A stretch of 64,000 nucleotides of DNA, from the sequence record MZ443771.1. One strand, written 5' to 3'. Within the stretch, counting starts at the first letter, position 1, and each line of letters opens with the position of its first letter. Under the pieces are notes generated by a model. The model was given only the letters and a program-made list of their open reading frames with translations. It was not told the DNA's origin and searched no databases. The translations under genes were made by a program, and so were the position numbers. Positions 1-64,000 of this stretch are shown here, one piece after another.

Positions 1-1458
1 CCAAAGATCAAAGAAGCGTACAGGACGGCCATGATGGGCCGTCTTGGCACTTCCCACTTTAGTTCGGAAGTCACTCGCAAAGCATTCCGCCGCATAACTA
101 AGCTGGTGGAAGTTAAGAGCGAAATAATTGAATGGGACGACTTGCTGGAAGACCCTAACCTGAGTGAAGAGTTCAGGGACAGTCTGCGGGAAGCAGAAGA
201 AACGCCAGCAAAGACCATGAAAGGGTTTGATAAGATCTTCGACAGTCTGGAGAAGTATCGCCAGCGTCGAGATATCATGAACATCGGTAAGATGATTGCC
301 AAAGACTTTGGCGAAGCTGACCCGGAAGAGTTCGACGAGCATGAGTATATGCAGGGGCTTGCTGATAAGCTCGGGCAAGCTCAACGCGGCACACGAACGA
401 CAGAGAAAGTCTGGACGTTTGGCGGCAAGAAGTCGAACGCAACCAAGTTGGCGAAGCAGGTAATCACCAACCCGAAAGAAGTGATGTACAAGACCGGCTT
501 CTCAAGCTACGACAAAAAGAACGGCGGTTGGCCGACGACTGGCGTAGTGTTGTTAGCTGGTTCAACGTCCGGCGGTAAGTCTGTGTTGTCAATGAACATC
601 GCAGATCGCATGGCGAAGATGAATGGCATTCACTGTCTCAAGGTCACTCTCGAAATGACCGCCGAGCAGGAAATGAAGCGTATGCTGTCCATGATCAGTG
701 GCATCGACTTCTGGAAGATCAAGCAAGGCAAACTCTCGCAGCGTGAGCAGAAAGAACTGCTGAAAGCCGCGAAGAAGTACGACAAGCTGATGAGCAAGTC
801 GAAGGGGCGTAACTCGTTCACTTCACCTGAGCGTGGCATGTCGATTGATGACGTTCTGTATATGTCGATTCCGTATGGCGTACACGTAACGTTCATCGAC
901 TACGTTGGTCTGCTTGAAGGTATCGACAACGACAACCAGTGGCGCGAACTGTCTACCGTTGTTCGTAAAGCTAAAGTACACGCGTCAGCAACAGGCCAGC
1001 TTGTTGTTATCCTGTGTCAGCTTGATGATCAGTCAGGTCGTATTCGTTACTCTGGAGGTATGCGTGAGCACGCCGACGTTGTGTGGGCATGGAACTACTC
1101 TGACCCTGAAATCCGTGAAGGCAAAATCATTCCTGTTCAGGTAATGAAAGCGCGTGACGGTGAACTGTTCGAAATGCCTCTGAAAGACGTGTTTGAGAAA
1201 ATGCGTGTCGAAGATGCAGATGAAGGTACAGAAGTTCCGAAGTCGAAGGCCATATCTGCTGATGATATGGAAGGCGGCAAAGATTCCTCGAAAAAGAAAT
1301 TCGGAAAAGGTAATTTCAAGAAGAAGGGAGATAAAATTGAGATTAAGAAGTCGCGTCGTGGCGCTGCTGCATTCCTTAACTCAGGGTCTGACAGTGACGA
1401 TGACGACGGCGATTTGCCGAAGAAAAAGAAAAAGCGCAAGTCCTATGACGTTGCGTAA
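1..1458 (+). CDS. dnaB: DnaB-like (SF4) replicative helicase, 5'-truncated by the window edge
   Basis: Frame is open from base 1. Motifs: Walker A LAGSTSGGKS, LEM (TLEMTAEQ), Walker B FIDYVGLL, LCQL, RYSGGMREHAD, arginine finger KARDG. Ends in a low-complexity K/D-rich tail. Confidence 0.9.
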   Translation, partial: PKIKEAYRTAMMGRLGTSHFSSEVTRKAFRRITKLVEVKSEIIEWDDLLEDPNLSEEFRDSLREAEETPAKTMKGFDKIFDSLEKYRQRRDIMNIGKMIAKDFGEADPEEFDEHEYMQGLADKLGQAQRGTRTTEKVWTFGGKKSNATKLAKQVITNPKEVMYKTGFSSYDKKNGGWPTTGVVLLAGSTSGGKSVLSMNIADRMAKMNGIHCLKVTLEMTAEQEMKRMLSMISGIDFWKIKQGKLSQREQKELLKAAKKYDKLMSKSKGRNSFTSPERGMSIDDVLYMSIPYGVHVTFIDYVGLLEGIDNDNQWRELSTVVRKAKVHASATGQLVVILCQLDDQSGRIRYSGGMREHADVVWAWNYSDPEIREGKIIPVQVMKARDGELFEMPLKDVFEKMRVEDADEGTEVPKSKAISADDMEGGKDSSKKKFGKGNFKKKGDKIEIKKSRRGAAAFLNSGSDSDDDDGDLPKKKKKRKSYDVA

Positions 1459-1467
1459 GGAGTCTTT

Positions 1468-1710
1468 GTGGACGATATCCAATGGCAAGTGTTTGACGAC
1501 GCTGCCCGTGACAACATAGACAAGGATTATGTCTATCACATTCGCACCAAGGAGGGTGCGGAGTACAGTGGTATGTATCCCAACTACGCTGGGTTCCACT
1601 GTCAGAATCCCGGAGAGCCTCGTCGTGTCGATATGAGTGACGTTACTCACTATGCGATACAGATGACGTTCGACGATCACGCAGACAAGTACGTGTTCAA
1701 ACGTGGCTAA
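1468..1710 (+). CDS. hypothetical protein (80 aa)
   Basis: GTG start after the RBS aaggag; overlaps the next gene start. Confidence 0.7.
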   Translation: MDDIQWQVFDDAARDNIDKDYVYHIRTKEGAEYSGMYPNYAGFHCQNPGEPRRVDMSDVTHYAIQMTFDDHADKYVFKRG

Positions 1711-2500
1711 CTACGAAGGCCCGTACGGACTTGTTGAGTCTGACGACATGGTTCCACGTTGGTCGTACCCTGTTAAGCATGGACAGATACGAGCAGTAGA
1801 AGCGTGGGAACTTAATAAGATGGACAACATCACTGCGCCTGTGCGCATGGTGCGGGACATTCATGCGATTCATAGTATACCTGTAGAGGAACCCGATGAC
1901 TTACTCGACCTCGACGAAGAAGCCGAAAAGATCTCAAAAACTGAATCCCGACTTCTTATCAAGCCTCGACTCAATGAAGTCCGTTCCCGTAAGTACAAAG
2001 ACCACATTGGTCCAGAGAACGTCTTCACAGTCGAAGGTGACGTAATCGACGGTGCGCTCGATAGCATAGACGAGTTTTCTTCAACGTTCCGCGAGCACCT
2101 GCTGCGTAATGTATTCAGTGCCGTACTCGGCTTTGACATTGCTGCTGGTGAAGTGGAAGCAATCTCGAAAGACTGCCTCAAAACAGATTTGGAGATTGAC
2201 AGCGAACTCGTCCCATACATTGAGCGCGTGGGTATTGCTAACATCATAGGTGTAATGCTCTCTAAGTCCGAATCAGTACCCGAAGCAGTGCGTAGTGACG
2301 TGCTGAAAGACTGGCTTATCAAATCGTTCGATGATGTGCGTAACGAGTATAGGACGAAGACAGGCGATAACAAATTGCGTGATCGCATTCGTCGTCTAAT
2401 GCACGGTAACGATGAGCTTGTCGCAAAAGGTACGGGCATAGGAACAGCCCGCGGATTTACTGAGTACAGGAAGAAACAGACCGAGAATGGCCAAGCCTAA
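1703..2500 (+). CDS. hypothetical protein upstream of the terminase
   Basis: 265-aa ORF overlapping the terL start; no recognisable motif. Confidence 0.75.
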   Translation: MANYEGPYGLVESDDMVPRWSYPVKHGQIRAVEAWELNKMDNITAPVRMVRDIHAIHSIPVEEPDDLLDLDEEAEKISKTESRLLIKPRLNEVRSRKYKDHIGPENVFTVEGDVIDGALDSIDEFSSTFREHLLRNVFSAVLGFDIAAGEVEAISKDCLKTDLEIDSELVPYIERVGIANIIGVMLSKSESVPEAVRSDVLKDWLIKSFDDVRNEYRTKTGDNKLRDRIRRLMHGNDELVAKGTGIGTARGFTEYRKKQTENGQA

Positions 2501-5321
2501 AAAGGGCCCAGCATTCACTCTGCGTCCGAAACGAATAGCTGCGTTTGATGCGCTGCTTGGTGACGACGTTCGAGTGGAAGCCGCATCCGATGAGGAAGAC
2601 TTCTTATCGGATAATAGTTCGAGTGCGATTAACTTTCTCGAAAAGGGTGAGGTCAACATTGTTGATCTCGTCGAGGGTGCGTTAGAGCAACGTACAATCG
2701 TACCACGCGACTTGAAGTTTGATGACAGTTCAATGCCCAAGGCGAAACACTTCCTTGAGTGGTGTACGAGTCCAGACTTCTTAAAGTCTGACCCCTATCT
2801 CGAACAGGCCCTTATCGGCCTTCGCTTATTCGGCGAAATTTGTGTACGCTGTAGTCCTAACTTGCAGTGGATGTACACAGAAAACCATGAGCCACAAGAA
2901 ACGACAGCCGCGATAGAGACACACTTACACCTACTTCACAACGGTGTGTGCCCTCATTGCGGCGCTCGTCGTTCTGAGATGATCAAAAACGGGGAAATGA
3001 ACTTCTACAACGAACTGGCAGTGAACGCCGGACAGCGTTGTGTGATAGCGTCAACACCTGTTCTTACATCTCGTGGTATCATGCCTATCGGTCACATGAT
3101 GATTGGTCATGACACGCCTGGGTTCCACAAGCCTCGTCGCCACTATAACGCGCACAATGGCCGTGAGATCAAGAACGTCAGTCAAGTCTATGTGTCCGAT
3201 GTTGCGCCTACGAAAGTCGTAATGCTCGCAAACGGTATGTGGATTGAAGCAACCCATGAGCATCCGCTGCGAACCGAACACGGATTCAAGAAAGCCGCCA
3301 AGCTCGTTCCCGGTGACCGTATTGAAGTACGTTTAGGTACGAACTCGTGGGGCAAGATTCAACGCCCTGTCAGTATCTACGATGCTGGTATGTCTACGCG
3401 TGAAGATGCGCTGCGCTATATCTCTGATCGTTCGTTGCCATTCGGCTCGACGATGCAGCAATATGTGTCTAACGATGACGATGCTCTGCAAATGGTTGCG
3501 TCTATCCTGCTTAACGCTGGTTATATGCCAAGCATTCTGCATGGGCCCGGCGATAAGAGCATTCTGTTTGACCTGACTCAGCCGCCTCAGTGTCGTGCTG
3601 CACACATCGAAGTTATCACTGTCAATGATGGTGAAGCTCAGGTGACGTATGACCTACAGATGGAAGGCTTGCCGCAGTTTATTGCTGGTGGTATGCTGCA
3701 CCACAACAGCGGTAAGTCAGTCGTAGTAGCAATGATCTCGACCTACCTGACGCACAGGCTGCTTATGTCTCAGTCGCCTACAGGCATCTTGAGTATCGAC
3801 AGCACAACCGTATTGCACGGTACGTTCGTCGCGCTGACTCAGAAGCAAGCGTCAGATACACTCTGGACTCCGTACTTCAACTACATCATGGGCAGTCCGT
3901 GGTTCCAAGCCTATCACAATTTGATTCGCAAGCACGAACGCAAGTTCGGCATAGAGGTGATGAAGATTCGTGATACGTTCGTACTGTACGGACACAGGAA
4001 CTTCGTTATCTACCCCGCCGGTCCAGATGGTCGTATTCTTCGTGGTCGAACCCGTGTACTAGCGGTAATAGATGAAGTGGCGTACTTCGACAACGACGCC
4101 GCATCGAAGAAGATCAAAGTGAGTGCTGGTGCAGTATACGGTGCACTTGACCGTAGCCTCGCAACTGTACGAGCGAAAGAAAAGCGCCAGGTCGAAGCTG
4201 GCTATGATGAAGCGTTTACAGGTTACTTCTGCAACATTAGTAGCCCTGTACATGCGCGTGACAAGATCAACGAACTGCTTCGTATGTCTGTAGGCTCGAA
4301 GACGCTGCTTGGGATTCATGCTCCTACATGGAAGATGAACCCAGACATGCCGCGTAACTCTGAGTTCCTGCTTGAAGCGTTTCGTCGTGACCCTGTTGGT
4401 GCAGCCCGTGACTACGGAGCCGAAGCACCGTTGTCTGCTAACCCATTCATCACGCAGCCTACGTTTATCGCAGATGCTATTCGTGAGAAGGGTCGTTCGA
4501 TGTGTACCTACACGCATCACATCATTCGACACAAAGACGGGGAACGCCAGCGTTATGGCAGTCTCGTTAAAGCGGCAACGACAACCAAAGCGTCGATACT
4601 CGCAATTGATGCAGGCTTCTCGAACAACAGCTTTGCACTCGTAACAGGCTCACGCGGTGATGACGGCATTATCAGTGTCGATTGTCTCGTTGAGATCGTA
4701 CCGAAGCCGGGTATCCCTTTGAACTATACCCTCATCTTTGATGAACTGCTTATCCCGCTGTGTAAGGCACGTAACGTTCGCGTGATGCTTGCCGACCAGT
4801 GGCAGTCGCTCAAGCTGCTGCAAGATGCGAAACTGAAAGTGGATTCAATTGAGGAGTCTGACCAGTACAGCCTGAAATATCAGGACATGTGGACTGTTAA
4901 GACAATGTTCGAATCTACCCCTTCGAAGATCAGCTTGCCCCGCATGACCCACGCAGCGACAATTGCTGACACGTTGAAGTATGACGGTGATGAATATCCT
5001 CAGTGCTTTGAGAACAAACCAACAGAGCACTTGATAATGCAGCTCCAGACAGTGCAGGACACTGGGCGAAGCGTTATCAAGAACACAGGGGCAACCGATG
5101 ACCTGTGGCGAGCAATGGCACTCATGGTCTATGGCTTCGAGTGTGGTGAGTACGATGAGTATCTGACTAAAGCGGCAGAAGTAACGATGAATCGTGACCC
5201 GAATCGTCTTGGCCGTGTAGCGCATCGTCTGAACAAAGGCGTGGCGGGTTCTCTCAGCACATCGCTTACTGGTGGTCGCGTTCTTGGTAGTGCGCGTACT
5301 CGAATGATTGGCCGTAAATAA
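2487..5321 (+). CDS. terL: terminase large subunit, intein-containing
   Basis: After intein removal Walker A reads NAGQRSGKS. Walker B VIDEVAYF, coupling motif NISSP, RNase H nuclease ILAIDAG and TDDLWRA. N-terminal CxxC pairs (CVRC, CPHC). Confidence 0.9.
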   Translation: MAKPKKGPAFTLRPKRIAAFDALLGDDVRVEAASDEEDFLSDNSSSAINFLEKGEVNIVDLVEGALEQRTIVPRDLKFDDSSMPKAKHFLEWCTSPDFLKSDPYLEQALIGLRLFGEICVRCSPNLQWMYTENHEPQETTAAIETHLHLLHNGVCPHCGARRSEMIKNGEMNFYNELAVNAGQRCVIASTPVLTSRGIMPIGHMMIGHDTPGFHKPRRHYNAHNGREIKNVSQVYVSDVAPTKVVMLANGMWIEATHEHPLRTEHGFKKAAKLVPGDRIEVRLGTNSWGKIQRPVSIYDAGMSTREDALRYISDRSLPFGSTMQQYVSNDDDALQMVASILLNAGYMPSILHGPGDKSILFDLTQPPQCRAAHIEVITVNDGEAQVTYDLQMEGLPQFIAGGMLHHNSGKSVVVAMISTYLTHRLLMSQSPTGILSIDSTTVLHGTFVALTQKQASDTLWTPYFNYIMGSPWFQAYHNLIRKHERKFGIEVMKIRDTFVLYGHRNFVIYPAGPDGRILRGRTRVLAVIDEVAYFDNDAASKKIKVSAGAVYGALDRSLATVRAKEKRQVEAGYDEAFTGYFCNISSPVHARDKINELLRMSVGSKTLLGIHAPTWKMNPDMPRNSEFLLEAFRRDPVGAARDYGAEAPLSANPFITQPTFIADAIREKGRSMCTYTHHIIRHKDGERQRYGSLVKAATTTKASILAIDAGFSNNSFALVTGSRGDDGIISVDCLVEIVPKPGIPLNYTLIFDELLIPLCKARNVRVMLADQWQSLKLLQDAKLKVDSIEESDQYSLKYQDMWTVKTMFESTPSKISLPRMTHAATIADTLKYDGDEYPQCFENKPTEHLIMQLQTVQDTGRSVIKNTGATDDLWRAMALMVYGFECGEYDEYLTKAAEVTMNRDPNRLGRVAHRLNKGVAGSLSTSLTGGRVLGSARTRMIGRK
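3039..3707 (+). mobile_element. intein (223 aa, mini/degenerate) in the TerL Walker A motif
   Basis: Starts CVIASTPVLTSRG (block A), has block B EATHEHPL, block F VTYDLQM and ends HHN followed by Ser+1. Only a remnant of the endonuclease is visible (MVASILLNAGY). Confidence 0.9.
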
Positions 5322-5326
5322 AAAGC

Positions 5327-5340
5327 TAATTTAGACGAGT
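5327..5340 (+). promoter_or_regulatory. motif B (TAATTTAGACGAGT), candidate late promoter
   Basis: Intergenic between terL and the Zn-ribbon/portal genes. The identical 14-mer occurs on the - strand at 48580-48593. Confidence 0.55.
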
Positions 5341-5363
5341 CAGTTAATACAAGGAACTAGATC

Positions 5364-5579
5364 ATGAGCAAGCATTATAACCCGCTTCTGACTTCAAACA
5401 CTGTAAAGTCAGAGTCGAAGGACTCACAGGTGGAAAGCACAAGCGGCGCGTTCGTTGTTGATAGCGCCAATGTCTGTCCTAAGTGCAGTTCTGCAACCGT
5501 GCCTACGCAATTGCTTTCTGGTGAAGGCGTAATGTTCTGCACCAGTTGCCGCGTGAGTCTCGCAATCCCTTTGAAGTGA
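5364..5579 (+). CDS. small zinc-ribbon protein
   Basis: CPKC...CTSC motif; RBS aagga. Confidence 0.75.
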   Translation: MSKHYNPLLTSNTVKSESKDSQVESTSGAFVVDSANVCPKCSSATVPTQLLSGEGVMFCTSCRVSLAIPLK

Positions 5580-5586
5580 GGTAACT

Positions 5587-7521
5587 ATGGGCGTTCAGGT
5601 AGGTCGTCGTCATCTTGGCGGCGCACAGCCAGAGCCTGCGAAAAAGAAAGAGAAATCTATCGGCGCAGCCTCTTTACCGCGCGAGATAGGCAAAGCAATC
5701 CGCAGTGAGAGTTCGAGGCGCAATCTTGACTTCGTATCTCAATCTGCGGGCGGCGCAGGAATGGCTGCCGGTAATATGCAAATTGGTACTGTCCCTCTTG
5801 ATATCGACTTAGAGCCGATGATGGAAGGTATGGACTATGATGCTGACGACCGACAGCTATTCAATGTCTACCGCGATATGTATCACTTCGACCCAATCTG
5901 CGGTTCTTACGTGGACTTGTTCTCAACGCTGCCATTCTCCGATGTGAGTTTCAGTGGCGCGAAAGACAGTGTGCTCGAACCGTATTACGAAGTGAATGAG
6001 CGTCTGTCACTGACGACCAGTATGCCGAACATCACTACCGATATTCAGGTTACTGGTGCGTTCGTCGGCAGTATGATCTACAACAAAGACCGCAAAAAGT
6101 TCATCGACTTGATGACGCACCGTTACGACAACATCGACGTAACGCCACTGCCGTTTATCAGTCAGGACCCTATGTTCGAGCTGCGCATTCCACAGTACGT
6201 TAAAACTGCCTTCGCAAAAGAAGGTAAGCGTATTGACGCGCTGAAAAAAGAGCTGGGCCCTGGGTTTGTCGATAAGCTAATGAACGACACGACGATGGAG
6301 CTTGACCCCATCGGCACGATCTACATTCCGCGTAAGACGTTCAGCTTTGGTGAAGGTATCTCGGTGTTACGCCGTGTGCTGCCAATCTGGTTGATCGAAA
6401 AGAACCTGTATCGAGGAACGTTGATTGAATCGGGTCGTCGTCAACGCGGTATCTTACACGCCCAGTTGGGTGATGGTGATCAGTGGGAACCGTCGCAAGA
6501 AGAAATGGACTTTATGACCGACCTTCTTCTGTCTGCGGATAGTGACCCGATTGGATCTATCATTACCACGCGCTTAGGCGTGAACATCAGTGAGTTCCGC
6601 CAAGGCGGTGACTTCTGGAAGATTACGGACATCTGGGACCAGACTGCTCAATTCAAAATGCGAGCTATGGGCATCAGTGAAGCGTTCCTCAGCGGTGAAG
6701 CGAACTATGACTCGGGTGCTGCTGGCCTGACGATTTTCGTTGAAGCGATGCGAGCGTTCCGTGATCATCTGACGCGTAAAGTCTACTATGAGAAGGTCTT
6801 CCCTCTTATCAGTATGATGAATGGTCTGGCTGTTCAGCGTAACGGCAAGATCATTAAGAAGAACAACATGATGGAAGGTGGCTTGACCGAAATCATGTAC
6901 AAACTGAATGACGGTAGCAAACTGTTTATTCCGAATGTGCATTGGTCTAAGCAACTGCGACCTGATGTTGACCAAGCGATGATGGAAAACTTACGTGCGA
7001 TGACTGAGCTGGGTGTTCCGGTTCCATTACGTGCAATCGCTGCGGCTGGCGGGTACAACTTCGACCAGATTCTTATGGATCAGGATGAAGACCTCGCAAT
7101 GCGCCGTAAGCTGATGGCGTATCGCAAACGTATGGCAGAGATCGACGCTGAGTTCGCTCCTCCTGAACCTGGTGGTGGAGGCGGTGAAGACAGCTTTAGT
7201 TCTGTCAGTTCTATGTCTGCTGACCTCAAACGTCGCCGCAGACACATCGCTGGTATCGGCCTGTCTTCTGCTGTACTCGGTGGCGAACAACGCAAGCTGC
7301 TCAATCGTGACTTCGGTGAACGTTCCGAAATCTACGAAATCGGTAAGACTGGTAAGAAGAAACACGTCTTCCGTCAGTCTGTCGCAAACAGTCGTGCGAA
7401 TGACGCTATCTGGAAAGCGGCGAAGAACTATGAAGCAAACAAAACGATGCCTCTTGATGACGGCAAGGTTTCCTTCAAGCCTACCGCGCAGGAGCTTCGT
7501 GCAATGTCGAGACTCCGTTAA
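5587..7521 (+). CDS. probable portal protein
   Basis: 644 aa, located just after terL. Has a portal-like N-terminal stretch (YRDMYHFDPICGSYVDLFSTLPFSD) and a helical, disordered C-terminus. The call rests mostly on size and synteny. Confidence 0.6.
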   Translation: MGVQVGRRHLGGAQPEPAKKKEKSIGAASLPREIGKAIRSESSRRNLDFVSQSAGGAGMAAGNMQIGTVPLDIDLEPMMEGMDYDADDRQLFNVYRDMYHFDPICGSYVDLFSTLPFSDVSFSGAKDSVLEPYYEVNERLSLTTSMPNITTDIQVTGAFVGSMIYNKDRKKFIDLMTHRYDNIDVTPLPFISQDPMFELRIPQYVKTAFAKEGKRIDALKKELGPGFVDKLMNDTTMELDPIGTIYIPRKTFSFGEGISVLRRVLPIWLIEKNLYRGTLIESGRRQRGILHAQLGDGDQWEPSQEEMDFMTDLLLSADSDPIGSIITTRLGVNISEFRQGGDFWKITDIWDQTAQFKMRAMGISEAFLSGEANYDSGAAGLTIFVEAMRAFRDHLTRKVYYEKVFPLISMMNGLAVQRNGKIIKKNNMMEGGLTEIMYKLNDGSKLFIPNVHWSKQLRPDVDQAMMENLRAMTELGVPVPLRAIAAAGGYNFDQILMDQDEDLAMRRKLMAYRKRMAEIDAEFAPPEPGGGGGEDSFSSVSSMSADLKRRRRHIAGIGLSSAVLGGEQRKLLNRDFGERSEIYEIGKTGKKKHVFRQSVANSRANDAIWKAAKNYEANKTMPLDDGKVSFKPTAQELRAMSRLR

Positions 7522-7877
7522 TGTACAGCATGGCAACGTGTGCAATTGACGGTGAGGAAACGGTGGTTGTGTATCGCCACCCTATCTTCACTGACTACGG
7601 CTTAGGCTTGAAGATTAACCGCGGTGGCGACATGCCTCTTGTTGAATGTAGCATCGTTACAGGCAGCATTGATGGTGTGTCTAAGCTCGAACCAGTGACT
7701 GACCATACTGCACCACTCGAAGTGCAAGCATGGTGTTTTGCTGGTATGCTCTCTTTAAGGGACATGCGGGAATCTGTAAATATGCAGAGCCTATCATTAG
7801 ATGCTTTATTCCCGAATAACGGGGGCATCGTTTATTATCAAACCCAAACTCAGCAAAATCAGGAGAGTGCATCGTGA
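7521..7877 (+). CDS. hypothetical protein
   Basis: TAATG overlap with the portal stop codon. Confidence 0.7.
   Translation: MYSMATCAIDGEETVVVYRHPIFTDYGLGLKINRGGDMPLVECSIVTGSIDGVSKLEPVTDHTAPLEVQAWCFAGMLSLRDMRESVNMQSLSLDALFPNNGGIVYYQTQTQQNQESAS
7771..7782 (+). promoter_or_regulatory. motif A (AATCTGTAAATA), candidate phage promoter
   Basis: Exact copy of the motif that recurs upstream of multiple gene starts. Confidence 0.45.
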
Positions 7878-8260
7878 GTGGATTGTTCCCGCATCGCGTA
7901 ATTACCCAGAAAGAAGGCTTCGTGTTCATCGTTCAGCCCGCTGACGAAACGGATGCAGATGCCGTAGTTGCCGCAGAGCAAGTCGAAGAAGTTCTGGCCG
8001 AAGCGTGGCCGACTGCACCTTCTGAGCTGACTGTCGATGACGTCACTGACCCAGAAGAAGCAGAGCTGATCTTTGCTGACGTTGTGCAACTGCTGGAAGA
8101 AGCGGACCGCGAAGAAGCGAACCAGATCGTTATCACCAGCATCGTTATTGTTGGCGGTCTGGCCATCGTTAACTGTATGCTCACCGGCGAAGATATCGGT
8201 GACGACGAAGAAGACGAAGACGATGATTCCGTTGAAGCCGACGAAGAAGAGTTCGATTAA
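7874..8260 (+). CDS. highly acidic hypothetical protein
   Basis: GTG start after aggagag; D/E-rich with an acidic C-terminal tail. Confidence 0.75.
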   Translation: MSGLFPHRVITQKEGFVFIVQPADETDADAVVAAEQVEEVLAEAWPTAPSELTVDDVTDPEEAELIFADVVQLLEEADREEANQIVITSIVIVGGLAIVNCMLTGEDIGDDEEDEDDDSVEADEEEFD

Positions 8261-8269
8261 CGTCTGTCG

Positions 8270-8289
8270 TGAGGACCTTCGGGTCCTCA
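8270..8289 (+). promoter_or_regulatory. UUCG hairpin overlapping the RBS and start of the next small ORF
   Basis: TGAGGACC-TTCG-GGTCCTCA forms a perfect 8-bp stem with no U-tract. It contains GAGGA and the A of ATG 8289. Confidence 0.55.
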
Positions 8290-8423
8290 TGAATCTCACT
8301 GACAGCAATGTCGCATACGCAGCAAAGTTCCTTACGAACAAGACAGAAGACGAAGCCCGTGCTCTGCTTGCTGCACTCAAGAATGAGGAAGTGGAATCTC
8401 TGTATAACTTCTTGGTGGCGTAA
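8289..8423 (+). CDS. small hypothetical protein (44 aa)
   Basis: MNLTDSNVAY...FLVA; RBS gagga lies in the hairpin; TAATG overlap with the next gene. Confidence 0.55.
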   Translation: MNLTDSNVAYAAKFLTNKTEDEARALLAALKNEEVESLYNFLVA

Positions 8424-8920
8424 TGGAAACAAATTCAGTGGGCGCAAGCCCTAATAACGAAAGGCATCGCATCTTCTACAAGCAGCCGAAACGAGTACCT
8501 CCCTTCGATACAGCTTTCGTCCGTTCATCTAATCGTGAAGGTCTGAAAGTTCTCCTATCGGCTGCTCCTGAACATTGTCAGATTATTTTGTTTACGGACG
8601 GTCCCGGCGCTGCTTACGCCATGAAACGCCTCTTTAAGCGCAACTTCAAACTTTGTTCACAAGCGTTACAACTTGACCTAAGGACTCTCACGTTCACGGG
8701 TCAGGTCGTTTTTCAGTTCGTTCGTGGTGGTGCAATGCTCGACCCACTTGCTCGCTACTTCTGTGCTGGTGACAGTTACCTGCATGAGCTTGCGCAGACA
8801 AATAAGGGCATCGAGTTCGAAACAGACACGATTGATATGTTCTGTTGCGGTATCGGGTTTCATCGTGCGTTACGTGAGCGTGGTCGAGGCCGTTCTCTCG
8901 TATTCGCGGAGGAACAATGA
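8423..8920 (+). CDS. hypothetical protein
   Basis: Translationally coupled on both sides. Confidence 0.7.
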   Translation: METNSVGASPNNERHRIFYKQPKRVPPFDTAFVRSSNREGLKVLLSAAPEHCQIILFTDGPGAAYAMKRLFKRNFKLCSQALQLDLRTLTFTGQVVFQFVRGGAMLDPLARYFCAGDSYLHELAQTNKGIEFETDTIDMFCCGIGFHRALRERGRGRSLVFAEEQ

Positions 8921-9945
8921 GTAGATCGTTTGCCAGTATCGGAAAGAACTCCGCGCCTGGTTCTTTGCCAAAGATGAAGATCAAGTACGGCAAGAAGCCG
9001 ATGCTTCACGTTGTTGATGCGTCGAACTGGATGTGCCGTGCTTACTTCGCTACGCAGAAAAATCCCACGTATGCGAAAGACGGTACGCCTACTTACGGCC
9101 TTCGTCAATTCATGTACATGGTCAAAGACTTGATCGACATTGCTGCTAAAGACCCGAACGGTGCGTATCTCGCTTTCTGCTTTGACCCAAGCTCAAGCGA
9201 TACGTGGCGTTATCGAGCAATACAGCAATGGGCTGCTGAACACAAGAAGAAATACATTCGTCAGGTGTTCAAGAAGTCTAGCGACTACAAAGGCAACCGC
9301 GACCGTACTCAGACCGTAGAGCTTGGCCCGCAGATGACACTCGCTAGAGAGATTCTGCAAATGGCGGGTTACTATGTCGGCATTAAAAAGCCGTATGAGT
9401 GCGATGACCTTGTGGGTACGTTGAGCGACCGCTTCAAGCACGACTACCTGATCAAGCTGTATTCGCGTGACAAAGACTATGTGCAACTTGTTGACCACAA
9501 GAACGTTGAGCTTATCATGCAAGCGCAGTCGAATGCTGCTGAACGCCGCTTCGATTACAAAACAGCAAAAGGTTTCTTCGGTGTTCCTGCCGACCGTGTT
9601 ATCGACATGCTCGCTCTTTGTGGTGACGGCGTGGATAACGTTCCGGGTATTCCGGGACTCGGTGAGAAGACCTCGATTGAGCTTATCAATAAGTGGGGTG
9701 GCGCGATTGGTATTCGTGACGCTCTGCTGAAAGGCAAACTCAAGTCGAACGCTGGCTGGGCTAAAGCACTCATGATGCAAGTGCCAGCTATGGATATTGA
9801 ATTGCAAATGGAGCTTGTAACTATCGACCGCAACGTGCCGTCGTTACCTCGTAACATCGAAGCGTTTGCACCGCGCAGACCAGACATAAAAGCGCTGAAA
9901 GCTGTTAAGAAGCGCCTGGCTCTGCCTCAACTATTACACGTCTAG
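8917..9945 (+). CDS. 5'-3' exonuclease / flap endonuclease (Pol I N-terminal, T4 RNase H family)
   Basis: VVDASNWMCRAYFA, FCFD, YKGNR, ECDDLVGTL, SRDKDYVQL, and helix-3-turn-helix GDGVDNVPGIPGLGEKT. Confidence 0.92.
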   Translation: MSRSFASIGKNSAPGSLPKMKIKYGKKPMLHVVDASNWMCRAYFATQKNPTYAKDGTPTYGLRQFMYMVKDLIDIAAKDPNGAYLAFCFDPSSSDTWRYRAIQQWAAEHKKKYIRQVFKKSSDYKGNRDRTQTVELGPQMTLAREILQMAGYYVGIKKPYECDDLVGTLSDRFKHDYLIKLYSRDKDYVQLVDHKNVELIMQAQSNAAERRFDYKTAKGFFGVPADRVIDMLALCGDGVDNVPGIPGLGEKTSIELINKWGGAIGIRDALLKGKLKSNAGWAKALMMQVPAMDIELQMELVTIDRNVPSLPRNIEAFAPRRPDIKALKAVKKRLALPQLLHV

Positions 9946-9956
9946 TAGAGGACAGC

Positions 9957-10499
9957 ATGACGGAAAAGATTACGCAGTTGGCAAAGTGGTTTGATGCGGC
10001 GAAAGTCGCATTCAAGATGGGGACAGTTAATCCAGACGGTGATGCTGCGTTGCTTCTGGCAATTCACAAACGTCTGATTAAAGAGGTCGAAGATGCTGGT
10101 GATGCAGAAACCAAAGCATTCGCTCAGACAAATCTGTCAGAGTTCATTTCGGATCTGCGCATAGAGCTGCGCATGTTCGACCTGATCTGCAGGCGCTTCA
10201 ACACTGACCTGTACCCTCAGATCAAAATCGGCGATGACGTCAAAATCTATATCGCGCTCATGGCTCAAACGCCGGGCAGTGCTGTAATGGCAATGACGTA
10301 CCTGTATCTTGCTCGCTGCTACACGCTGCAAGACATGATCTTAAACTTCCTCCCGAACGGCTTCCCGGCCTCAGATGCTCTCGGTCTTACGTGGAGCATT
10401 CAGAAAGGGAACAGTGATGCGTTCACCGGAAATCTGGTGGACGATATCGAAACTGTAAATAGCCTGTACAATAAGATGTATAGCTCAGGAGAGAAGTAA
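9957..10499 (+). CDS. hypothetical protein
   Basis: RBS agagga; 180-aa helical ORF. Confidence 0.75.
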   Translation: MTEKITQLAKWFDAAKVAFKMGTVNPDGDAALLLAIHKRLIKEVEDAGDAETKAFAQTNLSEFISDLRIELRMFDLICRRFNTDLYPQIKIGDDVKIYIALMAQTPGSAVMAMTYLYLARCYTLQDMILNFLPNGFPASDALGLTWSIQKGNSDAFTGNLVDDIETVNSLYNKMYSSGEK

Positions 10500-11086
10500 T
10501 GGATTTGTCTGCAATCGGTTACGCTTCGAAACAGTTCCGAGTAATCCCCGTTGAGAAGGGAAATCTCGTGACTGATTTTATTCAAGGTAAGTTCCGCGTT
10601 ATCGGTGTTGAGTGCAATGCCCGTGGTGCTTACGGTAGTCCTATCCAGCAGAGTATCGCACGGCGCTTCCCGGAAGTCATGCGCAAAGTCGAATCAGTTG
10701 ACTACGAGCATGAACTGACTATCGGCAAGACGCATCTTATTCGTGTTGGTACTCAACACCGCCGCAATCTGTTTGTTGCTAACATGCACATTGCTCGCGG
10801 TTTCGGTCTGGGCCTCAATCGTACTATGTCCGAAGGCCCAATCAACCGTTTCAGTGAGCAGCACCTGACGCGAGCGTTTGAACATCTGATTGAACAGTGT
10901 GATAAAGAGAACATCGCACTCGACCGTCAGATCGCTATTCAGCGCTTCTATGGTGGACTCGGCGGAGTTTCGTGGGAAGAAGTATGTGTAGTCCTTGATG
11001 CTATCTGTGAAAAGCACAAGTTCAACATGTACGCGTACCTACCACGTAACTACAATTCTAACTACGTGCGTGGTAGCGCGAACTAA
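10499..11086 (+). CDS. macrodomain (ADP-ribose-binding, Poa1p/DarG-like) protein
   Basis: ECNARGAYGSPIQQSIARRFP and IAIQRFYGGLGGVSWEEV match the macrodomain N..G.MG.GIA..FP and PRIGCGLGGL.W motifs, with deviations. Confidence 0.7.
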   Translation: MDLSAIGYASKQFRVIPVEKGNLVTDFIQGKFRVIGVECNARGAYGSPIQQSIARRFPEVMRKVESVDYEHELTIGKTHLIRVGTQHRRNLFVANMHIARGFGLGLNRTMSEGPINRFSEQHLTRAFEHLIEQCDKENIALDRQIAIQRFYGGLGGVSWEEVCVVLDAICEKHKFNMYAYLPRNYNSNYVRGSAN

Positions 11087-11098
11087 CTCTGGGGTGTA

Positions 11099-11443
11099 TT
11101 GATGAATACAATACGCGGATTTGATTGGCTCTTTTACGGAGATGGAACCGATAGCGGCCAACACTCAATTTTAAGTATCGTCGTTGAACAAGCGGCGAAA
11201 TCAATACAGGTGGAAGTAGAACAAGGAAGTGCCGTGCCTGTAATTCAAGCGATTCAGGAAAACGAAGTCCTGTACGCGCAGACGGACGAAGGGCTTTATC
11301 GCGTTCGTTACAGTTGTTCATTCCGTGGTCTTGACCCGAACTTCTTCCCGCAAGACAAAACGACATTCCGTTTGAAGCTCATCTCGTTTGAGTTTCTTCC
11401 GGGAGTTACTACGCACGATAAGCTGTTGGAGTACGTGCCATGA
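11099..11443 (+). CDS. hypothetical protein
   Basis: ORF in the + strand gene chain; overlaps the next start. Confidence 0.65.
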   Translation: MMNTIRGFDWLFYGDGTDSGQHSILSIVVEQAAKSIQVEVEQGSAVPVIQAIQENEVLYAQTDEGLYRVRYSCSFRGLDPNFFPQDKTTFRLKLISFEFLPGVTTHDKLLEYVP

Positions 11444-12201
11444 TTACTGTGCAGAAAATTGAAGCCCGTTTAAAAAGACTGGACTATACTCGCCCCTCAC
11501 CTAGTCGTGAGATGCTTGAGGGACTTATGAAAGATGGACGCACTCGCATTCTTAGCAAATCAGCTTCGAGTGACCTGTGCAAAGACTCGATGGAATACTT
11601 CGAGTTCTGCCTTTCGCAAGTCGGCTCTTTCTGTACTGCGTCGTACAATGCTGTGGAGATTGGTCTGTCTCTCAACATTCAACCGATTTATATCGCTGCT
11701 GCTATTCACCTGTACGGTAGCGATTGGCAGTTCCGTTTCCTTGAGCTTAAACGTTTCGGTCTGCTTGCCCGCGGTGATTACTCTGTGTGGAAGTCTGCTG
11801 ACGCGTGGTTCGGCCTGGGTGAATGCCGTCGTCGCTTAGTACGTGCTGGGGTAACGAACGAAATCTCCAGCGGTCAGTCTGAGCTTCGCATGGCAGTACG
11901 CAAAGGTGAGCTGGACAAGATTCGTGAGATTGCCAAGAAGTTTCCGCATCGCATGATGTCCATTCTCGACGTGAAGCGTGACCCACTGTATAACGATCCT
12001 CGTATTGCGGCATCACGTAAAGCGCGTGAGAAAGCAAAGGCAGAAGCTGCTGCTGCCGGTAAGAAGCTGGCTGAACCTCGTTCGTACTCTGACCTGAGCG
12101 CTGTGTTCAACGGAGCAATCGCGCCTCGTAATACTGATCGTGGGTTTAGCGATTCGTCAGAAACTCGCGGTACGGTGAACGGTCGTCGTTTTCGTGTCTG
12201 A
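11440..12201 (+). CDS. hypothetical protein
   Basis: 253-aa ORF with a basic C-terminus. Confidence 0.75.
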   Translation: MITVQKIEARLKRLDYTRPSPSREMLEGLMKDGRTRILSKSASSDLCKDSMEYFEFCLSQVGSFCTASYNAVEIGLSLNIQPIYIAAAIHLYGSDWQFRFLELKRFGLLARGDYSVWKSADAWFGLGECRRRLVRAGVTNEISSGQSELRMAVRKGELDKIREIAKKFPHRMMSILDVKRDPLYNDPRIAASRKAREKAKAEAAAAGKKLAEPRSYSDLSAVFNGAIAPRNTDRGFSDSSETRGTVNGRRFRV

Positions 12202-12251
12202 TAACTGCGAACGGTAATTTCTGCTGTCAAAACAAATAACGGAAACCTCCA

Positions 12252-13022
12252 ATGAGCAACATTGATAATACAATGCCTGAGGGCAAGTGGGAGTTCAACG
12301 AGCCTGTTGCTGCTGTGTTCGATAACATGCTGCAAAACTCAATCCCGTCGTATGGCCGTATGCGCGACTTGACCTATCGTCTGGGTCGTCAGTTCGTCAC
12401 GCCCGGTACTGCTATCGTTGACCTCGGAGCTTCTCTGGGTCGTGCTGTTGAGCCGTTCTGCAAAGAGTTCGGCGAGTACATCTACGTTCACGCTGCTGAC
12501 CGTCCTGAGCCAGATCGTGAAATCGGTAACATGTACTGCTGCTACGAAGTCGCTCCTGCGATGCTTGAACGCCTGCGTGAAAACGAAGTGCTGAAAGCGG
12601 CCAAAGCGAAAATCAGTAGCGAATCGCTGGTGGACGTTGACACGTTCCGCTTCGACGAACAGGTTGAGTGCTCGCTCATTCTGTCTGTACTCACTCTCCA
12701 GTTCACGCCGATTGAACATCGTCAACACGTCCTTGAGAAAGTCTATGACTCTCTTGCAAAAGGCGGTGCGTTCATTCTCGTTGAGAAGGTTCTCGGTGAC
12801 GACAACTTCCTCGACCGTCTGCTGGTGGACACGTACTATCACATGAAAGGCGACAACGGCTACACGCAAGAATCTATTGCATGTAAGCGTAAGTCACTCG
12901 AAGGTATTCTGGTGCCTGTCAAAGCTGCATGGAACGAAGAACTGCTGCGCAAAGCGGGCTTCAACCGTGTAGAATGTTTCTACCGCGATCTCAACTTCGC
13001 CGGATGGATCGCAATTAAGTAA
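12252..13022 (+). CDS. cmoA: carboxy-S-adenosyl-L-methionine synthase (CmoA homolog)
   Basis: Collinear with E. coli CmoA: WEFNEPVAAVFDNM..SIPSY, DLGASLG, TLQF, GGAFILVEK, NGYT..I..KRKSLE (the conserved carboxylate-binding Arg), AGF and NF. Confidence 0.9.
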   Translation: MSNIDNTMPEGKWEFNEPVAAVFDNMLQNSIPSYGRMRDLTYRLGRQFVTPGTAIVDLGASLGRAVEPFCKEFGEYIYVHAADRPEPDREIGNMYCCYEVAPAMLERLRENEVLKAAKAKISSESLVDVDTFRFDEQVECSLILSVLTLQFTPIEHRQHVLEKVYDSLAKGGAFILVEKVLGDDNFLDRLLVDTYYHMKGDNGYTQESIACKRKSLEGILVPVKAAWNEELLRKAGFNRVECFYRDLNFAGWIAIK

Positions 13023-13032
13023 GGGAAGTAGC

Positions 13033-14295
13033 ATGAAAGTAAACGGGCGTATCTTAGCAATCGTACCGCACAAGACTCTGGCTGATCGCACGAAGTCTGG
13101 TGTTGGTGCTTACATCGACGGACTCGAAGCGTATGGCTTCTGCGACTTCACCACTGACGGTGAGAACAGTTCCGTAACCAAGAGCTTGTGGTTTAACTAC
13201 GGTGACACCACGCTGAGTGATGGTTACAAAGTAGGGCACATTCAAAGTGAACTGCTTGCTGCTCTTGAGCGTCATCCGTATCGTGCAATCATTTGCAGCA
13301 CATACGAAGCGATTGAAGCTGCTGTCGGTCTGGGCTTGCCAAAGATTATGCCCGTTTACTATCGTTCGCATAACAGCTTCCTGTTGACGCAAGATCTCAA
13401 TGGTCTCGGTGCTGAGAAGATTCACCGTGCTCTACTGCAAGCTGGCGTAACTGGTCTGCGTGTGTTAGCGAACTGTGATTCAACTGCAAACAATCTGGCA
13501 TCACGTTATCCTGTTGCTGCGTCTGTCGCGTACAACTCGTTCAACGTGCCTGACTACAATCCACCAGCAAAGCGCAAGCCGACGCTGTTGATTATCTGTC
13601 GCTACGAAAAGGTTAAGCGCCCTGCGTTTGCTGCTCGTATCGCTGCTGCATCTGGTCTGCCTGTTCGTGTGATGACGGGCAGTGATCGCCAAGTTAAAAG
13701 CTGGCAGAAAGAATTGACCGATGCTGGTGTCAAAGACCATACAGTCGTTAGCGGTATCAGCGGCAAAGAGAAACTTGAGTTCATCGGTGCTTGTACCGTG
13801 GCTCTCTCCTGCGCTGAAATCGAATCGTTCGCTAACGGTGTGCGTGAGTCTATCCCGTACTGCCCAACGTTCATCGTGCAAACATCGAAGTTCGACTGGG
13901 CGAAAGATTACACACGCTTCTGCTCTCTGGACAAACACATCCACGTTCGCACCGTCGACCGTGTGACAGAGCAGGAAGTCACTGAGCTGGGTAATGAGAT
14001 TGCTTACTGGGCTACTACTCGCTACCTGAACAATGCTCAACGTAAAGACTTGATGACCAAGTGGGTTGCTCAAGTCGATAAAGGCTGGGCTGACTTTATG
14101 AAGAATGCCGTTGTTGCTGATGACGGTAAGCCTATGAAAACTGACCTGTCGAAAGAACTCGAACAAAAAGGCGTAGTAGACTGGTCAGAAGTACCTGCGC
14201 TTATGCGTACTGTAAAAGCATTACACAAATGCCATGCTCGTATGGGCCTGACATTCGATGGCACCAAAATCAAAACTAAAGGAAGAAAGAAATGA
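13033..14295 (+). CDS. GT-B fold glycosyltransferase (GT4-like)
   Basis: N-terminal SGVGAYI, C-domain LIICRYEKVKRP (GR...K) and ESFANGVRES (E.FG...EA). Confidence 0.75.
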   Translation: MKVNGRILAIVPHKTLADRTKSGVGAYIDGLEAYGFCDFTTDGENSSVTKSLWFNYGDTTLSDGYKVGHIQSELLAALERHPYRAIICSTYEAIEAAVGLGLPKIMPVYYRSHNSFLLTQDLNGLGAEKIHRALLQAGVTGLRVLANCDSTANNLASRYPVAASVAYNSFNVPDYNPPAKRKPTLLIICRYEKVKRPAFAARIAAASGLPVRVMTGSDRQVKSWQKELTDAGVKDHTVVSGISGKEKLEFIGACTVALSCAEIESFANGVRESIPYCPTFIVQTSKFDWAKDYTRFCSLDKHIHVRTVDRVTEQEVTELGNEIAYWATTRYLNNAQRKDLMTKWVAQVDKGWADFMKNAVVADDGKPMKTDLSKELEQKGVVDWSEVPALMRTVKALHKCHARMGLTFDGTKIKTKGRKK

Positions 14296-15326
14296 GCGTG
14301 ATTGGTGATATCTATAACATTCCTCAACCGTATGCGATGTACTGCGGCAATGCCAAAACCAAAGCAATGGCAAAGATTACTGCCGGTATGGTTGAGTGGG
14401 CTCCTGAGAAGGTATGTTGTGTAGTCGAAGACGCTGAACGTTTGTTCGCTGACGTACCGTGTGTTGAAGTGCGCGATCTCGATAAGACCGACGCTGAAAC
14501 TCTGGTTATCGGCTTTGCGCCATTTGGCGGTCAGATTAACGATGACATTGATCGCGTTGTCTGCGAAGCATTAAAGCGCGGTCTGAACGTTGCTGCTGCT
14601 CTGCACGTCAAACTGGCAGACAATCCTAAATACTTCGCGCTCGCTCGTGAGCACGGTGTATCACTGTATGACTTCCGCCATCACCCTGAGCAATATCCTC
14701 TGGGCACCGGTATTCGTCGTGACGGTATTCGCGTTCTGACTGTTGGCACCGACTGCTCCTGCGGTAAGAAATTCACTGCGCTCGCTCTGACCAAGAAGCT
14801 GACCGAGATGAGTCAGAAAGCTGTGTTCTGTGCTACAGGCCAGACAGGCTTCTTGATTAGCGGTCGTGGCATCAACAACGACACTGTGGTTGCTGACTTC
14901 CTTGCTGGTGCTGCTGAGTGGCTTTCACCTGATGACAAAGACGCAATCTATTTGATTGAAGGTCAAGGCGCTATTCGTCACCCTGCGTATACTGGTGGCA
15001 GCATGAGTCTGATTGCTGGCTCGCAACCTGATGCGCTCGTTATGTGTCACACTGTTGGCCGTAACGTCATGATGGGCACTGAGCGCGAGATCAGTATCAC
15101 GGACGAAATCTCTGCTAACCTTGCAGCGGCTGCGATGCACGACTGGTACCCTCGCGTTGTTGGTATCAGTATCAACTTCTGCGAGTCTGGTATGAGCAAA
15201 GAACAGCGCAAGAAGTATCTGGCGACTATTGAACGTAACATCGGCTACGTAGCGTTCGACCCGCAAGAAGGTGGCGAAGCGTTTGACCGTGTTGCTACTA
15301 CCATAGCGTTGCTGTCGCGCCCATGA
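14292..15326 (+). CDS. DUF1611 / DgcN-family P-loop protein
   Basis: VIGFAPFGG, VGTDCSCGKKFT, ATGQTG, DFLAGAAE, IEGQGAIRHPAY, GSQPDALVMCH. Confidence 0.88.
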   Translation: MSVIGDIYNIPQPYAMYCGNAKTKAMAKITAGMVEWAPEKVCCVVEDAERLFADVPCVEVRDLDKTDAETLVIGFAPFGGQINDDIDRVVCEALKRGLNVAAALHVKLADNPKYFALAREHGVSLYDFRHHPEQYPLGTGIRRDGIRVLTVGTDCSCGKKFTALALTKKLTEMSQKAVFCATGQTGFLISGRGINNDTVVADFLAGAAEWLSPDDKDAIYLIEGQGAIRHPAYTGGSMSLIAGSQPDALVMCHTVGRNVMMGTEREISITDEISANLAAAAMHDWYPRVVGISINFCESGMSKEQRKKYLATIERNIGYVAFDPQEGGEAFDRVATTIALLSRP

Positions 15327-16258
15327 TAGTCCTAATCGACAACGCTGCGTTAGCGAGTAATGCAGCGTATTTAAAATCACTCGCACCGACCATGATTCCC
15401 GTTGTGAAAGGTAATTTCTATGGGCATGGTTTAGATTGCGTGACAGCGTTCGCGTCTGACTTTGACGTGCTTGCAGTGCATAACGTCCAAGAGGCATTGA
15501 CGCTGCGTGAGCTTGGACTTGACCACACGCTGCTGATTCTCGGTGGTACTGACGCGCGTATGTGGAATATAGTTCCTGTATTGAATGCAGCGCAAGCCTC
15601 AACGTATGAAGGCCAGTATGCTGTGTTTGCTGATTGGGGCTGTCGTCGTATCAATGTCAGCCCTGGCCAACTTACCAGTCGCCCAGCTCTCGTTCTCATT
15701 CACTCTGAGGACTACCGTCAGCCTGTGTCTGCGCACACTGCTAACGAGATTGCTGTGCGTTACAACATGCCGCGCTCTCGATTGTCTGTAGGCTCAAGCA
15801 TGAATGCGCTTACACCAGACGCGCCTAAGTTGATGCCGCGTGTTGGTATGGCACTTACCGGTTATAGCAGTGATGAAACTGTTAACGGTAATTTGATCGT
15901 AGCGAAGACAGTGCTTGCTCGCATCTGCGATAAGCTGGATGCGGGTCGAGTATTTGGTTACGGTGCATTAGTGCCTAACAGCGCACACATGTTTCTGTAT
16001 TCGATTGATGTGGGTTATTACGATAACTTATATCAGTCAGAGAACAACACGCCTGTGCATTGCCCTAATGTGCCACACGCTAAGGTCACGTTGCTTACTG
16101 GCGTTGCGCGATCAATCAGCATGAACCATGCCTTCGTATTGTCAGATACTGAGCTACCGTTCGACTCTGAAATTGAATTGCTTGGACCGAACGTTCGCGC
16201 AGATTATCTGGCCAAACTTCACGGAACAACAACTGCGAATATTTTAAGGCTGGGTTAA
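15323..16258 (+). CDS. PLP-dependent alanine-racemase-like protein
   Basis: VVKGNFYGHG (PLP Lys motif VVKANAYGHG), AVHNVQEALTLRELG, PRVGMALTG, FGYG (catalytic Tyr), GYYD and ISMNH. Shorter than a typical Alr. Confidence 0.8.
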   Translation: MIVLIDNAALASNAAYLKSLAPTMIPVVKGNFYGHGLDCVTAFASDFDVLAVHNVQEALTLRELGLDHTLLILGGTDARMWNIVPVLNAAQASTYEGQYAVFADWGCRRINVSPGQLTSRPALVLIHSEDYRQPVSAHTANEIAVRYNMPRSRLSVGSSMNALTPDAPKLMPRVGMALTGYSSDETVNGNLIVAKTVLARICDKLDAGRVFGYGALVPNSAHMFLYSIDVGYYDNLYQSENNTPVHCPNVPHAKVTLLTGVARSISMNHAFVLSDTELPFDSEIELLGPNVRADYLAKLHGTTTANILRLG

Positions 16259-16260
16259 TC

Positions 16261-17130
16261 ATGGCTAAACACGTTTTGCGTAAGCTGTTTGAACAGCACG
16301 TTAAGCAAGAGGTTAAAGCTGACAAAGTTGCGGTGCTGCTGTCAAGCGGCCTTGATGGACTTGTCAGTGCTCTTGCTGCCCACGACTTAGGAAAGAAGGT
16401 ACATGCCTTTACTTTCCAGATGGGTGACAACGAAAGTTTTGACAGCAAACACGCACGTAAAGTAGCAGAGAAGATGGGCTGGGAGTTCACGCTTGTGAAA
16501 GTTCCTACGTCCGACACTGCTATCGCTCAGGGCTGGCGCACACTTCACGCCAAGTATCGCTGTATCAAAAAGCGTGACTACGAGTGTGCTTACCCTATGG
16601 TGTATTGCTACAAGGCAATCAAAGAAGCAGGTTACAAGTACGTTCTCAGCGGCCTTGTTGCTGACGCTTACTTCTGCTTTGCGCGTAATACCCACATCGC
16701 AAAAATCAGCGGCCCGCATAGCGTACTCGAAAAGTTCGACGAGTATCGCAAAGAGTATTGGGCGCCGTGGTTCAAGAACGGTAAGAAGTCTCTCGGCGTT
16801 GACGGCTATAATCCAAGTGGTATGCTGCAACACGAAATGCTGTGCGACACTTTCGGCCTGACTCACGTTAACCCGTGGCTGTTGAAAAAAGTCCATGACT
16901 ACTTCATCGGTCGTTCGTGGCAAGAACTAAATCAACCCAAGCAGAAAATGCCAATAACAGAAGCCTGGGCTGATCACATCGCTGTGGTAGGGCATCGTCC
17001 TCACCGTGGCTATCAAACAGAAGCTGGAGTACCTGCGTACTTCGAACGCTTACTGGATAATCCTGAGATCAACTTCAACGGTCGCAAGCGTGTTATGGAC
17101 CTTGCGCGTGATTGGTCAACGAGGACTTAA
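16261..17130 (+). CDS. asparagine-synthetase-like ATP-dependent amide ligase (synthetase domain only)
   Basis: PP-loop VLLSSGLDG and VLSGLVADAYF (AsnB SGEGADE.F). No N-terminal Cys glutaminase domain. Confidence 0.75.
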   Translation: MAKHVLRKLFEQHVKQEVKADKVAVLLSSGLDGLVSALAAHDLGKKVHAFTFQMGDNESFDSKHARKVAEKMGWEFTLVKVPTSDTAIAQGWRTLHAKYRCIKKRDYECAYPMVYCYKAIKEAGYKYVLSGLVADAYFCFARNTHIAKISGPHSVLEKFDEYRKEYWAPWFKNGKKSLGVDGYNPSGMLQHEMLCDTFGLTHVNPWLLKKVHDYFIGRSWQELNQPKQKMPITEAWADHIAVVGHRPHRGYQTEAGVPAYFERLLDNPEINFNGRKRVMDLARDWSTRT

Positions 17131-17131
17131 T

Positions 17132-17752
17132 ATGTTAGTACACATCATTGACGGAAGCGTAGGCGGTAACTATGTATTCCATAATCTGCAAGAGGCTGGC
17201 ATCAACGCGCGTGTTCATGCTCCTAGTGATCCACGTCGCCGCGCAGTAGCAGCAACCTATCCTTCGCTGTCTATGGGATTTACTCCCGAAGAGATTGAGA
17301 AGCATATCGGTAATGTGCTTGGCACGTATCGCGGTCTGTTCTTGATTAGCAGCTACGTTGGTTCGCTGGTGGCTCGCAACATGATTGACCAGTGTGGTCA
17401 GAGTCATAACATCATCTACTGCGATGATCTCAAGTGCGGGTCTACGCCTGTCGTTGCTTCCTCGATTTCTGTAAATGTCTATCAGAAGCAACGACAACTC
17501 GGACGCATTGCAGGTCGAATCAAACACTTCGACTTCGACCATGAGTTCATTGTAGCTGACAAGGCTGTGCGTTTTGCAGCAGGGTCAGAATTTGATGAGC
17601 ATGGTGCGCGTGAAGAACTGGACGACACGCCCAAGTTCTTATCGAGTCCGTCAATGATTGTTGCTGCACACAAACTCGGTGTGAAGCGCAACGTGTATCA
17701 CAACTACGCTGGTCTGGTGCAAGAGTTCCTTGAAAAGCGCCAGCAGCAATAA
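17132..17752 (+). CDS. degenerate glutamate/aspartate racemase (MurI)-like protein
   Basis: Start reassigned to ATG 17132 (RBS gagga). HIIDGSVGG resembles GVFDSGVGG, and TPEEIEK resembles KS.EEI. The two catalytic Cys positions appear replaced (LISSY, RIKHF). Confidence 0.45.
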   Translation: MLVHIIDGSVGGNYVFHNLQEAGINARVHAPSDPRRRAVAATYPSLSMGFTPEEIEKHIGNVLGTYRGLFLISSYVGSLVARNMIDQCGQSHNIIYCDDLKCGSTPVVASSISVNVYQKQRQLGRIAGRIKHFDFDHEFIVADKAVRFAAGSEFDEHGAREELDDTPKFLSSPSMIVAAHKLGVKRNVYHNYAGLVQEFLEKRQQQ

Positions 17753-17764
17753 CGCGAGGGTACG

Positions 17765-18028
17765 ATGATCAATCGCTTTCAGTTAAAACGAGTTCCAGTG
17801 ATTGAAGCATGTCAGTGGAACGGCGAGAACATTGATGAGATGAATCAATTTCTCAACGGTAGCGGTTACGTTGTAGGTCGCTATGTTCAGATTGGTGTTA
17901 CAGACCAATTCGGTAAGCCGACTCTTGCAAACGTATCAGTCGGCAACTATGCAGTGAAACACGAAGACGGTAAGTTCGACGCAATCACCGCATCAGAATT
18001 GATGGACCTTTACGTACTGGCGGATTGA
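17765..18028 (+). CDS. conserved small phage hypothetical protein
   Basis: IEACQWNGEN...GNYAVK...GKF pattern, common in phage ORFs. Confidence 0.7.
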   Translation: MINRFQLKRVPVIEACQWNGENIDEMNQFLNGSGYVVGRYVQIGVTDQFGKPTLANVSVGNYAVKHEDGKFDAITASELMDLYVLAD

Positions 18029-18035
18029 GGAACAA

Positions 18036-18491
18036 ATGAACCTGTTTTCTATTCTAAAGCAGCAAGTGAAGAAAGCGCTGTCGACCGAAGCTAACCACGA
18101 ACCAGAAATACGTGCGCAGTTCGACTGGCGTTACGCTCTTGAGATCAAAGGGCAGATGTACATTGTAGGCAAGACGGGCGCTAACACCTGCTTCTATATT
18201 GAGCCAGGTACTACCGAGCCTGTTGGTTGTTATCCAGATGCGCTTCTGGAGAAGATTGATCAGTGGGGTGGCAGCAAGTATGTTTCGTTTGCTATCTACT
18301 TCAAACACTTCGATAGCCCTGTCGCTGAGAATATCAAGACAGAAGAACAAGCGCTGAAAGGTAAGCCGAAGACATTTAAGAAAGGTTACTTCATCTGCGG
18401 TGTGACACCGAAAGGCAAGCGTATCAAACTGTATCGCTTGCAGCAAGGTCTCAGCGGTATGCAGTGGGTTGCCGTCGAACCTAAAAAGTAA
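18036..18491 (+). CDS. hypothetical protein
   Basis: RBS gagga. Confidence 0.7.
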   Translation: MNLFSILKQQVKKALSTEANHEPEIRAQFDWRYALEIKGQMYIVGKTGANTCFYIEPGTTEPVGCYPDALLEKIDQWGGSKYVSFAIYFKHFDSPVAENIKTEEQALKGKPKTFKKGYFICGVTPKGKRIKLYRLQQGLSGMQWVAVEPKK

Positions 18492-18519
18492 TCACGGTCT
18501 GTCCGTGTGAGGAGCAAGT

Positions 18520-18813
18520 ATGATTAGCGACATTACAGTTGGCCACATCTATAAGTCACCAAGCAATAAACCTTTTATTGTTGACTGCATTGCTGCGCAC
18601 GGACAGGATTGCTCATTGCCTATGGTTGTCTATCGTAATCTTGAAGCTACGTTTGACAAACCTGCTGATAGCATTTGGGTAATCCCTGAATCGTTGTTTG
18701 TGATGCAGTTCTCTGAGTACGAATCAGGAGAGCACCATGAGCACAACGAGCTTGTATCATCATCTGGAGTCAAGGGGATTTTCTCCTTCTTTCTATCACT
18801 GTTGGCTAAGTGA
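18520..18813 (+). CDS. DUF1653-like small beta-barrel protein
   Basis: GHIYKS...FIVDCIA...MVVYRNL...IWVIPESLF. Confidence 0.65.
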   Translation: MISDITVGHIYKSPSNKPFIVDCIAAHGQDCSLPMVVYRNLEATFDKPADSIWVIPESLFVMQFSEYESGEHHEHNELVSSSGVKGIFSFFLSLLAK

Positions 18814-19253
18814 TACGCAAATGACTGTGCCGCTGTTTGGCTTTGACAGAGCTATGCGCGGCCTACAGGTCTACACACCAAATGCACCTAAGCATGACGC
18901 TAACCCGAAAGCCTGTCGTTACTTCACGCGAGCATTCGGTGGCAAGCAGTTGGTGTGGGGATCAGAAATTAAACCTGAACGGGTCGACCGTATTCTTAAC
19001 TGAGTCTGTGTTCAAGGCATGTGCGCTACATCGTCTTGGACTCAACGCTTGGTCCGTTCTTGGTTCAGATGTTAATCTACATCTCTATCGTCAGTTGCGT
19101 CTTCTTGGTCTGCGTTTCGTTTGTCTTGGTGACAACGATGCTGCTGGTGAAAAGTTCAGTCAGACATTCGGACTAGGCACGACGAGCAAAGACCTCGATG
19201 AGATGACAGACGAAGAACTTCGCGATCTAACTCTACCATTCTTGAGGAAGTGA
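18737..19253 (+). pseudogene. Toprim (primase-like) gene split by a +1 frameshift near 18965-18968
   Basis: Frame 1 gives ...RYFT...LVWGSE. Frame +1 continues LNLNGSTVFLTESVFKA...GDNDAAG (Toprim E and DxD). Removing one A from GAAA fuses them into one ORF. Confidence 0.7.
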
Positions 19254-19254
19254 A

Positions 19255-19707
19255 ATGCCAAACGTAACCGAACAGGCGCGCCAACATAAAGTTGAAGTGC
19301 GCATCTTAGGTGCTGTGGGTAGCGGCAAGTCTGCTGTCTATTCAAAGATTGTTGCTGCCCTGACTAACAGTGGCGCGACTGTCAAACACGCAGACGAGAA
19401 AGCGTGGACGATGTTGAAGAATGCTGGTGAAGTTGACCAGTCTTCTGAAACGCTCTACACTTTCAGCCCGGAAGTGACTATCGAAGAAGTTTGCGTTCGC
19501 GCCAACACCGATATGTCGAACAACAAGATCATGCAGTTCTTCGCCTACGCACATCTGCCGCCGCATCTGCAAAAGGTGAGCAAGCCATTCGCTCTGCTGG
19601 CGCAAGAGATGGACCAGTATCTGCCTGACGGTGCTGAGAAAGCTGCGGGTCTGCGTAAACTTCTCGAAGCTAAAGACTGCGCCGTTCGCGCACTCGTAGC
19701 TAAGTAA
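19255..19707 (+). CDS. fusion of a P-loop-like N-terminus and a conserved phage helical-hairpin domain
   Basis: ILGAVGSGKSAV, then MQFFAYAHLPPHLQKVSKPF...LRKLLEAKDCAVRA. Confidence 0.7.
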   Translation: MPNVTEQARQHKVEVRILGAVGSGKSAVYSKIVAALTNSGATVKHADEKAWTMLKNAGEVDQSSETLYTFSPEVTIEEVCVRANTDMSNNKIMQFFAYAHLPPHLQKVSKPFALLAQEMDQYLPDGAEKAAGLRKLLEAKDCAVRALVAK

Positions 19708-19719
19708 CATGGAGCAATC

Positions 19720-20100
19720 ATGCCTAACTTTATTCGTCCACCAGCTTTCATCAAATCGGTTCCTACTATGTCAACGGTCGATGCAACCGATTTCATAGCA
19801 AGTGGTTCTCCTGTGAACCACGTAGTCAATCTGGATGCTGTACAGGCGCTCCACCGCGAACAGATTAGCGCGGGGCACATCGAGCCCTTCTCTAAGTCTA
19901 TCGGTCTGCACCCTGCCGACCCTCTGCCTGAAAACGATCACGTAAGCGTACCTTCATTGGCCTTCTTCCTTGAAGGCGGCGAGTGTGAAATCTGGTACTT
20001 CTGTGGTCCAGAGCTTCCACTTGTCGAGTGGACGAAGCTGCGTGATAAAGTCGAACAGGCTGTATTTGAAAACGCGTACCATCACGACACAGAGTTCTGA
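19720..20100 (+). CDS. hypothetical protein
   Basis: RBS ggag. Confidence 0.7.
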   Translation: MPNFIRPPAFIKSVPTMSTVDATDFIASGSPVNHVVNLDAVQALHREQISAGHIEPFSKSIGLHPADPLPENDHVSVPSLAFFLEGGECEIWYFCGPELPLVEWTKLRDKVEQAVFENAYHHDTEF

Positions 20101-20123
20101 TAACCTGACCAGAGGAGGCAATC

Positions 20124-20150
20124 ATGAACGATTGGTTCTACGACTGGTAA
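20124..20150 (+). CDS. putative 8-aa micropeptide MNDWFYDW
   Basis: Strong SD AGAGGAGG 5 nt upstream, double TAA stop, directly followed by a terminator. Confidence 0.45.
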   Translation: MNDWFYDW

Positions 20151-20154
20151 TAAC

Positions 20155-20180
20155 AAAGGGTGGCTTCGGCTGCCCTTTTC
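20155..20180 (+). terminator. Rho-independent terminator
   Basis: AAAGGGTGGC-TTCG-GCTGCCCTTT then T/C. Confidence 0.8.
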
Positions 20181-20301
20181 TGATCTTAGACGACTAAAAC
20201 ATGCCTATAGGGATAGCGAATAACCGTGCGTAAAGCGTATAAAACCATGTGTAGACAGCGCAGAAACACCACCTTTTTCTTGAGCAGTGTCAAGCGCTTA
20301 A

Positions 20302-20313
20302 AATCTGTAAATA
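20302..20313 (+). promoter_or_regulatory. motif A (AATCTGTAAATA)
   Basis: Intergenic, about 40 nt before ATG 20353. Confidence 0.6.
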
Positions 20314-20352
20314 AGCATCAGATACCAATAACGATTCTTGAAAAGGATAAAA

Positions 20353-20754
20353 ATGAGACCCGAGACCATCGCACGAACGTATAGAGTCCCAAGCCAGACT
20401 TTGGAGACAGTTCACAATATCTGCGAACGCCAAGGCGTAAGATTATCTGACATTGTTCGACGCTATGCCCAATTCGTCGTGCGTACTCGCGGTGAGTTTC
20501 TGCGTTCGGCTCCTCGGCCAGAATCGTCCCAGCTCAACGTGCGTATGCCTTTTGATTTAGCACATTCGTTTAGTCTTGTGTGCAAACAATCTGGCTCTGG
20601 TACCAACACAACTGTGACCAGTTTCCTGAATGAGATCGTTCAACTCAATCGTATTCCTGAGGAACTTCTGCAAGAGTCGGCAGAAGATGTGCGTGAGTAT
20701 ATCCGCAAAGAACGTGCTCGCCTCGATACACTGGAGGCCCAACTCGGAAAATAA
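20353..20754 (+). CDS. tandem ribbon-helix-helix DNA-binding protein
   Basis: Two RHH-like units: RTYRVPSQTLETV...LSDIVRRY and QLNVRMPFDL. ATG 20353 follows aagga. Confidence 0.6.
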   Translation: MRPETIARTYRVPSQTLETVHNICERQGVRLSDIVRRYAQFVVRTRGEFLRSAPRPESSQLNVRMPFDLAHSFSLVCKQSGSGTNTTVTSFLNEIVQLNRIPEELLQESAEDVREYIRKERARLDTLEAQLGK

Positions 20755-20755
20755 A

Positions 20756-21598
20756 ATGACAGTAATCAGCCCCATTCGTTATCAGGGCAATAAGCGTAGC
20801 CTTATCCCTCTTATTCTTGAAAACACACCTGATGTGAAAGACTGCCCGCGTATGGTCGATGTGTTTGGCGGTAGTGCCACCGTGTGCGCGAACATGCCTC
20901 AGAAGTTTCGCGTCTACAACGAGCTTAGTCCTCAGGTGTATGAGATCGTTAAGATGCTTGTCGAGCAAGACCCGAAGAAAACATTGGGTCAAGTCAAGCG
21001 TCTGGTAAAGCACTGGTGCCTGACAAACAGCAACGAAGCGAACTATGACGCGTTTCGAACTGTCGTCCAGAAGAAGCGTACTCCCATACTTCACTACGTT
21101 GCGCACAGACACGCACACTCGAACATGCTGCGCTTTAACCAGCAGGGTGTGTACAACGTAGGCTTCGGCGATCGTGGTCTGATTGGAAAGTTCGAGGAGC
21201 TTGAGCATGAGCTTACGACATTCCACCAGCACATGCAGGGTGTTCACCTGACGAACATGAAGTACGGTAAGTTGTTGGGTAGATTAGGCAATCAACTGGA
21301 TTGCAATACGTTCTGCTACTTCGACCCACCGTATCTGGCAAGTGGCGCGATGCAGTACGGCAAGTGGACTGAATCAAACGAACGTAACCTGCTTGCTACG
21401 CTTGAACAACTCAATCGCTTAGGCGTACCGTGGATGTTGAGCAACGTTACAGAGCACAGGCATTTCTCGAACGACCTGTTAAAGCGTTGGCTAAAGAAAC
21501 ACGCGACGACCGTGCTCTACCCGAACAAAAGCTATGCGATGAACAACGGCCAGAGTGGCTCGCATGGTACTGTTGAAATTCTGGCAATGAACTACTGA
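20756..21598 (+). CDS. dam: Dam-like (D12 class) N6-adenine DNA methyltransferase
   Basis: SPIRYQGNK, DVFGGSATV and DPPY. Start reassigned to ATG 20756. Confidence 0.88.
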   Translation: MTVISPIRYQGNKRSLIPLILENTPDVKDCPRMVDVFGGSATVCANMPQKFRVYNELSPQVYEIVKMLVEQDPKKTLGQVKRLVKHWCLTNSNEANYDAFRTVVQKKRTPILHYVAHRHAHSNMLRFNQQGVYNVGFGDRGLIGKFEELEHELTTFHQHMQGVHLTNMKYGKLLGRLGNQLDCNTFCYFDPPYLASGAMQYGKWTESNERNLLATLEQLNRLGVPWMLSNVTEHRHFSNDLLKRWLKKHATTVLYPNKSYAMNNGQSGSHGTVEILAMNY

Positions 21599-21605
21599 GG
21601 CTTCT

Positions 21606-21911
21606 ATGACTATGCGCACAAACCAAAAACTGATCTTCGTGTTAAAAGCACTGACTCGTAAACTGGAAGAGGTCAATGCTCTCGCGTGGTCAATTTCGAA
21701 AGATCCCAGAGATACGTGCGGCGCTATTGATATGTCCGCAATTTCTGACTACTCAGACGAAGGTCTGATCAAAGAAATTGAAATGCGCGCCAATCAAATC
21801 GAAGAACGCAAACGCTACATTGCCGGTCTGCATGGCGGTGCTGATGGTCACTGCCGCGTTGCCAATAGACAAGCAGACGAGCTGTACCAGAAATACTGCG
21901 GCAAACGCTAA
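21606..21911 (+). CDS. hypothetical protein
   Basis: ORF in the gene chain; RBS gagg. Confidence 0.65.
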   Translation: MTMRTNQKLIFVLKALTRKLEEVNALAWSISKDPRDTCGAIDMSAISDYSDEGLIKEIEMRANQIEERKRYIAGLHGGADGHCRVANRQADELYQKYCGKR

Positions 21912-21921
21912 TCTGTAAAAC
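21910..21921 (+). promoter_or_regulatory. motif A variant (AATCTGTAAAAC)
   Basis: Intergenic, about 40 nt before ATG 21963. Confidence 0.5.
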
Positions 21922-21962
21922 AACACTGAACCACTTATTTGACTACACATTAAGGATATACG

Positions 21963-22547
21963 ATGAAAGAGTTCCTGTCTAAATATTTCGATCTGGGTGA
22001 GTATGACCGTTGGCCTGTTATCGGCATGTTCATTCCGATGTTTATCGGTCTGTTCACTGATCATCTGGTGTCTGTTGAAAATCAGCTTTACGTCACGGTG
22101 CTGTTTATCGCGTTTCTCGTTGTGTGCGTTTGGCAAGATGCACGTAATCTGAAAGAAGCTGGCTTCGATCATCCGTCACGCGGCTGGGTGCTGCTTATCC
22201 CTGTGTATCTTTTCCGCCGCGACCACGTAACAAAGAAAAAGAACCATCGCATCTTCCTCGCGTGGATGTTGTTGTTCTGTGTCTCTGTTGCAAACGGCGT
22301 CTGGGCAATGAACAAAGACCAGAACTATGCTGTCGAGCAAGACGTGTGCTCTGTGCTTGATACGCTTGACTCTCTCAAAGAGAACAACGTGACCTGCGTT
22401 CGTGCGTACAACATGGAAGAACAATACGACGGCTACTGGAAGGGTAGTGCGCACCTGTCAAACAACCGTGACGTAAACGTAAGCGCTGACTACAACAAGT
22501 ATCAAGGTCAGGTGTACGTTCAAATTCATAGTCTGCTGGTGGAGTAA
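21963..22547 (+). CDS. inner-membrane protein (3-4 TM segments plus a soluble C-terminal domain)
   Basis: Hydrophobic segments VIGMFIPMFIGLF, LYVTVLFIAFLVVCVW, WVLLIPVYLF and IFLAWMLLFCVSV. Confidence 0.75.
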   Translation: MKEFLSKYFDLGEYDRWPVIGMFIPMFIGLFTDHLVSVENQLYVTVLFIAFLVVCVWQDARNLKEAGFDHPSRGWVLLIPVYLFRRDHVTKKKNHRIFLAWMLLFCVSVANGVWAMNKDQNYAVEQDVCSVLDTLDSLKENNVTCVRAYNMEEQYDGYWKGSAHLSNNRDVNVSADYNKYQGQVYVQIHSLLVE

Positions 22548-22549
22548 TC

Positions 22550-23248
22550 ATGGAACAGAACATGCAAGACATGCCTGTGCATATCATCAACGGCTTCCAG
22601 TTCAACAAGAAATCTGCTGCGCTGTTTGGCTACGCGCTCGACCTTGTTCGTCTTGGCGCAGAGATTGATGAATCGTTCTGGATCGATCACATTCGTCCGC
22701 AAGACGAGAAAGCAGATCTGATGCACACGATCTCAATCTCAGGTCCTGTCATTCGTCATCGTGAATTTGACCTCTTCGATTCGCTTGATAAGTGCCGCCG
22801 CAACGCACACATCATTCTCGAAGGTCTGATTGACGGTATGAGCACTATCTGCTCCGAGCTGGAAACAGCGTTCCTTGCAGAAGACGGTCCGTCCCTTCAT
22901 ATCTGCAAGTCAAACCAGAACATGTTCCGTAACGAAACGCTGCAATACTTGACGCGACCTGCGGAAGAACAGGACATTCTCTTGTGTGCTGCCGGACGTA
23001 GACAAGCTGCCCAGCTGTACGACACTGAATCTGTGTTGTTGGCTATTCGTGGTATTGAGTCAAGCTGGCAGTACGTGTGGAACGGCGAGTGGCGGGCACT
23101 GCTTGCGTCAGACGAAGAAACGCGTAGCACTCACTTCCGTCGTTGGTATTACAACCATGTGCTGACAATCCATCGTCTGCGTCATGCCCTATCGTGCCAC
23201 CTGTACACGGTCTATCCTGAACATTTTAACAGAGGTAAGAATGCGTAA
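22550..23248 (+). CDS. hypothetical protein
   Basis: RBS ggag. Confidence 0.7.
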   Translation: MEQNMQDMPVHIINGFQFNKKSAALFGYALDLVRLGAEIDESFWIDHIRPQDEKADLMHTISISGPVIRHREFDLFDSLDKCRRNAHIILEGLIDGMSTICSELETAFLAEDGPSLHICKSNQNMFRNETLQYLTRPAEEQDILLCAAGRRQAAQLYDTESVLLAIRGIESSWQYVWNGEWRALLASDEETRSTHFRRWYYNHVLTIHRLRHALSCHLYTVYPEHFNRGKNA

Positions 23249-23579
23249 GATCAGAGCGTTGTTGAAAATGCGTCATCTGGAACAATTGCGTGATCGTTTC
23301 GAAGATGGTCCGCTGTTTGATATCATCTACTTCGATGGTCAGGCAACCGATGCGCCTCAGTACGTCCGCGAAGTTGTGTGCGACAAGCTGTTCCCTAACA
23401 GCATCGACGAATCTATCGTTGGCGGTTACGACTATCTGGTGCTGGGAGTTCGCGATCAGGACGTGGATATCGAACTCAAGCCGGGTGACTATGTTGTGTT
23501 CCGTGACGACAATAGCTTCGTCACCCTTCGTGGTTTTGATAAAGCAGAGGTGGCTGGTGGAAAACTCGTCCTTCACTGA
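23241..23579 (+). CDS. hypothetical protein
   Basis: ATG 23241 after gagg. Confidence 0.7.
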   Translation: MRKIRALLKMRHLEQLRDRFEDGPLFDIIYFDGQATDAPQYVREVVCDKLFPNSIDESIVGGYDYLVLGVRDQDVDIELKPGDYVVFRDDNSFVTLRGFDKAEVAGGKLVLH

Positions 23580-24036
23580 GTTGCGTGAGCGTCTGGTTAA
23601 GGCGCTCGATATGTCTATCGTAAGTGACGGTCCATCTGCCTGTTACGTCGATGCTATAGGCAAACCAATGGGTCTGGTTAGTCACTGGCGTCCTGAATCA
23701 GCAGAGAACATTCTGCTTGTGATCGAGCGTTACGGTCTGCATGTAGAGCGTATCGTAGCACCTTACCATAAGCCTCGTCCCGGCGAAGAAGATAAGATTG
23801 TGTGGCAGTTCAACGTATGGTCGCGCAATCCAATTTATCGCACACTGTCTCAGGATTACGGACGTAGACTGGAACATGGTCCTCGTGTCGTTGGTCCTGA
23901 TTTGACTACTGCCGTGTTTACGTGGGCGGTACTTCGTGCAGAGCGTGTCAAGCAACTACGCGAGTGTAAAGTAGACGCGAACCTCTACCACTTTGGTGCG
24001 CTGCTGGAGAAGGTATATGTATCACCAGCTCAGTGA
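23557..24036 (+). CDS. hypothetical protein
   Basis: GTG 23557 after gagg. Confidence 0.65.
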   Translation: MENSSFTELRERLVKALDMSIVSDGPSACYVDAIGKPMGLVSHWRPESAENILLVIERYGLHVERIVAPYHKPRPGEEDKIVWQFNVWSRNPIYRTLSQDYGRRLEHGPRVVGPDLTTAVFTWAVLRAERVKQLRECKVDANLYHFGALLEKVYVSPAQ

Positions 24037-24235
24037 CGGCGCGTCTGACGATGAAGTTCGTAAGTATTACGAGCAGATTCACAAGGACGCAGAAGCAATC
24101 ATGCAGCAGGTGTGGGCGCTTCGTGGTTGGACTATTCGCTGGGAGTGGCACAACGGCATTTGCGATGACTGTGAATTTAAACAGGCAAATGCCGTGGCAC
24201 TAAGTCTGATGCCATACCTCAGCAGGTGGGGATAG
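24017..24235 (+). CDS. hypothetical protein
   Basis: ATG 24017 after ggagaagg. Confidence 0.6.
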   Translation: MYHQLSDGASDDEVRKYYEQIHKDAEAIMQQVWALRGWTIRWEWHNGICDDCEFKQANAVALSLMPYLSRWG

Positions 24236-24417
24236 CTGACCGCATCGACGCGCTAAAGCTGTCTGTTTCGCACACCAAGAAATCTGTAAAGATAACTAAC
24301 AAACATGCTGAAAAGCCAGTTGAAGGAAAAGGCCGTAATGTGCGCCTTGCTTATCTCGACTGGTTGCTCAGTGTTGAAAAGCAGAAAGCTGAGGAGAGAA
24401 AGTGCGCTGCAACTTAA
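24226..24417 (+). CDS. small hypothetical protein
   Basis: Overlaps both neighbours; contains a motif A variant at 24281-24292. Confidence 0.55.
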   Translation: MGIADRIDALKLSVSHTKKSVKITNKHAEKPVEGKGRNVRLAYLDWLLSVEKQKAEERKCAAT

Positions 24418-24923
24418 CTGAACTACCAATCAAGCTCGAACAGGCCGAGTTTATTATGGCAAGCGTCTTTGCGCTCGCTGGTGCTTCTAAATCGAAACGC
24501 CGTGCGACTGCTGCGATGCTGGTGCACTTTCACAAAGGCTTCCCCACTATTATCAGTAGTGGCGTGAACGGTACGATGCCTGGTGAGAGCAACGTCATGG
24601 AGAACGCTGACCTGACGCTCTCGCTTGACACTGTTATTCACGCAGAAGCGAACTGCCTGAATCGCATGGAAGAGTACAACATGTGGTCGGACGATCAGGA
24701 CATTTTGTTCTGCACCGATTCGCCGTGTCCAAACTGTCTGGCGTATCTTGAAGCGGAAGGCGTTAAGACGATTGTGTACGCGCGAGAGTATCGCCTGACC
24801 GATCATCTGGATGCGTCTGATATCAAGATGTTCTGTCTCGATATGGATAGCGTTATTCAGCGTATGCAACACAGCATCGACCGCAGCAAAGAAGTGATTG
24901 CAACAACCCCAGCGTCTAATTAA
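24402..24923 (+). CDS. dCMP deaminase (cytidine/deoxycytidylate deaminase family)
   Basis: SGVNG, HAEAN and PCPNC zinc motifs. Confidence 0.88.
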   Translation: MRCNLTELPIKLEQAEFIMASVFALAGASKSKRRATAAMLVHFHKGFPTIISSGVNGTMPGESNVMENADLTLSLDTVIHAEANCLNRMEEYNMWSDDQDILFCTDSPCPNCLAYLEAEGVKTIVYAREYRLTDHLDASDIKMFCLDMDSVIQRMQHSIDRSKEVIATTPASN

Positions 24924-24948
24924 GACCAATAGCAGAGAGGCTCTCAAC

Positions 24949-25752
24949 GTGGAAAAGAATCAGCATTACAATACGGCTATACCGTCGGATGATCAAGTAC
25001 GTCAGGTCTTAGACCAAGAGGACCGCATCTTCGTTGATGCTATGCGTGAGATTGAAAATGCGCGTCGTCGTAATCTGGATCGTCTGGCCGAGATGATTGC
25101 TTCTGATCCCAAGTTGAGAGCCAAGCTGGAAGCGACTCAGCGCAACAAGTTCCAACCAAAATTGGACCTGTCTTCGCTTGAGGAGATTGCTGCTAGGACG
25201 CATACTGGTCGTGTGAGATCTGATCGTAGTAATATCGAACATGTCTCACCTACGTTTCGTCACACGTCAGGCAAAACTCGCGGTGTCATTCAACGCGTAC
25301 CGTTTATGGCAGACAATATCCCGCGTGACGGTCATATCAAAGTTGACGTAGCTCCTGGGAAGCGTGTTCTGCAAACTGATATTCATCTTGGTGATGCCAA
25401 AACAGAGGATTTATCTATGGCAATGGTAGCTGCTGCCTACGGACTGAGTGGCGAACAGCTTGGCGTTATTCCTGCTGTATCTGGTGGCGGTCAGTCTGTA
25501 CCAGATCCGCGTCTGTCTTATATCGACGAAGCCCCTTTCGTTCCGAATCACATGGCGCAGCATTACCTACAGACCGCTAAAGGTCCTGTGTGTCCAGTAG
25601 GTCCTAGTCCTTCAGGCAGAGCGCTACGTGTTGAGAAACTGCAGGGCTGGTCTGCTACTCGCCGTGACCGCGCTGCCACTTCTGCGCCAGTGCGTAAGAA
25701 GCTCCGTGATCGTACACGCGCCCAGAAGCAAGCGCGCCGTAAACAACGCTGA
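24949..25752 (+). CDS. hypothetical protein with a basic C-terminus
   Basis: GTG 24949 after gagagg; ends RAQKQARRKQR. Confidence 0.65.
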   Translation: MEKNQHYNTAIPSDDQVRQVLDQEDRIFVDAMREIENARRRNLDRLAEMIASDPKLRAKLEATQRNKFQPKLDLSSLEEIAARTHTGRVRSDRSNIEHVSPTFRHTSGKTRGVIQRVPFMADNIPRDGHIKVDVAPGKRVLQTDIHLGDAKTEDLSMAMVAAAYGLSGEQLGVIPAVSGGGQSVPDPRLSYIDEAPFVPNHMAQHYLQTAKGPVCPVGPSPSGRALRVEKLQGWSATRRDRAATSAPVRKKLRDRTRAQKQARRKQR

Positions 25753-25762
25753 GGTAACAGCA

Positions 25763-26251
25763 ATGTCTGATTTTAATAAGTTCAAAGATGGTTTCCTTCG
25801 CTCGGTGGGTATCGACCCAAAGCGTCTTGACCTGCCGGAAGATCCTGAGGGTGCTGAAATCTTTAACAGCCTGAATGCGCAAGACCAGCGCAAAGTCAAA
25901 GTTGGTCTTGCGCTGCTGCATCTGAAAGTTCCTGATGAAGTTCGTTATGAGTTGCTGACGAACCATCTCGATGAAACCGAGCGTCTGGTATCTACCGCGT
26001 TTGAAGATCTGACTGCCTCGCTTGTGAACAAGCTGTCGCAAGCGGGTGATGCGGAAACCAAATCGACACTCGGTAGTGTTCGTCTGGCTATGCTGATGAA
26101 CATTCTGGGTTTTGATGACGCTACTCTCACTGGCGTCCTTACCGATCCAATTCTCGCTCGTCGCGCCAGCCTTGTTGCTGTGACGTGCATGAATGAGATG
26201 GGTCAGAAAATCCAACAAATGTACGACGAGAAAAGCAATGAGCCAACCTGA
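25763..26251 (+). CDS. hypothetical protein
   Basis: ATG 25763 after gagg. Confidence 0.7.
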   Translation: MSDFNKFKDGFLRSVGIDPKRLDLPEDPEGAEIFNSLNAQDQRKVKVGLALLHLKVPDEVRYELLTNHLDETERLVSTAFEDLTASLVNKLSQAGDAETKSTLGSVRLAMLMNILGFDDATLTGVLTDPILARRASLVAVTCMNEMGQKIQQMYDEKSNEPT

Positions 26252-26396
26252 AAATCCTTTAGCGAAATTCTTCGATGAATCTGCATCTATCCCGGGTCTG
26301 GACGAAGCCCAAGAGCGCGTTGAAACAATGCGTGATGGTGGCGGTGAAGTTGTAGAAGCATCTGATGAATGCGAAGGTGGCGGCTGCAAGATCTAA
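26238..26396 (+). CDS. 52-aa protein ending in an NrdA-like redox tail (DECEGGGCKI)
   Basis: The C-terminal decapeptide matches the E. coli NrdA C-terminus DGCESGACKI at 7/10 positions. Followed by a terminator. Confidence 0.65.
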   Translation: MSQPENPLAKFFDESASIPGLDEAQERVETMRDGGGEVVEASDECEGGGCKI

Positions 26397-26399
26397 CTC

Positions 26400-26422
26400 A
26401 TGGGGCCTAGTGCCCCATTTTT
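26400..26422 (+). terminator. Rho-independent terminator
   Basis: ATGGGGC-CTAGT-GCCCCAT followed by a T-run. Confidence 0.8.
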
Positions 26423-26434
26423 GTTTTGGGGAAC

Positions 26435-26965
26435 ATGATGCAAACAGCATATCGGTGTAAGCACTGTAAGTACGTCCACATTGGCAAAGTCAGTAGCTGT
26501 GACTGTCAAGGCAGCAAGCGATTCGAATACACGTTGGTGCAAATCATCGACGTGCCAGAAGCTGAGGAGCAGATTCCTCAGTTCAAAGATCTCAAACACT
26601 CTCGTGCCCAGCGTTACGTGAACGTGAAAGACGGTACGTATGGCAACGGCATTTACGAGCTGCGCGAGAAGCGTGAGGGTGAGCGTTACTGGTGGACGCA
26701 TCTAGGCACGATGCAGAGCGGGCTTGATAGCACTGATGCCAGCTACAAAATGTGCGAAGACAACCGCAAGGCAAATGTTGTTCTGGCTGCTGCCGGGCCT
26801 GTTATGCTCGAAGCGCTCTACATGTGCTATCAGTATTTCAATCTCAAACGTGAGGTGCAAGGCAGTTCAATCAAGAACGATAGCCGTATCTCAATCATCG
26901 CAGACGCTATTCGTCAGGGCACGGACTTGTCTGTGTTTGACACACTTCAACATCCAAAGGAGTAA
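26435..26965 (+). CDS. hypothetical protein with an N-terminal Cys cluster
   Basis: CKHC...CDC motif. Confidence 0.65.
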   Translation: MMQTAYRCKHCKYVHIGKVSSCDCQGSKRFEYTLVQIIDVPEAEEQIPQFKDLKHSRAQRYVNVKDGTYGNGIYELREKREGERYWWTHLGTMQSGLDSTDASYKMCEDNRKANVVLAAAGPVMLEALYMCYQYFNLKREVQGSSIKNDSRISIIADAIRQGTDLSVFDTLQHPKE

Positions 26966-26967
26966 CA

Positions 26968-27564
26968 ATGACAACGCGAGCGAAAAACATGCTGGACGAA
27001 ATACGCATGAAACTTAGTAAGTGCCGACATGAGTACCGCAGACAAGAAGCTGCTGATCGTGTGCTCAAGCACGATGCAATACGCGGCGGTCAGGTGTGGA
27101 CAAACATCAAAAACAATGCGCCATACCAAGTGTTGTTCCTGACTAACCTGTACAACGACGGTCACATTCAGGTTGTGTATTCTCAGCATTGGGCATACAT
27201 CTACTCCATGCCTGTTGAAGACTTCTTCGAACAGTTCACACAAAATCTGAACATCGACAACACCTTGGCCAGTGCGCACGATGACCTGATGGCTATGGCG
27301 ACCAACATGCGTGGGAGCACTCGCTTACGCTTACCGCAAGAAGGTGAACGCTGGACGCGTGTTGACCGCATACCAGACGGCTTCGATGAAAATCGTATGC
27401 CTGTATACCGCCCGCAGTCTGTTACCGTTGTGGTTGAAGGCATCGTCGAGCAAAGTCCTGCGCATCCATTCGTTCTGTTTAAAGAAGGCGGCGAGCGCAA
27501 GGTCCTGAACATGTATATGTTCCTAAACTTCTACAGCCCTGAAGGTGAAAACAATGTTGCTTGA
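26968..27564 (+). CDS. protein with two DUF1653-like beta-barrel domains
   Basis: GQVWTN...YQVLFL...VVYS...SMPVEDF, plus LPQEGERW...HPFVLF. Confidence 0.6.
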   Translation: MTTRAKNMLDEIRMKLSKCRHEYRRQEAADRVLKHDAIRGGQVWTNIKNNAPYQVLFLTNLYNDGHIQVVYSQHWAYIYSMPVEDFFEQFTQNLNIDNTLASAHDDLMAMATNMRGSTRLRLPQEGERWTRVDRIPDGFDENRMPVYRPQSVTVVVEGIVEQSPAHPFVLFKEGGERKVLNMYMFLNFYSPEGENNVA

Positions 27565-28189
27565 TGCGCTAAAGGCACTGCCGTTGCTTGTACTGTGTTA
27601 TATCGCGTGGAACTGGTTGATTGCTCGTCGTGACCGTGACCGTCAACTTATCAAAGCGCAAGAGCATTATGATCGCGGTCACCTTGATCGCGGTAACGTC
27701 TGGATTCATTTAAAGACAGGTCGTCCGTATACCGTTCTCGGTCTGACTAATACTGGCACGTCGAAAGCTGGCTGGGAAATCAACGTCATCTATACGAATG
27801 ACTTCAAGCAGATCTATAACAGGCCGTTCAGTGAGTTCTGCCATAAGTTCACGCACGTTAGTCGCGGTTCTAATGAAGAACACTTCACTTTGACGCTGAT
27901 GGGTTTGCAGATGGAAGCTAACACTCGTCTTCTTATTCCACAAGAAGGTGAGATTTGGTTTGAGGGCACCATACACGCGACACCTCCAGAGCTGGTGGAA
28001 CGTGGCCACGCACCGCAAGTAGTCAGTCAACGCCGTGCGCATATCGACATGGTGCTTGGTGTAGGTGAAGCCCACCCAGTAGTCGTGTATACTGTAAATG
28101 ACAAGCAGACAGCAATGCTGCTCTCGCAGTTCATTTTCATCTATCGCAAAGAGGTGTCCTTCGATGGAACAACCAGCTCTTGTGTTTAA
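27554..28189 (+). CDS. paralog of the previous gene with an N-terminal TM anchor
   Basis: LPLLVLCYIAWNWLI; GNVWIH...YTVLGL...VIYT...NRPFSEF; IPQEGEIW...HPVVVY. Confidence 0.65.
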   Translation: MLLDALKALPLLVLCYIAWNWLIARRDRDRQLIKAQEHYDRGHLDRGNVWIHLKTGRPYTVLGLTNTGTSKAGWEINVIYTNDFKQIYNRPFSEFCHKFTHVSRGSNEEHFTLTLMGLQMEANTRLLIPQEGEIWFEGTIHATPPELVERGHAPQVVSQRRAHIDMVLGVGEAHPVVVYTVNDKQTAMLLSQFIFIYRKEVSFDGTTSSCV

Positions 28190-28511
28190 ATACGTGATGT
28201 TCGTTCGTACTCGTAACAAAGAGCGTACGGACGGCGTTCACCTGCCAGTGATCTTCCCTACCCATATCATGCACTCTGATATGGGCGATGTGATGCGCGG
28301 TTACGGTATGCAGAATGGCTATCGTGACAACTACTACCACCAGCGTGTCGAACCAATCTCTGCTGGCTTCATTAACTTGCGGACGCTTCAATGCTTTGGT
28401 GAGTCTGAATCTCTGGAACTCAAATCACGTCCAGAAGACAGTCAGATAATTGCCGAGTACATGAAGACTCAGGGCAAGGGTGCAGAAGCTCCACCGGAGG
28501 AAGACGAGTGA
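28164..28511 (+). CDS. conserved phage hypothetical protein
   Basis: KYVM...PVIFP..IMHSD...SAGF...CFGESESL pattern. Confidence 0.65.
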   Translation: MEQPALVFKYVMFVRTRNKERTDGVHLPVIFPTHIMHSDMGDVMRGYGMQNGYRDNYYHQRVEPISAGFINLRTLQCFGESESLELKSRPEDSQIIAEYMKTQGKGAEAPPEEDE

Positions 28512-28849
28512 TGGAAACGCTCTTAGCATTTTGGAACAGCCCGTTCTGGAGCAGCCCTGCATCTGCGTTCGTCGTACCTGTTGTGGTAATCAGCTACTTC
28601 ATCTTCACCGAATGGCGTGAGCGCCGCATCTTCCGTATGTCACGCAAAGCATTCGCAGACGGCTGGGACCCGAAGAAGAATACGCGCTTTCGTCATAAGT
28701 GGTTTCCATTTTTGACGTGTCGCGTTGACTTCTATTCAAACAGTCCAAATGACGCGTTCGTGCCGACTGTATTCGTTCAACGAAATAGCGGGCGTTATGT
28801 GGAAATACCCGCTGGAATCCTACGCTATCGCTGGAAAGAAATCCAATGA
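28511..28849 (+). CDS. membrane-anchored hypothetical protein
   Basis: Hydrophobic segment AFVVPVVVISYFIF. Confidence 0.65.
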   Translation: METLLAFWNSPFWSSPASAFVVPVVVISYFIFTEWRERRIFRMSRKAFADGWDPKKNTRFRHKWFPFLTCRVDFYSNSPNDAFVPTVFVQRNSGRYVEIPAGILRYRWKEIQ

Positions 28850-29187
28850 CTACACCAGTAATTCGCTTTGACGAACAGACACGTCAACTGCTGGCAAAGA
28901 TCTTCGGCATACATAAGCCGTTCTTTGTTGTGCGTCGTGATACGATCATCTCAGGTGGTGACTTGGGCTTTCGTGTGTATCTGTCGAATGGCACCAACAC
29001 TGTTACCGTTCCTCGCGTTAAAGGCCTTGACTTGGGCGACAAGCTCTATCTTGGTGATGACGAGGAAGTTTATGAGTGGCATCCTCATATAGGCTGCACG
29101 TATATGGCCATTGGCGATAATCAGCCAGAAGCACTCGCATTTGGTCTTCATCCAATCGTTTTTCACAAAGACAGTCGGAACTCTTAA
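28846..29187 (+). CDS. hypothetical protein
   Basis: ATGA overlap with the previous gene. Confidence 0.65.
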   Translation: MTTPVIRFDEQTRQLLAKIFGIHKPFFVVRRDTIISGGDLGFRVYLSNGTNTVTVPRVKGLDLGDKLYLGDDEEVYEWHPHIGCTYMAIGDNQPEALAFGLHPIVFHKDSRNS

Positions 29188-30290
29188 TGGCAAAGCAAAC
29201 TCTTGATCTACGCGATCCTAATCAGTACGAACTCTATTCCCTGCATTGTGTTGACGAGCAATACATCAATCTGGGCAACGCTATCATCTCTCAGGGTACT
29301 GATGAGTCAGACCCAGGCCGTACAGAAGATACGTGGCGCACCATTATCGGCTGTGGCTTCCAGTTGTCAAACACGCTGATCGCTTTCCCTGCGTTAGTCA
29401 GTGCTCGTAAGAACTGGCTGGCAGCAGTCGATGAGATGTGCTGGATGTCTCGCGGCGAAACGAATATCAGCTCGCTCAATTCCAAAATCTGGAATGAGTG
29501 GGCAGATGAAGACGGCGAGTGCGGCCCTATCTACGGTCTGATGTGGCGCATGTGGCCTGATATCAAAACGTTCCCGACTATTGAGTCGATGAAAGAGCGT
29601 CAGATCAGCGATGCAGAAATCGAGCGCATCTCGAAAGAGATCAATCGCATGAAAGCTGCCGGGTACACTGAAACGCAAATGGCTGACGGTCGTGTGTGCT
29701 ACGAAGGTACAGTTGACCAGTTCGCTGATGCGCTGCGTCAGGTAATGGCCCGCAGTCGTTCTCGTCGTATTCGCGTTCAGGCGTACAACCCGTCCTATCT
29801 GCACATGCAGGGTCTGCCTCCGTGCCACACCGAGTTCGAGTTCAACGTAACCAAGCCGACGCTGTATGAAATCGCTCAGATGGAAGCGCGTCAAATGGCA
29901 CCGGCCGAAGATTCGTTGCACATCGTTGTGACCATGAGATCGAACGATGTGCTCTTGGGCAGGCCATTTAACATCATCGGCTACAGCGCCATGCACCAGA
30001 TGATTGCCAAGTGGGCTGGCTTGAACGTCGGTAGCTTTACGCTCAACACTACCAACACGCACCTGTACACGCATCACTTTGAAGCGTTTGAAAAGCAGCG
30101 TGAGCAGTGGGCAGTTCTCGCAGACAACATGAAGCGCACTGGCGAACCTGTTGTCTATCCTATGCTGGAAATCAGCGACGACATTCTCGGTCTGACGCCG
30201 GAAGAGTTGCTGGACAACGCGAACGCAGAGTGGTTCCAGCTTCTCGATTACGCACCATCACCAGCGGTCAAAGGACGTGTGACGAAATGA
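29187..30290 (+). CDS. thyA: thymidylate synthase (ThyA type)
   Basis: EMCWMSRG, IWNEWA, GPIYG..WR, SRRI, LPPCH, RSND..LGRPFN (Asn, dUMP-specific) and HLY. Confidence 0.93.
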   Translation: MAKQTLDLRDPNQYELYSLHCVDEQYINLGNAIISQGTDESDPGRTEDTWRTIIGCGFQLSNTLIAFPALVSARKNWLAAVDEMCWMSRGETNISSLNSKIWNEWADEDGECGPIYGLMWRMWPDIKTFPTIESMKERQISDAEIERISKEINRMKAAGYTETQMADGRVCYEGTVDQFADALRQVMARSRSRRIRVQAYNPSYLHMQGLPPCHTEFEFNVTKPTLYEIAQMEARQMAPAEDSLHIVVTMRSNDVLLGRPFNIIGYSAMHQMIAKWAGLNVGSFTLNTTNTHLYTHHFEAFEKQREQWAVLADNMKRTGEPVVYPMLEISDDILGLTPEELLDNANAEWFQLLDYAPSPAVKGRVTK

Positions 30291-30949
30291 TTGACAATAA
30301 CTTCCTGCTGATTAAACGTATCAGCGCTTTCCTGTACCTTGGTTATGCAGAGAAAGAGCTGTACATCCCGCGCCGTGGCGTAGAAACGTTTGACGTGCTT
30401 ATCCCTAATCCTAAAGGTCTGGCCGAAGAAGGTCCTATCCTGACGATGCGAGCACGTTGCATCTATCATCTGCCGCACAACTGCTTCCTGATTCAACGTG
30501 TCGATGACGGTCGCTCTGGTTCGTATGAGCACCCATCATTGATGAAGTCGCACTGCCAGAAAAACGAAGGCGTGTTCCAGAGGTCAGAGCACGGTCGTGA
30601 GCAGTCTGCCGTTAACCTGATACTGAACGAACTGCGCGATGCAGAAACTGATCATCCTACGTGGCCGGAAGAATGTATTCACGCTGCATCCATCGTTGTT
30701 GAAGAAGCGGGTGAGTTGCTTCGTGACTGCGCTACGTTTGAAGAAAACGGCGATATGCGTCTGATTGAAAACATGGGGATTGAAGCTGTGCAGACAGGCG
30801 CAATGGCAGTTCGTTTCCTCAAGAATCTGCCGCGCAGCCAGAAGCGCACAATCCCACACAATGCCCTGCGTTCTATTCTCGATTCCGGGATGACACAGGA
30901 ACAGCAACTGATTGAGTTGCGCCGCCTTGTAGAAAATGGAGTAAGCTAA
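30287..30949 (+). CDS. protein with a C-terminal MazG-like NTP pyrophosphohydrolase domain
   Basis: HAASIVVEEAGEL...EAVQTGAMAVRFL. Start reassigned to ATG 30287. Confidence 0.6.
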   Translation: MIDNNFLLIKRISAFLYLGYAEKELYIPRRGVETFDVLIPNPKGLAEEGPILTMRARCIYHLPHNCFLIQRVDDGRSGSYEHPSLMKSHCQKNEGVFQRSEHGREQSAVNLILNELRDAETDHPTWPEECIHAASIVVEEAGELLRDCATFEENGDMRLIENMGIEAVQTGAMAVRFLKNLPRSQKRTIPHNALRSILDSGMTQEQQLIELRRLVENGVS

Positions 30950-31839
30950 TGAAGCTATTAGGCTATGCTGCTTGTGGCGGCACACCCTTTCGTATTCTGC
31001 GTGTGCAGGACTATGGTAAGCTGACTGACGGTACGCACGAACGTCTTGACCTGTTCGGTTGTATCTTCACTAACGTAGACGTGTCGCACGACATTGATAC
31101 GAATCTGGCGTATCTGTCTTTACCCACAGCTAATGACTGGCGTGTTAATCTGACCAATCCAATGTTCACCAAAGAGTACATGGACTGGTTCAACGGTTAC
31201 TCACCTACAATCGAAGTCATGCTTGACGCACACAAGCTGAAAGCACTCCTGCCTAACATCACGCAAGAGTTTGACCAGTTCGTTGACTGGCTGAAAGTGC
31301 AGATAGCGAAGATGCCGACGCTTGAAGTCTCGTTTAAGAACGACACTCTTACGGCGGTTGCGACCGGTAATAAGTACGACATTTGGATGCTGTACAAACA
31401 CTACCTGATGGTTGACGGCAATCTGATTGTGACACGCAATCCTGAAGGTGATGTTATCTTCCACGATGCTCACATCTCTGAAAAAGGTACCAAGCATTGG
31501 TTGCTTGAGCACAACAAAGAGATGATGCGCCTCGCAGCAGAAAATGATCTGCTAGCTGCATACATCACTTTCGGTGCGGTGCGCGGACACCCTCAGTATC
31601 AGTACACGTTTGTAACGCGTGAAGGTGACTACATGCACCGGCCAGTAGATGAAGCAGAGTTCACGCACATCGCTATTCGCGGTCAAATGCCTGTCGTGTT
31701 GTTTAAAGATGAGGGCGCTAACCTGAATCTTACTGTCAACATCGATCAGCACTTCCCGCAGAAGTATCTCGACTTCACGCGTACTGCGCATCCAGTCATC
31801 GGCTACAACCATGCACTGAACCTGATTCGCTTCATCTGA
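30949..31839 (+). CDS. hypothetical protein
   Basis: 296-aa ORF; TAATG overlap. Confidence 0.75.
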   Translation: MKLLGYAACGGTPFRILRVQDYGKLTDGTHERLDLFGCIFTNVDVSHDIDTNLAYLSLPTANDWRVNLTNPMFTKEYMDWFNGYSPTIEVMLDAHKLKALLPNITQEFDQFVDWLKVQIAKMPTLEVSFKNDTLTAVATGNKYDIWMLYKHYLMVDGNLIVTRNPEGDVIFHDAHISEKGTKHWLLEHNKEMMRLAAENDLLAAYITFGAVRGHPQYQYTFVTREGDYMHRPVDEAEFTHIAIRGQMPVVLFKDEGANLNLTVNIDQHFPQKYLDFTRTAHPVIGYNHALNLIRFI

Positions 31840-31848
31840 CCGGCTGCC

Positions 31849-31884
31849 GTCTCCTGTCAGTAATTTAACTTTCTAACAGGAGAC
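31849..31884 (+). promoter_or_regulatory. RBS-sequestering hairpin with motif B (GTAATTTA) in its loop
   Basis: GTCTCCTGT (31849-31857) pairs perfectly with ACAGGAGAC (31876-31884), which contains the SD of ATG 31890. Confidence 0.7.
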
Positions 31885-31889
31885 TTGCC

Positions 31890-32225
31890 ATGAAATACGA
31901 TCCGAAGAAAGACTACAAACCATTTCAGTATCTGGGTGCGCCTAAAGCTCCAACGAGCGGGTACTTAGGCAGTACAGTGTATGTCGTAGAGAACGATGTT
32001 AACATCGGAAGTGATGAATGCGAGTTCGTATTCACTGTAGCTCAGATGAATGAGATGGATAGAGGTACTGTTACGTTCCGTGCTAAAGACTCGGGCGGAG
32101 GTATCACGATAAAGAAATGCTCGGTCTCAGGTCTGAAAATGGTAATTAAGCTGGACAGACGCGTCATACAGTTTGGCAAAGTTCAGGTCGAATGGCAGAC
32201 AACGCCCCGACATTATTACTACTGA
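31890..32225 (+). CDS. hypothetical protein, probably late-expressed
   Basis: SD aggag lies inside the hairpin. Confidence 0.7.
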   Translation: MKYDPKKDYKPFQYLGAPKAPTSGYLGSTVYVVENDVNIGSDECEFVFTVAQMNEMDRGTVTFRAKDSGGGITIKKCSVSGLKMVIKLDRRVIQFGKVQVEWQTTPRHYYY

Positions 32226-32236
32226 ATCTGTAAAGA
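32225..32236 (+). promoter_or_regulatory. motif A variant (AATCTGTAAAGA)
   Basis: About 33 nt before ATG 32269, upstream of the ParB-like/C5-transferase pair. Confidence 0.5.
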
Positions 32237-32268
32237 CAGAGAAAGAGCAACCGATAAGAGATACGATA

Positions 32269-32973
32269 ATGGCAAAAACTGCTACCAAAACAAAGGACGG
32301 AAAAAAGAAAGGCGAGTTGAAGTTTGATCTGAAAAAACTCAATTCAGTCTCTCAGCTCAAGGGCGCAGAGTACAACCCGCGCTTCATTACTGACAGTCGC
32401 TTGAAAGCTCTCGAAGGTTCTCTCGGGAGTTTCGGTGATCTGTCTGGTATCGTGTTCAACAACAACATCAAGTCTGGTGTGTTGATCTCAGGCCACCAGC
32501 GTCTGAAATCAATCGACGGTTGGAAAACTCGCATCGAGATTCAGCCGACGACTGACAAGCACGGTACTATCGGTCTGGGCTACATTCATGCAACGCATCC
32601 GAAGAAAGCTGATCGTGTTATCAGCATTCCTCTGCGTGTCGTGAACTGGACTGATAAGAAAGCTGAGTACGCAGCGAACATCGCAGCGAACGCCCACGGC
32701 GGTGAGTTCGATAACAAGAAGCTCGCCAAGCTGGTTGAGAAACTCGATCTGAATACGATCAAGCCTCAGCTGCTGGGTCTCGACCCGCTTGAGATTCGTG
32801 GTCTGCAAGCCAAGATCAAGATTCAGGCGAACGTCGAAGATACGAAACGTGCTGGCAAGACTACTGGCCAGATGAACGGCAGCACCGGTAAGTTTAATGA
32901 GTACAACCCTGATGATGTGGGTGACACTCTGAACTGCACCTGCCCGCGTTGTGGATTTAAGTTCGAGGGATAA
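32269..32973 (+). CDS. ParB/Srx-like N-terminal domain protein with a C-terminal Zn ribbon
   Basis: YNPRFI...LEGSL..FG.L..IV, LISGHQRL, and C-terminal CTCPRCGFKF. Confidence 0.75.
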   Translation: MAKTATKTKDGKKKGELKFDLKKLNSVSQLKGAEYNPRFITDSRLKALEGSLGSFGDLSGIVFNNNIKSGVLISGHQRLKSIDGWKTRIEIQPTTDKHGTIGLGYIHATHPKKADRVISIPLRVVNWTDKKAEYAANIAANAHGGEFDNKKLAKLVEKLDLNTIKPQLLGLDPLEIRGLQAKIKIQANVEDTKRAGKTTGQMNGSTGKFNEYNPDDVGDTLNCTCPRCGFKFEG

Positions 32974-32974
32974 T

Positions 32975-35104
32975 ATGATCATCAAGCCGCCAACCATGAA
33001 GGAAATCAACAAGCTGGCTAAACCCTGGCGTGGTATGAGTTTCTTCGCAGGTTGCGGTGGGTCTTCGACCGGTCACAAGATGGCCGGTATCGACATTCTG
33101 TTGAGCAACGAGTTTATTGACTCTGCGCGTGAGTCGTATGAAGCAAACCACCCGACAACCAAAGTGCTGCCTCATGATATCCGTCGCTTAGACCCAAGCA
33201 AGCTGTTGCGCTACTGCGGTCTTGCTAAGGGTGAGCTGGATTTGCTTGATGGTAGTCCTCCGTGCTTTACCGAAGACACAATCATCCACACTGCTGACGG
33301 CATGAAGTTCATTTCTGATATGCACGTCAACGATCTGGCAATGACGAGCGTTGGTGAATACTTTCCTGTGTACGACACTATGGTTCGTCCGTATGTCGGT
33401 ACGATGCACAAGATTGAAACGATGCTCGGTAGCAACAAAGCAACGCCAGAGCACCCGTTCTTTGTTCGTCGCTCTCAGGCAGACGGTAGCTACTCTGAGC
33501 CGTTCTGGTGTGATGCGAAAGACGTGCAAGAAGGTGACTTGCTCGGTACGCCGCGCACTACCCCTGACATGGGGATTGACGTGTATCAGGCTCAGATTGA
33601 TCAGTTGCCTAAGTTAGTAGCGGACTGGGTGACTTACCCTGAGTTCTGGTGGATGATTGGTCACTGGTGTGATCGTGGCACAATCGAAACAGTTAACGGT
33701 GTTGACGTCATCTGCTTCGAGTCGCACTCAAGCCTTGAGAACGCGATGATCGAGCAGGCGTTTGATGCGCTTAAAATCAGTAGCCTGAATCGTATCGACA
33801 CGACAACGGCGCAGCGCAAAACATTCCGCACTGTTATCGAAGCAGAGCTGGTGCAGTTCCTGCGTCGATTCGTCAGTCAGGAGCAGAACAAGTTTTCTCG
33901 TCGTCTGCCTGCAATCGTGTTCCATTTGTCAAACGAGTTGAAGCAACAATTCATTCTCGGTTGTGCGGGGCATGACTACGTGACTGCTATGGGCACAAGC
34001 CTTGCTATCACATCTGATAGTCGCCGCTTCCTGATTGAGCTGAACTACCTGTGTGCGTCTGCTTTCAATCGTCCGCTGTTTGACGGTCTTATCTGGGCAG
34101 ACGTTAACTTCGGTAGTGCGTTAACGCCGCGTGAGCGTAACAGTTCACGAGCGCATATCGGCTTCCTGTTCCTGCAGGATGAAGCGCTGTTCATGCACGA
34201 GTTCTCCGATGAAGACCCGCATCTCTGGGTTGAAGTGATTGAGAACCTCGCGTATCAGGCGACCTGTGACGTGTATAACTTCTCTGTGCAGACAGACGAG
34301 ACATACGTTGCAAATAGCATGGTCGTTCACAACTGCAAAGGCTTCTCTACTGCTGGTGTGAAAGAAGAAGGCTGGGGCAAAGAAGTTAAATACAGCGACA
34401 ACAAGTATCAGCAGGTTGATGACCTGTTCGATCAGTATTGCCGTATGCTTCAAGGCATGGAGCCAAAAGTGTTCACTGCGGAAAACGTCAGCGGCCTAAT
34501 CAAGGGTACCTCTAAAGGGTACTTTGTCGAAATCATGAAGCACTTCGACAGATTAGGTTATTATGTTCGTGCTCCGATGCTGAATGCTTGCTGGCTTGGC
34601 GTACCGCAGTCGCGTGAACGTATCATCTTCATGGGTGTGCGCAAAGACGTTGCCCATGCTCTCGGCTATAAGTCTGCTCAGACCGCTGTGCCTGATGTTA
34701 TCCCGTGCGAGACGCAAGCGTTTCTCGGTGATGCGTTGCCGCACATCATGCGATACAAAACAACGCAGCGTGACCTGATCAAATATCTGCCTGCCGTTAA
34801 CGGTCCGATGCCTACGATTACTGCTGCTGATGCGATTGCGTATGAGACTGCGCGATTCTCGTCTGCTGGCTTTATCGAAGACAACAAAGGTCATCGGCGT
34901 AAGCTGACCATCGACGAACTCAAAGTTATCTCTGGACTGCCGTCTGACTATAAGCTGATGGGTGAGTTTGAAGAACAATGGGAACGTCTTGGTCGTATCT
35001 GTGTGCCAGCAATGACACACGCTGCATCTAAGGCTTTCATCGAGCACATTCTTCTGCCGTATGCGAAGAAGCGTAAGAAGAAGCCCGGCGATATCTTTAA
35101 GTAA
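32975..35104 (+). CDS. DNA cytosine-C5 methyltransferase-fold enzyme, predicted carboxymethyltransferase; intein-containing
   Basis: Motif I FFAGCGG, IV GSPP|C-KGFS, VI ENV, VIII PQSRER, IX RKLTIDE. Motif X reads LGRICVP (Arg at 34994-34996 in place of Asn). Start ATG 32975; 352 aa after splicing. Confidence 0.85.
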   Translation: MIIKPPTMKEINKLAKPWRGMSFFAGCGGSSTGHKMAGIDILLSNEFIDSARESYEANHPTTKVLPHDIRRLDPSKLLRYCGLAKGELDLLDGSPPCFTEDTIIHTADGMKFISDMHVNDLAMTSVGEYFPVYDTMVRPYVGTMHKIETMLGSNKATPEHPFFVRRSQADGSYSEPFWCDAKDVQEGDLLGTPRTTPDMGIDVYQAQIDQLPKLVADWVTYPEFWWMIGHWCDRGTIETVNGVDVICFESHSSLENAMIEQAFDALKISSLNRIDTTTAQRKTFRTVIEAELVQFLRRFVSQEQNKFSRRLPAIVFHLSNELKQQFILGCAGHDYVTAMGTSLAITSDSRRFLIELNYLCASAFNRPLFDGLIWADVNFGSALTPRERNSSRAHIGFLFLQDEALFMHEFSDEDPHLWVEVIENLAYQATCDVYNFSVQTDETYVANSMVVHNCKGFSTAGVKEEGWGKEVKYSDNKYQQVDDLFDQYCRMLQGMEPKVFTAENVSGLIKGTSKGYFVEIMKHFDRLGYYVRAPMLNACWLGVPQSRERIIFMGVRKDVAHALGYKSAQTAVPDVIPCETQAFLGDALPHIMRYKTTQRDLIKYLPAVNGPMPTITAADAIAYETARFSSAGFIEDNKGHRRKLTIDELKVISGLPSDYKLMGEFEEQWERLGRICVPAMTHAASKAFIEHILLPYAKKRKKKPGDIFK
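33263..34333 (+). mobile_element. intein (357 aa) with a degenerate LAGLIDADG-type domain, inserted just before the catalytic Cys
   Basis: Starts CFTEDTIIHTADG, has block B ATPEHPF, block F DVYNFSVQTDETY and ends VHN followed by Cys+1. Endonuclease-like blocks WWMIGHWCDRG and QFILGCAGHD are degraded. Confidence 0.92.
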
Positions 35105-35113
35105 GGGCGCGTT

Positions 35114-35215
35114 ATGTTCTGGGCCGGCTTAGGCTTAGGTGTCGTTTTAGGCGTAGTGCTGTGCATCGGCATTGCGTGGTATTACCTCAGAGACTTTGCA
35201 GTGTTCAAGTCTTAA
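35114..35215 (+). CDS. 33-aa single-TM micro-protein
   Basis: MFWAGLGLGVVLGVVLCIGIAWYYLRDFAVFKS; below the ORF-track length cutoff. Confidence 0.55.
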   Translation: MFWAGLGLGVVLGVVLCIGIAWYYLRDFAVFKS

Positions 35216-35248
35216 TAACCGTGGACAAGGACGTCCGGAGAATTTCAA

Positions 35249-35815
35249 ATGTCATATACAATCACTCGTGGTGCAATGATCGCTTTCGTCCAGAACGGTC
35301 AGTTGCAATGTCGCAGCATCAAAGTAAAAGCGTCTGGTATTCAAGACGTCTATATCTACAACAAGCTGGCCGGATTACAGGCGCTTCTCAACACGAAGAT
35401 CTTCACGCAGGGTCCGTCCGGCGCTGACGTTCTTCCTACCGATGAATACATCAAGGCTGCCCACTGTCTCTACACTGACCTGGGTATTCTGAAACGTCTG
35501 GAGCGCATGTTCTCCGATGAAGACGTGACGATTCGTATCATCGACAAACAGCGTGATACGCCGCTTTCAGTTGCGTCTGTGTTCTGGATTGATCGCAAAG
35601 ACACGATTGCCTGTCAGGTACTTGAGACTGACAAGAAAGAGCACAACAGAAAGACTATCCTCATTACCGAGGCGGTCGATGTTAAGTACCCAGGCAACCC
35701 AACTGTCCTGCGCTATGATGCGGACGAGCAGTGCGTCTACGACACTGACCTGTGCAACAACGTCTACACGCTGCACGGTTGGAACGAAACAGTTACCCAC
35801 TCAGCGGATAAGTAA
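35249..35815 (+). CDS. hypothetical protein
   Basis: RBS ggag. Confidence 0.7.
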   Translation: MSYTITRGAMIAFVQNGQLQCRSIKVKASGIQDVYIYNKLAGLQALLNTKIFTQGPSGADVLPTDEYIKAAHCLYTDLGILKRLERMFSDEDVTIRIIDKQRDTPLSVASVFWIDRKDTIACQVLETDKKEHNRKTILITEAVDVKYPGNPTVLRYDADEQCVYDTDLCNNVYTLHGWNETVTHSADK

Positions 35816-35816
35816 C

Positions 35817-35984
35817 ATGATACGCTACCCGATAATCTTCTTCGCTACATGGATTCTGGTAGCGTACTCGTTATCTACAGTGGAAGTATCTCCTGAATGG
35901 TGCGAGCGCATTGGCATAGTATGCGCCGCTGTCTTCACGCATTTTGAAATGAAGTGGCAACGTTTTATTAAGGATCGTGGCTAA
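35817..35984 (+). CDS. small membrane protein
   Basis: MIRYPIIFFATWILVAYSL...; TAATG overlap with the next gene. Confidence 0.55.
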   Translation: MIRYPIIFFATWILVAYSLSTVEVSPEWCERIGIVCAAVFTHFEMKWQRFIKDRG

Positions 35985-36394
35985 TGAGCAAGCGCCAAGA
36001 AGCAATTGGTATTCTGAAAGAGTTTGGCTTTGAGCACCATCGTGGTTTTATTCGTTTCGTTCGCGGTGAGTATCTGTCTTCGTTCCAGTTCCATCTGGAC
36101 GAGATACGCGAAGTGACTGTGGCACAGGGTGAAGGTGTCAACAAAGCAGACGGAAGCATCGTTACCGTATGTCGCGTTAACATTGATTTGATTGGCGGTG
36201 GCGTTGCCCACTCAGTACCGATGCACCCTGAACGTGATAAAAGAAACTACGAGCGCCTTTCTGCCGCTCTCTTGTTGTTGCGTGATTCAGCTTGTGGTCT
36301 GCCTTACGCAGATTATCACGTCCGTCTTGTTGATACAAAGTTTTACACCAACCCGCCAGTTGTTGACTGGCCTGTTGAAACTCCCGCCAAGTAA
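35984..36394 (+). CDS. hypothetical protein
   Basis: Coupled start. Confidence 0.7.
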   Translation: MSKRQEAIGILKEFGFEHHRGFIRFVRGEYLSSFQFHLDEIREVTVAQGEGVNKADGSIVTVCRVNIDLIGGGVAHSVPMHPERDKRNYERLSAALLLLRDSACGLPYADYHVRLVDTKFYTNPPVVDWPVETPAK

Positions 36395-36452
36395 TTGGCA
36401 TTCGGTGTGTAGCGTAAACTCGACTACACCCTCTACCTAAAAGGTATGTACT

Positions 36453-37367
36453 ATGACTAAGCAACATGTGTCTTATAGCAGCGCGTTCGCAATCGGTGAG
36501 AGTGCTATTCTGGTTCTCGATAGCTTTGGGCAGAACAAAGTACCGTACGGCGTGATCGAAGGTGTGATGTTCTACGGACGTCAGCGTCTGTACCGTGTGT
36601 CGTTGTTCGTTAACGAAGGTACGGAAGCATCGCCAGAAGCGTTCCTGCATCAGGGTCGTCCTGTTGACGGTTTCATTGCGCAAGATTTAAAGCCGATTCT
36701 TGACCGTCAATACATCGATCATATCGGGCACGTTGGTAAGTTCGAGCGCACTGATTGTGCAGCTATGGGTGACGCGAGCTTTATCCCAGGCCAGCTTGTA
36801 GAAGTCGATATCGACCTCGAAAGCGAAGGCGAACAGGATAAGTTCAACATCCCTGTAGTCGTTACTGGTGTGACTTACGTTGAAGGTAAAGTGTTGTACG
36901 AAGTGAGCATTCAACGTGCCTATTACAATGACGGTCGTGTTAATGGCGGTCGTCTGGTGCGTGACACTCTGAGCAACATCGACAGCATTTACCTGAAACC
37001 TGTAGGCGGTTGGCCAGAGACTGTGCTCGACGAAGAAAAGGGTGACGCCACTCTTACAGTCAAAGGCAACGGTACTATCGCTATCGACTGCGATGCGGAG
37101 CTGACTATCACTGCTAAATCGATCAGCATTGAACCAGCTACGCAGACCAACATGCCAATCTCAAACGATCTGTTTGATGCGGCTTATGAAGCGCACCTGT
37201 TGGGTATTTTCTGCGGCGATAACAACAAGCAAGCGGCTCGTAACTTCCTGGGGCAGTACATCCGTGAACAGGACAAACGCCTGGAAAACTTCCGTGCTCT
37301 TGGCTCTGTTAGCGGTCGTGTTTCTGGCCTGACTGAGAACCAGAGCGCTGAACCTCGTTCTAAGTAA
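36453..37367 (+). CDS. hypothetical protein with two SH3-like repeats
   Basis: FAIGES...VIEGVMFY...LYRV and FIPGQL...VVTGVTYV...LYEV. Confidence 0.65.
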   Translation: MTKQHVSYSSAFAIGESAILVLDSFGQNKVPYGVIEGVMFYGRQRLYRVSLFVNEGTEASPEAFLHQGRPVDGFIAQDLKPILDRQYIDHIGHVGKFERTDCAAMGDASFIPGQLVEVDIDLESEGEQDKFNIPVVVTGVTYVEGKVLYEVSIQRAYYNDGRVNGGRLVRDTLSNIDSIYLKPVGGWPETVLDEEKGDATLTVKGNGTIAIDCDAELTITAKSISIEPATQTNMPISNDLFDAAYEAHLLGIFCGDNNKQAARNFLGQYIREQDKRLENFRALGSVSGRVSGLTENQSAEPRSK

Positions 37368-37373
37368 CTAAAT

Positions 37374-37399
37374 ATGGGTGACTTCGGTCGCCCATTTTT
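37374..37399 (+). terminator. Rho-independent terminator
   Basis: ATGGGTGAC-TTCG-GTCGCCCAT-TTTT. Confidence 0.85.
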
Positions 37400-37407
37400 G
37401 TATCTAA

Positions 37408-37419
37408 ATTCTGTAAATA
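37408..37419 (+). promoter_or_regulatory. motif A variant (ATTCTGTAAATA)
   Basis: Directly after a terminator, about 30 nt before ATG 37449. Confidence 0.6.
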
Positions 37420-37448
37420 TCAGACACACAAACAAAGAGAGTACCGAT

Positions 37449-38102
37449 ATGAATCTTGAGCATGTACAACTGGCAACAGCTGCTGTAGTCAATCTCATTA
37501 ACGAGATGAAAAGCGAAGCAGAGAAGAATGGCTTTGCAGTATCTGACAAGGAAGATGGAGTTCGTATCGTCTTCCCTGGCTTTAATGGCGGTCAGACCTA
37601 TAACTTCCTGAATCTGTCCCGCATGGCTCTTATCTCAGTGGTAACGAAGTGTCCGTTCATAATCAAAACGGATGAACGCTACGGACCAATGATGATACCC
37701 GAAGTTGATCTCAGCAAATACGATGGCGAATTCCCTTCGACGAGAACAATGTTCAGCACAGTCAACAAGGAACTACGTGAGTTCCTGTCGGCGCAAGGTG
37801 ATCTCGAACCATCGCACATCTTCTGGGTACAACCTGAGCCTCCACATATAAACGCCACAGAAGAAGAACGTCATCACTTTGCGGTATTGAGTAACGTGTA
37901 TGAGAACGGGCGTTTCCGCAATCTAACCACTACACTCTATCACTTCTCGTACATCTACCTGACGGATAACGTCAAGTATAAAGTGTTTGAGCATCCAGAG
38001 CGCGGCCAGTACGTTGACTTGCACGAAGACTCAGATAAAGCGTACGGCGAGTTGTGCTGGGAAGTGTTTACTCGCGTTAAGAATGAACTGCGTCCAGCGT
38101 AA
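37449..38102 (+). CDS. hypothetical protein
   Basis: Start reassigned to ATG 37449; the upstream ATG lies in the terminator. Confidence 0.7.
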   Translation: MNLEHVQLATAAVVNLINEMKSEAEKNGFAVSDKEDGVRIVFPGFNGGQTYNFLNLSRMALISVVTKCPFIIKTDERYGPMMIPEVDLSKYDGEFPSTRTMFSTVNKELREFLSAQGDLEPSHIFWVQPEPPHINATEEERHHFAVLSNVYENGRFRNLTTTLYHFSYIYLTDNVKYKVFEHPERGQYVDLHEDSDKAYGELCWEVFTRVKNELRPA

Positions 38103-38108
38103 GTTGAG

Positions 38109-38462
38109 GTGACTGTGGAACAACATAAGCCTGTAGTCAAACAGATGGTCGATTACGTCACGAAGCGTATAAACGAAAACGCGACTGATGGACTCGATAT
38201 CAGCGAAGATGCGTGGCGTAGTCATGCACGAGATATCGTTAACGGTGTAATGCGCGCCTTTAACGATAAACCTGAGAGTGGTGTGCGTGTTGTGTGCGAC
38301 GAATCAAATAACCCGCAATACAACATCGACAACAACATTCTGACCATTGATGTTATCATCACAGGTCAACCGCTGCGTAAACTCATTCTCGGAGAAGAAG
38401 ATGATCAAAAGACTATTAGCGTGGTTTGCTCGCTCGAAGACCCAGCCAAAGAAAACCTTTGA
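38109..38462 (+). CDS. hypothetical protein with a tail-sheath C-terminal-like motif
   Basis: VRVVCDESNNPQYNIDNNILTIDVII resembles the sheath motif V.CDE.NN....ID.N. Confidence 0.5.
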   Translation: MTVEQHKPVVKQMVDYVTKRINENATDGLDISEDAWRSHARDIVNGVMRAFNDKPESGVRVVCDESNNPQYNIDNNILTIDVIITGQPLRKLILGEEDDQKTISVVCSLEDPAKENL

Positions 38463-38880
38463 AGAAAAGCTGGACGATGTTGCGGGCGTGAAGCACGATA
38501 ACTCTTTGGCCGCTGAGATTCGTCGTGACGATGAACAACTGCGTCGAGCGCTGCATCCAGGGTATCAACCGATTCGTAGGGAAGATGATCCAAAGGTAGT
38601 AGACTTCCCTACACGGCGTTATCAGACGCAACGAAGTGCTGATCGACCTAAGCCGTTGAATCGTGGCATGACGGTCAATCAACATGCGTCCAGTCGAGCA
38701 GCAACAGACGATCTGGCAATGGCAATGATGATGCGCCAGACGTTCGTAGCACCATCACCGATTGTCTCTTACGACGATGACTGCCGCAATACTCATCACA
38801 CGCCTAGTCATGGTGGGTACGATAGCCCGTCTGATGGTGGCGGTTCAAGCGACGGCGGTGGAGGAGGTTCCTGTGATTAA
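38401..38880 (+). CDS. hypothetical protein with a Gly/Ser/Asp-rich tail
   Basis: ATG 38401 after ggag; ends SDGGGSSDGGGGGSCD. Confidence 0.65.
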   Translation: MIKRLLAWFARSKTQPKKTFEEKLDDVAGVKHDNSLAAEIRRDDEQLRRALHPGYQPIRREDDPKVVDFPTRRYQTQRSADRPKPLNRGMTVNQHASSRAATDDLAMAMMMRQTFVAPSPIVSYDDDCRNTHHTPSHGGYDSPSDGGGSSDGGGGGSCD

Positions 38881-39214
38881 ACGTTTTCTCAACTGGATAG
38901 GCTTGATGCTTATCTCTGACAAGAACAAGCGCAAGCTCCGTCAACACGAAGCGATGATGCGCGCCTGCACTGACGTGTACGACTGGTGTGGCGCAGACTT
39001 ACCGCAAACAGCAGAAGCAGTTGAGTATGTGCGTACTCGCGCTCTCGGTTATGAGAATCGCTTGAACATACACAACGGTAAGATCATGACGCCATACGAA
39101 TGTCACACTGGTATCAGTGACTGGCGTGATGCGATGCGCCGTAAATACCGCGAACTACCTGAACTTGATTTCGACGGCAAAGACTTCAAGGTCAAGTCAG
39201 TATCTGTAAACTGA
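38873..39214 (+). CDS. hypothetical protein
   Basis: GTG 38873 after ggagg. Confidence 0.65.
   Translation: MIKRFLNWIGLMLISDKNKRKLRQHEAMMRACTDVYDWCGADLPQTAEAVEYVRTRALGYENRLNIHNGKIMTPYECHTGISDWRDAMRRKYRELPELDFDGKDFKVKSVSVN
39201..39212 (+). promoter_or_regulatory. motif A variant (TATCTGTAAACT)
   Basis: About 32 nt before ATG 39244. Confidence 0.45.
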
Positions 39215-39243
39215 TCGCACGAACAACATATACCGAGAAAAAT

Positions 39244-39729
39244 ATGGAAAAGAAACAGAAGCAGCCCAAGAACGATAATCCAAACATCGTTGTCTTGGAC
39301 ATTGAAATGTATCGCACACTTGTGGGTTACGCTAAGTGCGGTGAAGCAGATTGCGGTGAAGGTTTCTTTGGGAAAACAATGCGGGATATCGAAAAACACG
39401 CACGGCACTTCAATGTGCATCTACGCCCGCAGTTCGAGCAGCAGCAGAAGAACGAGCGCATGGCGAAAGCAGAACGCCGTCGTCTGGTGAAGAAAGCTCG
39501 TCGTCTAAGTTCGCAGCGTGAGCCTGTGCGTTTCCTCGTTGACCACCAGCACAAGGTAATCTACCCTATCGTCATTATCGGCGTAGCGTCTGACAATCAA
39601 CTGCGCTTGAAGTATCACGCGCTGTCAGACGGCTGGGAATCATACGCTATGGTTGATCGCATCTTCGAAACACCAGAAGAGTTGCCTCAGTCGTATCGCG
39701 TGATGAAAGAAGGGGAGAAGTGCGAATGA
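39244..39729 (+). CDS. hypothetical protein
   Basis: ORF in the gene chain. Confidence 0.7.
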   Translation: MEKKQKQPKNDNPNIVVLDIEMYRTLVGYAKCGEADCGEGFFGKTMRDIEKHARHFNVHLRPQFEQQQKNERMAKAERRRLVKKARRLSSQREPVRFLVDHQHKVIYPIVIIGVASDNQLRLKYHALSDGWESYAMVDRIFETPEELPQSYRVMKEGEKCE

Positions 39730-40124
39730 AAGCTCTTTCTATCCGTCAACCGTGGGCGTGGCTGATCGTTCAAGGCCACAAGAAGATTGAGAACCGTACG
39801 TGGGACACAAAGAAGCGCGGACGTTTCCTCATTCATGCAAGCTCGAAGCGACCGAGTGACGACGACATGGAAGCAGCGTTAGCTATCTGCACCAAGCTTG
39901 GTATTGCTCTGCCGCATAAAGCAGACTTTACTCTCGGTGCTATCGTTGGCTACGCTTCGCTGTGTGGCACTGTCACTCAGTCTGACGACCCATTTTTCTT
40001 CGGGCCTGTAGGGTTGCAGTTGAAAGACTGTCACGCAGTTGAGCCTATTCGTTTCAAAGGCGCTCTCAGTTTCTTCAACACGCCGTACTGCGTCAACAAC
40101 GGAAAGGTGGTACACTCACGGTGA
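39726..40124 (+). CDS. ASCH domain protein
   Basis: MKALSIRQPWAWLI..GHKKIENRTW...RG..LIHAS. Confidence 0.88.
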   Translation: MKALSIRQPWAWLIVQGHKKIENRTWDTKKRGRFLIHASSKRPSDDDMEAALAICTKLGIALPHKADFTLGAIVGYASLCGTVTQSDDPFFFGPVGLQLKDCHAVEPIRFKGALSFFNTPYCVNNGKVVHSR

Positions 40125-40336
40125 GACCCATACTGGTTGTACATAATGGTAAAGTTCTGCCTGCACAACTGGTTAATGAAGATCGCAATGACGTGTATTT
40201 CGTGCGGCAGATTGTAGTCCGTGGATTCTCAGTCTTCACGACGGGTATATGTCCAGTTGCCTACGTCGTGTTTCTCTACGGCTACTCTCCAACGAAAGAT
40301 GATTACGATGTTGTGAGCGCTATGCGTGGCAGATAA
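40121..40336 (+). CDS. small hypothetical protein
   Basis: GTGA overlap; precedes a terminator. Confidence 0.55.
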   Translation: MRPILVVHNGKVLPAQLVNEDRNDVYFVRQIVVRGFSVFTTGICPVAYVVFLYGYSPTKDDYDVVSAMRGR

Positions 40337-40338
40337 AC

Positions 40339-40366
40339 AAAGGGTGGCCTAATGGTCGCCCTTTTT
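40339..40366 (+). terminator. Rho-independent terminator
   Basis: AAAGGGTGGCC-TAAT-GGTCGCCCTTT-TT. Confidence 0.8.
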
Positions 40367-40394
40367 GTGTTTTACTTTCGAAACGAGGAACATC

Positions 40395-40799
40395 ATGCTA
40401 CCGTTTGCACCTAAGACGCGTGTAGTCAGTATGCGCAATGGAAACAAAGACTATGACGTGCGCATCGACCGTGAGACTAAGTGGGGAAACAAGTTCTACA
40501 TGAAGCGGGAGACAGTCGCAGAACGTAACCGAGTGTGCGACGAACATGAGGAAGATTTGTGGAAGAAGATACTCAGCGGTGAGATTCTATTGAGGCATTT
40601 GCTTGAACTGTACGGTAAACGGTTGGGTTGTTGGTGCAGCCCTAAGCGTTGTCATGGTGACGCGTTGGTCAGAGCAGCAGAATGGGCGTATCAGCTAAAC
40701 TGTAAATATGAACGTATCAAACGTACATACAGGAAACGCCGTCGTGCAGCAGCTAAAGCCAATCGTCAAAAAGACAGGAAGAAAGTTTCTCGCAAGTAG
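40395..40799 (+). CDS. DUF4326 family protein
   Basis: VRIDRETKWGNKF...LYGKRLGCWCSPKRCHGDAL. Confidence 0.85.
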   Translation: MLPFAPKTRVVSMRNGNKDYDVRIDRETKWGNKFYMKRETVAERNRVCDEHEEDLWKKILSGEILLRHLLELYGKRLGCWCSPKRCHGDALVRAAEWAYQLNCKYERIKRTYRKRRRAAAKANRQKDRKKVSRK

Positions 40800-40806
40800 T
40801 CCCTCA

Positions 40807-41298
40807 ATGCGGGCCATGAATTGGGAAGTATATGTCAGCCCATGCAGTGGCCTTGCTTATGGACAGTTTGCAGTCGCGTGGGGTGCAGCGCATCTCGTCA
40901 TCCACACGCTCGATGCCACAGAGCAGATTCGCCATAACTGCGACCAGCTCTACATCGACAAGCTAACGTTAATCATCGACTGCCTGAACGAGTTCATGGA
41001 TCTGCTTGGTACGACAAATACTGGTCGTCGCCGTGAGTGGTTGAACCCGATAGAAACAGGTGCTACGGGCAGCGTGGCCTACTGTTACTCAGTGGCAGAG
41101 AAAGAGTCCACCGTGTATTTCGAGCTTGGCTCATGCACAGACAAGATTCGCTTCTACCCTGCAATGACAGGCCGTAATAAACTGCGCAATCTCAAAACCA
41201 GTATGGAGAGACTGCGCGTAGAGCTTGCTAACCACAGGCAAGCCATGCTTGATACAATGAGCGTAGTCAACGAAACACGGGCTATGCTGAATCTGTAA
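40807..41298 (+). CDS. hypothetical protein
   Basis: Start uncertain (40807 or 40816). Confidence 0.65.
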   Translation: MRAMNWEVYVSPCSGLAYGQFAVAWGAAHLVIHTLDATEQIRHNCDQLYIDKLTLIIDCLNEFMDLLGTTNTGRRREWLNPIETGATGSVAYCYSVAEKESTVYFELGSCTDKIRFYPAMTGRNKLRNLKTSMERLRVELANHRQAMLDTMSVVNETRAMLNL

Positions 41299-41301
41299 AT
41301 A
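41290..41301 (+). promoter_or_regulatory. motif A (AATCTGTAAATA)
   Basis: Overlaps the upstream stop codon; about 39 nt before ATG 41340. Confidence 0.6.
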
Positions 41302-41339
41302 TAGCGTAAGATCACTATACCTAGAATAAGGACCATATT

Positions 41340-41666
41340 ATGGCAATGACTGAATTGCAGTTCGCGCTATCCATGTTTTCTCAGAAGTGTTCTGAGGCTG
41401 CCGTGCTTGCTACAGAGGCCCAACAGTTTGGCCTTGGTCATTTTGACAATAGCGGCAAGCCTGTTGTAGATCGTCTCCTGAGCATCATGCGTGATATTGA
41501 CGCGGCTCAGTATCTGGTTGAAGAAAAAGCGCAGGCGTTTGAGTACGTGCCTGATGTGCTTCGCTCTCTGGACCGTACCGACGAATTGAAAGCACTCATG
41601 GAACAGGCCAAAGATAATGGTCAAGTGCTCCGTGAAGACGAAGAAGATGAAGACGAGGACGAATAA
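41340..41666 (+). CDS. hypothetical protein, degenerate MazG-like helix pattern, acidic tail
   Basis: SQKCSEAAVLAT..QQFG...RDIDA resembles the EEC.E...K..RFG...E..D pattern but lacks the acidic residues. Confidence 0.55.
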   Translation: MAMTELQFALSMFSQKCSEAAVLATEAQQFGLGHFDNSGKPVVDRLLSIMRDIDAAQYLVEEKAQAFEYVPDVLRSLDRTDELKALMEQAKDNGQVLREDEEDEDEDE

Positions 41667-41668
41667 TA

Positions 41669-42184
41669 ATGAGTTACTCTTTCGTTGTTGAGTGGAATAT
41701 CCGACTCAAGGCAGATACGCCTAAAGAAGTTATCAGCATGTTGAAGCAGTGGCACAATAACCCGCACGGCTTTGACGATTTTCTGCATCTGGGCATTGAC
41801 GTAAGTGCAGCGTTGGGTTGTCGTGACAGCGAAGGCTTCGCTAGCGTTGTTCCTGACAGAAACTTCATTCACGGTTCCGGTGTAGTTACCTGCATTCGCA
41901 CCTGCTCAAACTTCTCGCGCCGCTCTCAAGGTACAGACCGTCTTGTTGGTTTCATCAACTGGCTTGAGCCGTACATCGACCATCGTGATGACGTTATTGG
42001 TATCATGCGAGGCGAAGACGATCTGTATAACATTCATGATGACCGCGTGAACATGTGGTCCGATGAACCACAAACGCCTACCGAAACCTACTACGAAATT
42101 CGCGTAGTCAACAACCATGCCCAGATCAAATACGTGCGTGGTGATCTCTATAACCTCTACCCGTGGGTACAACATGCTTACTAA
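41669..42184 (+). CDS. hypothetical protein
   Basis: Coupled start. Confidence 0.7.
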   Translation: MSYSFVVEWNIRLKADTPKEVISMLKQWHNNPHGFDDFLHLGIDVSAALGCRDSEGFASVVPDRNFIHGSGVVTCIRTCSNFSRRSQGTDRLVGFINWLEPYIDHRDDVIGIMRGEDDLYNIHDDRVNMWSDEPQTPTETYYEIRVVNNHAQIKYVRGDLYNLYPWVQHAY

Positions 42185-42848
42185 CATTGCACGTCTTGTC
42201 GCTACACAAGCTCATCACGGCCAAGTACGCAAGTACACTAACGAGCCTTACATCAATCACCCGCTGCGTGTTGCACATTGGTTGTCGCAATTTAACGTGG
42301 GTGAACTGATCGAAGCTGGCGCTATCTGTCACGATGTTATCGAAGACACAGGCGTTACGCACGGTACGTTGGAACTGACTGTCGGCACTCAGGTTGCTGA
42401 TCTGGTACTTGAAGTAACCAACAACGAATACCCTGAAGGTACGCCGCGCGTTGAGAAGTTCTGGGGCAACGTCATCAAACTGCTGCAAGCCAGCCATCAG
42501 GCACAAACGCTGAAATGCGGCGACTGCTACGACAACTGCAAAGACGTGTATGAGCTGGACCCGTCGTATGCTGCGCGTTACATCGCAGAGAAGTTCTTCA
42601 TGATCCGCATGTTCACTCGCGCTCAGGGTGACGTTCGTGCCGCAGTGCTGCAACTACTGTCCGATATCTATAATAAAATGTCTGACGGTCATCGCATCTA
42701 CTGTCTGGAGTACATGCAGCGTCTGGAACGCGAATGCCCGGACAGCCTGTTAATCCACTTCCACAACGCACTGGCGGAAGCCCAGAACTACAACGGCTAC
42801 ACTCTGCGCATCGGTGATAATCATGGAACTGAAACTGCCGCCGTTTAA
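42174..42848 (+). CDS. HD-domain phosphohydrolase, SpoT/Mesh1-like
   Basis: AHHGQVRKYTNEPYINHPLRVA, HDVIEDT, V..LVLEVT, KCGDCYDN. Confidence 0.85.
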   Translation: MLTNIARLVATQAHHGQVRKYTNEPYINHPLRVAHWLSQFNVGELIEAGAICHDVIEDTGVTHGTLELTVGTQVADLVLEVTNNEYPEGTPRVEKFWGNVIKLLQASHQAQTLKCGDCYDNCKDVYELDPSYAARYIAEKFFMIRMFTRAQGDVRAAVLQLLSDIYNKMSDGHRIYCLEYMQRLERECPDSLLIHFHNALAEAQNYNGYTLRIGDNHGTETAAV

Positions 42849-43197
42849 AACTCGTAGCGTGTTGGTTGAGAATATGGAAATCAAAAACAAACACGCTAAT
42901 GCAGTTTTGACTGTCAGTGAAACAAGCTGGTGGGGCTTTCGCAAACGTCATCTGCGAGTGAGGATGAAGTGTGATAAAATCACTCGAAAAGAGCCTGAGT
43001 GGTTCGCACTTGTTGAGTGGACTGACGGCTTTATTTACATGCCTATCTGCGACGATCATGAAGTCCTGACAGTAGCAACCAATACACTACGCGATATGCG
43101 CAACATGAACATGACACACTTTGATCAGTTGCTTGCGCATCGCCTTACTATTCACATGAGGAAGAATCATGGCCGCCTTATCTCTGCACCTGTTTGA
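42823..43197 (+). CDS. hypothetical protein
   Basis: ORF in the gene chain. Confidence 0.6.
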   Translation: MELKLPPFKTRSVLVENMEIKNKHANAVLTVSETSWWGFRKRHLRVRMKCDKITRKEPEWFALVEWTDGFIYMPICDDHEVLTVATNTLRDMRNMNMTHFDQLLAHRLTIHMRKNHGRLISAPV

Positions 43198-43552
43198 GAA
43201 CGTAGTGAACGAGCAAGAGTTTGCTGAACGCCGCTTTCATAAAAGCATTATGCTGATGAAAAGCGCTACGCCGAATAGCGTGTGCGTCAAAGAAGCCGTA
43301 CCACAGACTTTCGCCGTGTACGAAGTGGGTGATACCCGCACGTATGCTGCAACTGTCGGTACGCACCTGCCTGAGCATTTGCAGCAAGCAATGAACCTTG
43401 AGCCAGTGCGTGTGTGGCAATTGGTTCGTCGTGGTGACGATGTATTCTTTGTAGGCGAAAGCTCCGAAGCAATCGTTGCTGAAAACGTTGTACCTGCTGA
43501 GATTCTTGTTGAGGGAGGCCAAGATGCAGAGCGTTGCTGGGCAGCCCGTTGA
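43169..43552 (+). CDS. hypothetical protein
   Basis: RBS gagga. Confidence 0.65.
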   Translation: MAALSLHLFENVVNEQEFAERRFHKSIMLMKSATPNSVCVKEAVPQTFAVYEVGDTRTYAATVGTHLPEHLQQAMNLEPVRVWQLVRRGDDVFFVGESSEAIVAENVVPAEILVEGGQDAERCWAAR

Positions 43553-44204
43553 GTTAACCGCTAAAGACGTTGAAGCATATTGGAGGGGACGTGCCTACAT
43601 TGAAGCTGCGCGACTTGCGCACGAAAGCCATGAAGACCCTACGGCGCACACTCTCAGTCATGCAGAGATCGCTCCGTTTTTAGATCAGGGTAATGCGATC
43701 ATCGAACCGCTGCGTGAACAGCATGAGCAACAACAGGCGGATGCTCAGTTCGAGCACTCTCTGCCTGATGCTGTCTTCGAAGAGGGCAACACGCTTGAGC
43801 CGCGTTTCGTTATCTTGCTTGCGCTTATGCTTGACAGTGAGAAGCAGGTTGGCGGTAAGACGCTGCGAGCTATGGCTGATATCTCTGCCTATGCGCGTGA
43901 CAAAAAGATCGTGTTAGTGCTTAACGGTCATGATACAGAGCTGGCGCGTCACCTTGCGCGTGAGTCAGGCTACGAAGTGAAAGAGTCTGGTCTGATTGAA
44001 GCTACGCAGGCTATCAGTGCAAAGATGCTGCGGAGAGAACAACTCACAGGCTTCTTCGAACTCGATACGCCTCGTGTGCGTAAAGAGCCTGACCCTAATC
44101 TGAAAGCTGTACGTCAGTCGCACAATCGTGTAGGCAGACATTCAGGCCACCAGCGTTTTAACGCGAAGCCTCAACGCCAGAACTTCAAAGGTCGCGGTCG
44201 TTGA
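43524..44204 (+). CDS. hypothetical protein with a basic C-terminus
   Basis: ATG 43524 after gggagg. Confidence 0.65.
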   Translation: MQSVAGQPVELTAKDVEAYWRGRAYIEAARLAHESHEDPTAHTLSHAEIAPFLDQGNAIIEPLREQHEQQQADAQFEHSLPDAVFEEGNTLEPRFVILLALMLDSEKQVGGKTLRAMADISAYARDKKIVLVLNGHDTELARHLARESGYEVKESGLIEATQAISAKMLRREQLTGFFELDTPRVRKEPDPNLKAVRQSHNRVGRHSGHQRFNAKPQRQNFKGRGR

Positions 44205-44398
44205 GCAAGTCACCATCTCTACCGCAGTCTCCACTCGATGCGGTATCAACGCGCACAAGAGTTTTTCTTGATGTGCTGAATAATGAACGTACACCAGCAG
44301 GTGAATGTATCAGCCGTGTTGTGGATGCGGAACTTGCTCAGGGGAATGGCCATGAGTATAAAAGACTGGTTGATACGGACGGAGACAATCGTCCATGA
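44201..44398 (+). CDS. small hypothetical protein
   Basis: TTG start overlapping the previous stop. Confidence 0.4.
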   Translation: MSKSPSLPQSPLDAVSTRTRVFLDVLNNERTPAGECISRVVDAELAQGNGHEYKRLVDTDGDNRP

Positions 44399-44708
44399 GA
44401 TGATTGTTAATGTCGAAGACGGTACAGCGGTAGGCTCAGTGGAAACTGTTTACTACGGACCTAAGCGTACCGGAGGCAATCGCATTCACGGCAGAAATCA
44501 GTCCTGTATGTGCCACGATATCTACCGTCGTCATTTGACGTGGGCGGATGTTAATGGCATGGACGATCTCTTGCCTAAAGACAACACTGCGAAGTCATTG
44601 AGCCGTAGACTACGCACTGAACTCAACAAACTCGTTGCAGAAGGTAAAGTAAATGGCGAGTCCATTATCAGAGATGCAAATAGGCAGCCCACTGCCGAAC
44701 ACGAGTGA
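44352..44708 (+). CDS. hypothetical protein
   Basis: ATG 44352; start uncertain. Confidence 0.6.
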   Translation: MSIKDWLIRTETIVHEMIVNVEDGTAVGSVETVYYGPKRTGGNRIHGRNQSCMCHDIYRRHLTWADVNGMDDLLPKDNTAKSLSRRLRTELNKLVAEGKVNGESIIRDANRQPTAEHE

Positions 44709-45378
44709 TCTGATCTTCAAACAGATACTCGAAGGTAACATCGAGATTCTCGATACAGTCCAAGAGCTACACGAACGCAGTCAGATAAACATGCGTAACG
44801 TTGAGTCGCTTGGGCTGGTTGCACTTAACGGTAGTTGGTGCTATACGCCTAAGTATTTGCACGAAAACAAACACGCTATCTCATACATGCTCGGTCATGT
44901 TCTGCTTGGTCCGACGCTGAACTACACCACTCTCCTGACCGAGATGACTCAGCGTGTAGAGAACGAGATGTACTACGGCCCGTTGCGTCAACTGCGCACG
45001 TTCCTGATCAATCACGATACAGTGTCCGGCAAAACTGATTTGCGTATGCCTGACGAATGGACAATTGACTTCGATGAAAGCCTGACAGTGGCAGACTTCA
45101 TGGGTGTCGTTGAAGCCTATGTGCGTGAACCGCAACGTCAGGCAATCTCGTCGTTTGTGTACGAGCACTTCTACGCAAATGGTCTGAATGACAAAAACGG
45201 TGCTGCGCGTTTCGCATTCATCGGCGGTCAGATGGTATTCGTTGCGCCTGACAGTTTTGCGCCTGGTGTTAACTACAAATACAACATGACGCGAATCATA
45301 CGCTTCATCTCACGTCCGTGGAATCACGGTCTTGACCAGAAGAATCTTCGCGCCTATCGCAGTCTCGTAAATCTGTAA
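44653..45378 (+). CDS. hypothetical protein
   Basis: RBS gaagg. Confidence 0.7.
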   Translation: MASPLSEMQIGSPLPNTSDLIFKQILEGNIEILDTVQELHERSQINMRNVESLGLVALNGSWCYTPKYLHENKHAISYMLGHVLLGPTLNYTTLLTEMTQRVENEMYYGPLRQLRTFLINHDTVSGKTDLRMPDEWTIDFDESLTVADFMGVVEAYVREPQRQAISSFVYEHFYANGLNDKNGAARFAFIGGQMVFVAPDSFAPGVNYKYNMTRIIRFISRPWNHGLDQKNLRAYRSLVNL

Positions 45379-45381
45379 ATA
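45370..45381 (+). promoter_or_regulatory. motif A (AATCTGTAAATA)
   Basis: Overlaps the upstream stop codon; about 52 nt before ATG 45433. Confidence 0.6.
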
Positions 45382-45432
45382 CTGACTGCTAAAGTTAACT
45401 GTCTCTAACTTCTCGATAGAAAGGAAAAAGTA

Positions 45433-46131
45433 ATGGTATCTAAAGTTCGTAAAGGCGGTGCTAGCGGTGATACGCTTCCTGCTGCGGGTAAACGTGTGAC
45501 TGCTCCAGTTTATAATGGCGCTGTTGCTTCGTCTGTTCCTGCTCCGGAACTGCGTACAGCCGTACCATGCAAAGGCCAATCGCTGGCGGGTGCTCTGTAT
45601 AGCCGCATCGACTCACTGCACTACGCCGTATCTTCTCTAACCGATACGCTTACCCGCATGGGCGTATACTCTGCGCCACCGGCAGCAGAAGACAAAAACA
45701 AAGAAGGCGCTGGTCAGCACGAAAACATTCTTCGTATTCTGAACGAAGATCTGAACTACGCTACCACACGCGCCGGTCAGCTTCTGATTGCGTCCATTTA
45801 TGATCGTGAAGATCCAACGGACGATGAAGAAGGCGAAGACGCAGATAAGCAACCAAGCGGTCCTATCCTGCGCACTGCATACGGTCGCTCCATCTACAAC
45901 GACTGCGAAGCACTGATCGAACGTCTGCTGATTATTCAGCGTAACGCAAACGACGTGGGCGCCTCGTTCGTAGGTGAAGGTCCCGAATCAATCTCGCGTG
46001 GCTCGCGTGTGACGGATAGCGTTCACGCGTGTGTTAGCAATCTGGCAGATCACGTCGAAGACACTATCGGCGTTCTGCATCGCATCAACGCGGACCTGGC
46101 CGCAAACATCCTGGGAGAAACTGAGCAATGA
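45433..46131 (+). CDS. helical hypothetical protein
   Basis: RBS aagga; amphipathic helices. Confidence 0.7.
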   Translation: MVSKVRKGGASGDTLPAAGKRVTAPVYNGAVASSVPAPELRTAVPCKGQSLAGALYSRIDSLHYAVSSLTDTLTRMGVYSAPPAAEDKNKEGAGQHENILRILNEDLNYATTRAGQLLIASIYDREDPTDDEEGEDADKQPSGPILRTAYGRSIYNDCEALIERLLIIQRNANDVGASFVGEGPESISRGSRVTDSVHACVSNLADHVEDTIGVLHRINADLAANILGETEQ

Positions 46132-47123
46132 TCGACTTTACCGCTGTCAAATTTGACGATGAGCGCCAGCCGTATATTGTAGAGCGTGGCGCTAAGGGCA
46201 AGTTCACTCGTCGTTACCTGGACGATGGTGAACAGCAAGCCCACAAAGAGTGGGAAGATGAACGCGTCCGTAAGCTGAACGCACAGGCAGTTGCGCCTGC
46301 ACGTGGCCAGACCAAATCGTTCCAACACGCTGACACTATTGGTACTGACCGTAGTGCAGCACGTATCGCTTCTTACCGCGGTTTCCATGAAGGCGCAACA
46401 GGTGTTGCTGGAGGCTGTGCTGGCGGTCCAATTGGCGGTGAGCCTTCTGCGATTCCACCGTCAATAGAAAGTAACGAAGACCAAACTGAAATCCCTATCG
46501 GCCAGCGCGTAGCTCGTCGCTCTGTTAACCTGATGGATAGCGTTGCGCATCTGACCAATGCTCTGTATGAGTTCGGTGCTATCGACAACTCATGTCCGGC
46601 AGATTTACGCGCACGTATCATGGATCGCTTCTCCGGCGAGTGCATCTCTGATCGTGATAATGTTATTCGTGCAGAAGACGAGCTGGAAGAACCGTACTTC
46701 TACATCGAAGGCCTGTCGCAGTACCTGTGCAATGCGTACACGCAGTCACGTACTCAGGCGCCGTTAAAAGTTGTCGGCTATCACGCAGCACCGATGATCG
46801 TTCTGGCGCAGTACCTGATGGGCCTGCTGTTCCCTGAAGGCGATATGGCACGTCGTGCTCAGTCTGGCGACATGCTTGGTCGCGGTGATGAAAACGTGTA
46901 TAGCTTGGCACTCGACCTGCTGACCGTATACAACAACATTCAGGCTGACCTGAGTCATGCCGGTAACACGCTGCTGGGCGTAACACCAGAAGAGATTGGT
47001 GAAATCACCGTAACGATCTCTGACCTGTCTCAGCTTGACGTTGTTCACTGCGTTGACGAGATGCTGGAATATCTGACCCGACGTATCGACGGTCTGACTG
47101 AACTGCTTAACGAACGTCTGTAA
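46128..47123 (+). CDS. helical hypothetical protein, possibly paralogous to the previous gene
   Basis: ATGA overlap; similar helix repeats. Confidence 0.7.
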   Translation: MIDFTAVKFDDERQPYIVERGAKGKFTRRYLDDGEQQAHKEWEDERVRKLNAQAVAPARGQTKSFQHADTIGTDRSAARIASYRGFHEGATGVAGGCAGGPIGGEPSAIPPSIESNEDQTEIPIGQRVARRSVNLMDSVAHLTNALYEFGAIDNSCPADLRARIMDRFSGECISDRDNVIRAEDELEEPYFYIEGLSQYLCNAYTQSRTQAPLKVVGYHAAPMIVLAQYLMGLLFPEGDMARRAQSGDMLGRGDENVYSLALDLLTVYNNIQADLSHAGNTLLGVTPEEIGEITVTISDLSQLDVVHCVDEMLEYLTRRIDGLTELLNERL

Positions 47124-47142
47124 AATTTGCCGTAGAAACGAC

Positions 47143-47179
47143 AAAAGGGCGACTCTCAATTACGAGGGCCGCCCTTTTT
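47143..47179. terminator. bidirectional terminator at the convergence of the two transcription units
   Basis: AAAAGGGCGACTCTC-AATTAC-GAGGGCCGCCCTTTTT, with A and T runs on both sides. Confidence 0.85.
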
Positions 47180-47181
47180 AT

Positions 47182-47646
47182 TTACAACGCCAGTCCTATT
47201 CCGATTGCCGCTGCAATGCGTGTTAACCACAACTGAAAATCTGCTGACTTCTGATCTTCAATACGTGCTTTACGCTCTGCTGCAAGATCATCAGAAAGTC
47301 CATTAGCCCTCACCTCTTCGGCTTGAGCCAAACGCAATAGCTTGTTGCGTTCATCAATAGTCAGATTAAGCACATCGAGTAACTTGTTTCGTTCTTCGGT
47401 GCGCTCTTTCCCTGCCTGATAAAGATTTATCAGATCAACCATCCCCTTGTTATCGAGCACAGCTACCTTCTTGTCGTCTACTACTTTGACAACAACACTA
47501 GGCTTAGCAGGAACGCTTTCCTTCTGCCACTCAACATGATTAATCTGCTGAATGTCCTGCATGGTTGTTTTCTTTTGTGCGTCGATGCTCGACAAGGAGC
47601 TGCAACCACAGACGAGCAAACACAGGAGTAACGTGATTATTTTCAT
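47182..47646 (-). CDS. spanin-like lipoprotein (o-spanin or u-spanin)
   Basis: Signal peptide with lipobox (LLVCG-CSS), coiled-coil body, and hydrophobic C-terminus LWLTRIAAAIGIGLAL. Confidence 0.7.
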   Translation of the reverse strand: MKIITLLLCLLVCGCSSLSSIDAQKKTTMQDIQQINHVEWQKESVPAKPSVVVKVVDDKKVAVLDNKGMVDLINLYQAGKERTEERNKLLDVLNLTIDERNKLLRLAQAEEVRANGLSDDLAAERKARIEDQKSADFQLWLTRIAAAIGIGLAL

Positions 47647-47945
47647 AGCTTATTATACCTGTCTACCAGCTCATCCATGCTGTCATCTACGGACGGAGGC
47701 TTAACATCAGTCTCAGGCTTCCGCGTGTTCAGGTCTTTCACCGCCTCGTTGACAGTCTTGCTGTCTTGGACTTGGTTCTCGATTGCTGCTTCACGCGTAT
47801 TCTCAGCGGCTTTCTGCTCACCTGTAACGGTCGATGGGCTAGTCTTAGGACGACGGAACAACAACGCCGCTACTACCAACACAACAACAGATGCGAAAAC
47901 CTTCCAGTATTTTCTAAACAACTCAATAGCCTTTGACATAATCAC
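47643..47945 (-). CDS. i-spanin (Rz-like)
   Basis: Single N-terminal TM (VFASVVVLVVAALLF), helical periplasmic domain, overlaps the lipoprotein gene. Confidence 0.65.
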   Translation of the reverse strand: MIMSKAIELFRKYWKVFASVVVLVVAALLFRRPKTSPSTVTGEQKAAENTREAAIENQVQDSKTVNEAVKDLNTRKPETDVKPPSVDDSMDELVDRYNKL

Positions 47946-47954
47946 GCACTCCCG

Positions 47955-48263
47955 CTATTCGGCTTTGTCGTCAGCCTGCTTCTGCGCTTTGGTCGTCTGC
48001 AAGTTGACGAGATTCTCAACCGTGAATGCCAAAGAGAAGTAGGTTAAATGATCGGTCTGACCGTTCATCAGTAAACCGATGAACATACCGGTAGACACGA
48101 ACACTGCGGCTATGGACGAGATTGGATTCAGCGTCCAATACTCTTTCCAGTTCAGGCCTTCTCGCTTAGTCTTGACTACATAGTTCATCAAGACGCCGCC
48201 AACGTATGAAAGAAAGAAGGCTACGATTTGAATCGTTGGCATTTGTGATAATACATCACCCAT
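47955..48263 (-). CDS. holin-like membrane protein
   Basis: 102 aa, 2-3 hydrophobic segments, charged C-terminus, upstream of the spanins. Confidence 0.55.
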   Translation of the reverse strand: MGDVLSQMPTIQIVAFFLSYVGGVLMNYVVKTKREGLNWKEYWTLNPISSIAAVFVSTGMFIGLLMNGQTDHLTYFSLAFTVENLVNLQTTKAQKQADDKAE

Positions 48264-48283
48264 GTTAATACTCCCTATTAGAC

Positions 48284-48313
48284 AAAAGAAAAGGGAGAGC
48301 CGAAGCCCTCCCT
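48284..48313 (-). terminator. Rho-independent terminator
   Basis: On the - strand: AGGGAGGGC-TTCG-GCTCTCCCT-TTTCTTTTG. Confidence 0.85.
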
Positions 48314-48318
48314 ATAGA

Positions 48319-48558
48319 TCAAAGCTGTTCAGCGGTAATCTGCCCAGCTTGATACAGTTCCCGTTTGCGCGTTTTCCACGATGAGGAAAGTTCAGAGAAG
48401 AACTCTCTCAGGCGGTCATCGTCCAGTTCAAACGGTTGTGCCACGCCATACTTCTCGCACATTGCTTCGTATGCGGTCACGTATTCCTGTTGAAGGAATG
48501 ACTTCTCAGCGCTAACGCTAACGTACTGCTGCGCTGTCAGAGCTACAGATACTTGCAT
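48319..48558 (-). CDS. small hypothetical protein
   Basis: RBS gaggatgg; flanked by its own motif B and a terminator. Confidence 0.7.
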   Translation of the reverse strand: MQVSVALTAQQYVSVSAEKSFLQQEYVTAYEAMCEKYGVAQPFELDDDRLREFFSELSSSWKTRKRELYQAGQITAEQL

Positions 48559-48579
48559 GATACCATCCTCTTATTTTGT

Positions 48580-48593
48580 ACTCGTCTAAATTA
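48580..48593 (-). promoter_or_regulatory. motif B (TAATTTAGACGAGT)
   Basis: Identical to 5327-5340; intergenic. Confidence 0.55.
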
Positions 48594-49193
48594 TCAAACG
48601 AATTTCAAAACAAGGTCGTTGATAATCACTGCTTTCGACTGGTCAGTAGGGGTGCTGCTATTCGCATACACCTTGCCGCCTTTCAGTCTGAGGTCTGCGT
48701 TCGAGTTCTCATCCCCAACAGAACATATTGCGAGGAACGCACAGCCTGCATCGTTGGTGCCTGTCTGCAAGTTGAGCGTATTCGAATATGCGCAAGCGAC
48801 GATACACCAAGTAGGCGTAGCGTCTTTGAGGAAGTAACTCGAACGATAGTCAGTGTTACTAGCAGCGGCCTTCATGTTCATAGCAGACGCAAGAAGCACA
48901 GGCACGTTGTTCGCATTGAGCGTCATCGCAGCCTTGTTACCTGCCACACCGCCAACGTAATCAGCAGCGTGGGCATTAAGCAACGGAGAGATACGCGTGT
49001 ACAATGCGTTACCACCAGCAAGCTGGGTAGCTTCGGCAAGCAGTGCCTGAACTTCTGCTTTAGTCGGCATCGTACCTGTATAGAACAGGATTGAGTTCGC
49101 AACAGTAGTGTAGTTCGTAGGAATAGCCGCAGACACCAAGCTGCTGAATGCGTTACGCATCATTGCGTTCGCAGTAGAGGGAAGCATTTTCAT
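48594..49193 (-). CDS. paralog-array virion protein, short type
   Basis: ILFYTGTMP...ATPTWC...SVGDENSNADLRL. Start reassigned to ATG 49193. Confidence 0.65.
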   Translation of the reverse strand: MKMLPSTANAMMRNAFSSLVSAAIPTNYTTVANSILFYTGTMPTKAEVQALLAEATQLAGGNALYTRISPLLNAHAADYVGGVAGNKAAMTLNANNVPVLLASAMNMKAAASNTDYRSSYFLKDATPTWCIVACAYSNTLNLQTGTNDAGCAFLAICSVGDENSNADLRLKGGKVYANSSTPTDQSKAVIINDLVLKFV

Positions 49194-49194
49194 A

Positions 49195-50103
49195 TCACAC
49201 ACCCTCCAGGATGTTATCCACGATACGAACGGTAAAATCAGAAGTAGCCATCTGACCGTACTGACCGATAGACGATACGCCGAGCACAAGGTCAGTGCCA
49301 ACATCAAGCACAAGCCCGTAGTAATCGTCCTGCACCTGACTGAGATATTGAGCAGTACCGGAAGGAATGCTCAGAGTCAGAGGCACAAGCACAACATGCG
49401 TGAATGCGGCTGTGACGAAATCGCTCGCTCGTTCTGCATAAGGCGTGAATGCCAACTGGTTATTGGTAGACGTACCGTTCATGCTCAGTCGGAGCTTACG
49501 CGCAGTGATATCCACATCGTTGATGCCAGTGACAACAGTGATGCGTGTCCACACTAACGTTGTAGGGTCCTGATACTCAAGGCGAATGTTGCCTGTATTG
49601 ATAGGCGTAGCATTCGGTACGAAGAACGAACGAAAACGCAGGGTGCGTCCGTAGTCGTACTCGACGATATCATTCGCATCATAAGATGGAGCGACACCAG
49701 TAGTGATATCAGAACAGGCTGCTAAGTTCGCCAGTACCTGCTGAGGAGTTTTGCTCCAACCGGGTGACGGGATATAGCGAGAGTATTCAGGGTAGACAGC
49801 AAACGTTGCAACAGCCTGTTTGTTCGTAGCATCGAATGCCATGCGGCCCTGACCGTACCCGCCAATCGGCATCAGACTGCGAACGCGAGAATACAGACGG
49901 CAGAGAATACCGTTCGCATCAGCAGTCTGGTTCTGGTACTTGAGTTCAACAGCGCAGCGAGAAGTCGCAATCAAGTCAGTGAGTGACTTGGGCATGTTCG
50001 CGCTACTACCGTTGCGGAAGAACGCTGCCCAGCCGCTTGAGTTTGTCGTAGTACCGGCAGTCTGTAGCAATTGATACAGCGCTTGCTTTTCAGAGACTAA
50101 CAT
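49195..50103 (-). CDS. paralog-array virion protein, long type with a discoidin-like insert
   Basis: EYDYGR...LEYQD...W...ARKLRL; C-terminal FTHVVLV...DVGTDLVL. Confidence 0.6.
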   Translation of the reverse strand: MLVSEKQALYQLLQTAGTTTNSSGWAAFFRNGSSANMPKSLTDLIATSRCAVELKYQNQTADANGILCRLYSRVRSLMPIGGYGQGRMAFDATNKQAVATFAVYPEYSRYIPSPGWSKTPQQVLANLAACSDITTGVAPSYDANDIVEYDYGRTLRFRSFFVPNATPINTGNIRLEYQDPTTLVWTRITVVTGINDVDITARKLRLSMNGTSTNNQLAFTPYAERASDFVTAAFTHVVLVPLTLSIPSGTAQYLSQVQDDYYGLVLDVGTDLVLGVSSIGQYGQMATSDFTVRIVDNILEGV

Positions 50104-50112
50104 AATGCCTCC

Positions 50113-50646
50113 TTAGAGTTTGATACGCATATCAGCTACACGTACAGGCTGACCGGCAGTAACAGTACCACCGAGAATACGCAGGTCGGCAGTTGAGTTC
50201 TCATCACCGACAGTACCTGTCATGAGTGCATAACAGTTAGTGCCCGCAACGAAGTTTGTCCATGAATCACCGGCAGAAGCAACAGAAGTCACACGCATCA
50301 GGAACCACGTTGGCGTACCGCTTGTTGCGATAGTCATCGTGTTCGGCTGGCTGCTGAACGGCAGGTTGATGATGTTGTTATCGTAGTCCATGTTCGGTAC
50401 AAACGAAGACAGTGTGGCATCACCGAGGAAGTTCGATTGCGTTGCAAATGAGGAGAGAGCAGCAGCGGACCACGTGAACATCGTGTTAGTCGTAGACAGC
50501 ATCGCTTGTAACTGATCATCAGTCGGTGGCGTACCGGAGAACAGAGCGATATGCACGGTGTTTGCAGAGGCAGCAGACCCTGGGACTAAGCGCCAGTTGA
50601 GTGCAATCATTGCTTGCAGCGAGTTAAAGGCTTTAGAAACGCGCAT
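50113..50646 (-). CDS. paralog-array virion protein, short type
   Basis: IALFSGTPP...GTPTWF...TVGDENSTADLRILGG. Confidence 0.7.
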   Translation of the reverse strand: MRVSKAFNSLQAMIALNWRLVPGSAASANTVHIALFSGTPPTDDQLQAMLSTTNTMFTWSAAALSSFATQSNFLGDATLSSFVPNMDYDNNIINLPFSSQPNTMTIATSGTPTWFLMRVTSVASAGDSWTNFVAGTNCYALMTGTVGDENSTADLRILGGTVTAGQPVRVADMRIKL

Positions 50647-50647
50647 C

Positions 50648-51712
50648 TTAGTATACCTCCAGCACGACAGGTTTAAAGGTCACATTGAACGAGCCTACAG
50701 CTTGTTCCTGTCCAGGGTACACAGTTGCGTCATTCAACACAAGGTCAAAGCTAGCAGACTGTTTCAGATCGTCTGTAACTGTCAGGCCGTAGTGCGGGAA
50801 GATGCGGCCGTAAGACTGCGCGACAAGACCTGTAGAGATTGCAGTTGCGTTGTAGCTTGTACCCCACAGCAGAGGGAACATAACTGCATGTTGGATTTTG
50901 CCCAACGTACGCGGTGCAGTACCCGCAGCGTAATCGCCGTAGAAGTGCAGCGCATAAGTACCGATACCCAGAGGGAATGGGTTCGCTACAGCTTTAGACA
51001 CGATACGGAAGCGACGACCCTGAACAGTAGACGGCAATTGATAGAACTTCTCAGTAGCTACTGAGGTTTGGAACAGGTTCGTTTGCAGGTTGGTCACGTC
51101 TACCCACGAGCTACCCTGCTGCACTTGCAGGAAAGGTAAGTTTGCAGCGGTGTTGGCAAACAGGTTGTTCCCAGCAGTTGTGAGAGTGATGCCCGCCAGA
51201 GAGTTAATAACGACTTCCGCACCGAAGTCATACTCAGCCAGAGTCCATGTACCGTCTGCGTTCGCTTGTTTTACCACAGGCACAGATGCGTTCGTTGAAG
51301 GACTAGCGCATGGTTGCAGCGTAGCACTTGAAGTCGAAGCAACACGGTGCATCAGGATAGTAGCGTACAGCATGTCCAGTTGCAGACCGAAGATAGACAG
51401 GTTAGCTGCTACGTCTTGATACACAGTGCTGTAGGAAGCGAACGTCACTTTAGGCAGAACGCGTTTACCACGGAAGCCTTGTGCAGTAGTCCATGCCGGA
51501 GCAGGAGAGACCTGATAGTTAGGTGCTACAGCCGGTTGAATTTGCTGTAGACTTGCACCAAGAGGCTGCTGCGTACACATACGACCCGACACCATGTTGT
51601 TCAGCAGAGTCTGAATGTCGTAGTTAACAGGGTTAGGAAGATTCCCTTCCATAAAGGCACCGTACATAATGACCGGCGTGTTCTGATAGATAGGTAGGAT
51701 TTTCATATACAT
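50648..51712 (-). CDS. paralog-array virion protein, long type with a discoidin-like insert
   Basis: AEYDFGAEV...LQVQQGSSWVDV...GRRFRIV; RTLGKIQH; TVTDDLK. Confidence 0.65.
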   Translation of the reverse strand: MYMKILPIYQNTPVIMYGAFMEGNLPNPVNYDIQTLLNNMVSGRMCTQQPLGASLQQIQPAVAPNYQVSPAPAWTTAQGFRGKRVLPKVTFASYSTVYQDVAANLSIFGLQLDMLYATILMHRVASTSSATLQPCASPSTNASVPVVKQANADGTWTLAEYDFGAEVVINSLAGITLTTAGNNLFANTAANLPFLQVQQGSSWVDVTNLQTNLFQTSVATEKFYQLPSTVQGRRFRIVSKAVANPFPLGIGTYALHFYGDYAAGTAPRTLGKIQHAVMFPLLWGTSYNATAISTGLVAQSYGRIFPHYGLTVTDDLKQSASFDLVLNDATVYPGQEQAVGSFNVTFKPVVLEVY

Positions 51713-51732
51713 GCCCTTGGTTTAAAGACAGT

Positions 51733-51740
51733 TCAAATTA
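51733..51740 (-). promoter_or_regulatory. motif B variant (TAATTTGA)
   Basis: Intergenic, about 20 nt before ATG 51712. Confidence 0.4.
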
Positions 51741-51772
51741 ATGACGTGGCAGCCGAAGCCACCACGTGTGTC

Positions 51773-52297
51773 TTACAGTTGAATGGTAAGATCGAGGAAG
51801 CGGTATGCTTGACCTGTCTTAATCGTACCACCGATGAACTGTAGTTCTGCGTCAGACCCTTGAGCACCGACACTGCCAATCCAGAACGGTCCAGTAAGGC
51901 TTGCGCTGTAGCTGAACCCTGCCCAGTTGTTTGATGCGTTAGCAGGAAGAATACGCGCAACATAGAACGTAGGCGTACCGTCAGCAGCACCAACCAACGT
52001 AGCGGCCTGCCCAGAAAGAGGCAACGTGACTGTACGAGCAGTGACGTTCACTACTGGAGTGATTGCAGCAGACGCCAACACACCAAGGAAGTCTGTAGAC
52101 GTCAGGCCAAGATTAGCTGCCACCGTACTCCATGTAAGCAGACTGTTAACAGCACCTGGAGCCATGAGATCAAGTGCTTTACTGATCTTAGGAGCAGTGC
52201 CTTTGAACAGAGCAATGTGCAACGTGTTAGCAGCCAGAGCAGTTGCAGGGAATGCAGCGTTCATCTGGGCAAGAGAGATACCTTTGTTGCTAATCAT
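51773..52297 (-). CDS. paralog-array virion protein, short type
   Basis: IALFKGTAP...GTPTFY...SVGAQGSDAELQFIGG. Confidence 0.7.
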   Translation of the reverse strand: MISNKGISLAQMNAAFPATALAANTLHIALFKGTAPKISKALDLMAPGAVNSLLTWSTVAANLGLTSTDFLGVLASAAITPVVNVTARTVTLPLSGQAATLVGAADGTPTFYVARILPANASNNWAGFSYSASLTGPFWIGSVGAQGSDAELQFIGGTIKTGQAYRFLDLTIQL

Positions 52298-53370
52298 ACG
52301 CCCCTCCCTACGAGTGCATCTTGCTTAATGCGGAACGTTGGCACAGGCGCTTCACCTAACGCAATGCTGTATGTCGTATCTGGCATCACGATATCGTTGC
52401 TTGCAGCGAGCTTGAGATCGTCAGTGACGGTCAGATGTGTCATACCGAAGTAACGTCCGGCAACCGTTGCTTCTGCGGCAGGCCAGTTGAAGTGCCACTG
52501 GGTGCTGTTAGCATAACTACTGTTTGCCATGAGTGTGAGCAGAGACATGTGCTTGTACTTGCCCAACGTGCGAGGCTTCGTTCCTGTGTAGTTGCCATAG
52601 AACTGCAAGCTAAACGGATAGTGGCCTGTAGTAGACCACGGCCATGCGGTAGTCTTGTTCACCAGACGCCACTTCTGCGCTTTGATAGACACAGGCAGGT
52701 TGTACGCTACTGGTGACCAGTTGGTGGTTGTGCGGACGTTCGTGTAACAGTCAACTGCATCAACCCACTGACCATCAACATAGGCCTGCAGGAAAGTATT
52801 CGCAGTGCCGAGCACCATCAGGCTACTTACCATAGAACCGATAGATACGCCCACCAGCCCTTTGAGTTCCATCTCAGCGCCGAAGTCATATTCAGCAATC
52901 AACCAGTTGCCAGCTTCTGTCAGGTTGTACTGAGGACTCAGGTACAGACTGGTATTGATGGAGAACTGAGTCTGAATAGTCCCCATCTTATGTGCGAGAA
53001 TAGTTGTCGCCACGCTCTCATTGTATTTACCAACAGTCGCAGCGAAACGGTTGTCGAGTGCAGGCAGTCGCACTTTAGGAACGATGCGCGATAGCACATT
53101 GATAGCAGCACCATATCCTAGCGACCCACTGAACTCGACCCACGCAGGATAGAAGTTGGTGCAGAGGAACGTTGACGCTGTTACTGGCTGATACCGCCAG
53201 CTAAACGGTGCAGTAGACATAAATGTTTTCTGAAACAGACGCATAGCGATAGCGTCATTGAACGTGCTATGAATGCCACGCTCGCCATTTGCTGGCACGT
53301 CTGTATCATACAGCAGACCGAGCGCAAACACCGACGCTACGTTTGCGGCTTGATACGGAAAGAGTTCCAT
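52294..53370 (-). CDS. paralog-array virion protein, long type with a discoidin-like insert
   Basis: AEYDFGAEM...LQAYVDGQWVDA...AQKWRLV; RTLGKYKH; TVTDDLK. Confidence 0.65.
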   Translation of the reverse strand: MELFPYQAANVASVFALGLLYDTDVPANGERGIHSTFNDAIAMRLFQKTFMSTAPFSWRYQPVTASTFLCTNFYPAWVEFSGSLGYGAAINVLSRIVPKVRLPALDNRFAATVGKYNESVATTILAHKMGTIQTQFSINTSLYLSPQYNLTEAGNWLIAEYDFGAEMELKGLVGVSIGSMVSSLMVLGTANTFLQAYVDGQWVDAVDCYTNVRTTTNWSPVAYNLPVSIKAQKWRLVNKTTAWPWSTTGHYPFSLQFYGNYTGTKPRTLGKYKHMSLLTLMANSSYANSTQWHFNWPAAEATVAGRYFGMTHLTVTDDLKLAASNDIVMPDTTYSIALGEAPVPTFRIKQDALVGRGV

Positions 53371-53379
53371 AGAGCGTCC

Positions 53380-53961
53380 TTAGCTGAATGAGATGTTGTT
53401 GATGTTGACAGTACCATTCAGGTTGAATGTACCGTCACCGTTGTCAGTCAAAGGTACACCCATGCTGATCAAGTCTTGTGGCGTGAACTCAAACACCGTA
53501 GTTGTAGACACAGTTCCCGCGGCGTATGCAGAAGTGCTGTTACTGACTAACAGGTACATGCGATTGAATGCTTTCGCGTAGCTGAAACGTCCGAGTAGAC
53601 CGTTCAGGTCGAGAGTACGCTTGCCGCCACCAACATTGATAACACGCACAGTACCAGACGAAATGAACGATGCGTCCATGACACAGTTAGGCAAATTCGC
53701 TGCGAGATATGTGCGCAACGAAGTGAGACTGAACAGAGCTTGTGACTGGTTTGTCCAAACGCTGTCTGGAATTGTGTCGCCCGTGGAGAACACGATAGCA
53801 GCAGAAGGTTCAGCCGATATAGGAACGCCACCAGACTGATAGGCACCAGCTTGGTTGTATGCAGTAAACGCACTCGGTACCCAGGGCATATCCACGGTAA
53901 TAGATGCAGTAGAACTAAGCGAGTCACCACGCATGTTGAGCATTGCTTTAGAGATATACAT
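53380..53961 (-). CDS. paralog-array virion protein, divergent short type
   Basis: MYISKAML N-terminus like the other short members; IVFSTGDTIP. Confidence 0.55.
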   Translation of the reverse strand: MYISKAMLNMRGDSLSSTASITVDMPWVPSAFTAYNQAGAYQSGGVPISAEPSAAIVFSTGDTIPDSVWTNQSQALFSLTSLRTYLAANLPNCVMDASFISSGTVRVINVGGGKRTLDLNGLLGRFSYAKAFNRMYLLVSNSTSAYAAGTVSTTTVFEFTPQDLISMGVPLTDNGDGTFNLNGTVNINNISFS

Positions 53962-54863
53962 CAGCTACTCCTTTGCGTGAAGCGAAGTTTAGGGCAGTAC
54001 ATCAGCGTCTTCTGGTTAGGAATAACCTGATCGACTAACTTGAACGGACCCTGATTGCCGACAGCACCAGCAGTGAACATGATCTCGTCACTGTAGTTAA
54101 TGTCGCCATGAGTGAACGTGTTGCAGTGCGCAAGAGCAGCCCACGTAGGTGAAGTAACTGCCGTAGCACTAGGCACATCCACAGAACTAAGCAGCACACG
54201 CATAGCAGACTGCGCGGACGTGCTGGTGGACTTGTAACGGTAGCGCTTAGAAGCACGAGGCGCACTTAGCACTAGGCAGGTTGTGTCGCCTGCAATAGCT
54301 GTAGCACTACCGAGTTGATATTCAGTTAGACCGTCATCAGACAGAGCCACCAGCTGGAACGCATCACCAACTGTATTGTTGAATTTGATATGCGTTACGG
54401 TAACTGCCGTGTCGAACTCGAAGTCTATATCAGTGCCCAGATTACGCGGAGCAGGAACGTAGCCAGTACCTGCACCCATAATCAATGTGATGCTACGATC
54501 AGTAAAACCTGAACGAGTGATACGATGAGGCACAAGTTGAGATACCACAAGAGCAGCAGTGCCAATGGTCCCATAGTACGATACCCCTTTAGGGATGTAC
54601 TGAGATTGAAGGGCAAGTGCAATCACGTTGCCGTTTTCAATTCCAGTAATAGGGTTTCGCACGATACCGATAGACTGATTGTACATATCAGCAAGTGACT
54701 TATTGTTGAAGGCTGCTTCGAAGCCCTCTTTTGAGGTAGGCAGTTTGCCGCTAAACGCAAAAATATTCCACCCAGCACCTACATTGGGATCTTGCAGGAG
54801 AGTGTTATTTGTGTTTGTGCCAACAACTGCCTGAGCCATGTTACGTGTGTTAATGATTTTCAT
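53961..54863 (-). CDS. paralog-array virion protein, long type
   Basis: IFAFSGKLP...DFEFDTAVTVTH...KRYRY...PTWAAL...AVGNQG. Confidence 0.6.
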   Translation of the reverse strand: MKIINTRNMAQAVVGTNTNNTLLQDPNVGAGWNIFAFSGKLPTSKEGFEAAFNNKSLADMYNQSIGIVRNPITGIENGNVIALALQSQYIPKGVSYYGTIGTAALVVSQLVPHRITRSGFTDRSITLIMGAGTGYVPAPRNLGTDIDFEFDTAVTVTHIKFNNTVGDAFQLVALSDDGLTEYQLGSATAIAGDTTCLVLSAPRASKRYRYKSTSTSAQSAMRVLLSSVDVPSATAVTSPTWAALAHCNTFTHGDINYSDEIMFTAGAVGNQGPFKLVDQVIPNQKTLMYCPKLRFTQRSS

Positions 54864-55318
54864 TAGCTCACCACCGGTGCAACAGATTTGTTATTAGCTT
54901 TCGTGTCAGACAGGTCAAGCTGAGGAACAGACACGCGGAACACGATGTTATCGAACAGAGGTTCAATCGTCTGGTCAGTAACGAAAGAACCTGTAGCGAT
55001 AGGAACATCAATACGAGACTTCCCAGGGTTCGACGCAAAGTTGCGTGGTGTGAACTTGGACTGAACCTGATTCACACCTGCGGGAACAAGCACAATGCTG
55101 TCTGAACTGCTCACCTGCTGATTGAGAATCTGCGACCAGCGATACGCCTGAATAGCAAGCGTTACCGTATCTGCGACACGCTCTGCTGGGTGCAGTGCGG
55201 CCTTCTCATTCGTCATAGGCTTTGACGGTTGTGAGTTCGTACTGATCTCAATCTGAGACATAACGAACACGAAGTCAGCAAAGAGATCTGGATCATACGC
55301 AATGACAGGTACAAACAT
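54863..55318 (-). CDS. hypothetical protein within the array
   Basis: Coupled to both neighbours. Confidence 0.6.
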   Translation of the reverse strand: MFVPVIAYDPDLFADFVFVMSQIEISTNSQPSKPMTNEKAALHPAERVADTVTLAIQAYRWSQILNQQVSSSDSIVLVPAGVNQVQSKFTPRNFASNPGKSRIDVPIATGSFVTDQTIEPLFDNIVFRVSVPQLDLSDTKANNKSVAPVVS

Positions 55319-55319
55319 G

Positions 55320-56408
55320 TTATGCTCCTTGTCTCACGCTGTAGCGGTTGATTATTGGCGTGAACGCAGCGTTACCACCTCCGTAGCCACCTTGAACCAT
55401 AACGTTAGTCGCTACAGGCTTCTGCAACGCATACGTGAACTGATCCACCTGAGTACCGTTCAAGAACACAGTGTGCGTGTTGGTAGTTGCGTCATACACA
55501 TATTTGATGTGGACAACACTACCAGACCAGAGCGCAGAGTACGGAGAAATTGAGCGCGTGACTTTAGCAGGCGCGGTTCCACCGTTAACGTTGTTCCAGA
55601 TGAGCAGACCACGTTCGTTAGAACGGTCGAAAGCAATGACCATTCGGTTAGACGCAGCGCCGCCGATATTGAGCAGACACCATTCAGCGTAATCAGAGTT
55701 ACCTGATTGGTGGTAGTCACACTCGATTGTGAATGACTTGCTGCAATCAAAGGCAGTTGGCGTTGAAGTCGTGCAGATACCGTTAGTGCCCAGGTCGATG
55801 CCGCTACCATCAGCAGCAACTTTCAAAGCGCCTGACGTTGTGTATGCGTTGCCAATGTAATCGGTAAACGCGCCAGTGTTGAAGCTACCTGTGTCGAACG
55901 CTATCGTTTCGTTGCCAGCAAGCCATGTCACGCCAGCAGTCTCAGTCCAGAAGCTCGACAGGCTAATGTTGAACGCAAGAATGGTGATTTGCGTCTTATA
56001 GCCGTTCGGGTCATACTTGATATTCAAGTCAGGATAGAGCAGCGTAACGTCAGTGCCTACAGTCAGACACACAGGCAGAATGCCGCCGAGAATCAAATGG
56101 GTTGGCACACCTTCGGCTGTAGCAGTAAGCAGACAGTCAGAGACAGCGATCTTAGTGCGGTCGATTGTGCGCACACAGTTGGTGCCTTTCGCAAGCACGG
56201 TACAAATGCCTGTAGATGCAGCGAGCGCCGCGTCGAATACATAGCCTGCACCTGTCTGCGTCTGATAGTTCAGGCATTTGTTGATATCAGCTTCGGTAAA
56301 ACCGGCATTCAACTTGACCAGATAGCAGGACTTATCGTCTGCTGTAGCCTGAGCGAACAAACGAGTCAACTGAGGTACAACAGAGTTTGCGAATAACTTA
56401 TAGTTCAT
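55320..56408 (-). CDS. array core domain fused to a C-terminal LamG/concanavalin-like domain
   Basis: Core GVPTHLI...TVGTDV; C-terminal FTIECDY...VHIKYVYD...VFLNG. Start reassigned to ATG 56408. Confidence 0.6.
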   Translation of the reverse strand: MNYKLFANSVVPQLTRLFAQATADDKSCYLVKLNAGFTEADINKCLNYQTQTGAGYVFDAALAASTGICTVLAKGTNCVRTIDRTKIAVSDCLLTATAEGVPTHLILGGILPVCLTVGTDVTLLYPDLNIKYDPNGYKTQITILAFNISLSSFWTETAGVTWLAGNETIAFDTGSFNTGAFTDYIGNAYTTSGALKVAADGSGIDLGTNGICTTSTPTAFDCSKSFTIECDYHQSGNSDYAEWCLLNIGGAASNRMVIAFDRSNERGLLIWNNVNGGTAPAKVTRSISPYSALWSGSVVHIKYVYDATTNTHTVFLNGTQVDQFTYALQKPVATNVMVQGGYGGGNAAFTPIINRYSVRQGA

Positions 56409-56409
56409 G

Positions 56410-57366
56410 TCATACCTCGGTAGATAGACGGAGCTGGGCGACAGATGCAAACTCACCAGGACCGAGTGATGTGCTTAACAACTCGATAGGCTTGCCACTA
56501 CCAATCGCACCAACTTCACATGCGAAGTAAGTAGGCACGTAGCTGCCGTTTGCCAGAGCACCATAGTTCGTGTCTTGAATGACAACGATAGCACTCTTAA
56601 TCGACTTGTACGCTGCGGTGCGACCTACATCCGATGCAGTCACAGGCAGAACGCGACGAGTACCTGACGTCTGAATGAAACGATAACGGTTCGACTGAGG
56701 GATAGACGTGGCAATCACGTTACCTTCTTGGTTAGCAGCAATCGACCAAGCGACAGCAGTACCAACTGTACCAGAGCCATCAATAGGAGCAATCGTGCCC
56801 GCCGCGGCGGTTGATATGTCACCCACATCAGACAGCACTGCGTCAATCGTAACAGCGAAGTCATACGTCAGGTCAGTAGTAGACAGATGAATGCCGGGCA
56901 TCAGTGCATCGTGCGGCACACCTGCATAGTCCCACGGTCTGAACCCAGCAGGACCAATTCCCCACAGAGCTTTGTTACCTGCATCGTTGCTGGTGTTGTA
57001 CGCTGTCTGAATCTGAACAGCAGCAACACCGTTATAGCCTACAGGACGCGCTTTCGAAGGATAGTGAATTGTAGCACCGTTCTTGATCTCATACACATGA
57101 CCAGAGCGAGCTTTCCAGCCTTCTTGCTGATCCATCAGAGGCAGCAGACCTTCTGTAGTTGGACGCAGCACAAGGCGCGTAGCAGCAACAGCGTTGTCAT
57201 ACAGGTTACGCATGTCGAGCAGATGCTGGGAGAAGTTACCTTGATCGGCAATTTCCGTATCGAAGAAGAACACGTTAACAGTCTGACCGTTAGCCGCATT
57301 CGATGCCCAGCCAGTGCCTAAGTTAAGCACACTGAAAGGCAGTAGGTTGTGACCTAAGATGCGCAT
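56410..57366 (-). CDS. paralog-array virion protein, long type
   Basis: VFFFDT...LTYDFAVTIDAV...NRYRF...EVGAIGSG. Confidence 0.6.
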   Translation of the reverse strand: MRILGHNLLPFSVLNLGTGWASNAANGQTVNVFFFDTEIADQGNFSQHLLDMRNLYDNAVAATRLVLRPTTEGLLPLMDQQEGWKARSGHVYEIKNGATIHYPSKARPVGYNGVAAVQIQTAYNTSNDAGNKALWGIGPAGFRPWDYAGVPHDALMPGIHLSTTDLTYDFAVTIDAVLSDVGDISTAAAGTIAPIDGSGTVGTAVAWSIAANQEGNVIATSIPQSNRYRFIQTSGTRRVLPVTASDVGRTAAYKSIKSAIVVIQDTNYGALANGSYVPTYFACEVGAIGSGKPIELLSTSLGPGEFASVAQLRLSTEV

Positions 57367-57863
57367 TAGAACTCCTTAGAATCTTTGACGACTGTAGCGA
57401 GGAATTTACCGTTGCGCAGATTCGCTGCGGACAGAATCAAGTCAGCACCAGAGCCAGCAGCACCGATAGTCAGAATCAGGAAGCCGCCGTAAGGTGTGCT
57501 TGCAATGTCCTTGTTAAACACAATAACATTGTATGCTGTCAGCAAGTCAGAGATAGTCCCGGCAAAAGTACCAGACAGAGTTGCGCTCAGTCGGAACTTA
57601 TACTTGTTATCTTGACCGTGAATCCAGCGCACAGGGTTAACAGTAACAGAAGTCAGGTCGAGCACCGCAGTAGCACCGATAGCTGTTTGCACTGTAGTGC
57701 CGTCGGCAACAACAATGTTAGCAGGGTCAGGCACTTTAGCGAGGCAGATAGTCTTCTGCATATTCGAGAGGCCGTACTTCAACGGCGGATCAGAAGCAGG
57801 ACGTTTACCTGCATCGGGGATCGTAATGCCGTTGGCGACCAGAGGGAATGAAACTATTTCCAT
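57366..57863 (-). CDS. paralog-array virion protein, short type
   Basis: C-terminal LTIGAAGSGADLIL. Confidence 0.6.
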   Translation of the reverse strand: MEIVSFPLVANGITIPDAGKRPASDPPLKYGLSNMQKTICLAKVPDPANIVVADGTTVQTAIGATAVLDLTSVTVNPVRWIHGQDNKYKFRLSATLSGTFAGTISDLLTAYNVIVFNKDIASTPYGGFLILTIGAAGSGADLILSAANLRNGKFLATVVKDSKEF

Positions 57864-57879
57864 TTTAGATCTCCAGTTA

Positions 57880-57900
57880 ACTCGCTATAAATTACTGACA
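57880..57900 (-). promoter_or_regulatory. motif B (TGTCAGTAATTTATAGCGAGT)
   Basis: Shares TGTCAGTAATTTA with 31855-31867 and CGAGT with 5336-5340. Confidence 0.6.
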
Positions 57901-57919
57901 ACAAAGGTTCGTGTAGGAC

Positions 57920-58972
57920 TTAACACCTAAAGGAGCGCTCAATCGCCAGCGGTGTGTAGTCTCTCAATGCAGCTACAGGTTTCTCATTTGGCAGAATCGC
58001 TGAGGCTACATCAAAATCAATTCCCGCTTTAGCCACCAGCACATAGACTGGAGCGCCATAAGCAAACGCTATAGGCATTGCTCCCCATGTGATAAAGTAT
58101 GCGGGAGTATCTTCATGAGTACCTTGTCCATAGTACACAAGATTTTCATTCGCAGGGGCTGTCCCATAGGAACCGGGAGAGTATGATGTTGTATACGACC
58201 AACCTCCACCCGAAAAGTACGTCGTACCGTAAACAACAGATCTATACGGCTGAAATAGACGAGGTGCTCGCGCGAAAGAGTATGCACCATGGTTATAAGG
58301 TTGATTGGCTGTTATGCCTGGCAATGACTGAGATGCAGTAACAAGGACTGCTGTATCTGCAACTCTGTCCATTGAGTTCACGCCTATATTTTGCAGATAG
58401 GACGTTGTGTTTCTTGACCAATAACCGATACCGCTGCCACCACCGCCATAGATCGTCCCTGACTCTGAGAGCGTTGTATTTGCGTTGGCCGATGGTGTCG
58501 TATACAAAGACACACTGTAGCTGGTGTTATCAAACGACGGTAGTACCATATCAGAGTAGGCAGGCACTGTAGGATTGCTTGTGCCTAACGTATCAAGCAG
58601 ACTACCAGACCCATTGAGTGCACCGCCACCTGTATCATCTTTTCCTATGGCATAGTATCGACAGAACAGGTTGAACGCAGTTGTGTTGCGACTTTGGTTG
58701 GTCTGATCGAATGTAGACTCCTTTCTCACATTCGGAACATAGTTGTAGAACAACTTATTACCAGACCAACCAGCTCCTCTGACACACAGCATATTCTTAT
58801 CTGCATCAACTGAGGCACAGAAAGAGAGTGACGTGTTTATCTTGTCCCACATGTCAGAGAACGAAGACTTGTCAGTTGGTTTTGGTGTGCTATCAGAAAA
58901 CAGAAACATGCGCTTTCTGGCTATCTCAACTTTCTTCTCCAACAGCTGGGCACCGTTTGAAACAAAAAGCAT
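57920..58972 (-). CDS. divergent array member, putative fibre/receptor-binding protein
   Basis: MLFV...MFLFSDSTPKP N-terminus and ITWGAM...LVAKAGIDF C-terminus. Confidence 0.55.
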   Translation of the reverse strand: MLFVSNGAQLLEKKVEIARKRMFLFSDSTPKPTDKSSFSDMWDKINTSLSFCASVDADKNMLCVRGAGWSGNKLFYNYVPNVRKESTFDQTNQSRNTTAFNLFCRYYAIGKDDTGGGALNGSGSLLDTLGTSNPTVPAYSDMVLPSFDNTSYSVSLYTTPSANANTTLSESGTIYGGGGSGIGYWSRNTTSYLQNIGVNSMDRVADTAVLVTASQSLPGITANQPYNHGAYSFARAPRLFQPYRSVVYGTTYFSGGGWSYTTSYSPGSYGTAPANENLVYYGQGTHEDTPAYFITWGAMPIAFAYGAPVYVLVAKAGIDFDVASAILPNEKPVAALRDYTPLAIERSFRC

Positions 58973-58981
58973 AATGCGTCC

Positions 58982-60019
58982 TTACATCAGATACAGCGTC
59001 TTAGAACCAAATGGCAGTTCAGATTCGATGTTCAGCACAGCAACATCACCAGTGGCCGCGGGTGCGGTCTGTATAATGTCTTGGCCAATCTTGGCACGAA
59101 GCATATATCCTTGTCCGTTACATTTAAACATCATCATGCACGAAGACAAGGTTACGTCAGGTGTGTTTGATTTACCAGTCACAGCAACTCGCATGTTGAA
59201 TGCGGCTGCGGCAGTTCGATCATATCCACCAATACCGTTCGACACTGTAGGAACATCCCACGCAGTGTTTTGGTTGAGGCCGTTAGCGCTATATCGTTTA
59301 CCTACAGGACGCACGAACACAATGTGGTCGGCTGCAACATTCTGTACAGGCATTGATTGCATAGGCGTAGCAGTAGGTGATATGTAGGCGTAAGCGTTCG
59401 TAGTAGTCTCTTGTCGTGTGCTCAGGTTAAGCGCAGCATTCATAAAACCTGCTTCGTAGCCGCTGTACGTTCCCCAGAACGGGTCAGTGCTTATCGAATA
59501 CTGAATACCAGCTTTGGAGCTGTACGTTTCAATAGTAGTAGACTGTCTAATGCCGTTAGGGAAAACGAGCATTGACTGCGAAGGCCAGTAGTAGCCTGTT
59601 TCGCAAGTGTCTCTGCTTGGACCGTTCCAGCCGTTGAACACAGGGTTACCGTTCGACCACTGCTGGGATGTACCTACAGGTGAATCATATACACAGAAGT
59701 AACGCTCGGCCGTAGCTTTTGGCGTCTGCACAGTCGTGTAACTGTTATGCGCAGCATTCACGCCAGAAATCAAGTTAGCACTACGCGCAGGGTAGAAGTA
59801 GTTATCTTTGATGCCACTCATAGGACTGAGCGTGATAGACTGAGCGTTTGTGTCTGAACTGTTTCCCCAAGCCCTTACATTTGGAATCTTAGCAAGGTAG
59901 TGGCTTTCGTCAAGATGCGCGTCGGACAAGTCTGTCTGATCGTCAAAGTACATGGCACGATGCAGTGCCAGCGTAGCGATGTTGTTTGCTTTCTTGTTGT
60001 GGTACGTTGCAAAGAGCAT
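58982..60019 (-). CDS. divergent array member, putative fibre/receptor-binding protein
   Basis: MLFA...AMYFDD; ATG 60019 after ggagg. Confidence 0.55.
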   Translation of the reverse strand: MLFATYHNKKANNIATLALHRAMYFDDQTDLSDAHLDESHYLAKIPNVRAWGNSSDTNAQSITLSPMSGIKDNYFYPARSANLISGVNAAHNSYTTVQTPKATAERYFCVYDSPVGTSQQWSNGNPVFNGWNGPSRDTCETGYYWPSQSMLVFPNGIRQSTTIETYSSKAGIQYSISTDPFWGTYSGYEAGFMNAALNLSTRQETTTNAYAYISPTATPMQSMPVQNVAADHIVFVRPVGKRYSANGLNQNTAWDVPTVSNGIGGYDRTAAAAFNMRVAVTGKSNTPDVTLSSCMMMFKCNGQGYMLRAKIGQDIIQTAPAATGDVAVLNIESELPFGSKTLYLM

Positions 60020-60042
60020 CGTAACCTCCTTATAAATAGGTA

Positions 60043-60972
60043 TCACAGAGCAAACTGGTTACGAGCGTACAGGGAGAACTCTTTCACTGAGGTAACTGTA
60101 GCATTCATACCAGCCAGAGTGTTTCCGTGTGCGAAGTCTCCATCGGCACTAGAAAGAACGACAGCGCGAAGTGTTGGCCCCTCGTCAACTACAAGCAAAC
60201 CCTTAGTCAACTTGATTGCAGACTCAACGCCACCACTGAAAGCGAAATCACTGGACACAGCATTAGCATACGTTGACGTGTCGCTACGCGTTGGCGTCGT
60301 AATTCGGTTCTGACCGCTGATTAGAAACGAGGGTGACCACTTGAACGCAACAGTCGTGCCATTCGTATAGGTAGGTGCGAATATGTTTATACTGTTATTG
60401 TCGTTGTAGGCCCAAGATGCAATAGTGGAAGTGGCCTCCGTTGGACCAGAAGGAGTAAACTCTCGGTGCCAATGCGTCCATGCTGCCGCATACTGGAGAC
60501 TCTGTTTAGAGGCTTGCGAGGTGAGTTTCGGGAATGTCATTGTCGTGTTAGTGAATGCGTAAGCACCAACATAAGCAGGACGTACCCATATAGGACCTTC
60601 ACGTTCACCAGCAGCACCTTGAGGGAATGGTATAGAGTTCTCAAGGAAATCAATCTCCGTGCGAGGATTCAGGCCACGCCCCGGATGCAACATTGTCTGT
60701 ATGAAACGCTTATCCGTAGTGAAGTCTGGGTCTTCGGACAGGAATGATATCCGCGCAAAGTGAACTCGTTGTGTGCCACCAGCAACGCCTGCCACAGCAC
60801 CCATCATGCGGTGAGTAACAAGAGTGCTGCCTGACTGAGACTTCACAGTTGCGCGTGTGCTTCTTATCGTATCTTTGAGCGCTGCCATTGAAGCGAAGTT
60901 CAAAGGTGTGGCATCGTCGTAGAAATAGAGAAGTTTTCTTAGGTCTTGTTGTGCAGGGAATATGTATTGCAC
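60043..60972 (-). CDS. divergent array member
   Basis: LLYFYDDATP N-terminus. Confidence 0.5.
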   Translation of the reverse strand: MQYIFPAQQDLRKLLYFYDDATPLNFASMAALKDTIRSTRATVKSQSGSTLVTHRMMGAVAGVAGGTQRVHFARISFLSEDPDFTTDKRFIQTMLHPGRGLNPRTEIDFLENSIPFPQGAAGEREGPIWVRPAYVGAYAFTNTTMTFPKLTSQASKQSLQYAAAWTHWHREFTPSGPTEATSTIASWAYNDNNSINIFAPTYTNGTTVAFKWSPSFLISGQNRITTPTRSDTSTYANAVSSDFAFSGGVESAIKLTKGLLVVDEGPTLRAVVLSSADGDFAHGNTLAGMNATVTSVKEFSLYARNQFAL

Positions 60973-61027
60973 TATCCATCTCCCAGAAGGTAAAAAGGCC
61001 CGTACCGTTAAGATACAGGCCAGAGGG

Positions 61028-61609
61028 CTACACCAACAGACGACCTGCGATGGTGATCGCTACACCGTTAAGTGTTGTGTCAGCAGTGTCAGGCGCAACT
61101 ACACGCAACTGGTCGCCAGCAACAAGAATGATCTCTTGATCCTGATACGCAGCAAGCGGTGTAAACACACCAGTCTTCGAGCCAGCACCAAACGTCACAG
61201 TACCAAGCTGAATAACTGCTTGGGTTGCTGAGTCGTATGCACTGATCTTAAACGCAGCCGCAGCAGTAGCCGCAATGTCAGCGTTGGCCATAGAGCCGCC
61301 GAAGTTTTTGATGATTGCAGTTGTGCGGACAGACAGGTAGCGAGCGATCTCCTGACCACCTGCATAACGCTTGAGCACACTCATGCCTACATCATAGGGA
61401 TTTACAGACTGCAACTGATTAACCCACTTGGCGCGTACTTGACTGTAGACGTACAGGCCAGGCTGGTTAGCGCCAGCTACAGCGGTCAGGTTCCATACGC
61501 GACCGTTGCTTGGGTTAGATGGAAAGGTAGGCCCAGATGAGTTTGGATCTCCCGGTGCGCGTGTAATCTGCGCCTGTTCGCCCGCTAATTGAATACCAAA
61601 AGCGTACAT
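61028..61609 (-). CDS. putative tail-fibre-associated structural protein
   Basis: FPSNPSNGRVW...LYVY...KW module; RBS ggag. Confidence 0.55.
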   Translation of the reverse strand: MYAFGIQLAGEQAQITRAPGDPNSSGPTFPSNPSNGRVWNLTAVAGANQPGLYVYSQVRAKWVNQLQSVNPYDVGMSVLKRYAGGQEIARYLSVRTTAIIKNFGGSMANADIAATAAAAFKISAYDSATQAVIQLGTVTFGAGSKTGVFTPLAAYQDQEIILVAGDQLRVVAPDTADTTLNGVAITIAGRLLV

Positions 61610-61620
61610 TGTTTATCTCC

Positions 61621-61839
61621 TTAGGCGATTCGCGCTTCGCCCGTAACTGCATACGGGAAGACGATTTTTACCGTGTTGTTATCAACGATGATAACGTCAA
61701 GAGGTAGCACTTGATGGAGTTTACCATCAGGCATATTCACGCACGTTGTCACAGCAACTGGACGCCCGAAGTTGTGTGTAATCGTCCATTCAGATGCTGG
61801 CGTTTCTTGCTTGTAGCTACGCCCCATTGAATAGTTCAT
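61621..61839 (-). CDS. small structural protein with one W.ITHN.G module
   Basis: SEWTITHNFGRPVAV...PLDVII.DNNTVKIVF...GEARI. Confidence 0.6.
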   Translation of the reverse strand: MNYSMGRSYKQETPASEWTITHNFGRPVAVTTCVNMPDGKLHQVLPLDVIIVDNNTVKIVFPYAVTGEARIA

Positions 61840-61846
61840 AAGTTCC

Positions 61847-62752
61847 TCACATATCGAAGATGTATTGTGACTGAATACTGGATGATAGAGCGGCCGTACC
61901 GTAACCATCAAGCACAGGCGTCACATGCGCTAAGTCGCTCTCTGCAACCAATGCAATGAGCAACGTGCTTTTCTCATTGACGAAAGCAGCCATTCCCCAT
62001 GTAGGAGCAGACACGCCGGGAGTACCACCAGTGATAGGATGATACAAGTTTTGTGTGCCCCAGTAGATAGAGAAGAAAGTGCCGCCTGAGTTGTTGAAGT
62101 TGATATTCCTATATGTGACTGCGTACTGCAACCTGTTGGCTGGAATGCCGTTGGCACCCATAACAATGTTACCGTTGCTCGACCATGAATACGAAGGACC
62201 AGCGACGTTAGTGAACGAGTCCAATGTCTCAGGGTACACGAATACGCCCATATTGGTTGTATACATGTTGTTGCCCTGTTGACCGTTAAGCTGACCGTTA
62301 GCAAGAATATTCAGTGTTCGGTCTATACCATAAGCAGCTCTCGCTTGCGGCACACTCTCACCCGTTGGCACAGTAATCATACCTAGGGGATCACTCAGAT
62401 TGAGAGCAAACTGACGTTCCATGTATCGGTAGCTGGGCACTGTCGGTTGATTCACAGGAGCGAGTGTTCCTGATACTGTACCGTTATTGCTGGCATACGT
62501 GTGGCTAACCAAACGTGTATGTAACCAGCGACGTGTACCATCAGCACTGACACCGGCTGCTGGGTTAAGCGGGATCTCTCCGTTTGTCGGATAGTCTCTG
62601 GCGCTCGTCACAGATTTTTCAGCACACAACTTAACGAAACTGTTCCATGTCAAAGTACCCATGTCTGGCTTAGGCGTGGACGCTTCGAACAGGAACAGGC
62701 TTCGTTCTATCATATGCTTTTGAGCGGTACGTCTTGACGGCACAAAAAGCAT
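61847..62752 (-). CDS. divergent array member
   Basis: MLFV...LFLFEASTPKP...PTWGMA...LIALVAESDL. Confidence 0.55.
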   Translation of the reverse strand: MLFVPSRRTAQKHMIERSLFLFEASTPKPDMGTLTWNSFVKLCAEKSVTSARDYPTNGEIPLNPAAGVSADGTRRWLHTRLVSHTYASNNGTVSGTLAPVNQPTVPSYRYMERQFALNLSDPLGMITVPTGESVPQARAAYGIDRTLNILANGQLNGQQGNNMYTTNMGVFVYPETLDSFTNVAGPSYSWSSNGNIVMGANGIPANRLQYAVTYRNINFNNSGGTFFSIYWGTQNLYHPITGGTPGVSAPTWGMAAFVNEKSTLLIALVAESDLAHVTPVLDGYGTAALSSSIQSQYIFDM

Positions 62753-62764
62753 ATGCCACCTACC

Positions 62765-63361
62765 TTAGTACAGGATGACAGTACCAGACTGCGCACTATC
62801 GAACGTGATGGTGAGCTGGCTGTTGCTGTCATGTACGATTGACTTAGGTTGGACCTCTTCCGTACCCTGATAGATGCGCACCGCTGGGTGATAGCCGAGG
62901 TTGTGAGTAACAACCCATACAGCTTCATCAGTGAATGATGTGGTGAACGCTACGGTAGGAGTAGGCAGACCGCTTTCGATACCAGACAGAAGCACAGCGG
63001 TACCGGCAACGGGTTCAGGGAACAGCACGATAGTCGTGTTTGCATCCTGAGCTTTGATGGAGGAAGGCTGAACCACTTCGCCGTTCTCGTCGTAGCACTG
63101 CACGATAGGCGTAGCAGTATTCATGTTGTGCGCGATTTCCCAGCGAGACGACGCAGATGCCTGAGCATAACGGTACATCGTCATTTGCTGCGTCAGTGGC
63201 ACCCAGATTGGCAGAGTTTCGAACTCAACACAGAACATAAGACGCTTGTCCATGAAGATTGCCATGCCGGGCTGCGGGTTCTCAGGCCAGTCAGTTACTT
63301 CTGCGAACTTAAAGTTCTTGATTGAGCCGAACGCTAAGTCTAAGCTCCCGATGACTTTCAT
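62765..63361 (-). CDS. structural protein with two W.ITHN.G modules
   Basis: RWEIAHNMN... and VWVVTHNLGYHP...; start reassigned to ATG 63361. Confidence 0.6.
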   Translation of the reverse strand: MKVIGSLDLAFGSIKNFKFAEVTDWPENPQPGMAIFMDKRLMFCVEFETLPIWVPLTQQMTMYRYAQASASSRWEIAHNMNTATPIVQCYDENGEVVQPSSIKAQDANTTIVLFPEPVAGTAVLLSGIESGLPTPTVAFTTSFTDEAVWVVTHNLGYHPAVRIYQGTEEVQPKSIVHDSNSQLTITFDSAQSGTVILY

Positions 63362-63380
63362 AAATCTTCTCCTGAAAGGT

Positions 63381-63408
63381 AAAAAGGGCAGGCAGATGCC
63401 CACCCTTT
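63381..63408 (-). terminator. Rho-independent terminator
   Basis: On the - strand: AAAGGGTGGGC-ATCT-GCCTGCCCTTT-TT. Confidence 0.75.
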
Positions 63409-63429
63409 ATTTTATGCTACTGAGTCGAA

Positions 63430-64000
63430 TTACTCTGCTGGCGCAACGTAGGCGTTAGCACCAGTCACGAATGCAATTGCGACTTTCTTAGCAGTGGTCA
63501 GCTCAACGCGCAGGCTGTTAGCGTCGATGAACACGATCTCATCAGGAATGATCTGATAACCGGTGTCGTCAACAACAGTAACGGTACCGTACTTCACGCC
63601 AGCGTTGTGGGTGAAGGTGTGCGCTGTAGCAGCAACATCACCGCTAGCGGTTTTGTCGTACTGGTACAGTTTAGCAGCGGAGCCGCCAGCAGAAGCTGCG
63701 ATTGTATCAACAACGAACTTCTTGCTTACCGCAGAGTTGTCTGTGTAGTCTGCGCTATCACCGGTCAGGGTGATTTCAGCAACAGAGCCACCGGTCGCGT
63801 CGATGAAGCCGCCAGCAGTTTTAACCGCTGCAACGTCAACAGCGATTTTGCTATTGGTAGTGTCCTGTTTCAGGCCATCACCCAGAGCGGCAGCAGCAAT
63901 CTGGTCGTAACCAACGCCACCAGCAGCAATTGCCAGACCATCAACAGAACGTGCCAGAGTAGCGCCGTCCAGTTTCACGCGGGTAGAACCTGCGTTATCT
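63430..64000 (-). CDS. 3' end of a tail fibre-like structural protein (5'-truncated)
   Basis: Frame is open to base 64000. Ala/Gly-rich GDGL repeats and a C-terminal FTHNAG module. Confidence 0.65.
   Translation of the reverse strand, partial: DNAGSTRVKLDGATLARSVDGLAIAAGGVGYDQIAAAALGDGLKQDTTNSKIAVDVAAVKTAGGFIDATGGSVAEITLTGDSADYTDNSAVSKKFVVDTIAASAGGSAAKLYQYDKTASGDVAATAHTFTHNAGVKYGTVTVVDDTGYQIIPDEIVFIDANSLRVELTTAKKVAIAFVTGANAYVAPAE

Follow-up and report, generated by a model that had tools for sequence, protein, structure and literature searches.

Organization of the locus

Which function is served by a phage operon that places a carboxy-SAM synthase homologue next to a glycosyltransferase, a DUF1611 protein, an alanine-racemase-like protein and an amide ligase? 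The DNA analyzed here (the 'window') comprises the first 64 kb of the Erwinia jumbo phage pEa_SNUABM_20 (100% identity to MZ443771.1, same coordinates), the host of which is the fire-blight bacterium. The best explanation for the operon and a distal ParB-like/CmoX gene pair is that they encode a cytosine hypermodification pathway like that of Synechococcus phage S-B43 (CmoA/CmoX/CmoY), but with additional steps. The S-B43 pathway leads to 5-carboxymethylcytosine (5cxmC) and then to an amide (Yang et al., Nat Commun 2025, PMC12783734). The initial annotation had mentioned such a cyanophage report, which indeed exists, and homologues of all three enzymes are encoded in pEa_SNUABM_20. Since this core has already been published, only the extension would be new. 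The operon comprises the following features:

12211..12220, + strand: upstream element ACGGTAATTT, in the 50-bp gap (12202-12251) before cmoA
12252..13022, + strand: CmoA homologue (carboxy-SAM synthase), 256 aa; HMM, PDB and phrog matches
13033..14295, + strand: GT-B/GT4-type glycosyltransferase (GT), 420 aa, optional module; predicted fold and motifs
14292..15326, + strand: DUF1611 protein, relative of the DgcN family, 344 aa; PF07755 2.5e-51, PF17396 2.1e-17
15323..16258, + strand: alanine-racemase-family (Alr-like) PLP enzyme, 311 aa, optional module; PF01168 1.8e-14
16261..17130, + strand: CmoY-type AMP-forming amide ligase, AsnB synthetase domain only, 289 aa; PF00733 6.9e-16
17132..17752, + strand: ORF6, 206 aa, accompanies the ligase in this clade; no HMM or PDB match

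The initial annotation described six tightly coupled genes behind one gap, and all six ORFs are present with junctions of +10, -4, -4, +2 and +1 nt. Of its gene labels, five (CmoA, GT4, DUF1611, Alr and glutaminase-less AsnB) hold, but 'MurI-like' for the sixth is not demonstrable. For this sixth ORF, GTG 17006 was rejected as start codon, the real start being ATG 17132. Spacing gives no 3' boundary for the operon, since the small conserved ORFs that follow position 17752 are tightly coupled as well. The GTAATTT motif noted upstream is likewise present (12214-12220), but on its own this 7-mer is about as frequent as expected (6 occurrences vs 5.8). It is the longer ACGGTAATTT that is invariant at the orthologous position in eight phages from four genera, with diverging flanks, and this 10-mer occurs nine times with at most one mismatch (2.6 expected). 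The ParB-CmoX block begins with an ORF at 31890, and this ORF is likewise preceded by GTAATTT, at a distance of 23 nt. We consider ACGGTAATTT a candidate promoter or regulatory site.

Predicted core enzymes of cytosine carboxymethylation

The CmoA homologue matches TIGR00740 (2.8e-41, below cutoff), phrog_4752 (1.3e-79) and E. coli CmoA (4gek; 1.3e-29), and is 31% identical to the characterised SpCmoA. Its presumed partner resides in a second block:

32269..32973, + strand: ParB-like protein, directly upstream of CmoX; RefSeq annotation ParB-like
32975..35104, + strand: CmoX precursor (cytosine C5-carboxymethyltransferase homologue), 709 aa, intein-interrupted; PF00145 6.1e-38
33263..34333, + strand: class-1 intein, 357 aa; PF14890 3e-9, boundaries read from the sequence

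A C5-methyltransferase-fold enzyme with an Arg in motif X had been placed about 16 kb away. The enzyme is real, lies 15.2 kb downstream of the operon and carries the Arg, but its intein had been overlooked. When spliced in silico, the extein matches SpCmoX (8yf3) with 1e-58 (phmmer) and M.HaeIII with 8.9e-19, and tblastn gives 35% identity to the characterised S-B43 CmoX. As in the S-B43 pathway, its GSPPC and ERLGR segments align with SPPC and R350 of SpCmoX, the Arg in place of the motif X Asn being required for the use of Cx-SAM (PMC12783734). The insertion point of the intein is the catalytic Cys of motif IV itself (GSPP/C...TPEH...VVHN/C, slashes marking the junctions). A second intein, 23% identical, occupies the same site in the metagenomic locus L014, while the near-identical L016 is intein-free and displays the empty site GSPPCSAFS. 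The motifs suggest that the CmoX intein is competent to splice. The ParB-like protein matches the N-terminal region of PADLOC MTase_II (3.8e-9), and homologues with 41-46% identity precede CmoX in L014, L016, L030 and L031, in keeping with the ParBc association reported for this pathway (PMC12783734).

RefSeq annotates the CmoA homologue as 'tRNA methyltransferase', its score falls under the equivalog cutoff, and the methyltransferase gene is interrupted. All this would fit a locus devoid of DNA carboxymethylation, in which CmoA boosts cmo5U in host tRNA and the C5-methyltransferase is either ordinary or inactivated by its intein. Such a reading is very hard to uphold, since (i) the Arg needed for Cx-SAM is in place, (ii) the E-value of the extein is 40 orders of magnitude lower for CmoX than for M.HaeIII, (iii) the intein has intact C1, TxxH and HN/C motifs and lies in frame in all members of the clade, and (iv) phages gain or lose CmoA and CmoX as a pair. 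Records with CmoA and CmoX are in fact equally numerous in phages of Erwinia (48/48), Dickeya (2/2), Yersinia (1/1), Pseudomonas (2/2) and Synechococcus (6/6), and six syntenic Dickeya JA-phage records lack both, the slot being empty in JA11. The initial annotation would have been at odds with related phages that carry the operon but not the Arg-motif transferase; no such phage appears in these counts, which match by genus.

Two side observations point against an extended pathway: CmoX lies 15 kb from the operon in the window, and both DUF1611 and CmoA score under NCBIfam equivalog cutoffs.

A distinct ligase clade linked to DUF1611

Like its S-B43 counterpart, the ligase is an AsnB synthetase domain of ~290 aa without glutaminase, and it aligns with SpCmoY over its full length (34% identity, 3e-54). 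Unlike the S-B43 enzyme, it belongs to a separate clade (support 97/94), sister to SpCmoY, which is always paired with DUF1611. The ligases of this clade are 59-77% identical in distant phages, vs 41-56% for CmoA and 25-47% for the GT, and where sister phages lack DUF1611, their ligase is another one, with just 25-33% identity despite 74-91% identity in CmoA. DUF1611 is encoded directly upstream of this ligase subtype, sometimes with Alr in between, in about nine phage lineages (the window clade, L011/13, L014-16, L028, L029, L030, L031, L032 and L033). Unrelated phages share the order [GT]-DUF1611-[Alr]-ligase, which in four metagenomic loci stands next to CmoX and/or CmoA. L030 presents a contiguous block of ParB-like, CmoX, CmoA, GT, DUF1611, Alr and ligase genes; L031 has the order CmoX, DUF1611, Alr, ligase, CmoA, and L014/15 the order CmoX, GT, DUF1611, ligase, CmoA. 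Conserved gene order and co-occurrence thus strongly support the earlier proposal that the GT, DUF1611 and racemase-like genes extend the same pathway, and on these grounds the genes beyond the core are probably part of it.

One may object that the slot is a hotspot with at least six architectures, some with enzymes of no apparent relation (Y3, for instance, has a 2OG oxygenase), that DgcN is a small-molecule enzyme, and that no CmoA or CmoX is visible within 9 kb on either side in L028, L029 and L032. If so, the DNA would carry just 5cxmC and a simple amide, and the GT, DUF1611, Alr-like protein and ORF6 would merely be co-located in a variable slot, for example to manipulate host D-amino-acid/peptidoglycan-precursor pools or to make a small molecule. 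This appears unlikely in view of the GT and DUF1611 genes located between CmoX and ligase/CmoA in L014/15 and L030, and of DUF1611 and Alr so placed in L031. Moreover, DUF1611 co-varies with one ligase subtype over the ~9 lineages and is, among 50,697 phage records, confined to the window clade.

The additional enzymes

The label DUF1611 was correct, but the closest characterised relative, the D-glutamate N-acetyltransferase DgcN, had been missed. The phage protein matches PDB 7xrj (4.8e-62), which was deposited under a generic name and which we take to be DgcN, and the DgcN model NF041892 (1.4e-91, 306.9 bits, below the cutoff of 480). It retains 58 of 114 DgcN-conserved positions, including the P-loop, TGQTG, EGQG, HP, QPD and CH motifs, and exhibits five systematic switches, among them R->C180 and D->Y220. 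DgcA, the partner of DgcN, is an enolase-superfamily N-acetyl-amino-acid racemase. When compared with the DgcN-DgcA system of D-glutamate catabolism (Yu et al., ISME J 2023; NF041892), the phage protein likewise has full-length N- and C-terminal domains, is 40-45% identical to bacterial DgcN with conserved motifs retained, and likewise pairs an acyltransferase with a racemase. It differs in its sub-cutoff score, in the five substitutions with loss of a conserved Arg and Asp, in its PLP-dependent Alr-type partner, and in its setting, a DNA-modification cluster instead of catabolism.

The Alr-like protein aligns with E. coli Alr over 302 columns (hhalign probability 98.1%), and its PLP-site residues K29, Y33, R109, H127 and R173 are invariant. 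At the position of the catalytic Tyr, Y232 is present here and completes the Lys/Tyr pair, but three orthologous lineages have N, R or E; racemase activity is therefore not assured across the family. For the GT, HMM searches yielded no match, with weak PF00534 matches in its homologues. The AF2 model (pLDDT 79.5, pTM 0.78) nonetheless has Foldseek matches at ~1e-10 (probability 1.0) to GlgM, the GT of phage HY126, BshA, TarM and MshA, as well as matches to viral GT1-family enzymes and DNA alpha-GTs, and the donor-binding motifs R190-x4-K195 and E264-x7-E272 are invariant.

For ORF6, searches gave no HMM or PDB match and no significant Foldseek match. Its best Foldseek match by TM is indeed MurI (2jfx; TM 0.47, E 0.38), but hhalign against E. 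coli MurI gives a probability of 1% and no conserved Cys occurs at either catalytic position of MurI. What remains is a remote, indirect link through a Yersinia-phage protein (hhalign 88.5%) that itself weakly matches TIGR00067. ORF6 is possibly a degenerate Asp/Glu-racemase fold. S74, S78, S91 and S172 are invariant, and homologues form just five representative clusters among 1.8e9 proteins.

Proposed pathway

By homology, (i) CmoA would convert SAM and prephenate to carboxy-SAM, (ii) the intein would splice out to restore the GSPPC active site, so that CmoX moves the carboxymethyl group onto C5 of DNA cytosines, and (iii) the CmoY-type ligase would adenylate the carboxylate of 5cxmC and form an amide with an amine. 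A DAHP synthase that adjoins the cluster in L011 fits the demand of CmoA for prephenate.

Gene linkage and family chemistry tentatively suggest two further steps. Like DgcN, DUF1611 may transfer acyl groups from acyl-CoA specifically to the nitrogen of D-configured alpha-amino groups, and its most likely role would be to prepare or cap the amine substrate. Along with the Alr-family PLP enzyme, it may form a pair that racemises L to D and traps the product by N-acylation. The group on 5cxmC would then be of the N-acyl-D-amino-acid type, and its precursor would have to possess two amino groups or a free D-centre: an alpha-amino acid joined via its alpha-amine has no amine left for an N-acyltransferase, and the step would thus need a hypothetical class of substrate. 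Finally, the optional GT4 enzyme might add a sugar to the adduct as putative acceptor, with ORF6 as a clade-specific accessory protein. The expected benefit would be shielding of the phage DNA from host nucleases. The initial annotation went further than these data: a D-amino acid as the amine is not established, given the N/R/E replacements in Alr-like proteins and the absence of the MurI Cys from ORF6, nor are its order of steps and its 'further acylation or glycosylation', for which the difficulty of the missing free amine had gone unaddressed.

This difficulty would disappear if ligase and DUF1611 acted as a two-component amide synthase, the ligase solely adenylating 5cxmC and DUF1611 catalysing the reaction of a D-amino acid with the acyl-adenylate on the DNA. 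This acyl-adenylate would replace acetyl-CoA, so that N-acylation and ligation become one reaction; the Alr-like enzyme would supply the D-isomer and the GT decorate the product. Such a scheme accounts for the fact that DUF1611, Alr and ligase are strictly inherited together and often overlap at their start and stop codons, for the extreme conservation of the ligase, and for a DUF1611 that keeps its P-loop and has lost two DgcN-conserved charged residues (R->C180, D->Y220). It is nevertheless improbable: SpCmoY alone completes glycine ligation (PMC12783734). Since the ligases linked to DUF1611 are its full-length sisters, nothing indicates loss of the second half-reaction, and no DgcN-family member with an acyl-adenylate donor is known. 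On the preferred reading, the core enzymes are joined by the acyltransferase, the racemase-like protein and the sugar transferase, and these additions probably build a larger DNA decoration.

Relation to other DNA hypermodifications

The S-B43 pathway shares the carboxyl handle that is then amidated, and the ParB-like neighbour. It differs in that pEa_SNUABM_20 has an intein at the catalytic Cys of a CmoX remote from the operon, and in the added Alr-family enzyme, GT4 glycosyltransferase and ORF6; neither these features nor the separate ligase clade with DUF1611 are mentioned in PMC12783734 or its supplements. In the literature searched, none of these phages is reported to have unusual DNA. 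Nor is the extension described there, as the initial annotation had surmised.

Thymidine hypermodifications that bear amino acids or amino compounds (e.g. alpha-glutamylthymidine, alpha-putrescinylthymine and 5-NeOmdU) are familiar from the Weigele-lab literature. There, too, amino compounds are joined post-replicatively to a pyrimidine C5 substituent by modular, variable gene clusters, but the base and the enzyme families are others, and a 5hmU pyrophosphate/phosphate leaving group takes the place of the carboxylate adenylate. The glucosyl-5hmC of T4 and the arabinosyl-5-hydroxycytosine of HY126/RB69 (PMC13326640) likewise involve a phage GT-B enzyme in a base-modification cluster, and structure searches with the GT described here place the HY126 enzyme among the best matches. 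In those systems, however, the handle is a hydroxyl, in contrast to the carboxymethyl amide proposed here. Nothing in the window points to a cytosine hydroxymethylase or hydroxylase, and the TS homologue in the window keeps the dUMP-type PFNI Asn.

Known core of the pathway

Comparison of the locus at 12252-17752 with its relatives points to a recurrent extension of a known DNA-modification pathway, in which an acyltransferase of the DgcN (D-glutamate N-acetyltransferase) family is tied to one subtype of amide ligase and is accompanied, optionally, by racemase-family and glycosyltransferase (GT) modules. The window corresponds, base for base and with coordinates unchanged, to the initial 64 kb of the Erwinia amylovora jumbo phage pEa_SNUABM_20 (MZ443771.1, 265,871 bp, Alexandravirus). 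All six open reading frames that the initial annotation had placed here were recovered; they follow a 50-bp gap and are joined at junctions of +10, -4, -4, +2 and +1 nt:

12252-13022, + strand, cmoA
13033-14295, + strand, ORF2, glycosyltransferase
14292-15326, + strand, DUF1611 protein
15323-16258, + strand, Alr-like (alanine racemase-like) protein
16261-17130, + strand, ligase
17132-17752, + strand, ORF6

The 3' end of the operon is not set by spacing alone, because small ORFs beyond 17752 are also tightly spaced; it is set by comparison, since two small ORFs after 17752 are kept in relatives regardless of the content of the cluster. A distal block carries the remaining component:

32269-32973, ParB-like gene, directly before the CmoX gene
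32975-35104, CmoX homolog, 709-aa product interrupted by an intein
33263-34333, class-1 intein of 357 aa inside CmoX, inserted precisely at the motif IV catalytic Cys (PF14890, 3e-9)

The route to 5-carboxymethylcytosine (5cxmC) to which the initial annotation referred is published (Yang et al., Nat Commun 2025, PMC12783734). It comes from Synechococcus phage S-B43, where carboxy-SAM (Cx-SAM) is produced by CmoA, 5cxmC by CmoX, a C5-methyltransferase homolog that requires Arg350 in the place of the motif X Asn, and the AsnB-type ligase CmoY then attaches glycine to the carboxyl handle on cytosine; ParBc proteins often adjoin the Cmo genes (PMC12783734). By homology, all three components that characterize this system, that is, CmoA, a C5-methyltransferase with SPPC and Arg motifs, and an AsnB-type ligase, are found in the window. 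CmoA matches TIGR00740 over its full length (2.8e-41, below the bacterial equivalog cutoff) and E. coli CmoA (PDB 4gek, 1.3e-29), and is 31% identical to the active S-B43 enzyme (SpCmoA). The ligase (289 aa) comprises the synthetase domain only, exhibits 34% identity to the S-B43 ligase (SpCmoY) over its full length (3e-54) and falls in its sister clade. The expected methyltransferase homolog with a motif X Arg is likewise present, with ERLGR aligned on the ERVGR (Arg350) of the S-B43 enzyme (SpCmoX). Once joined in silico, the exteins read GSPPCKGFS at the restored site and ERLGRICVP further on, and the joined sequence matches SpCmoX (PDB 8yf3) at 1e-58 versus 8.9e-19 for M.HaeIII; the presence of the SPPC motif is thus conditional on intein splicing.

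The intein is predicted to be splicing-competent from its motifs. The product reads LLDGSPP/C-FTEDT...ATPEHPF...MVVHN/C-KGFSTAG (slashes mark splice junctions), so that Cys1 before FTEDT, a block B TxxH (ATPEHPF) and the C-terminal His-Asn followed by Cys (VVHN/C) are all in place, and the catalytic Cys also serves as the +1 nucleophile. Pfam and PDB searches revealed no homing-endonuclease domain in the intein. CmoX of an unrelated metagenomic phage (L014:7783-10011) is interrupted at the very same position by a second intein of only 23% identity, and its near-identical sibling (L016:1712-2737) is without an intein and reads GSPPCSAFS, thereby providing a natural empty-site control. Among the matches listed, the split pattern is seen for CmoX in all members of the Erwinia, Dickeya and Yersinia phage clade, and CmoX of Pseudomonas phage PaBG is unsplit. 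The activity of CmoX, a modification enzyme, would then hinge on protein splicing.

One might suppose instead that CmoA serves its tRNA role and that the methyltransferase is ordinary or dead. This is contradicted by the Arg motif, by the intact intein motifs and by CmoA and CmoX being gained and lost as a pair. Among 57 records with the conserved flanking gene, CmoA and CmoX are each found in the same numbers (48 Erwinia, 2 Dickeya and 1 Yersinia), and six Dickeya JA-phage records are without either, in agreement with Table 5 of the AD1 paper. In one of these phages, JA11 (L035:7917-9088), nothing lies in the slot that is bounded by the primase and the counterpart of window 11440-12201; JA11-type phages, with neither cluster nor CmoX, are thus natural negative controls. 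Taken together, Cx-SAM synthesis, C5 carboxymethylation after splicing and ATP-dependent amidation are supported, as predicted activities, by homology to enzymes characterized in vitro and by conserved key residues. This core pathway is already known (December 2025), and a literature search returned no report of 5cxmC, its amide or unusual DNA for the phages considered here.

A DUF1611-ligase module

The same syntenic slot of the jumbo-phage clade is filled in at least six ways.

Content of the syntenic slot in the jumbo-phage clade
SNUABM_30, SNUABM_2, SNUABM_5: cmoA, ligase, ORF6
Y3: cmoA, ligase, 2OG oxygenase, ORF6
Alexandra, AD1: cmoA, DUF1611, ligase, ORF6
SNUABM_7 (Snuvirus): cmoA, GT, DUF1611, ligase
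Window and 7 other phages: all six genes
Yersinia phage fHe-Yen9-02: different middle section

Gene order at unrelated metagenomic phage loci that repeat the module (L028, L029 and L032 were inspected within 9 kb either side)
L030: ParB-like, CmoX, CmoA, GT, DUF1611, Alr, ligase
L031: CmoX, DUF1611, Alr, ligase, CmoA
L014/L015: CmoX, GT, DUF1611, ligase, CmoA
L011/L013: CmoA, GT, DUF1611, Alr, ligase, DAHP synthase
L028: DUF1611, Alr, ligase
L029: GT, DUF1611, ligase, GNAT
L032: DUF1611, ligase

Throughout the metagenomic loci the order [GT]-DUF1611-[Alr]-ligase is constant, with the GT and the Alr-like gene independently optional. The ligases linked to DUF1611 form one clade (97/94 support), sister to SpCmoY, and carry an insertion of about 10 residues plus a GHRPHRGYQTEA motif, the subtype-specific insertion being KNGKKSLGVDGYNPSG. 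Between distant phages (window 16261-17130 compared with L011, L015 and L028-L032) they are 59-77% identical, and the same lineages exhibit 41-56% identity for CmoA, 40-58% for DUF1611 and 25-47% for the GT. In sister phages without DUF1611, the ligase is only 25-33% identical and CmoA 74-91%. Such conservation of the ligase sequence suggests either an unusually strong constraint or a recent horizontal spread of the DUF1611-ligase pair. In a set of 50,697 phage records, DUF1611 is confined to this jumbo-phage clade; a scan of IMG/VR with the DUF1611 alignment returned the same clade only, which, given its narrow search patterns, is not evidence of absence elsewhere.

These data bear on the possibility that the accessory genes might serve D-amino-acid or cell-wall metabolism of the host and merely share a variable slot with the Cmo genes. 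Against it, the accessory genes sit between CmoX and ligase/CmoA in three lineages, and they co-vary with the ligase subtype. A role of DUF1611, the Alr-like enzyme and the GT in the Cmo pathway thus has the support of linkage and not of chemistry.

The DAHP synthase genes directly after the ligase (L011:14162-15025 and L013:4509-5372; TIGR00034, 180.2 bits versus a cutoff of 173.2) would lift shikimate flux to prephenate, which fits the CmoA co-substrate demand raised in PMC12783734. Other loci contain further enzymes of the tailoring type, namely a 2OG-Fe(II) oxygenase between ligase and ORF6 in phage Y3 (L006:4271-4909) and a GNAT acetyltransferase of 302 aa after the ligase in L029 (10192-11100), and these suggest further variants of the adduct.

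Predicted functions of the accessory proteins

The DUF1611 protein matches both PF17396 (DUF1611_N) and PF07755 (DUF1611_C), as well as PDB 7xrj (4.8e-62) and the NCBIfam DgcN family NF041892 (1.4e-91; 306.9 bits, below the equivalog cutoff of 480), and shares 40-45% identity with thousands of bacterial DgcN proteins. The phage clade keeps 58 of the 114 positions conserved in DgcN, including the P-loop and the TGQTG, EGQG, HP, QPD and CH motifs, and departs from DgcN in five systematic switches, of which R to C180 and D to Y220 adjoin two conserved motifs. By these sequence criteria the phage protein is a relative of DgcN and not DgcN itself, and we infer that the scaffold is intact and the acceptor pocket altered; loss of the Arg and the Asp is compatible with a non-acidic side chain.

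The assignment of the neighboring protein as Alr-like holds over its full length (hhalign 98.1% to E. coli Alr over 302 columns). Its putative PLP-binding Lys (VVK29GNFYGHG) aligns on VKANAYGHG, and K29, Y33, R109, H127 and R173 are invariant among orthologs. The second catalytic base of alanine racemase is Tyr265 (G. stearothermophilus numbering), and the family includes Lys, Orn, Arg and broad-spectrum racemases. At the catalytic-Tyr position the window protein has Y232, aligned on the Tyr of E. coli MGYGDG, so that racemase activity is plausible for it; across the family such activity is not secure, because this position is N, R or E in the homologs from L011, L028 and L030.

ORF2 was proposed to be a GT4 glycosyltransferase, and this is borne out by its fold and donor motifs. 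The window protein itself has no match to PF00534 or to any other Pfam, NCBIfam, PHROGs or PADLOC family, and PF00534 matches in its homologs are weak. An AF2 model from a 7-sequence alignment (pLDDT 79.5, pTM 0.78) exhibits the two-Rossmann GT-B fold, with which an independent BFVD model agrees (TM 0.91). Foldseek retrieves the GT4 enzymes GlgM, BshA, MshA, TarM and the phage HY126 GT (about 1e-10, prob 1.0), the latter being part of a DNA 5-hydroxycytosine arabinosylation system, along with viral family-1 GTs that include annotated DNA alpha-glucosyltransferases. R190-x4-K195 and E264-x7-E272, which we take to be the GT4 donor-phosphate-binding and EX7E motifs, do not vary among 7 homologs with identities as low as 35%, and all four residues are kept even in a 20%-identical cyanophage homolog. 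A distant homolog from Synechococcus phage BUCT-ZZ01 (L005:9743-11086; 20-23% identity, R/K and EX7E residues kept) lies directly 3' of the 7-deazaguanine genes QueE, QueD and FolE, another DNA-modification context of this GT family.

The window also encodes a long thymidylate synthase homolog:

29187-30290, thymidylate synthase homolog, 367 aa, exceeding ThyA by about 100 aa and containing internal insertions, dUMP-type PFNI Asn kept

The GT might accordingly act on 5hmC or 5hmU made by this enzyme. We consider this unlikely, since the homolog matches true thymidylate synthases and keeps the dUMP-type PFNI motif, and since linkage of the GT with the Cmo genes recurs in other lineages.

For ORF6, the label 'MurI-like' survives as a set of remote hints only. 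The family is tiny (5 representative clusters among 1.8 billion proteins), and neither Pfam, NCBIfam, PHROGs and PADLOC nor a profile search against the PDB yielded a match; an AF2 model (pLDDT 67.6) has no significant Foldseek match, the best by TM being 2jfx (TM 0.47, E 0.38). A further hint is an hhalign link (88.5%) to a Yersinia-phage protein that itself matches TIGR00067 at 1.7e-6. On the other hand, hhalign against E. coli MurI gives 1.2%, over the N-terminal 18 aa only, and no Cys is invariant in the family: the alignment puts the first MurI Cys (ACNT) opposite a variable residue, and S172 (SSPS) stands at the second Cys motif. S74, S78 and S91 are also invariant. As ORF6 follows ligases of either type and is confined to the window clade, we assign it no step in the pathway. 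In Yersinia phage fHe-Yen9-02 (L010:5409-6976), a protein of 331 aa lies between cmoA and the ORF6 homolog; its PP-loop (QueC-like) match is faint, and it is possibly a third ligase type. A 190-aa protein of the same phage, remotely related to ORF6, has a weak glutamate racemase match with ACNT kept and GSTH in place of GCTH.

Proposed modification

The S-B43 study predicted that other ligase clusters take unidentified amines and left 'alternative amine substrates' open (PMC12783734). It is tempting to speculate, although we hold the picture as a whole to be possible rather than probable, that cytosines of these phages bear a composite, peptidoglycan-like side chain on 5cxmC, that is, an amide-linked unit derived from a D-amino acid, N-acylated by a DgcN-type enzyme drawn from D-amino-acid catabolism; in a subset of the phages the GT4 enzyme would also glycosylate it. 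DUF1611 and the ligase would then constitute a mobile two-gene module and a new branch of hypermodification chemistry, possibly with DUF1611 acting on a DNA-borne acyl-adenylate, and each of the six architectures would yield a different adduct. Everything beyond homology is prediction.

A chemical difficulty arises because a DgcN-type enzyme acylates the D-alpha-amino group, of which an alpha-amino acid ligated through that same amine keeps none. In the solution we favor, the substrate amine carries either a D-centre or an additional amino group, and DUF1611 would team up with the Alr-like enzyme in a pair that racemises and subsequently traps the product by N-acylation, before or after ligation, such that the side chain would end in an N-acyl-D-amino-acid head group; the GT would add a sugar to the adduct. 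Alternatively, N-acylation would be the ligation itself, with DUF1611 positioning the D-amino acid to attack the DNA-borne acyl-adenylate.

Neither PMC12783734 and its supplements nor the later literature searched contains the DUF1611-ligase module with its optional Alr-like and GT4 genes, the CmoX intein or the modular Erwinia-phage series, and a search for later work on the accessory genes found none. If the proposal of a composite side chain is true, D-amino-acid, acyl and sugar chemistry would join the known DNA base modifications, DUF1611 would acquire a second biological role, and new enzymes for site-directed functionalisation of DNA would become available. The jumbo phages of Erwinia, Dickeya and Yersinia constitute a natural series, from no system over the core only to additions of oxygenase, DUF1611, GT and Alr-like enzyme, which lets each enzyme be matched to a mass shift without genetic engineering.

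Upstream element and neighboring genes

A short element precedes cmoA and is conserved in 8 phages of 4 genera:

12211-12220, 5' of cmoA, ACGGTAATTT(C) then GTCAAAACAAATAACGGAA

GTAATTT occurs also at 31860-31866, 23 nt 5' of the first ORF (at 31890) of the ParB-like/CmoX block, and given its position upstream of both, the operon and this block may be co-regulated. As an enriched promoter word, GTAATTT was rejected (6 found versus 5.8 expected). The Alr-like gene contains two more exact or near copies of the element (15408-15417 and 15885-15894). Upstream of the operon, a macro-domain protein resembling O-acetyl-ADP-ribose deacetylases is encoded at 10499-11086. Downstream, at 20630-21598, lies the gene of a D12-class adenine methyltransferase (PF02086, 6.4e-23), from which m6A is probably present as well in pEa_SNUABM_20 DNA.

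What the first reader, a model, noticed from the sequence alone, without database searches (positions are those of the whole stretch)
14292..16258. Phage DUF1611 paired with a PLP racemase instead of its usual enolase-family epimerase partner
Established: bacterial DUF1611/DgcN genes usually sit beside an L-Ala-D/L-Glu epimerase (enolase family), and DgcN has been described as a D-Glu N-acetyltransferase. Seen: here it overlaps an Alr-fold gene that keeps both catalytic residues (Lys in VVKGNFYGHG, Tyr in FGYG) but has a shortened barrel and altered substrate motifs (ISMNH, GYYD). Inference: a non-orthologous D-amino-acid module with possibly non-alanine specificity, which is unusual in a phage.
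Basis: partly seen in the sequence, partly recalled or inferred. Interest (0 to 1): 0.7.

Follow-up and report, generated by a model that had tools for sequence, protein, structure and literature searches.

The report
D-amino-acid genes inside phage DNA-modification cluster
The phage's DUF1611 gene and compact alanine-racemase-like gene are real and inherited together, but they sit inside a gene cluster that chemically decorates the phage's own DNA cytosines, so they most likely help build an unusual, possibly D-amino-acid-containing, DNA modification rather than act on the cell wall.

Summary
Window 14292-15326 encodes a DUF1611/DgcN-like protein. It overlaps by 4 nt (ATGA) a 311-aa alanine-racemase-fold gene at 15323-16258. 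That gene keeps both catalytic bases (Lys, Tyr) and the PLP/carboxylate ligands, but lacks about 40 residues of the barrel and has changed pocket residues.

The interpretation needs reframing. The window is Erwinia jumbo phage pEa_SNUABM_20. The pair lies between a CmoA homolog (Cx-SAM synthase) and a CmoY homolog (AsnS-like amide ligase). The window also encodes a CmoX-type C5-cytosine carboxymethyltransferase with the diagnostic SPPC motif and Arg, interrupted by an intein and preceded by a ParB-like gene. That is the 5-carboxymethylcytosine hypermodification system published in 2025 for Synechococcus phage S-B43.

The racemase-like family has only 8 representative clusters among 1.84 billion proteins. 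Every member whose neighbours could be read sits between DUF1611 and CmoY in a phage contig. None was found in 185,579 bacterial genomes.

Best reading: the Alr-like and DUF1611 enzymes are soluble precursor or tailoring enzymes. They prepare a D-configured, probably non-alanine, possibly N-acylated amino acid that CmoY couples to 5cxmC, and a basic GT-B-like protein may decorate the adduct further. The chemistry is inferred, not shown. I rate it a new variant of a known kind.

The parts
12252..13022 (+). CmoA homolog (carboxy-SAM synthase-like class I methyltransferase)
   Evidence: Best NCBIfam hit is TIGR00740 CmoA, E 2.8e-41, 141.8 bits over the full length, below the 193.3-bit cutoff. PHROG 4752. 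31% identical to the methyltransferase next to CmoY/CmoX in Synechococcus phage S-B05. Acidic, pI 5.1.
13033..14295 (+). 420-aa GT-B (GT4-like) glycosyltransferase-like protein, basic (pI 9.1)
   Evidence: No Pfam, PHROG or NCBIfam hit for this protein itself. Homologs at 25-40% identity in metagenomic cassettes; the three scanned (L014, L016, L018) give weak Glycos_transf_1 hits. ESM Atlas neighbours are viral and bacterial GT1/GT4 clusters, score 0.97-0.98. Its stop overlaps the DUF1611 start.
14292..15326 (+). DUF1611 / DgcN-like protein of the phage clade
   Evidence: The phage clade is monophyletic (100/100) against the sampled bacterial DgcN. 48 of 60 positions that are at least 95% conserved in bacteria are kept, including the GTDCxxGK P-loop. 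Acidic, pI 5.5. dN/dS 0.13-0.20.
15323..16258 (+). Compact alanine-racemase-fold PLP enzyme (phage-restricted family)
   Evidence: K29, Y33, R109, H127, R173 and Y213 are invariant in all 11 family sequences. dN/dS 0.18-0.20.
16261..17130 (+). CmoY homolog: AsnS-like PP-loop AMP-forming amide ligase without a glutaminase domain, strongly basic (pI 9.3)
   Evidence: Pfam Asn_synthase E 6.9e-16. 34% identity, E 9e-43, to the S-B05 homolog of SpCmoY. SpCmoY function is described in PMC12783734. pI. dN/dS 0.02-0.05.
17132..17752 (+). Conserved 206-aa protein downstream; membership of the pathway uncertain
   Evidence: No family hits. Present also in AD1, Alexandra and Y3 (59-85% identity), absent in SNUABM_14.
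32173..32973 (+). ParB-like protein immediately upstream of CmoX
   Evidence: PHROG 620, ParB-like, E 4.5e-32. PMC12783734 reports ParBc-domain proteins on many CmoX-carrying phage contigs.
32951..35104 (+). CmoX-type C5-cytosine DNA (carboxy)methyltransferase interrupted by an intein
   Evidence: Pfam DNA_methylase E 6.1e-38 plus Intein_splicing/Hint. The exteins align with S-B05 CmoX and keep S-P-P-C and the Arg at the SpCmoX R350 position.
33263..34333 (+). 357-aa intein inserted directly before the catalytic Cys of the SPPC motif (starts with Cys, ends His-Asn, +1 residue Cys)
   Evidence: An intein sits at the same site in the CmoX of metagenomic phage L017.

Best explanation
The DUF1611 and Alr-like genes are accessory enzymes of a CmoA-CmoX-CmoY type DNA cytosine hypermodification pathway.

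Established for homologs in phage S-B43: CmoA makes carboxy-SAM, CmoX carboxymethylates cytosine C5 in DNA to give 5cxmC, and CmoY adenylates that carboxylate and ligates an amine (glycine in S-B43).

Inferred here: in the DUF1611-type clusters the amine is a D-configured amino-acid derivative made in the cytoplasm. The compact Alr-like enzyme would be a PLP two-base racemase with an enlarged pocket. It would convert an L-amino acid, probably not plain alanine, into its D-isomer. It is a supply gene that can be lost where the host pool or a different DUF1611 allele makes it unnecessary. DUF1611 would be a DgcN-like acyl-CoA-dependent N-acyltransferase that recognises the D-amino acid and processes it. 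The most consistent chemistry is N-alpha-acylation of a D-diamino acid, which leaves a second amine free for ligation. The basic CmoY would then couple the building block to 5cxmC on DNA, and the basic GT-B-like protein may glycosylate the adduct. The result would be a bulky DNA adduct that diversifies between related phages, presumably to escape host nucleases.

Rough confidence by step: pathway membership about 0.8; racemase activity about 0.65; the specific roles and order proposed for DUF1611 about 0.3.
For: (1) The window encodes homologs of all three published components, with the diagnostic CmoX features (SPPC, Arg at R350) and a ParB-like neighbour (PMC12783734).
(2) GT-like, DUF1611, Alr-like and CmoY are translationally coupled.
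(3) In unrelated metagenomic phages the genes are contiguous with CmoX and CmoA. L023 reads C5-MTase / GT / DUF1611 / Alr / AsnS / MTase. L010 and L011 read C5-MTase (SPPC+R) / DUF1611 / Alr / AsnS / CmoA-like. L020 reads C5-MTase / CmoA-like / 405-aa GT homolog / DUF1611 / Alr / AsnS.
(4) All 8 representative clusters of the Alr-like family (E<1e-30 among 1.84 billion proteins; the next hit drops from 175 to 91 bits) lie between DUF1611 and CmoY.
(5) No family member was found in 185,579 bacterial species genomes.
(6) The racemase catalytic set is invariant, while pocket residues are changed. The fold is confirmed, and the gene is under purifying selection.
(7) The DUF1611 allele co-varies with racemase presence. 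Window versus AD1: CmoA 91% and CmoY 85% identical, but DUF1611 only 59%. Window versus SNUABM_14: GT 80%, CmoY 82%, DUF1611 57%. L016 versus L023: CmoY 93%, DUF1611 73%.
(8) Charge dichotomy. CmoX, CmoY, GT-like and ParB-like are basic (pI 8.9-9.7). CmoA, DUF1611 and most Alr-like proteins are acidic or neutral (pI 5.1-7.2), like metabolite enzymes.
(9) Precursor-supply genes occur in such clusters: an AroFGH-type DAHP synthase follows CmoY in L014, and prephenate is CmoA's co-substrate.
Against: No chemistry was measured. Whether this phage's DNA carries 5cxmC or any amide is unknown.

DUF1611 occurs with CmoY but without the racemase in close relatives, so the two are not strictly interdependent.

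Plain N-alpha-acetylation would block the amine that CmoY needs, so a diamino acid or a different acyl chemistry has to be assumed.

The charge argument is weak: the S-B05 homolog of the DNA-acting SpCmoY is itself acidic, pI 5.8.

The phage DUF1611 scores below the DgcN equivalog cutoff, and 12 positions conserved in bacteria differ, so its donor and acceptor may be quite different.

The CmoA and Alr hits are below their curated equivalog cutoffs.
Confidence: 0.55

Rival explanations
1. Post-ligation tailoring on DNA. CmoY first attaches a diamino acid (for example lysine, ornithine or diaminopimelate) through one amine. The Alr-like enzyme then epimerises the remaining free alpha-centre on the DNA-tethered residue, and DUF1611 N-acetylates that D-configured amine to cap it.
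For: Same genomic evidence as the main model. DgcN acetylates the alpha-amine of a D-amino acid (NCBIfam NF041892; EC 2.3.1.312 as quoted in PMC11747546). From my own knowledge, acetyl capping of amines is known in thymidine hypermodifications.
Against: DUF1611 and most Alr-like proteins are acidic or neutral, unlike the basic CmoX, CmoY and GT-like proteins in the same cassettes. R109, the equivalent of the Alr Arg that binds the substrate carboxylate, is invariant, which fits a free amino acid just as well.
Confidence: 0.2
2. One reading: a free-standing D-amino-acid module (racemase plus D-amino-acid N-acetyltransferase) that manipulates host D-amino-acid or peptidoglycan metabolism, unrelated to DNA.
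For: Bacterial DgcN works in D-glutamate catabolism beside an enolase-family racemase. Both phage proteins look like soluble metabolite enzymes.
Against: In every context seen, the pair is sandwiched in a cmo cluster directly upstream of CmoY, often directly downstream of CmoX or the GT-like gene. It is never found alone and never in bacterial genomes. The genes are translationally coupled to CmoY.
Confidence: 0.1
3. The Alr-fold protein is not a racemase but another fold-type III PLP enzyme, such as a decarboxylase, aldolase or beta-eliminase. It would convert an amino acid into the amine that CmoY ligates.
For: From my own knowledge, PLP enzymes in other phage DNA hypermodification pathways act as decarboxylases. 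Pocket residues differ from Alr. HMM scores are far below the Alr equivalog cutoffs.
Against: Both racemase bases (K29, Y213) and R109, H127 and R173 are invariant across 11 sequences down to 32% identity. All 50 top structural matches are amino-acid racemases of the Alr family.
Confidence: 0.1
4. The cluster modifies RNA, for example phage or host tRNA in the manner of cmo5U, rather than DNA, as the database label 'tRNA methyltransferase' suggests.
For: The CmoA homolog is annotated as tRNA methyltransferase in RefSeq and PHROGs.
Against: The partner transferase is a C5-cytosine DNA methyltransferase homolog with the Cx-SAM-specific Arg. The homologous S-B43 system was shown to modify DNA (PMC12783734). 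The neighbours are replication genes.
Confidence: 0.05

Closest known systems
CmoA-CmoX-CmoY 5-carboxymethylcytosine / 5-glycyl-carboxymethylcytosine system of Synechococcus phage S-B43 (Yang et al., Nat Commun 2025, PMC12783734)
   Same: Homologs of all three enzymes are present. CmoX keeps SPPC and the Arg that binds the Cx-SAM carboxylate. CmoY is an AsnS-like ligase without a glutaminase domain. A ParB-like neighbour is present.
   Different: Three extra genes (GT-B-like, DUF1611, Alr-like) are inserted between cmoA and cmoY. A search of that paper's main text and held supplementary files finds no mention of DUF1611, a racemase or Erwinia. CmoY is only 34% identical and strongly basic. cmoX lies 16 kb away and carries an intein. 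The ligated amine is unknown.
Bacterial DgcN-DgcA D-glutamate catabolic pair (D-glutamate N-acetyltransferase EC 2.3.1.312 plus N-acetyl-D-glutamate racemase EC 5.1.1.25)
   Same: Same two-domain DUF1611 architecture. About 42% identity. Most invariant core residues are kept. A racemase gene sits immediately downstream.
   Different: The phage proteins form a separate clade. The partner is a PLP Alr-fold enzyme that needs a free amine, not an enolase-family enzyme acting on the N-acetylated product, so the order of reactions must differ. The genes are embedded in a DNA-modification operon.
Alanine racemase family (Alr, DadX, VanT, broad-spectrum and histidine/lysine racemases; fold-type III PLP)
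   Same: Two-domain fold (TM about 0.8). PLP lysine, second-base tyrosine, and the Arg/His/Arg ligands.
   Different: 300-327 aa instead of about 350-390. No carbamylated lysine (F/Y instead). Tyr354 replaced by Ala/Ser and Asp313 by Asn. Phage-restricted and always in the DUF1611-CmoY context.
Thymidine and hydroxymethyl-pyrimidine hypermodification clusters of phages (ViI, M6, SP10, PhiW-14; T4 glucosyltransferases). This comparison rests on my own knowledge.
   Same: The same logic: a base 'handle' is installed on DNA and then decorated by amino-acid transfer, PLP enzymes, acetyltransferases or GT-B glycosyltransferases. Tailoring genes are swapped between relatives.
   Different: A different handle (carboxymethyl on C5 of cytosine via Cx-SAM) and different enzyme families. 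No D-amino-acid step has been described there.

Membership tests
Alanine racemase family (PF01168 + PF00842) | PLP-binding lysine in the N-terminal VVKxNAYGHG motif | tested here: met
   K29 in VVKGNFYGHG; invariant in 11/11 family sequences and present in 91/93 aligned Alr proteins.
Alanine racemase family (PF01168 + PF00842) | Second catalytic base Tyr (Tyr265' in Geobacillus numbering) in the GYG motif | tested here: met
   Y213 in FGYG; 11/11.
Alanine racemase family (PF01168 + PF00842) | Arg219 / His166 / Arg136 equivalents (pyridine N, and the carboxylate network) | tested here: met
   R173, H127 and R109 are invariant in 11/11. The residue roles are from my own knowledge of Alr.
Alanine racemase family (PF01168 + PF00842) | Two-domain fold: alpha/beta barrel plus C-terminal beta domain | tested here: met
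   AF2 model pLDDT 96.1. The top 50 PDB matches are all Alr-family racemases, TMq 0.65-0.82.
Alanine racemase family (PF01168 + PF00842) | Alanine-specific pocket: carbamylated Lys129, Tyr354, Asp313 | tested here: not met
   F/Y, A/S and N respectively in the phage family.
Alanine racemase family (PF01168 + PF00842) | Curated equivalog score (TIGR00492 alr, cutoff 168 bits) | tested here: not met
   54.5 bits. The Pfam C-domain scores 18.2 bits, below its 25-bit cutoff.
Alanine racemase family (PF01168 + PF00842) | Racemase activity and PLP binding | not testable with these tools
   Needs purified protein.
DgcN (D-glutamate N-acetyltransferase, NF041892) | DUF1611_N Rossmann-like domain plus DUF1611_C P-loop domain | tested here: met
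   Both Pfam domains score above cutoff. PDB 7XRJ matches at E 4.8e-62 over residues 10-329.
DgcN (D-glutamate N-acetyltransferase, NF041892) | Equivalog HMM score of at least 480 bits | tested here: not met
   306.9 bits. The phage clade is separate from the bacterial sequences with 100/100 support.
DgcN (D-glutamate N-acetyltransferase, NF041892) | Family-invariant core residues | tested here: inconclusive
   48 of 60 positions that are at least 95% conserved in 99 bacterial homologs are kept. 12 differ or vary, and 11 positions are phage-specific. Which of these bind ligand is unknown to me.
DgcN (D-glutamate N-acetyltransferase, NF041892) | Adjacent enolase-superfamily DgcA | tested here: not met
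   No MR_MLE gene is in the cassette. The Pantoea locus does have one.
DgcN (D-glutamate N-acetyltransferase, NF041892) | Acetyl-CoA-dependent acetylation of D-glutamate | not testable with these tools
   Biochemical assay needed.
CmoA-CmoX-CmoY cytosine hypermodification system | Phage CmoA (Cx-SAM synthase) homolog | tested here: met
   TIGR00740 is the best hit, E 2.8e-41 over the full length, though below the equivalog cutoff. 31% identical to the S-B05 protein.
CmoA-CmoX-CmoY cytosine hypermodification system | C5-MTase homolog with the SPPC motif and the Arg equivalent to SpCmoX R350 | tested here: met
   Both are present in the spliced extein alignment. The criteria come from PMC12783734.
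CmoA-CmoX-CmoY cytosine hypermodification system | AsnS-like AMP-forming ligase (CmoY) in the neighbourhood | tested here: met
   34% identity, E 9e-43, to S-B05 CmoY. Pfam Asn_synthase.
CmoA-CmoX-CmoY cytosine hypermodification system | 5cxmC or its amides present in virion DNA | not testable with these tools
   The available public runs are short-read contigs only. LC-MS is needed.

The most novel reading that the evidence does not exclude
These phages decorate their cytosines with a D-amino-acid-containing adduct: a 5-carboxymethylcytosine amide of a D-amino acid, possibly N-acylated and glycosylated. It would be made by a dedicated phage-only racemase and a repurposed DgcN-like acyltransferase. 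This would be the first D-amino acid found in a natural DNA modification and the first assigned role for DUF1611 outside D-glutamate catabolism.
Probability: 0.35. Interest if true: 0.85.

Novelty: new variant of a known kind. Interest (0 to 1): 0.72.

Why it matters
The 5cxmC system was described only in late 2025, with glycine as the sole known appended amine. Its authors predicted other amines but did not identify the enzymes that make them.

This locus points to a recurrent extended cassette (GT-like, DUF1611, compact racemase). It probably generates chemically new and stereochemically unusual DNA adducts. It also varies between very close Erwinia and Dickeya jumbo phages, which is the expected signature of an arms race with host nucleases.

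It gives four directly comparable natural genotypes: Y3; AD1; SNUABM_14; SNUABM_20. One LC-MS experiment across them could assign a function to each added gene.

It also supplies a context-based functional hypothesis for phage DUF1611 proteins, and defines a minimal (about 310 aa) alanine-racemase scaffold with altered specificity that may interest enzymologists and DNA-labelling technology.

Tried and rejected
- A single-sequence AlphaFold run of the racemase-like protein gave a useless model, pLDDT 35. It was redone with a 104-sequence alignment.
- Literature searches for DgcN and DUF1611 returned almost nothing usable. The original DgcN paper is not held, so I could not map ligand-binding residues of DgcN onto the phage protein.
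- The residues of SpCmoY that bind glycine exist only as images in the supplement, so the CmoY substrate pocket could not be compared.
- A pattern-based scan of JGI metagenome contigs found no further racemase-like loci, and IMG/VR gave only four Erwinia-phage-like contigs.
- The public sequencing runs that hold the locus are short-read contigs. They cannot reveal base modifications.
- Rejected, a queuosine/7-deazaguanine pathway: the only evidence is a weak QueC hit on CmoY. I did not search the window for the other genes of that pathway.
- Rejected, a tRNA cmo5U pathway: the transferase partner is a DNA C5-MTase homolog.
- Rejected, ParB identity from Pfam alone: there was no Pfam hit. It was accepted only after the PHROG 620 hit.


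Full report
**Identity of the window.** The region 12000-18000 is 100% identical to Erwinia phage pEa_SNUABM_20 (MZ443771.1, 265.9 kb, an Alexandravirus-type jumbo phage). Window coordinates equal genome coordinates. All genes discussed lie on the + strand, in a replication and nucleotide-metabolism region. The equivalent stretch of Dickeya phage AD1 is annotated with a DNA polymerase I fragment, a macro-domain protein, primase pieces and a DNA methyltransferase.

**Check of the observation.**
- ORF 14292-15326 (344 aa) carries both DUF1611 domains (E 2.1e-17 and 2.5e-51). It matches NCBIfam DgcN at 306.9 bits, below the 480-bit equivalog cutoff. It matches PDB 7XRJ at E 4.8e-62 over nearly its whole length.
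- ORF 15323-16258 (311 aa) matches Ala_racemase_N only over residues 5-79 and the C-domain only weakly.
- The genes overlap by ATGA. So do the upstream 420-aa gene and DUF1611. The next gene starts 2 nt after the racemase stop. Four genes are therefore translationally coupled.
- A single-sequence structure prediction failed. With a 104-sequence alignment the model has pLDDT 96.1 and pTM 0.92.
- Its 50 best PDB matches are all Alr-family racemases, TM about 0.8 on the query.
- Across 11 family sequences, down to 32% identity, the equivalents of the Alr residues K39, Y43, R136, H166, R219 and Y265' are invariant, and that of M312' is kept in 10 of 11 (Leu in the other).
- In the same 11 sequences K129 is F/Y, Y354 is A/S, D313 is mostly N, and the GYADG motif reads GYYDN.
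- Family members are 300-327 aa, against a median of 352 aa for the aligned ordinary racemases. Small deletions are spread through the barrel.

The observation, including 'shortened barrel, altered substrate motifs', is confirmed.

**What surrounds it.**
- The gene upstream of the block (12252-13022) has CmoA, the carboxy-SAM synthase, as its best NCBIfam hit (E 2.8e-41).
- The gene downstream (16261-17130) is an asparagine-synthetase-like PP-loop protein without a glutaminase domain.
- A tblastn search of the phage collection found this ligase in all related Erwinia and Dickeya jumbo phages. It also matched, at 33% identity, Synechococcus phages S-B05 and S-B43, where it sits between a methyltransferase and a C5-cytosine DNA methyltransferase.
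- That trio is the system published in December 2025 (PMC12783734). CmoA makes Cx-SAM. CmoX, a C5-MTase homolog recognisable by an SPPC motif plus Arg350, installs 5-carboxymethylcytosine. CmoY ligates glycine to it with ATP.
- The authors note that other CmoY clusters probably use other amines. Searches of the main text and the held supplementary files find no mention of DUF1611, a racemase or Erwinia, and the main text does not mention inteins.

**CmoX in the window.** Searching with the S-B05 proteins located a CmoX homolog at 32951-35104.
- It is one 717-aa ORF in which a 357-aa intein (33263-34333; begins with Cys, ends His-Asn, followed by Cys) is inserted exactly before the catalytic Cys of SPPC.
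- The spliced exteins keep SPPC and the Arg at the R350 position.
- The gene just upstream is ParB-like (PHROG 620, E 4.5e-32). The paper reports ParBc-domain proteins on many CmoX-carrying contigs.
- CmoX homologs are present in all of the roughly 50 related jumbo-phage records.

The phage therefore encodes a complete CmoA/X/Y set, and the finding's two genes lie between cmoA and cmoY.

**How general is the arrangement?**
- A word-indexed search of 5.8 billion proteins found only 6 clusters of the racemase-like protein.
- An exhaustive profile search of 1.84 billion representatives found 8 with E<1e-30. Scores then drop from 175 to 91 bits, where ordinary racemases begin.
- I retrieved genomic context for all of them. 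In every case the gene lies directly between a DUF1611 gene and an AsnS-like gene on a phage-like contig.
- Several contigs show the whole pathway contiguously:
  - L023: C5-MTase, GT1-like, DUF1611, Alr-like, AsnS-like, methyltransferase.
  - L010 and L011: C5-MTase (SPPC+Arg), DUF1611, Alr-like, AsnS-like, CmoA-like.
  - L020: C5-MTase, CmoA-like, a 405-aa homolog of the window's 420-aa protein, DUF1611, Alr-like, AsnS-like.
  - L014: adds an AroFGH-type DAHP synthase right after CmoY (TIGR00034, 180 bits, above cutoff). This fits a supply gene for prephenate, CmoA's co-substrate.
- Pattern scans found no family member in 185,579 bacterial species genomes. IMG/VR gave only four contigs, all Erwinia-phage-like.

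**The racemase is facultative; DUF1611 plus CmoY is the constant pair.** Related jumbo phages show four layouts between cmoA and the conserved downstream genes:
- AD1, Alexandra, SNUABM_22: cmoA, DUF1611, cmoY.
- SNUABM_14 and SNUABM_7: cmoA, GT-like, DUF1611, cmoY.
- The window's group (eight phages): cmoA, GT-like, DUF1611, Alr-like, cmoY.
- Y3: cmoA, a very different AsnS-like gene and a 2OG-Fe(II) oxygenase, with no DUF1611.

The sister metagenomic phages L016/L017 and L023 also differ by presence of the racemase.

In a maximum-likelihood tree the phage DUF1611 proteins are monophyletic (100/100) against the sampled bacterial DgcN. Racemase-associated lineages include the deepest branches. 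The distribution needs only two changes, which reads most simply as two losses. Three rows in that tree were labelled by inference, and the deepest row has a long branch.

The DUF1611 allele co-varies with racemase presence:

| Comparison | Flanking genes | DUF1611 |
|---|---|---|
| Window vs AD1 | 81-91% (CmoA 91%, CmoY 85%) | 59% |
| Window vs SNUABM_14 | GT 80%, CmoY 82% | 57% |
| L016 vs L023 | CmoY 93% | 73% |

The DUF1611/Alr segment thus behaves as a swapped unit, which argues for functional coupling. All genes are under purifying selection: Alr-like dN/dS 0.18-0.20, DUF1611 0.13-0.20, CmoY 0.02-0.05.

**What the proteins look like.**
- The phage DUF1611 clade keeps 48 of the 60 positions that are at least 95% conserved in 99 bacterial homologs, including the GTDCxxGK P-loop, TGQTG and EGQG motifs. 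Twelve differ or vary, and eleven further positions are conserved only in the phage clade. This fits the same chemistry with a different specificity.
- The 420-aa protein has no direct family hit. Its cassette homologs give weak Glycos_transf_1 matches, and protein-atlas neighbours are GT1/GT4 families.
- There is a simple charge dichotomy. CmoX exteins, CmoY, the GT-like and the ParB-like proteins are basic (pI 8.9-9.7; net +7 to +20). CmoA, a known small-molecule enzyme, is acidic (pI 5.1). DUF1611 is acidic to neutral (5.1-7.0), and most Alr-like proteins are too (median 6.4).
- This suggests that DUF1611 and the racemase work on soluble metabolites, and that CmoX, CmoY and the GT-like protein work on DNA. 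The evidence is weak, because the S-B05 homolog of DNA-acting SpCmoY is acidic.

**Mechanism proposed.**
- Shown for homologs: Cx-SAM synthesis, cytosine C5 carboxymethylation, and ATP-dependent amide ligation.
- Inferred here:
  1. The Alr-like enzyme racemises an amino acid with a side chain larger than alanine's (loss of Tyr354 and of the carbamylated Lys). This provides a D-isomer that the host may not supply in sufficient amount.
  2. DUF1611, descended from a D-amino-acid N-acetyltransferase (NF041892; EC 2.3.1.312 as cited in PMC11747546), recognises and acylates this D-amino acid.
  3. CmoY couples the resulting building block to 5cxmC. CmoY needs an amine, so the simplest chemistry is a diamino acid whose alpha-amine is acylated and whose second amine is ligated.
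  4. The GT-like protein may glycosylate the adduct.
- A close rival is the same set of reactions after ligation, on the DNA-tethered residue.
- The stand-alone D-amino-acid-metabolism reading is disfavoured by the invariable cmo context. A non-racemase PLP activity is disfavoured by the invariant two-base set and the purely racemase structural neighbours.

**Comparison with the known, and novelty.**
- At system level this belongs to the CmoA/X/Y kind. All sequence-level defining features that could be tested are met.
- At protein level neither gene meets the curated equivalog thresholds of Alr or DgcN, and each fails at least one defining feature. They should be called Alr-fold and DgcN-like, not Alr and DgcN.
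The PLP partner here implies a different reaction order, because PLP chemistry needs the free amine that DgcN would acetylate.
- I found no description of the DUF1611/racemase/GT extension in the searchable literature.
- I therefore rate it a new variant of a known kind. There is a substantial chance (about one in three) that it encodes the first D-amino-acid-bearing DNA modification.

**Limits.**
- No chemistry was measured.
- CmoY pocket residues were not available as text.
- The tree's ancestral-state reading rests on few lineages, one of them long-branched.
- The public reads cannot reveal modifications.

Noticed in passing
window 33263-34333 (inside ORF 32951-35104); also L017:3611-5842: A 357-aa intein splits the CmoX-type cytosine methyltransferase exactly before the catalytic Cys of the SPPC motif. 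An intein occupies the same site in an unrelated metagenomic phage's CmoX (743 aa). The modification enzyme therefore needs protein splicing to become active.
   Followed up: partly
window 12252-17752 compared with L001, L003, L005, L006, L013: The interval between cmoA and the conserved 206-aa gene is a swap hot-spot. Four different tailoring sets occur in otherwise 80-90% identical jumbo phages: DUF1611 alone; GT plus DUF1611; GT plus DUF1611 plus racemase; or a different AsnS-like ligase plus a 2OG-Fe(II) oxygenase in Y3. This suggests rapid diversification of the DNA adduct.
   Followed up: partly
L014:9943-10806: An AroFGH-type DAHP synthase (above the TIGR00034 cutoff) directly follows CmoY in one metagenomic cassette. 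It is plausibly a phage supply gene for prephenate, the co-substrate of CmoA.
   Followed up: partly
window 32173-32973: A ParB-like protein (PHROG 620; no Pfam hit) whose ORF end overlaps the start of the listed CmoX ORF. This echoes the ParBc-CmoX association reported for other phages. Its function is unknown.
   Followed up: partly
window 10499-11086: A protein matching PHROG 335 ('phosphatase'), annotated in AD1 and Y3 as an O-acetyl-ADP-ribose deacetylase (macro domain). It lies just upstream of the modification block.
   Followed up: no
window 20630-21598: A second DNA methyltransferase with a DPPY motif (N6-adenine type, annotated 'DNA methyltransferase' in relatives). The phage probably carries adenine methylation in addition to the cytosine modification.
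   Followed up: no
window 18837-19253; relatives L005 and L013: The small 'DNA primase' annotations are split into one or two short ORFs that differ between relatives. This could be a fragmented or interrupted primase gene.
   Followed up: no
window 13033-17130: Near-identical sequence (up to 78% of sampled words) occurs in soil, food, tobacco, retting, compost and wastewater metagenomes, and in wastewater metatranscriptomes. Phages carrying this cassette are therefore environmentally widespread.
   Followed up: no
window 17006-17752 versus 17132-17752: The mechanical ORF list extends the 206-aa gene to a GTG at 17006, overlapping cmoY by 125 nt. RefSeq relatives start it at 17132, which fits the tight gene packing better.
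   Followed up: no

Follow-up and report, generated by a model that had tools for sequence, protein, structure and literature searches.

The closest described relatives of the locus reported here are the 5-carboxymethylcytosine (5cxmC) systems of Yang et al. (Nat Commun 2025; PMC12783734), in which CmoA makes carboxy-SAM, and CmoX, a C5-methyltransferase homolog defined by an SPPC motif and Arg350 (in SpCmoX, R350 is the arginine that replaces the motif-X asparagine), carboxymethylates cytosine C5 in DNA. The third component, CmoY, is an asparagine-synthetase homolog; SpCmoY couples glycine to 5cxmC in DNA with ATP, as shown both in E. coli and in vitro, and glycine is the single amide product described so far (PMC12783734). 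The glycine-specific CmoY cluster is the largest SSN cluster, and the authors, who also noted that ParBc proteins occur beside many CmoX genes, left open other ligase clusters with 'alternative amine substrates' (PMC12783734). The same paper makes no mention of DUF1611 or of racemases, and we found no follow-up to it in the literature searched. No DNA modification is reported in the AD1, PaBG and Alexandra papers, and likewise we found no report of one for Alexandravirus DNA. The basic carboxymethylcytosine pathway and its ligase family are already published (December 2025) and the general idea is not new; the ligase sub-family defined below as clade A, in which the ligase is paired with a DUF1611 gene, is not described in PMC12783734.

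The window analyzed here is the initial 64 kb of Erwinia phage pEa_SNUABM_20 (MZ443771.1, 265.9 kb), a jumbo phage of the genus Alexandravirus that infects Erwinia amylovora. Bases 12000–18000, which contain the ligase gene, are ~99% identical to those of six sister isolates. All genes of the window discussed below lie on the plus strand.

Results

The ligase gene and its product

The target ORF (16261–17130; 289 aa, ATG start) was labeled 'hypothetical protein' by the depositors; its orthologue in Dickeya phage AD1, 85% identical, is named 'putative asparagine synthase'. The ORF is a real gene, as is evident from its low dN/dS (0.10 against AD1 and 0.05 against pEa_SNUABM_1) and from the intact copy, without indels, in an independent, near-identical 265-kb soil-metagenome contig. 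Its ATG lies 2 nt past the stop codon of the upstream gene, and the following gene begins 1 nt past its own stop codon; a scan for promoters and terminators found nothing exceeding shuffled controls. In public runs, reads of the phage occur in metagenomes from soil, wastewater and tobacco.

Pfam Asn_synthase (PF00733) matches residues 6–139 of the ligase at 6.9e-16, and the matches to QueC, NAD_synthase and tRNA_Me_trans are much weaker and confined to the PP-loop region. NCBIfam scores are far under every equivalog cut-off, at 57.1 (cut-off 267.1) for TIGR01536 (AsnB) and 27.5 (cut-off 150.3) for TIGR00364 (QueC), the latter match being limited to residues 25–85. A PDB sequence search gave marginal AsnB matches alone (E 0.06). 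The AF2 model, for which 35 family members served as input, has a pLDDT of 95.8 and a pTM of 0.92, and Foldseek aligned it over ~300 columns with the C-terminal synthetase domains of human ASNS, E. coli AsnB, beta-lactam synthetase and carbapenam synthetase (1ct9, 8sue, 1mc1 and 1q19; TMq 0.65–0.70), compared with a TMq of only 0.3–0.4 to QueC, NadE and LarE (0.34 for QueC 3bl5). The modeled fold is that of an AsnB/beta-lactam-synthetase synthetase domain throughout. A plain AsnB, QueC or NadE identity was ruled out by the family scores together with the fold comparison.

A preliminary description of this ORF had stated that it comprises the synthetase domain alone. This is borne out: neither Pfam/NCBIfam, the structure model nor the gene boundaries reveal an N-terminal Ntn glutaminase domain, since the first residue of the protein is already aligned to the beginning of the synthetase domain, and the gene upstream, which stops 2 nt ahead of the ATG, leaves no room for one. 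The two motifs named in that description are also present, the PP-loop SSGLDG at residues 28–33 (nt 16342) and SGLVAD at residues 130–135 (nt 16648). Within them, S28, G30 and D32 of the PP-loop and G131 and D135 are invariant across the 35 family members. The SSGLDG loop nevertheless departs from SGGxDS, with the final Ser being Gly in the closest relatives, and this counts against the explanation that we prefer below. Compared with the AsnB class, the target is expected from its fold to share the PP-loop ATP pyrophosphatase chemistry, in which a carboxylate is adenylated and then undergoes N-attack, but differs in the missing glutaminase domain, in an identity of only ~19%, and in its proposed substrate, a modified DNA base. 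In addition, judged by motif alignment, the Leu of SGLVAD occupies the position of the general base of E. coli AsnB, Glu348 (SGEGSDE).

The preliminary description had further remarked that the protein is rich in lysine and aromatic residues and had read this as compatible with nucleic-acid binding. The composition is as described (Lys 9.7% against 5.2%, and F+W+Y 12.1% against 9.4%, in the 26 other proteins of the window), the pI is 9.3, and the family overall is mostly basic with 8–15% Lys. However, the argument drawn from it is weak: an acidic protein, SpCmoY (pI 5.8), is the member for which action on DNA has been demonstrated experimentally, and a basic pI is therefore not diagnostic of such action.

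Relationship to SpCmoY and the carboxymethylation genes of the window

A tblastn search of phage genomes with the ligase identified Synechococcus phage S-B43 at 8e-36, the matching gene being a 'putative asparagine synthase' flanked by a methyltransferase-domain gene on one side and a DNA-cytosine methyltransferase gene on the other; these three genes are the CmoA, CmoY and CmoX of PMC12783734. Aligned directly with SpCmoY (A0A514ABJ0), the ligase is 34% identical over its full length (276 columns, E 3e-54). Both are glutaminase-less AsnB-type synthetase domains of about 270–290 aa with PP-loop and SG..AD motifs, and each is encoded together with CmoA and with a CmoX bearing SPPC and the arginine.

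The CmoA-like protein of the window (12252–13022), a putative carboxy-SAM synthase for Cx-SAM supply, matches TIGR00740 end to end at 2.8e-41, although under the equivalog cut-off, is 31% identical to the characterized SpCmoA (E 1e-29) and matches PHROG 4752 at 1.3e-79. The homolog of the DNA cytosine C5-carboxymethyltransferase CmoX is encoded at 32975–35104 as a precursor of 709 aa that includes an intein, directly 3' of a gene for a ParB-like protein (32269–32973; PHROG 620, 3.1e-32). It matches PF00145 at 5.8e-38 and also Intein_splicing, and its exteins are about 40% identical to SpCmoX: S94-P95-P96-C97 aligns with S95-P96-P97-C98 of SpCmoX, and R674 (ERLGRICVP) with R350 (ERVGRMVPP). The intein (33263–34333; residues 97–453, CFTEDT...VVHN) splits the SPPC motif precisely at its catalytic Cys; the junctions read ...LLDGSPP / CFTEDT...VVHN / CKGFSTAG.... 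As the +1 residue is itself a cysteine (Cys454), splicing would regenerate SPPC. The Erwinia jumbo phages share the intein-bearing form of CmoX, which PaBG and S-B43 lack.

Judged by these homologies, all three components of the published pathway (CmoA, CmoX and CmoY) are encoded in the window. Together with the 34% identity to SpCmoY, the presence of CmoA and CmoX argues for the central proposal of the preliminary description, that the ORF would catalyze an amide-forming second step on 5-carboxymethyl-dC DNA with an amine supplied from outside. Two features of the arrangement count against this assignment: no C5-methyltransferase gene adjoins the ligase, CmoX being 16 kb away, and CmoX needs intein splicing to become a continuous, working protein.

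Genes between CmoA and the ligase

Three genes lie between CmoA and the ligase in the window, each overlapping or abutting the next. The first (orf420, 13033–14295; 420 aa), an optional member of the module, is predicted to encode a glycosyltransferase of the GT-B/GT4 fold. It has no Pfam match of its own, yet a 40%-identical relative carries PF00534, its atlas features score 0.98 to GT4 clusters, and the top Foldseek matches of its AF2 model (pLDDT 80) are GlgM, the phage HY126 glycosyltransferase, BshA, SdgB and MshA.

The second gene (14292–15326), the invariable partner of clade-A ligases, encodes a DUF1611/DgcN-like protein with a Rossmann-like domain and a P-loop domain (GTDCSCGKK). It matches PF07755 (2.5e-51), PF17396 (2.1e-17) and PDB 7xrj (4.8e-62), and it is 41–45% identical to DgcN of Pantoea, Dickeya, Pectobacterium and Brenneria. 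Against the DgcN family NF041892 it reaches 1.4e-91 with a score of 306.9, under the equivalog cut-off of 480; by sequence it is thus a member of the DUF1611 family that does not reach the DgcN equivalog threshold. Like DgcN itself (NF041892; 7xrj), it has both DUF1611 domains and keeps the GTDxxxGKK P-loop; unlike DgcN, it is phage-encoded, is linked to a DNA-modification ligase instead of the DgcA racemase, and scores 307 against the cut-off of 480.

The third gene (15323–16258), also optional, encodes an alanine-racemase-like PLP enzyme that is short (311 aa) and divergent in its mid-barrel. It matches Ala_racemase_N at 1.8e-14 and scores 54.5 against TIGR00492 (cut-off 168); its PLP-Lys motif VVKGNFYGHG (K29) and its R173 motif do not vary, and GYYDN of the window protein contains the second catalytic Tyr, a residue that is Glu in the homolog at locus L086 (see below). 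The preliminary description had taken the neighbors of the ligase to be racemase-family genes, which is correct for this gene but not for 14292–15326, the DgcN-like candidate N-acyltransferase.

Downstream, a 206-aa ORF (17132–17752), coupled to the stop codon of the ligase, is kept 3' of the ligase in Alexandravirus (85% identity) and in Rivsvirus (25–26%) and offers a weak alpha/beta-hydrolase lead (atlas score 0.88–0.91). It is followed by a 151-aa ORF (18036–18491), a homolog of PaBG gp179 (33–34% identity) with a 53%-identical counterpart in L086; in PaBG, gp179 separates the CmoA and ligase genes, and the L086 homolog lies 3' of the ligase. A search for a function lead for the 151-aa ORF found none.

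Distribution and phylogeny of the ligase family

Scanning IMG/VR with the ligase alignment identified 292 confirmed relatives. In a set of 85 ligase loci, made up of five earlier loci and the best 80 of these 292 relatives, CmoA is present in 68 and CmoX in 65–67, and most of the loci without CmoA or CmoX are short contigs. Among bacterial and archaeal representative genomes (185,579 species), there was one ligase match, located in a metagenome-assembled genome on a contig of 161 kb. On these counts, the ligase family is all but confined to phages and linked to 5cxmC.

In the family tree, the target ligase belongs to clade A (support 98/94), the sister group of the SpCmoY-type clade B, with the A+B grouping supported at 100/100. 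The two clades differ at ~20 clade-conserved positions and by an insertion of 12–13 aa in clade A, found at about residues 168–180 of the target. The clade-A PP-loop SSGLD(G/S) stands in place of SGGVDS, KKRDYE in place of KKTH(F/Y)E, and HRGYQTE in place of H(I/L/Q)NLQLG; SGLVAD contrasts with (S/T)GW(G/A)AD or SGI(G/A)AD elsewhere. The target therefore differs from SpCmoY in its separate, well-supported clade with motifs and an insertion of its own, in its pI (9.3 against 5.8), and in the company it keeps, as its clade always adjoins a DUF1611/DgcN-like gene and often Alr-like and GT4 genes.

The DUF1611 gene is directly upstream of the ligase in 10 of 10 readable clade-A contexts and in none of about 70 SpCmoY-type loci of clade B; a search of other viral contigs for DUF1611 gave matches in Alexandravirus genomes alone. 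The Alr-like and GT4-like genes are frequent but not constant at clade-A loci. Among the isolates, the order is CmoA-DUF1611-ligase in AD1, CmoA-GT-DUF1611-ligase in pEa_SNUABM_7 and CmoA-GT-DUF1611-Alr-ligase in pEa_SNUABM_20. More distant clade-A ligases from metagenomes (37–77% identity) keep the DUF1611 pairing: L102 has DUF1611-ligase, L103 and L104 have DUF1611-Alr-ligase, and in L087 an 87-aa ORF and then a GNAT gene come after GT-DUF1611-ligase. L086 reads ParB-CmoX-CmoA-GT-DUF1611-Alr-ligase as a single uninterrupted block and L089 reads CmoX-GT-DUF1611-Alr-ligase-CmoA, so that in both the GT, DUF1611 and Alr genes are embedded within the cmoX-cmoA-cmoY block. At L091, the DUF1611 gene beside the ligase is truncated and its P-loop is degenerate. 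Between the window and AD1, CmoA is 91% identical and the ligase 85%, against 58% for DUF1611; the genes in the middle change more rapidly than those on either side, at dN/dS values of 0.13–0.21.

PaBG gp180 and gp15 of the Rivsvirus pEa_SNUABM_5 occupy the same slot downstream of CmoA and have the same domain type, but they are only 24–26% identical to the target and there are no DUF1611, Alr or GT genes at those loci. CmoA (74%) and CmoX (57%) of Rivsvirus are vertical relatives of the Alexandravirus genes. As the Rivsvirus and PaBG ligases fill the same slot yet lie far outside clades A and B, the Alexandravirus ligase appears to have been replaced, together with acquisition of DUF1611.

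Discussion

We consider it probable that the product of the ORF is an ATP-dependent, AMP-forming amide ligase of the CmoY type whose substrate is the phage's own DNA, and that the group it appends is an amino acid other than glycine, plausibly of D configuration. In such a pathway, CmoA (12252–13022) would make carboxy-SAM, the spliced CmoX (32975–35104) would place a carboxymethyl group on cytosine C5 to give 5cxmC, and the PP-loop of the ligase would adenylate the 5cxmC carboxylate and couple an external amine, resulting in an amide-linked hypermodified cytosine; for the CmoA step, the CmoX step and the ligase chemistry alike, we infer this by homology to the characterized S-B43 enzymes. The amine is probably not plain glycine because the ligase forms a separate clade with altered pocket-candidate motifs, a constant DgcN-like pairing, and frequent Alr-like and GT4 genes; a D-amino acid is plausible in view of the DgcN-like partner and the racemase. 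The DgcN-like enzyme may contribute a coupled N-acyl-transfer step, and in the glycosyltransferase-bearing phages a sugar could be added afterwards. The role of DUF1611 is nevertheless not explained by the simplest form of this scheme, which counts against it: with the alpha-amine of a simple amino acid already used in the amide, a DgcN-type N-acetyltransferase is left without an obvious substrate. One possibility is that a diamino acid is ligated and acylated afterwards.

The most conservative alternative is that the product is the same as in S-B43: the ligase attaches glycine (to give 5gcxmC), and the DUF1611, Alr-like and GT proteins act later or elsewhere, for example in host D-amino-acid or cell-wall metabolism. 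In its favor, clade A branches as sister to the glycine-ligating SpCmoY clade, the catalytic core does not vary, and R142 conserves the positive charge of the clade-B lysine. We nonetheless regard this as unlikely, given the adjacency of DUF1611 in 10 of 10 clade-A contexts and in none of clade B, the ~20 conserved clade-specific changes with the 12–13-aa insertion, and the accessory genes inside the cmoX-cmoA-cmoY block of L086 and L089. A mechanistically different scheme would give DUF1611 a central task. DgcN converts acetyl-CoA and D-Glu to N-acetyl-D-Glu. Since 5cxmC is a substituted acetic acid, (cytosin-5-yl)acetic acid, its CoA thioester would be an analog of acetyl-CoA; the ligase might therefore adenylate 5cxmC and hand it to CoA, and the DgcN-like enzyme might then use this substituted acetyl group to acylate a D-amino acid, supplied by the host or by the Alr-like enzyme, at its alpha-amine. 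Such a thioester relay would account for the obligatory pairing of ligase and DUF1611, for the altered pocket-candidate motifs of the ligase and for the racemase, and it provides each of the two DgcN substrates with a one-to-one counterpart. Sulfur nucleophiles also have precedent in the PP-loop superfamily, where they are used by ThiI, MnmA and LarE. However, it is pure inference: to our knowledge no AsnB-family enzyme uses CoA and a DNA-tethered CoA intermediate is without precedent, SpCmoY works without a partner, and the DUF1611 gene of L091 is truncated with a degenerate P-loop. We hold the relay to be distinctly improbable.

A role away from DNA altogether, as an ammonia-dependent asparagine synthetase, a QueC-/NadE-type enzyme, or a ligase with tRNA cmo5U or a small molecule as its substrate, is suggested by weak Pfam/NCBIfam matches to QueC, NadE and LarE and by the RefSeq name of the CmoA gene, 'tRNA methyltransferase'. 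With scores far under the cut-offs (57 against 267 for TIGR01536 and 27.5 against 150 for QueC), a TMq of 0.3–0.4 to QueC, NadE and LarE against 0.7 to the AsnB class, a closest characterized relative that acts on DNA, and a CmoX gene in about 77% of the 85 ligase loci (the five earlier loci and the best 80 of the 292 relatives), we give this role very little credence.

Returning to amide ligation on the phage DNA, the decoration produced by the clade-A module is thus probably different from that of S-B43 and not yet described. In its fullest version, which we put forward tentatively and hold to be rather doubtful as a whole, the clade-A CmoY, the DgcN-like enzyme, the Alr-like enzyme and the GT4 would together build a new cytosine hypermodification, a D-amino-acid amide of 5cxmC that is glycosylated in some phages, perhaps via a DNA-tethered acyl-CoA. 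If true, AD1 (with neither GT nor Alr), pEa_SNUABM_7 (with GT) and pEa_SNUABM_20 (with GT and Alr) would constitute a graded modification series.

Clade A is a ligase cluster of the kind that PMC12783734 left for identification, and it is found in phages that are culturable on Erwinia amylovora and Dickeya solani. Its genetic signature is a ligase with a DgcN-like gene, to which a racemase, a glycosyltransferase or both may be added; with culturable phages and natural variants that lack individual genes, the chemistry is directly testable. A ligase with a different amine specificity, if confirmed, would be useful for enzymatic DNA labeling. A D-amino-acid or glyco-amino-acid base, if it exists, would represent a new class of DNA modification, and such a modification would bear on the evasion of restriction by biocontrol phages.

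Apparent displacement of the ligase

The Alexandravirus ligase (16261-17130) shares 34% identity with SpCmoY, the characterised 5cxmC-glycine amide ligase of the cyanophage S-B43, whereas its identity to the ligases that occupy the same genomic slot in the sister jumbo-phage genera, represented by Rivsvirus and phage PaBG (L004:4857-5738 and L005:5869-6693), is only 24-26%. The cyanophage enzyme is thus the nearer relative, and the flanking CmoA is 74% identical between Alexandravirus and Rivsvirus. From these sequence comparisons, the ligase of Alexandravirus looks to have been displaced in situ.

Both ligase clades, that of the target (clade A) and that of SpCmoY (clade B), retain a Cys-x7-Cys pair (CxKKxxxEC; residues C101 and C109 in the target, window about 16561-16587), in which Cys101 never varies and Cys109 is kept by 90% of members or more. 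A further invariant residue is His248. Neither the pair nor His248 is known to have a counterpart in AsnB, and these residues might bind a metal or act in redox chemistry.

Genes accompanying the ligase

Two ORFs without an assigned function accompany the ligase. One (17132-17752, 206 aa) starts 1 nt past the ligase stop codon and gave a weak alpha/beta-hydrolase lead; the other (18036-18491, 151 aa) is a homologue of PaBG gp179. In PaBG this gene separates CmoA from the ligase, and in the metagenomic clade-A locus L086 its homologue immediately follows the ligase. Further candidate tailoring genes lie near the ligase in some clade-A relatives, including a 302-aa GNAT acetyltransferase two genes past it (L087:8192-9100) and a ThiF-family adenylyltransferase upstream of it (L091:4541-5266).

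Comparison of window 12252-17130 with public runs revealed a near-identical phage genome in a soil metagenome, as one 265,393-bp contig that differs from this 4.9 kb by 36 substitutions and zero indels, and related fragments in wastewater, tobacco, compost and food-fermentation metagenomes.

The CmoX intein and other genes of the window

CmoX (32975-35104), the DNA cytosine C5-carboxymethyltransferase homologue, contains a 357-aa class-1-type intein (33263-34333) with Cys1, a TPEH block, a terminal HN and a +1 Cys; its insertion point is precisely the catalytic cysteine within the SPPC motif. Over its whole length, the 709-aa precursor is 55-100% identical across Alexandravirus, Rivsvirus, Y3 and Yoloswag; unlike the Alexandravirus protein, CmoX of PaBG and S-B43 is intein-free.

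Relatives of the macro-domain candidate at 10499-11086 (PHROG 335, 4.3e-27; no Pfam match was found) are annotated as O-acetyl-ADP-ribose deacetylase or Appr-1-p processing (macro-domain) proteins. A 367-aa thymidylate-synthase homologue (29187-30290; PF00303, 2.3e-55) covers the 266-position model with approximately 100 residues extra, and sister phage annotation places a dCMP-deaminase gene at about 24.4-24.9 kb. Finally, the window encodes a Dam-family N6-adenine DNA methyltransferase (20756-21598; PF02086, 5.2e-23; TIGR00571, 3.7e-29), so its DNA may bear another modification that is independent of the first.
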